A stretch of DNA of 12,300 nt from Candidatus Methylomirabilota bacterium (GCA_046726415.1 JBKPAK010000219.1:1-12300); one strand, 5' to 3'; shown: positions 1-12,300, numbered from the stretch's first letter. Translations and numbers: made by a program. The notes: generated by a model from the letters alone, not told the origin.

Positions 1-1
1 G

Positions 2-265
2 ATCCTGCGCCCTCTGGTTGGCATGGACAAGCTCGAGATCACCGCCGAGGCGAGGCGGCTGGGCACCTACGAGGTTTCCATTGAGCCGGACGCCGACTGC
101 TGCACCCTCTTCACGCCGCGCCACCCGGCGACCGGCGTCTCCACGGCCGAGTTGGTTCGCGCGGAGTCCCGGCTGGACGTCGAGCGGCTGGTGAGCCAGG
201 GGTGCGAGGGGGCCGTGGTCGAGCAGTTCGCCTTTCCAGTGCCGCCGGTGGCCGCCCGTCGCTGA
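2..265 (+). CDS. thiI: tRNA 4-thiouridine(8) synthase ThiI, C-terminal part (5'-truncated by window edge), short form without a C-terminal rhodanese domain
   Basis: Frame is open from base 2: [44 protein letters not shown] matches the ThiI C-terminal signature (RPL.G.DK.EI...A..IGTY..SI.P..DCC..F.P..P.T). Stop TGA at 263-265. Confidence 0.9.
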
Positions 266-293
266 GGCGGCGCGACCCCAGGATCTTGGTGGC

Positions 294-323
294 TTGACAC
301 CCCAGACCCCCTACGGATATGGT
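294..323 (+). promoter_or_regulatory. Putative sigma70-type promoter for glyA
   Basis: Perfect -35 TTGACA at 294-299, 18-nt spacer, -10-like TATGGT (TAnnnT) at 318-323, ending 6 nt before ATG 330. Confidence 0.65.
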
Positions 324-329
324 CGTCTC

Positions 330-1571
330 ATGTCTCGTCTCAACGACGTCGATCCGGAGATCGGCAAGGCCATTCGGGACGAGCGCCATCGGCAGAACCG
401 CAATCTGGAGCTGATCGCCTCCGAGAATTTCGTCTCCGCGGCCGTCATGGAGGCCGTGGGTTCAGTCCTGACGAACAAGTACGCAGAGGGATATCCGGGG
501 CGGCGATACTACGGCGGCTGCGAGGTCGTGGACATCGTCGAAGATCTGGCCATCGCTCGCGCCAAGGAGCTGTTCGGAGTCGAGCACGCCAACGTGCAAC
601 CCCACTCCGGCGCCCAGGCCAATATGGCCGTGTACTTTGCGCTGCTCAAGCCCGGCGATGTGGTGCTCGGGCCCAACCTGAGCCACGGCGGGCACCTCAC
701 CGCTGGGAGCCCGGTGAACTATTCCGGGAAGTTCTATTCCATCGTGGCCTACGGCGTGCGTCGCGACACCGAGCAGATCGACCTCGACGAGGTGCGTGAC
801 CTCGCTCGCCAGCACCGTCCGCGACTGATCATCGCGGGCGGCTCGGCTTTTCCCCGCGCCATCGACTTCGCACCCTTCGCCGACATCGCCCGCGAAGTCG
901 ACGCCGCGCTCATGGCGGACATCGCCCATCCGGCTGGATTGGTGGCCGCCGGCCTACATCCGTCGCCGGTTGGCCTCGCCGATTTCGTCACCACGACAAC
1001 CCACAAAACGCTGCGCGGTCCCCGAGGAGGCATGGTGATGTGCCGGGCGGCCCACGCGGCCGCCCTCGATCGGACGGTGATGCCCGGAGTGCAAGGCGGG
1101 CCGCTGATGCACGTGATCGCGGGGAAGGCGGTGGCCCTGCGGGAGGCCCTGACCCCGGCCTGGAAGGCCTATCAGCGCCAGATTGTGGCCAATGCCCGCG
1201 CGCTGGCCACCGCGCTGCTCGGGCGAGGGTTCCGCCTGGTCACCGGGGGAACGGATACGCATCTGCTCCTCGTGGACTTGAGCGGCCGGAACGTCACCGG
1301 GAAGGATGCGCAGGAGGCGCTGGATCGGGCGTGGATCACGGTCAACAAGAACACGATCCCCTTCGAGACGAAGAGCCCGATGGTGACCAGCGGCATCCGT
1401 CTCGGCACACCAGCGGTGACCACGCGGGGCATGTGCGAGGGCGAGATGGCGATCATCGCCGGACTCATCGATCAGGTGCTGAGTCACCTCGGCTCGTCGA
1501 GCGTGGAGGCGACCGTGCGCGGAGAGGTTCAGGCGCTCACGAGCCGGTTCCCGCTCTACCCCGAGGAATGA
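330..1571 (+). CDS. glyA: Serine hydroxymethyltransferase
   Basis: Motifs [43 protein letters not shown]-lysine motif [14 protein letters not shown] and SGIRLGTPA. Start placed at ATG 330 ([11 protein letters not shown]); the ORF-track TTG at 294 is the -35 box. Confidence 0.98.
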
Positions 1572-1593
1572 GCCCGGACGGGGAGGGCTCGCG

Positions 1594-2094
1594 ATGAAGT
1601 GTCCCTTCTGCGGCCACACGGAGGATCGCGTGGTGGACTCGCGCGTCGGGCGCGATGGGGAATTCATCCGCCGTCGCCGGGCGTGCCTCAAGTGTCACCG
1701 GCGGTATACGACGTACGAGTACATCGAGGACGTGCTCCCCCACGTGGTCAAGCGCGATGGCCGTCGAGAGCCTTTTGACCGCCAGAAGCTCCGCGGCTCG
1801 ATTCTCAAGGCGTGCCAGAAGCAGTCGGTCGCCGTCGAAGCGGTGGACGACATCGTGGCCGACATCGAGTCGAAACTCCACGACCGCGCCGACAAGGAAA
1901 TCCCCAGCCGCGACCTCGGAGACTTGGTCATGGAGCGGTTGCAGAAGCTCGACCAGATCGCCTATGTCCGCTTCGCCTCCGTGTACCGCCAGTTCAAGGA
2001 CCCTGCCCAGTTCATGGATGAGCTGAAGGAGCTGCTCAAGGAGGACAAGGCCAAGGTCGCGGCGAAGCCCCGCCCCTTGGCCAAGGCCCGCTAG
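1594..2094 (+). CDS. nrdR: Transcriptional repressor NrdR
   Basis: Zn ribbon MKCPFC...VVDSR...IRRRRACLKC..RYTTYE, ATP-cone VVKRDGRREPFDRQKL, and AYVRFASVYRQF. SD-like GGGAGG upstream. glyA-nrdR adjacency is a common synteny. Confidence 0.97.
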   Translation: MKCPFCGHTEDRVVDSRVGRDGEFIRRRRACLKCHRRYTTYEYIEDVLPHVVKRDGRREPFDRQKLRGSILKACQKQSVAVEAVDDIVADIESKLHDRADKEIPSRDLGDLVMERLQKLDQIAYVRFASVYRQFKDPAQFMDELKELLKEDKAKVAAKPRPLAKAR

Positions 2095-2168
2095 GCCCGG
2101 ATACCGTCCGTAGAGCCTCGATCGGAGCGCCACGCCACCTCTGGTGGATTGACGCCAGGAAGCGCGCG

Positions 2169-2198
2169 TTGACAAGCCGACGAAGCGCAGTGTAGCCT
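2169..2198 (+). promoter_or_regulatory. Putative sigma70-type promoter for the radical SAM gene
   Basis: TTGACA at 2169-2174, 18-nt spacer, TAGCCT (TAnnnT) at 2193-2198. SD AAGGAG at 2216-2221 lies 7 nt before TTG 2229. Confidence 0.6.
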
Positions 2199-2228
2199 CG
2201 CGATCAACCCATCGGAAGGAGCCCTCCC

Positions 2229-4046
2229 TTGAAGCGAGCCCTCAAGAAACTTGTCTTCGTGGAACCGAAGTCGACGCATTTGCACGTGTACAGCCGCGTG
2301 ACCATTCCCCGGCTGGGCTCGGTCCTGCTGGGGACGCTCATGCGCGCCAAGGGCTATGACGTCCGCGTGTACATCGAGGACATCCACGACCTCGACATGG
2401 CGGAGGTGTTGTCGGCAGATCTGGTGGGTATCTCCGCGATCACCTCGACCGCGCCGCAGGCGTATCGGCTGGCCGACACGGTGCGCGAAGCGGGAGCGAT
2501 CACCGTGCTCGGCGGCACCCATACGAGCTTTCTGCCAGAGGAAGGCCTGCAGCATGGAGACTTCGTGGTGCGGGGGGAAGGGGAATTCGCCTTCCAGGAA
2601 CTGGTTGAGGCCATCGAGAGGGGCAGTGGCATCGAGAAGATCCAGAACCTCTCGTATCTCGCCGACGGCCGCGTGGTCAACAATCCGGAGCGACCGAAGA
2701 TCCCCAATCTCGACGTCAATCCCATTCCCGACTACACGCTGATCGAGGGCTGGAAGCCGGGGGGCGTCGTCTCGGTGGCGACGTCGCGCGGCTGCCCCTT
2801 TTCCTGCACGTTCTGTTCGGTGCCGGGGATGTACGGCCACGCCTTTCGCACGCATTCCATCGGACGCGTGCTGGAGGAGCTGACCCTGCACAAGGACACG
2901 GTCTACACGTTCTTCGCCGACGACATCTTCACCGCCAACAAGAAGCGCGTAAAGGAACTCTTGCGAGACATGATCGCCCGCAACCTCACTCCGATGTGGG
3001 GCGCCCAGGTTCGCACGGAAACGGTGGACGACCCCGAGTTGCTCGAGCTCATGCGCGACTCCAACTGCTTCAATGTCTACGTGGGGTTCGAGTCCATCAA
3101 CCCGCGTACCCTCAAGCTCTTCCAGAAGAAGCAAGACCTCACGAAGATCGAGCGCTCGATCGCCCGCTTTCACGAGCACAACATCAGGATCCACGGCATG
3201 TTCGTGGTCGGCTCCGACGAGGACGACGTGGAGACCATCGACGCTACTGCTGAATTCGCCCTCAAGCATGACATCGATTCCATCCAGTTCATGATCCTCA
3301 CGCCCATCCCGGGGTCACCGGACTGGGAGACGCTGTACCATCACGGAGACAAGTACGTCATCAGCCGCAACTGGTCCCTGTACGACGGACATCACGTCGT
3401 GCATCAGCCTCGGCGGATGTCGCCGTACGAACTGCAGATGGCCGCCATCAAGGCCATGGGAAAGTTCTACGGGTGGAAGGGGATCACCAAACGGCTCATC
3501 AAGCGCGACATCTACTACGCCACCATCCGCTACTGGGGCAAGAAGATGATCCGCCAGTGGTGGAAGGACGAGGAGAACCGGGCGTACGTCAGCTGGCTCC
3601 GTGCCCAGCTCTACGGCGAGGCCTCGCAGCTCGGTCACCGGGCCGTGAAGACGGTGGGGCTTCCCGCCATCCTGCTGCAGGACGCGTGCGGACGCCTGCT
3701 TCAGCGATTCTTGGGCGAGCTCGGGGTGACCGTCATCCCGCTGGCCGAAGCGGTGGAAGAGGCAACGGCGGCGGCCCGCCAGCGGCTCGACTGCGTCATC
3801 ACCCCGATCGTCAAGCGGGCGGCCGAGGAGCGGGCCGAGTTCTACACGCGGCTCACCGTGGTCAGCAACGTGCTACACGCTCAGTGGGAGAGGCTCCCGC
3901 GCGTGAGCTTCCCGCTGATCGAAGGGCAGGGGCCGGTGTTCGAGCCCTTCGCCAAGATCGGGTTGCTGGCGACGACGAACCTGGATCGAATCCGCGAGGC
4001 TTACAAGAGCGCAGGGGCGGCCGAGGGACTCTGGGAAGCGGCCTGA
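2229..4046 (+). CDS. Cobalamin (B12)-binding domain radical SAM protein with a C-terminal ~130-aa extra domain
   Basis: N-terminal B12-binding-like region (PRLGSVLLGT, DLVGIS, VLGGTHTSFLPEE, VVRGEGE), SRGCPFSCTFC CxxxCxxC motif at 2793-2816, FFADDIF, VYVGFES, IHGMFVVG and LTPIPGS. TTG start is supported by a strong SD. Confidence 0.9.
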   Translation: MKRALKKLVFVEPKSTHLHVYSRVTIPRLGSVLLGTLMRAKGYDVRVYIEDIHDLDMAEVLSADLVGISAITSTAPQAYRLADTVREAGAITVLGGTHTSFLPEEGLQHGDFVVRGEGEFAFQELVEAIERGSGIEKIQNLSYLADGRVVNNPERPKIPNLDVNPIPDYTLIEGWKPGGVVSVATSRGCPFSCTFCSVPGMYGHAFRTHSIGRVLEELTLHKDTVYTFFADDIFTANKKRVKELLRDMIARNLTPMWGAQVRTETVDDPELLELMRDSNCFNVYVGFESINPRTLKLFQKKQDLTKIERSIARFHEHNIRIHGMFVVGSDEDDVETIDATAEFALKHDIDSIQFMILTPIPGSPDWETLYHHGDKYVISRNWSLYDGHHVVHQPRRMSPYELQMAAIKAMGKFYGWKGITKRLIKRDIYYATIRYWGKKMIRQWWKDEENRAYVSWLRAQLYGEASQLGHRAVKTVGLPAILLQDACGRLLQRFLGELGVTVIPLAEAVEEATAAARQRLDCVITPIVKRAAEERAEFYTRLTVVSNVLHAQWERLPRVSFPLIEGQGPVFEPFAKIGLLATTNLDRIREAYKSAGAAEGLWEAA

Positions 4047-4050
4047 GGGC

Positions 4051-4734
4051 TCAGAGCGGCTTCGGCTCCTGGACGGACGACGGGCGCCGGTGATACTGTC
4101 GCCGAACGAACTCCTCGTTGAGCGGAACACCCTTCTTGCACAGGGGGCACTGCTCGGGAGGGTAGGTCGGAAAATCCCGGCTGACCAGGCTAAACACCGG
4201 CGTATCCTCCACGGCGACCGAGGTCCTCCGCCACAGACACCCGACGCCGACCACCTGTCCACCGTGCCGGCCGATGAGGTGGACGAGCAGCTTGAGCGTC
4301 GAGCCCGACGAGACCAGGTCCTCCACCAGCAGTACCCTGGTGCCCGCTCGCAGGAGGCGCCGGAACTCCGCGGGTAGCGTTACACGCCGTTTGCCGCCGG
4401 CCACGCGTTTGATGCCATACACCACGATGGGGCGGGACGGGTGGGCGCGGGCCACGCAGTGGGACAGGATGAGGGCGCCGTGGCCGGTGGAAAGGACGAC
4501 ATCGATGGGCCAAGGGGCGAAGTGCTTGGCGATCACGGCGCCCAGACCTTCCGTGAACGACGGCTCCGTGGTGACCAGCGTCTTCTCGATGTATTCGCTC
4601 GTGTGATGGCCAGAGGGGAGAAGCACATGGTCGTTGGCGTGGTAGGCGCCCGTCCGCTTGAGAATCTCGAGATGGATCTTCTCGCGGACCTCCGCTTCCA
4701 CGGCCGCCGGATCCTGCCGGGGGGCGGTCGTCAT
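4051..4734 (-). CDS. Type I phosphoribosyltransferase, orotate PRTase (PyrE)-like but divergent
   Basis: H.LL.SG.H...Y N-terminal motif, PRPP-binding motif RVLLVEDLVSSGST, and C-terminal Y.PEQCPLCKKGVP typical of one PyrE subgroup. SD AAGGAG upstream on the - strand. Confidence 0.8.
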   Translation of the reverse strand: MTTAPRQDPAAVEAEVREKIHLEILKRTGAYHANDHVLLPSGHHTSEYIEKTLVTTEPSFTEGLGAVIAKHFAPWPIDVVLSTGHGALILSHCVARAHPSRPIVVYGIKRVAGGKRRVTLPAEFRRLLRAGTRVLLVEDLVSSGSTLKLLVHLIGRHGGQVVGVGCLWRRTSVAVEDTPVFSLVSRDFPTYPPEQCPLCKKGVPLNEEFVRRQYHRRPSSVQEPKPL

Positions 4735-4812
4735 CGGGGGTCTCCTTGCCTAGGCATTATCGCACGGCCTTCGGGCGAAGGGACGTCTGCCCGCGTGCTA
4801 GACTGACCCGAC
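4735..4812. promoter_or_regulatory. Compact divergent promoter region (PRTase on - strand, tsaB on + strand)
   Basis: - strand: TG-c-GATAAT (4764..4756) and SD AAGGAG. + strand: TG-c-TAGACT (4796-4804), 8 nt before the tsaB ATG. Palindromes TGCCTAGGCA (4747-4756) and CCTTCG-gg-CGAAGG (4768-4781). Confidence 0.5.
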
Positions 4813-5487
4813 ATGCGCGTCCTCGCCATCGACACGTCCACGCTGGCGGGCGGAGTCGCCCTTATCGAGGACGAGCGTACTGTGGCGGAGTATCTGCTCG
4901 ACGTCCGCCTGACCCATTCGGAGCGGCTGATGCCGGCCATCGATCGGGTCGTGGACGACGCGGGCTGGACGGCGCGCGATCTCTCCGGTCTCGCGGTGGC
5001 GGTGGGCCCGGGATCTTTCACCGGCCTGCGCGTCGGCGCCAGTGCGGCCAAGGGGCTCGCCCTAGCGCTGTCCATTCCGATTGCTGCGGTCCCGACCCTC
5101 GACGCGCTAGCCGCCGGGTTGCCGTATGCGGCGCTGCCGGTATGTGCGGTGGTCGTGGCCCGGCGCGACGAGGTGTATGCGAGTCTGTACCAGTGGGATG
5201 GCACGGCCATGCGCCGGGAATGGGACTATCTGGCCCTTTCGCCGCGCGAGCTGGCCGACCGGTTCCGGGAGCCGACAATTCTCGTCGGAGAAGGGGCCAT
5301 GATCATCTCCTCGTCGCTCGCGCGCCCGGCGCTGCCGTGGCGGCGTGGACCGGCGGCGGCCACCGTGGGGCACCTGGGTGTCGCGCGCCTTCGCGCGGGG
5401 GAGATCGTGGGTGCGGGCGACCTGGTGCCGCTCTATGTGCGGCCCTCGCAAGCGGAGCTCAAGCGCCGTGCTCTCACCGTCGCTTGA
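4813..5487 (+). CDS. tsaB: tRNA threonylcarbamoyladenosine (t6A) biosynthesis protein TsaB
   Basis: MRVLAIDTST, THSERLMPAI, AVAVGPGSFTGLRVG...AKGLA, ARRDEVY and LVPLYVRPSQAE. Followed by rimI, the usual synteny. Confidence 0.96.
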   Translation: MRVLAIDTSTLAGGVALIEDERTVAEYLLDVRLTHSERLMPAIDRVVDDAGWTARDLSGLAVAVGPGSFTGLRVGASAAKGLALALSIPIAAVPTLDALAAGLPYAALPVCAVVVARRDEVYASLYQWDGTAMRREWDYLALSPRELADRFREPTILVGEGAMIISSSLARPALPWRRGPAAATVGHLGVARLRAGEIVGAGDLVPLYVRPSQAELKRRALTVA

Positions 5488-5950
5488 GCTGATGCGCGTG
5501 GAGGACCTCGATGAGGTCCTCGAGATCGAGCGAGCCTCCTTCAGCATGCCCTGGTCGCGCGGCGCCTTCATGTACGAGATCGAGCGCAATCGCGTGGCGC
5601 GTTGCTGGGTAGTGCGCGAGGAGGGCGGCGTGGTCGGATACCTCTGTTTGTGGGAGGTTGCCGACGAGCTGCACATCACCAACGTGGCCGTGCATCCGGC
5701 CCACCGCCGACGCGGGCTGGGCCGAATGCTGCTCGCTCACGTCCTGCAGGATGCGGGCCGGCGGTCGCTGTCCCTCGTGGGGCTGGAGGTGCGGCCCACC
5801 AACACGGAAGCGCGTGCCCTGTACGAATCGTTCGGTTTTCGTGTGGTCGGCCGGCGCCGCGGCTACTACTACGACACCGGCGAGGACGCGCTGATCATGG
5901 AGGCGCGTCTGCCCGTGGCCGTCTCGGCTGGCGAGAGCTGGGAACATTGA
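5468..5950 (+). CDS. rimI: Ribosomal protein S18 alanine N-acetyltransferase RimI (GNAT)
   Basis: DLDEVLEIERASFSMPWS, DELHITNVAVHPAHRRRGLG, LEVRPTN..A..LYESFGF..VGRRRGYY.DTGEDALIM. Likely start is GTG 5468 (overlaps the tsaB end, GGAG upstream); alternative ATG 5492. Confidence 0.93.
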   Translation: MLSPSLELMRVEDLDEVLEIERASFSMPWSRGAFMYEIERNRVARCWVVREEGGVVGYLCLWEVADELHITNVAVHPAHRRRGLGRMLLAHVLQDAGRRSLSLVGLEVRPTNTEARALYESFGFRVVGRRRGYYYDTGEDALIMEARLPVAVSAGESWEH

Positions 5951-5978
5951 GCCATATCCGGCCGTTCAGGACACACGC

Positions 5979-6893
5979 GTGCGCATTCGACCACCTCTAG
6001 TCTTCAGAACCTGTCGTGTGGGCACCTTCGCCTGGGGAGTGCTCCTGGCGTTCTTCGCGGCGGCGGGCGCCGCCACCCCCGAGGAGATCGCGCGCGGGAA
6101 ATACGTCTTCGGCGCGGCCGGCGGGTGTGGGTGCCACACCGAGAAGGGGCAGCCCGTGAACGCGGGAGGGCGGCGCTACGACGGTCCCTTCGGCACGGTG
6201 TACGGCACGAACATCACGCCTGACACCAAGACGGGCATCGGCGGCTGGACCGACGCGCAGATCATCGACGCGATCCGGTCAGGGCGCCGCCCCAACGGCG
6301 AGCGCCTCATTCCCGTGCACCCATACCCGACGTTCAACGGCATGGCTGCGGAAGACCTCAAGGCGCTCGTGGCGTACTTGCGCTCGCTGCCACCTGTCAA
6401 CCGCCCGAACCAGCCGAAGAAGATTACGGTACCCCTCTTCGAATCCGTCTTCCTTCCGACCTGGCTGGCCGCGTTCTCCCCGCGCGAGTCGCCTCCGGCC
6501 ACGGCGCCGACTTCCGGGATCGCGCGCGGCGAGTATCTGGTGCGAGCGGTCGGCCACTGCGGCGAGTGCCACACGCCGCGTGGGGTGACCCAGGCCGTGG
6601 ACAACTCGCGCTTCCTCGCTGGCAACCCCCGCGGCCCGGAAGACTCCGTGGTGCCCAACATCACCCCCGATAAGGCCACCGGGATTGGCGACTGGTCCGA
6701 GGAGGACATCGCCGAGTACCTGGTGAGCGGCAACAAACCCGACGGCGACGTTGCCGGGGGGCTGATGGAGGAGGTCATCCACGGCACCACGGCGGGTTAC
6801 AAGGATCTGACCAAGGCCGACCTGCTCGCGATCGCTCGATACCTGAGGTCCATTCCGCCAATCCAGAACAAGGTCCGGAAGCCGCCATCATAA
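5979..6893 (+). CDS. Exported di-heme c-type cytochrome (dehydrogenase cytochrome-c-subunit / CycG-like), first heme motif contracted to CxCH
   Basis: Hydrophobic signal region, then two repeated domains, each ARGxY...C..CHT...NITPD.xTGIGxW. Heme motifs are CGCH (6126-6137) and CGECH (6558-6572). Start uncertain: GTG 5979 or GTG 6018. Confidence 0.88.
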   Translation: MRIRPPLVFRTCRVGTFAWGVLLAFFAAAGAATPEEIARGKYVFGAAGGCGCHTEKGQPVNAGGRRYDGPFGTVYGTNITPDTKTGIGGWTDAQIIDAIRSGRRPNGERLIPVHPYPTFNGMAAEDLKALVAYLRSLPPVNRPNQPKKITVPLFESVFLPTWLAAFSPRESPPATAPTSGIARGEYLVRAVGHCGECHTPRGVTQAVDNSRFLAGNPRGPEDSVVPNITPDKATGIGDWSEEDIAEYLVSGNKPDGDVAGGLMEEVIHGTTAGYKDLTKADLLAIARYLRSIPPIQNKVRKPPS

Positions 6894-6915
6894 CCCACTC
6901 ACCGGAGGGAGCGCG

Positions 6916-7392
6916 ATGACCCAGAGAAGGCAGTGGCGGCGCAGTGTGGTCCTGGCAAGTCTGGCCGTGCTCGCGATGGCCGGATGCGCATCCACGGAGC
7001 CGCCCAAGATGGGCTCAGCGGATGCGATCGCCCAGCGCCAGCGGTTGATGAAGCTACACGGCGCCCTCTGGAAGGACGCCCAGGACAAGGCCAAGGCCGG
7101 GCAGTTCGAGGCCATCGCCGTCGACGCGGAGGCCATGGCCTACGTCGCGCCCCAAATTCCAGAGCTGTTTCCGGAGGGCTCGCTCAGCGAGAAGTCGGCC
7201 GCCAAGCCGGAGATCTGGCAGAAGCGGTCGGATTTTGAGGCGGCGGCGAAGAATTTCCAGGTGCAGGCGGAAAAGCTCCGCGACGCGGCACAAAGCAAGG
7301 ACGCCACCGCCACGCAGGCGGTCATGCGGGAGTTCGGGAAGCTCGCATGCGGGAGCTGCCACACGCCCTTCCGCGTTCCGCCAAAGTCGTAA
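6916..7392 (+). CDS. Class II (cytochrome c'/c556-like) cytochrome c, probable lipoprotein
   Basis: RQRLMK N-terminal helix, ELFPEGS, SAAKPEIW...DF, single C-terminal CGSCH (7348-7362). Lipobox-like LAMAG-C with Cys24 at 6985-6987. SD GGAGG upstream. Confidence 0.9.
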   Translation: MTQRRQWRRSVVLASLAVLAMAGCASTEPPKMGSADAIAQRQRLMKLHGALWKDAQDKAKAGQFEAIAVDAEAMAYVAPQIPELFPEGSLSEKSAAKPEIWQKRSDFEAAAKNFQVQAEKLRDAAQSKDATATQAVMREFGKLACGSCHTPFRVPPKS

Positions 7393-7396
7393 CCCC

Positions 7397-7416
7397 GGCG
7401 CGACGGTGGTCGCGCC
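7397..7416. other. Intergenic hairpin between the class II cytochrome stop and the yceI SD
   Basis: GGCGCGAC-ggtg-GTCGCGCC: perfect 8-bp stem, 4-nt loop, no U-tract. It overlaps a 16-mer that is the exact reverse complement of the downstream repeat core. Confidence 0.7.
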
Positions 7417-7435
7417 CCGACGAGAGGAGGACGGG

Positions 7436-8089
7436 ATGGGTTGTACCGTCAGAAGCCTGGTCTTTGGGCTCGCCCTGGGTCTCTCGATTCCGGCGGCTGG
7501 GTGGGCCGACACCATGAACTTCAAGCTGCTCCCCAACTACTCGCGCGCGACCTTCAAGAGCGACGCCCCTCTTGAGACCTTCGTCGGCAACACGGCGGCG
7601 GAGGGCATCAACGGAACGCTGACGGTCGATCCGGCCCGGCCTCAGGAGGCCAAGGGCACGGTGAACGTGGATATGAACGCGGTCAAGACCGGCATCGAGA
7701 AGCGCGACGCCGACATGCGCGGCAAGCCCTATCTCGAGACGGAGAACGAGGCGAACCGCTGGGTGACGTTCGAGATCAAGAGCGTCGAGATCGCCGGTCC
7801 CCTGGAGCCGGGAAAGGCAGTGCCGGCCAAGGTGCGAGGCATCCTCACCGTGAAGCAGAAGCCCTCGGAGCGGGTGGCGGACGCTACCGTCACATACATC
7901 AAGCTGACCCCGGAACAGGTGGAGGCGCAGAAGCGCTGGGGCTTCACGGGCGACAACATCAAGGTTCGGGCAAAGTTCAACACGACCTTCACCGACCATG
8001 CCATGCAGGTCCCGCAGCTGCTCTTTCTCAAGGTCGCCAACGACCTGCAGCTCGAGACAGACCTGGTCTTCGTTCGCGCGACTAGATAG
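7436..8089 (+). CDS. YceI-family exported lipid/polyisoprenoid-binding protein
   Basis: Signal peptide (MGCTVRSLVFGLALGLSIPAAGWA), S.ATFKSDAPLETFVG, GTLTVDP, VKTGIEKRDADMR (YceI TG...RD motif), GILTVK. Strong SD GAGGAGG before ATG 7436; the ORF-track start at 7235 is too far upstream. Confidence 0.85.
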   Translation: MGCTVRSLVFGLALGLSIPAAGWADTMNFKLLPNYSRATFKSDAPLETFVGNTAAEGINGTLTVDPARPQEAKGTVNVDMNAVKTGIEKRDADMRGKPYLETENEANRWVTFEIKSVEIAGPLEPGKAVPAKVRGILTVKQKPSERVADATVTYIKLTPEQVEAQKRWGFTGDNIKVRAKFNTTFTDHAMQVPQLLFLKVANDLQLETDLVFVRATR

Positions 8090-8090
8090 A

Positions 8091-8115
8091 TGGAGGGGGC
8101 GAGACGCCCCCTCCA
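8091..8115. repeat. GC-rich inverted repeat (REP-like hairpin) directly after the yceI stop
   Basis: TGGAGGGGGCG-aga-CGCCCCCTCCA: perfect 11-bp stem with no poly-T tail. Its 3' arm supplies the start of the first tandem unit. Confidence 0.8.
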
Positions 8116-8288
8116 AACCTCCCCCCGCGGGCCGGGCGCGATCGCCGGCTCCAACCTCCCCCGCGGGCGGGGCGCGACCACCGGCCTCCAACCCTCCCGA
8201 AGCTGCGGGGCGCGACCACCGGCTCCAACCTCCCCCGCGCGCGGGGCGCGACCACCGGCCTCCAAACTTCCCCCCCCGGGCGGGGCGC
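8111..8288. repeat. Tandem array of ~37-nt units (4 full + 1 partial)
   Basis: Units start at 8111 (38 nt), 8149 (37), 8186 (37), 8223 (37) and 8260 (29, partial). Consensus CTCCAACCTCCCCCGCGGGCGGGGCGCGACCACCGG(C). A degenerate remnant lies near 8309-8336. Confidence 0.92.
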
Positions 8289-8409
8289 ACCCCTCGAAGG
8301 TTACACAAGCGCGCGGGCGTGACACCACCGGGCCTTCTGATTTCCCAATCGCCCGCGGGATGACACCGCGGCGGCGGAGAAGCGGATTCTGCGTCGGTCG
8401 CGCGGGGTT

Positions 8410-8418
8410 TGCTAAAAT
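8410..8418 (+). promoter_or_regulatory. Putative extended -10 promoter for meaB
   Basis: TG-c-TAAAAT in otherwise very GC-rich DNA, ~45 nt upstream of ATG 8462. Confidence 0.55.
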
Positions 8419-8461
8419 GCGAGGGCTCTTCGCGTCGAGCCCGCGCGTGAGCATCTCCCAG

Positions 8462-9442
8462 ATGAAGCGCGATCCTCTCCAACTCGTCGAGCGCATGCTG
8501 GCCGGCGATCGCTTGGCGCTGGCCCGTCTCATCACGCTCGTCGAAAACCGCGCAGAGGCGGTGCCCGCCATCATGCGCGCCGTCCACTCGCGGAGCCACA
8601 GGGCCTACGCGGTGGGGATCACCGGCCCCCCGGGCGCTGGCAAGTCGACGGTCGTGGACCGACTCGTCGCCCTTCTCCGGGCGGAAGGCGCCGCGGTAGG
8701 AGTGATCGCCGTCGATCCGTCCAGCCCGTTCACCGGAGGCGCGGTGCTCGGTGATCGCATCCGGATGCAGGCCCACGCTCTGGATCCCGGCGTGTTCATC
8801 CGCAGCATGGCCACCCGTGGCTCCCTCGGTGGCCTCGCTCACGCCACCCGCGACGTCATCCGCCTGCTGGCGGCCTTCGGCCATGCGTGGGTCCTCATCG
8901 AGACGGTCGGAGTCGGGCAGACGGAGCTGGACATCATGAAGTTGGCCGACACCACAGTGGTCGTGCTCGTCCCCGAATCCGGAGATGCCGTTCAAACCAT
9001 GAAGGCGGGCCTCATGGAAGCCGCCGACATTTTCGTGGTGAACAAGGCCGACCGGACGGGCGCGCACGGTCTGGTGGCCGAGCTCAAGTTCGCGGCGCAC
9101 CTGCACGACGCGAGCCCGACGACGCCCAAGGACGTGGACTGGCAGATCCCCGTGCTGGCCACCGAGGCCCAAAACAATGTGGGGGTGGCCGAACTGCTGG
9201 CGGAGATCAGGCGCCATCGTGCGGCCCTGGAGTCCACCGGTGCTCTCGAAGCGCGGCGGCGCGCTCGGCGGCAGCAGGAACTCTCGTCTCTCCTGGTGGA
9301 GGAGGTCACCGCTGCCGTGCAACGGCGCATCCGGGCCGGCGACGTCGCGGTGCTCCTGGAGCAGGTGAGGGCCGGCGAGATCGATCCGTACTCGGCGGTG
9401 CAGGCGATCCTGAGGCGGCCCGATCCCCTGACGCCTTCCTGA
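8462..9442 (+). CDS. meaB: Methylmalonyl-CoA mutase-associated GTPase MeaB (ArgK/MeaB family)
   Basis: GDRLALARLITLVEN, P-loop GITGPPGAGKST, AVDPSSPFTGGAVLGDRIRM, FIRSMATRGSLGGL, IETVGVGQ, VVNKAD and DPYSA. Start ATG 8462 (or GTG 8447), not 8090. Confidence 0.94.
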   Translation: MKRDPLQLVERMLAGDRLALARLITLVENRAEAVPAIMRAVHSRSHRAYAVGITGPPGAGKSTVVDRLVALLRAEGAAVGVIAVDPSSPFTGGAVLGDRIRMQAHALDPGVFIRSMATRGSLGGLAHATRDVIRLLAAFGHAWVLIETVGVGQTELDIMKLADTTVVVLVPESGDAVQTMKAGLMEAADIFVVNKADRTGAHGLVAELKFAAHLHDASPTTPKDVDWQIPVLATEAQNNVGVAELLAEIRRHRAALESTGALEARRRARRQQELSSLLVEEVTAAVQRRIRAGDVAVLLEQVRAGEIDPYSAVQAILRRPDPLTPS

Positions 9443-9447
9443 ACCCG

Positions 9448-9456
9448 TGCTATCGT
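9448..9456 (+). promoter_or_regulatory. Putative extended -10 element for the Fe-S oxidoreductase gene
   Basis: TG-c-TATCGT in the 24-nt gap after the meaB stop, 10 nt before ATG 9467. No clear SD. Confidence 0.45.
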
Positions 9457-9466
9457 TGGTGACCGC

Positions 9467-11467
9467 ATGACCTCGGCGGTTCCCTTCCGCGACACATTCT
9501 GGAACGTACCCGTGTGGGGACGGATCGCCCTGTACGTCGGCGGCGCGATCGCCATCGCCATCCTCGCCTACGGGACGTGGCAGCGCATCCAGCGCATTCG
9601 GCAGGGGGGCCCCGAGGCGCGCTTCGACCGGATCCCTGAGCGAATCGGGCTCGTGGTCAAGCACGTGCTCGGGCAAGCGCGCGTGCTGACGCAGGCCTAC
9701 CCCGGAGTCATGCACGCCGTGATCTTCTGGGGTTTCCTCGCCCTCTTCATGGGCACCGTGCTGGCCACCATCGACTGGGACATCACGCTGCCTCTGTTCG
9801 GTTACAAGCTCCTCAAAGGCGACTTCTATCTCGCCTACGAGCTGATCCTCGACCTGTTCGGATTGTTTTTCGTGATCGGTCTCGGTATGGCCGTCTACCG
9901 CCGATTCGTCGTGCGCCCGGCCCGGATCGATGCCACGGCGCACTTCGCCTGGGTGCTGACCCTGCTGTTCGCGATCAATGCGACGGGCTTCGTCATGGAA
10001 GCCTGTCGGCTGGCCGTCGTGAAGCCGTGGTGGGGACCGTGGTCGCCGGTGGGCTACGCGCTCGGTCAGGGGATGCTTGCCCTCGGAATGACGGAGACCG
10101 CCCTCCGCGTGACCCACCTGGGCGTCTGGCTGTTCCATGCGGTGATCGCGCTCGTGTTCGTGGCCATCGTGCCGTACTCATACTTCGTCCACCTCATCAT
10201 CACCCCGCTCAACATCTTCTTCTCGAAGCTGGGGCCGCGTGGGGTCATCACTCCCATCCCGAACATCGAGCAGGTGGCCGAGACGGGGTCGCTCGGCATC
10301 TCCACCCTCCAGGAGTTCTCGTGGAAGCGCCGACTCGACTTCGAGGCCTGCGTGGAGTGCGGACGCTGCCAGGCGGCCTGTCCGGCTTATCTGGCGGGGA
10401 CGCCGCTGTCGCCGAAGCAGATCATCGTCAAGCTGAAGCGCCACCTGCACGGCGAACTGGCCGGCCCCATCCACGGGGAGCTCATCAAGGCCGACGAGCT
10501 GTGGGCGTGCACCACCTGCATGGCCTGCGTCGAGGAGTGTCCCTCCTTCATCGACATCGTCGACACCATCGTCGATCTCCGCCGCTACCTCACGCTCTCC
10601 GAGGGTGCCCTGCCCTCGACGGCCCCCCAGTCGCTGCAAAACATGGAGCGCGCGGGGAATCCCTGGGGACTGCCCGCCTCCGAACGCCTGGCCTGGGCCG
10701 AGGGTCTCGAGGTGCCGATCCTCGAGGCGGGCCAGGAGGTGGAGTACCTGTACTGGGTCGGGTGCTCCGCATCGTACGACAAGCGCAACCAGGCCATCGC
10801 CCGCTCGGTGGTCCGCATCCTCAAGCGCGCGGGGGTGAGCTTCGCGGTCATGGCCGAGGAGCGCTGCCACGCCGAGGTCGGGCGGCGGCTGGGCGAAGAG
10901 TACTTGTATCAGACCCTCGCCCCCACCAACGTGGAGGCCATGAAGCAGTATCGCTTCAAGAAGGTCATTGCCCACTGCCCACACTGCTTCAACACCATCC
11001 GCAACGAGTATCCACAGTTCGGGGGCGACTTCGAGGTCGTCCACCATTCCCAGGTGATCCAGGAGCTGATTGCCAGCGGGCGGGTGAGACCGGCCAAGTC
11101 GCTGCAGGCCACGGTGGCCTTTCACGACTCCTGCTACCTCGGGCGCTACAATGGAATCTTCGACGCTCCGCGCGAAGTGGCGAAATCGGTGCCGGGACTC
11201 CGGCTGGTCGAGCTGCCGCGCAGTCGCGAACGGGGGCTGTGCTGCGGCGGCGGCGGCGGGCACATGTGGATGGAGGTGCAAGCCAAGAAGCGGGTGAACA
11301 TCATACGCGTGGAGGAAGCCCTCGAGTCGAAGGTAGACACGGTGGCCGTCGGTTGCCCGTTCTGCCTGGCCATGATCGATCTCGGCCGCAAGGTGAAGGA
11401 GGCGGAGGGCACCCTGGCTGTCAAGGATGTGAGCGAACTGGTCGCCGAGAGCCTCGACGACGCATGA
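9467..11467 (+). CDS. Membrane-bound heterodisulfide-reductase-related Fe-S oxidoreductase (FadF / EtfD / ETF:menaquinone oxidoreductase-type)
   Basis: N-terminal multi-TM domain with candidate heme-b His residues (MHAVIFWGF, WLFHAV, FVHLI). Two ferredoxin motifs CVECGRCQAACP and CTTCMACVEECP. Two CCG domains (YWVGC..CHAE..CPHC; FHDSCYLGR..CCGGGGG..CPFC). Confidence 0.88.
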   Translation: MTSAVPFRDTFWNVPVWGRIALYVGGAIAIAILAYGTWQRIQRIRQGGPEARFDRIPERIGLVVKHVLGQARVLTQAYPGVMHAVIFWGFLALFMGTVLATIDWDITLPLFGYKLLKGDFYLAYELILDLFGLFFVIGLGMAVYRRFVVRPARIDATAHFAWVLTLLFAINATGFVMEACRLAVVKPWWGPWSPVGYALGQGMLALGMTETALRVTHLGVWLFHAVIALVFVAIVPYSYFVHLIITPLNIFFSKLGPRGVITPIPNIEQVAETGSLGISTLQEFSWKRRLDFEACVECGRCQAACPAYLAGTPLSPKQIIVKLKRHLHGELAGPIHGELIKADELWACTTCMACVEECPSFIDIVDTIVDLRRYLTLSEGALPSTAPQSLQNMERAGNPWGLPASERLAWAEGLEVPILEAGQEVEYLYWVGCSASYDKRNQAIARSVVRILKRAGVSFAVMAEERCHAEVGRRLGEEYLYQTLAPTNVEAMKQYRFKKVIAHCPHCFNTIRNEYPQFGGDFEVVHHSQVIQELIASGRVRPAKSLQATVAFHDSCYLGRYNGIFDAPREVAKSVPGLRLVELPRSRERGLCCGGGGGHMWMEVQAKKRVNIIRVEEALESKVDTVAVGCPFCLAMIDLGRKVKEAEGTLAVKDVSELVAESLDDA

Positions 11468-11817
11468 AGGCGCTGTTGCAGGCGCTGCCCACCATCATGC
11501 GCGCCATCGTCGGCCTGGCCACCGACCCCAACCTTCCGCGCGCGGCCAAGATCGCCCTCGGGGCGGCGGCCCTCTACCTCGCGAGCCCCATCGACCTGGT
11601 GCCTGACTTCATTCCGCTCCTGGGGTATCTCGACGATCTGGTGGTGGCGGCGGTGCTCGTGGACGGCGTGCTGAACTTCGTGGATCGCTCCCTCGTCCTC
11701 CGGTACTGGCCCGCGAGCTCGGAGTCGCTGGAGAAAGTGGCGCGGGTCGCGCACCTGCTGGCGGCATGGGTCCCTCGACGGGTGAAACAGCGCATCTTTT
11801 CGCCGGGCCGCGCTTAG
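11464..11817 (+). CDS. DUF1232 / YkvA-family small membrane protein
   Basis: AKIALGAAALYLASPIDLVPDFIPLLGYLDD signature. ATGA start/stop overlap with the upstream gene; only the last 117 aa of the 596-aa track ORF are the real gene. Confidence 0.9.
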   Translation: MKALLQALPTIMRAIVGLATDPNLPRAAKIALGAAALYLASPIDLVPDFIPLLGYLDDLVVAAVLVDGVLNFVDRSLVLRYWPASSESLEKVARVAHLLAAWVPRRVKQRIFSPGRA

Positions 11818-11995
11818 CCCGCGTCCGCACCCCGTCGCGCCACTCGTGGCTGGTCTCCCGGACCGACCTGGAGCGTGCCAAGGCTCTTTCTCAGAGAGGG
11901 ACGCACAATCGCGCCAGACACGCGCGCGGTTGCGCGGCGCGGCGCCTCGAGCCATGCTCGAACTCGGACTCCGTCTAGGCTACGATGGAAAGTTG

Positions 11996-12300
11996 ATGCG
12001 GTGGCTTGCGGGATGCTTGATCGCTTTCGGCCTCGTGGGAATGGCGGCGGGCTTTCCGGCAGACGAGGGTGGGGTATCCGCCGATCTGGCGCACGCGCGC
12101 CACGAGCTGATCACCAGCACGCGCGAATATCGAGCCAGCCTGGAACGGCTCCTGGCCAAACAGGAGACAGCGGCAACCCGCGCCGAGCAGGCCGCGGCCA
12201 ACCTGCGCCGGCTTCACGAGCAGGGGATCGTCTCGCGACGCGAGCTCGAGGAAGGCGAGCGCGCGGAGTCGAGCACCCGGGCTCACGTGAACGAGACGGG
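11996..12300 (+). CDS. Hypothetical exported coiled-coil protein, 3'-truncated by window edge
   Basis: Not in the ORF track because it has no stop in the window. Translates MRWLAGCLIAFGLVGMAAGFPADEGGVSADLAHARHELITSTREYRASLERLLAKQETAATRAEQAAANLRRLHEQGIVSRRELEEGERAESSTRAHVNET: signal-peptide-like start, then a helical region. In-frame TTG 11993 is an alternative start. TACGAT (-10-like) at 11981-11986. Confidence 0.72.
   Translation, partial: MRWLAGCLIAFGLVGMAAGFPADEGGVSADLAHARHELITSTREYRASLERLLAKQETAATRAEQAAANLRRLHEQGIVSRRELEEGERAESSTRAHVNET

Follow-up and report, generated by a model that had tools for sequence, protein, structure and literature searches.

Intrastrand triplex motifs were sorted into four classes by Holder et al. 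(2015; PMC4666352), and in class III of that scheme the third block is a pyrimidine block that lies parallel to the purine block. In the sections of that paper drawn on here, the G/C-rich BoxC, PIT and TMECO elements of Escherichia coli are described as intergenic and highly conserved, as lacking a transposase, and as tied to rearrangement between close strains, and triplex repeats of this BoxC/PIT/TM kind are associated with local instability. The consensus given there for TMECO consists of a C-rich stem of 9 nt, a loop of 3–6 nt, and two G-rich stems of 9 nt. Two sets of limits for such motifs are found in the same sections, those of the ITxF search (stems of 6–15 nt, loops of 1–6 nt) and those of Hoyne et al., as quoted by Holder et al. 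(more than 7 perfect triplets, loops of 0–10 nt).

The locus studied here has a repeat of this layout behind a yceI-like gene, continued by a tandem array of part of that repeat, together with an exact inverted match to the array unit ahead of the same gene. The window analyzed is the whole of contig C219 (12,300 nt), from a draft Candidatus Methylomirabilota genome of 7,604,788 bases in 352 contigs that is 98% complete and has a G+C content of 67.5%. An exact inverted 16-mer around a gene resembles a riboregulator or an invertible cassette, whereas comparison with related loci points to a side effect of an unstable repeat between genes, one confined to this lineage.

The hairpin-tail array behind yceI

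The yceI-like gene encodes a protein of 217 residues with a signal-peptide-like N-terminus, and has a GGAGG ribosome site just 5' of it. It is flanked by a cytochrome c' gene and by a meaB-type GTPase gene, the start of which, at 8462, was set via alignment with relatives. The genes and the features downstream of yceI are as follows.

5979–6893, plus strand: c-type cytochrome gene
6916–7392, plus strand: cytochrome c' gene, the upstream neighbor of yceI (Pfam Cytochrom_C_2, E 4.8e-23)
7436–8089, plus strand: yceI-like gene, 217 aa (Pfam YceI, E 1.8e-15)
8091–8125, plus strand: hairpin and mirror tail, the head of the dispersed element (−23.8 kcal/mol)
8092–8099, plus strand: purine arm GGAGGGGG, all purine
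8107–8114, plus strand: pyrimidine arm CCCCCTCC, all pyrimidine, followed by an AAA linker
8118–8125, plus strand: tail CCTCCCCC, the mirror image of the pyrimidine arm
8111–8296, plus strand: tandem array of tail and module (8111–8288 by TRF)
8410–8418, plus strand: TGCTAAAAT, extended −10-like box ahead of meaB (read from the sequence)
8462–9442, plus strand: meaB-type GTPase gene, the downstream neighbor (Pfam MeaB, E 2.1e-90)

Directly 3' of the yceI stop codon is a hairpin composed of TGGAGGGGGCG, the loop AGA and CGCCCCCTCCA, after which come AA and the tail CCTCCCCC. When the three blocks of 8091–8125 were aligned as a triplex, eight of eight triplets were in register, with C opposite G and T opposite A, and the order of the blocks on the plus strand (purine, pyrimidine, putative Hoogsteen strand) corresponds to the class III layout of an intrastrand triplex. 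The first 7 nt of the mirror tail were tested across the genome and showed no mismatch at 24 copies that have the same 8-nt arm, these being copies of one family and not independent events, while a direct repeat of the 8-nt arm without mismatches was found at no copy. The stem of 8 nt and the second loop of 3 nt are accompanied by a stretch of 7 nt between the purine and pyrimidine arms (CG-AGA-CG), which is one over the ITxF limit and within that of Hoyne et al., and four of its seven nucleotides extend the duplex.

The array begins within this element and runs toward meaB. TRF identified a period of 36–37 nt with 4.8 copies and 80% matches, and the units start at 8111 (38 nt), at 8149, 8186 and 8223 (37 nt each), and at 8260 (degenerate). 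In each unit a C-rich tail, CTCCAA(A)CCTCCCC, precedes a G-rich module. In sequence run X2, a contig joins position 8281 back to 8170 (+112 nt) through a single joint at a depth of five, which suggests that the copy number of the array differs in some strain, by about three more units.

The array as a whole is situated between the yceI stop codon and the −10-like box. That box, in the form TGCTAGAAT or TGCTACAAT, was found ahead of meaB in the congener G001 and in 10 of the 17 listed metagenome loci (those named are L132–134, L137, L143–145, L148 and L150), a recurrence that makes a separate meaB promoter, 3' of the array, probable. A consensus promoter scan of 5800–8700 listed nothing, and the promoter at this box is therefore one that we infer. 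Terminator-like sites numbered zero in the same interval, with no U-tract terminator predicted between yceI and the array. The hairpin at 8091 was considered as an intrinsic terminator and rejected, as its stem is followed by AAACC and not by a run of T. An Rfam search of the window gave a single match, at chance level and elsewhere in the window, and a search of 12 loci of the repeat family gave matches that were all below the gathering score. One run, which was guessed to be RNA, covered parts of the yceI ORF at a depth of two.

The element at the head of the array is one member of a dispersed family. More than 20 other contigs carry its 34-nt hairpin-tail at 91–100% identity, and a regular expression for it returned 29 copies at 22 loci, of which five are within 300 nt of a contig end. 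All of the loci that could be classified are at gene borders, with the side of the purine arm apparently turned toward the border, and the family is intergenic, multi-copy and conserved. Many of the loci have a module of the same kind behind the hairpin, and then tandem arrays of tail and module, with periods of 39 nt and of 69–83 nt. A reversed pattern was unusable as a control for the C-rich tail, since reversal leaves this tail almost unchanged and the pattern thus occurs within the repeat itself.

Beyond this genome, the hairpin is present in G001, G002, G003, G012 and G015, which are relatives at the level of genus or family, and in soil metagenome contigs the hairpin-tail has about 10-fold the depth of its flanks and many different neighbors. 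When one genome per prokaryotic species was scanned, at least 115 stretches had the exact hairpin-tail. Among the 80 matches listed, 48 were labelled Rokubacteria, Rokuibacteriota or Methylomirabilota, and 32 belonged to other groups, mostly one Syntrophaceae MAG, together with Desulfomonilaceae, an Acidobacteriota MAG, a few Alphaproteobacteria and others. The module is likewise well conserved across Rokubacteria-type loci in an alignment of 52, and close forms of the 16-mer considered below were found in the MAG contig L115 (15/16) and, as a close variant, on contig C80 of this genome. Since the module is conserved across loci and L115 matches at 15/16, the 16-mer of the array is a local version of a module native to the family, and not a derivative of the hairpin upstream of yceI. 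In two other hairpin families of the genome, and in the element at locus L146, arms made of G runs again precede tails made of C runs, an arrangement that would fit the same triplex-layout theme.

The inverted 16-mer and the hairpin ahead of yceI

The 16-mer CGGGGCGCGACCACCG is found exactly, on the plus strand, at three positions behind yceI, where it constitutes the module of units 2–4, and its exact reverse complement is contained in the 43-nt spacer between the cytochrome c' gene and yceI. The relevant features are as follows.

7397–7416, plus strand: intercistronic palindromic hairpin, stem GGCGCGAC/GTCGCGCC, loop GGTG (−17.4 kcal/mol)
7404–7419, minus strand: upstream inverted copy of the 16-mer, an exact match
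8168–8183, plus strand: 16-mer copy 1, module of unit 2
8206–8221, plus strand: 16-mer copy 2, module of unit 3
8242–8257, plus strand: 16-mer copy 3, module of unit 4

The preliminary description of this DNA had reported an exact 16-mer upstream and three inverted copies downstream, as well as a local hairpin at 7397–7416; the coordinates of all of the copies were confirmed, and so was the hairpin, with an 8-bp stem and the loop and predicted energy listed above. The upstream 16-mer takes in the whole loop and 3' arm of this hairpin, with one base of the 5' arm on one side and three bases beyond the 3' arm on the other, and 16 nt separate its end from the yceI ATG (7436). The three downstream copies represent one event and not three separate elements, because they are in register within one tandem array.

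The hairpin ahead of yceI was also found in relatives. The congener G001, which has 83% DNA identity over the locus, has the same stem in the same place, with the loop GCGC and another 3' flank, and 10 of the 16 positions of its site agree with the 16-mer. The window departs from G001 at three positions in the loop and three in the flank, and at all six of these it agrees with the module. Among the metagenome contigs, L134 has a hairpin close to that of G001, and L132 and L133 have a decayed form. The congener G002 lacks both this hairpin and an array. As the stem is shared by G001 and L134, with another loop in G001, it is older than the 16-mer match, and the hairpin appears to be specific to this locus. 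Hairpins of this 8-bp type number just three in the genome and the other two are apparently coding, so a dispersed family of its own was rejected. The edges of the identity between the upstream site and the module are sharp, with 16 of 16 positions matching inside and dissimilar flanks on both sides. Run X3 includes a closely related strain whose upstream 16-mer has the change G7419A, and the array pieces of X3 keep the 16-mer.

About 25 related yceI loci were examined, from two congeners (G001 and G002), six more distant genomes and 17 metagenome contigs, and at none of these was an inverted copy of the downstream element found ahead of yceI. The spacer between yceI and meaB is itself variable. 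G001 has a different hairpin-tail element of the same polarity, with its hairpin directly after the stop codon, and L132–L134 are like G001 in having a different hairpin-tail element there. A single G-run hairpin occupies the spacer in G002 and L135–L137, plain stem-loops are present in L143–L145 and L150, other tandem arrays in L146 and L148, and at some loci there is another gene. Based on these comparisons, different versions of the element appear to have colonized this spacer in different lineages, and the 16-mer pair is private to that of the window. Within its older hairpin, the upstream copy is a strain-lineage oddity and not a conserved control device.

The same uniqueness was apparent within the genome. 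Only one of the 22 family loci, that of yceI, has an inverted match of more than 14 nt to its 3-kb flank, and the longest inverted match between element and flank was 9–12 nt in 39 of the 41 flanks, 14 nt in one, and 16 nt here only. The exact 16-mer is present in four copies genome-wide, all at the yceI locus, compared to an expectation from base composition of 0.10 copies in the genome and of 2.6e-5 reverse-complement copies within 2 kb either side of the array. None of 200 dinucleotide shuffles of the window reached five matches at up to two mismatches (shuffle mean 0.13). The 16-mer pair is thus real and beyond chance, as the preliminary description had surmised in calling it hard to ascribe to chance, and the many unrelated sites at which a generic repeat might have been counted were not seen. 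Genome matches with one mismatch, and the others with two (e.g., on C96, C144, C297, C125 and C99), are apparently coding and were taken as chance.

We nonetheless weighed a coincidence in which two GC-rich structured elements share a core of the GGCGCGAC type and the remaining bases match by chance. The 10-nt core GGGGCGCGAC is indeed ordinary, with 122 occurrences in the genome against about 140 expected (hand-calculated from base composition), and exact inverted repeats of at least 16 nt spaced 100–2000 nt apart number 55 pairs genome-wide, against about 22 expected by the same kind of calculation. Most of those pairs are in coding sequence, and what is unusual about the pair at yceI is that both members are intergenic and surround one gene. 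The expectations given above, the six additional matching positions relative to G001, and the standing of this locus as an outlier among the 41 flank comparisons make a coincidence very improbable in our view.

The preliminary description had also offered the two ends as those of a cassette insertion or inversion, and inverted 16-nt repeats on either side of a single gene are what an invertible or inserted yceI cassette would show. Yet yceI has the same place and orientation between the cytochrome c' gene and meaB in G001, in G002 and at many metagenome loci, no recombinase or transposase domain was detected in the 19 ORFs of the window, and the downstream partner belongs to a tandem array of a dispersed family. 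No joint that switches strand was found in the contigs of four sequence runs, contigs being a form of data that drops rare variants, and for run X1 the uncovered parts of the stretch were uninformative. These results give the proposal of a cassette no support, and we regard it as extremely improbable.

A further suggestion, that the copies are members of a dispersed REP-like family, comes closest among those of the preliminary description but has to be divided. It holds for the element that carries the downstream copies, with its 29 copies at 22 loci, and fails for the exact 16-mer, with its four copies at one locus. What is dispersed, and mosaic, is the carrier element of hairpin, C-rich tail and G-rich module, and not the exact 16-mer itself.

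Origin and possible role of the inverted pair

Templated mutation, whether at a quasipalindrome or by strand switch, and short-patch conversion leave exact complementarity with sharp edges between nearby inverted sequences that share a short core. Classical quasipalindrome correction acts over tens of bases, whereas the partners at this locus are about 750 nt apart.

The explanation that we favor, and consider fairly probable, is that the array is an expanded copy of a dispersed BoxC/PIT-like repeat and that the upstream copy is a templated, inverted echo of it in an older hairpin. Under this model, one version of the element would have expanded at this locus via slippage or unequal exchange, such that a 37-nt unit of C-rich tail and module was amplified head to tail behind the hairpin that follows yceI. 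The upstream hairpin already had its 8-nt stem, GGCGCGAC, in common with the module. Its loop and 3' flank would then have been overwritten in the lineage to which the window belongs, with the result that 16 nt now match the module exactly in inverted orientation. The likeliest route would be templating over a short distance, by strand switch or by short-patch conversion from one inverted copy to the other. No genome intermediate between the end states of the upstream site was found, and a templated origin is what the end states would suggest. The pairing of the two sites would have no selected role.

An alternative is that the upstream hairpin is an old inverted solo fragment of the same family, which predates the split between the genome of the window (G000) and G001 and was later homogenized or decayed. 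On its minus strand the upstream element resembles, by eye, the long form of the family, in which the module leads into a second hairpin; the likeness extends over about 27 nt, with two mismatches to single members such as L094 and L103. The plus-strand 16-mer also differs at two positions from the module of a second family, one with 12 genomic copies, and a module can have either orientation with respect to its hairpin. However, neither a hairpin-tail nor another landmark of the family adjoins the upstream site, and the upstream versions in G001, L134 and L132 match the module less well than does that of the window. The nhmmer profiles searched against the genome, one of the module (50 sequences) and one of the long form (8 sequences), gave the upstream site no significant score; with the module profile it scored 6.1 bits against 4.3–7.7 bits for the array units, with E above 50, which is noise level for both. 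We consider an origin as an old fragment unlikely, if less so than the coincidence or the cassette.

The preliminary description had further raised the possibility that pairing within the mRNA modulates yceI. In such a scheme, a yceI mRNA that is read through into the array would carry at least three copies complementary to its own 5' UTR, and the pairing would replace the local hairpin and hide the ribosome site. Translation or stability of yceI would then depend on 3'-end formation or processing or, alternatively, a processed repeat RNA could act in trans. The structural predictions are in keeping with part of this scheme. The MFE and centroid folds of 7385–8300 both pair 7404–7419 with a copy in the array, the duplex between leader and unit is predicted at −54 to −57 kcal/mol, including GGAGG:CCUCC, which covers the ribosome site, compared to −17.4 kcal/mol for the local hairpin, and the full fold gains about 22 kcal/mol in stability when long-range pairs are allowed. 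Read-through would be compatible with the lack of a predicted U-tract terminator between yceI and the array, and PIT elements showed no terminator activity in E. coli, as summarized by Holder et al. (PMC4666352).

Other observations count against such a role. Neither congener has the 16-mer pair, nor do 17 other loci, and it is unique among the 22 family loci. The G7419A change in the X3 strain is not mirrored in the corresponding array pieces, and identity at 16 of 16 positions looks like a copy more than like a selected pairing. The fold of the whole region 7385–8300 is not unusual relative to shuffles (z −1.2), and ribosomes on the 654-nt ORF, together with co-transcriptional folding, would favor the local hairpin. 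The earlier proposal is therefore thermodynamically possible, in that the duplex is predicted to be favored over the local hairpin and the upstream site to pair with an array copy, and it has no support from conservation, as none of the approximately 25 related loci has the pair. We regard such a clamp on yceI translation as decidedly unlikely.

If both ideas are combined, one can speculate that a triplex-type array wrote an inverted 16-nt copy into the leader and thereby gave rise to a newly born, repeat-made translational clamp whose strength would scale with the copy number of the array. More generally, any transcript that includes the C-rich CCUCC tails could contain mimics of the anti-Shine-Dalgarno sequence. 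This speculation is a long shot. The templated copy, if that is indeed what occurred, would be of broader interest, as it would mean that repeats can rewrite nearby regulatory hairpins, which is a plausible route to new RNA-RNA pairings.

Comparison with described repeat systems

The description of the family is a concrete one for a poorly studied soil phylum: a hairpin, a mirror tail and a G-rich module, which amplify in tandem and break short-read assemblies. A literature search found no paper combining Rokubacteria with repetitive extragenic palindromic sequences.

Two systems with a dedicated enzyme were considered and set aside. A Y1 transposase gene (PF01797; IS200/IS605-like) of the kind expected for a REP/RAYT system was not found in the 98% complete draft of 352 contigs, in a search in which control genomes were matched, and a DUF559 endonuclease gene (PF04480), as expected for DUF559-associated triplex repeats, was not found in the same draft. 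In the descriptions of REP and BIME sequences from Enterobacteria and Pseudomonas drawn on here, these are dispersed extragenic palindromes at gene borders, form mosaics in both orientations, and are often clustered in ways that differ between related genomes, in all of which the family here is similar. Unlike REP/BIME sequences as so described, it is without a detectable Y1 (RAYT) gene, forms direct tandem arrays as opposed to alternating inverted REPs, and has a mirror tail.

The array also shares with minisatellites and VNTRs its head-to-tail units, which at 37 nt are within the 10–100 nt typical of such loci, its position in an intergenic spacer, and a hint, from the joint in run X2, of a copy-number difference between strains. 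It differs from these in that its unit is a piece of a dispersed family and not a private sequence.

The closest likeness is to the BoxC/PIT/TM repeats of E. coli and other Proteobacteria, as these appear in the sections of Holder et al. (PMC4666352) drawn on here. Both are short, G/C-rich, intergenic, multi-copy repeats with three consecutive blocks on one strand, in both one A/T position sets the register, and in both the copies are single or clustered. Neither has an associated transposase, and the loci that carry them are unusually variable between close relatives. The layout of the family matches that kind, and its three blocks may form a triplex. It differs from TMECO as characterized in those sections, where the order is pyrimidine-purine-purine (class II), in having a purine-pyrimidine-pyrimidine tail order (class III), and the sequence differs as well. 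Because a pattern for the published TMECO consensus had zero matches on either strand of the genome and the block order is different, the family is not TMECO itself. A further difference from TMECO, as far as that account describes it, is that the element here is joined to a conserved G-rich module and that tail and module amplify head to tail. On these grounds, the family would add a class III example to the BoxC/PIT/TM kind.

The yceI-meaB spacer and a candidate meaB promoter

The spacer between yceI and meaB, which carries the tandem array of family-1 tail and module (the tail and module of the dispersed hairpin family), is a recurrent site of landing and expansion. Two metagenome yceI loci from other lineages have tandem arrays of their own 3' of yceI, one with a unit of approximately 57 nt (L148) and the other with a unit of approximately 95 nt and a reverse-oriented AAAGGGGGGG hairpin (L146). 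In the same-genus relative G001, one copy of the second family (described below) is located after yceI. In one metagenome sequencing run (X2) compared with the window, a single contig at a depth of approximately 5 joined position 8281 back to 8170 (an additional 112 nt, window 8170-8281), so that a related strain may carry a different number of array copies.

Downstream of the array, the following feature was identified:

8410-8418, + strand: extended -10-like box TGCTAAAAT, approximately 45 nt upstream of the meaB start.

This box recurs upstream of meaB, as TGCTAGAAT or TGCTACAAT, in 10 of the 17 listed metagenome loci as well as in G001, and meaB therefore probably has a conserved promoter of its own.

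Elsewhere in the window (4731-5492), ORFs of 159 aa (- strand) and 248 aa (+ strand) overlap on opposite strands, with a phosphoribosyltransferase-like gene on one side and a GNAT gene on the other; neither ORF had a Pfam match.

Dispersed hairpin families in the source genome

At the 22 family-1 loci of the source genome, the purine-arm side of the hairpin was oriented towards the gene border, with the tail, module and array directed away from it. Using crude gene calls, made from ORF length and GC3, approximately 12 of these loci adjoin a divergent gene start (8-65 nt from the start codon, most 8-30), approximately six come after a stop codon and four are ambiguous.

A second dispersed family, of approximately 90 nt, combines a GGGGGGCC hairpin with a CCCCCC tail and with a module whose sequence includes the reverse complement of the family-1 module core; several copies of this family lie at contig ends. 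The third hairpin family has the purine arm GGGGGGAG (24 occurrences, both strands counted), followed by GAC-A-CCCCCC-ACCG.

Contigs of the source genome with copies of the other two families
Second family: C8, C24, C94, C122, C135, C154, C176, C190, C194, C200, C216, C293
Third family (examples): C25, C48, C85:49899, C149, C175, C194, C281, C315

The family-1 hairpin-tail in other phyla

As a scan pattern of 27 specified bases, the family-1 hairpin-tail motif is exactly common to several phyla. In one Syntrophaceae MAG it lies inside a larger multi-hairpin element of approximately 170 nt, whose many copies there are nearly identical (loci L025, L027, L032 and L034, plus at least 13 others), and Desulfomonilaceae MAGs contain copies similar to this element.
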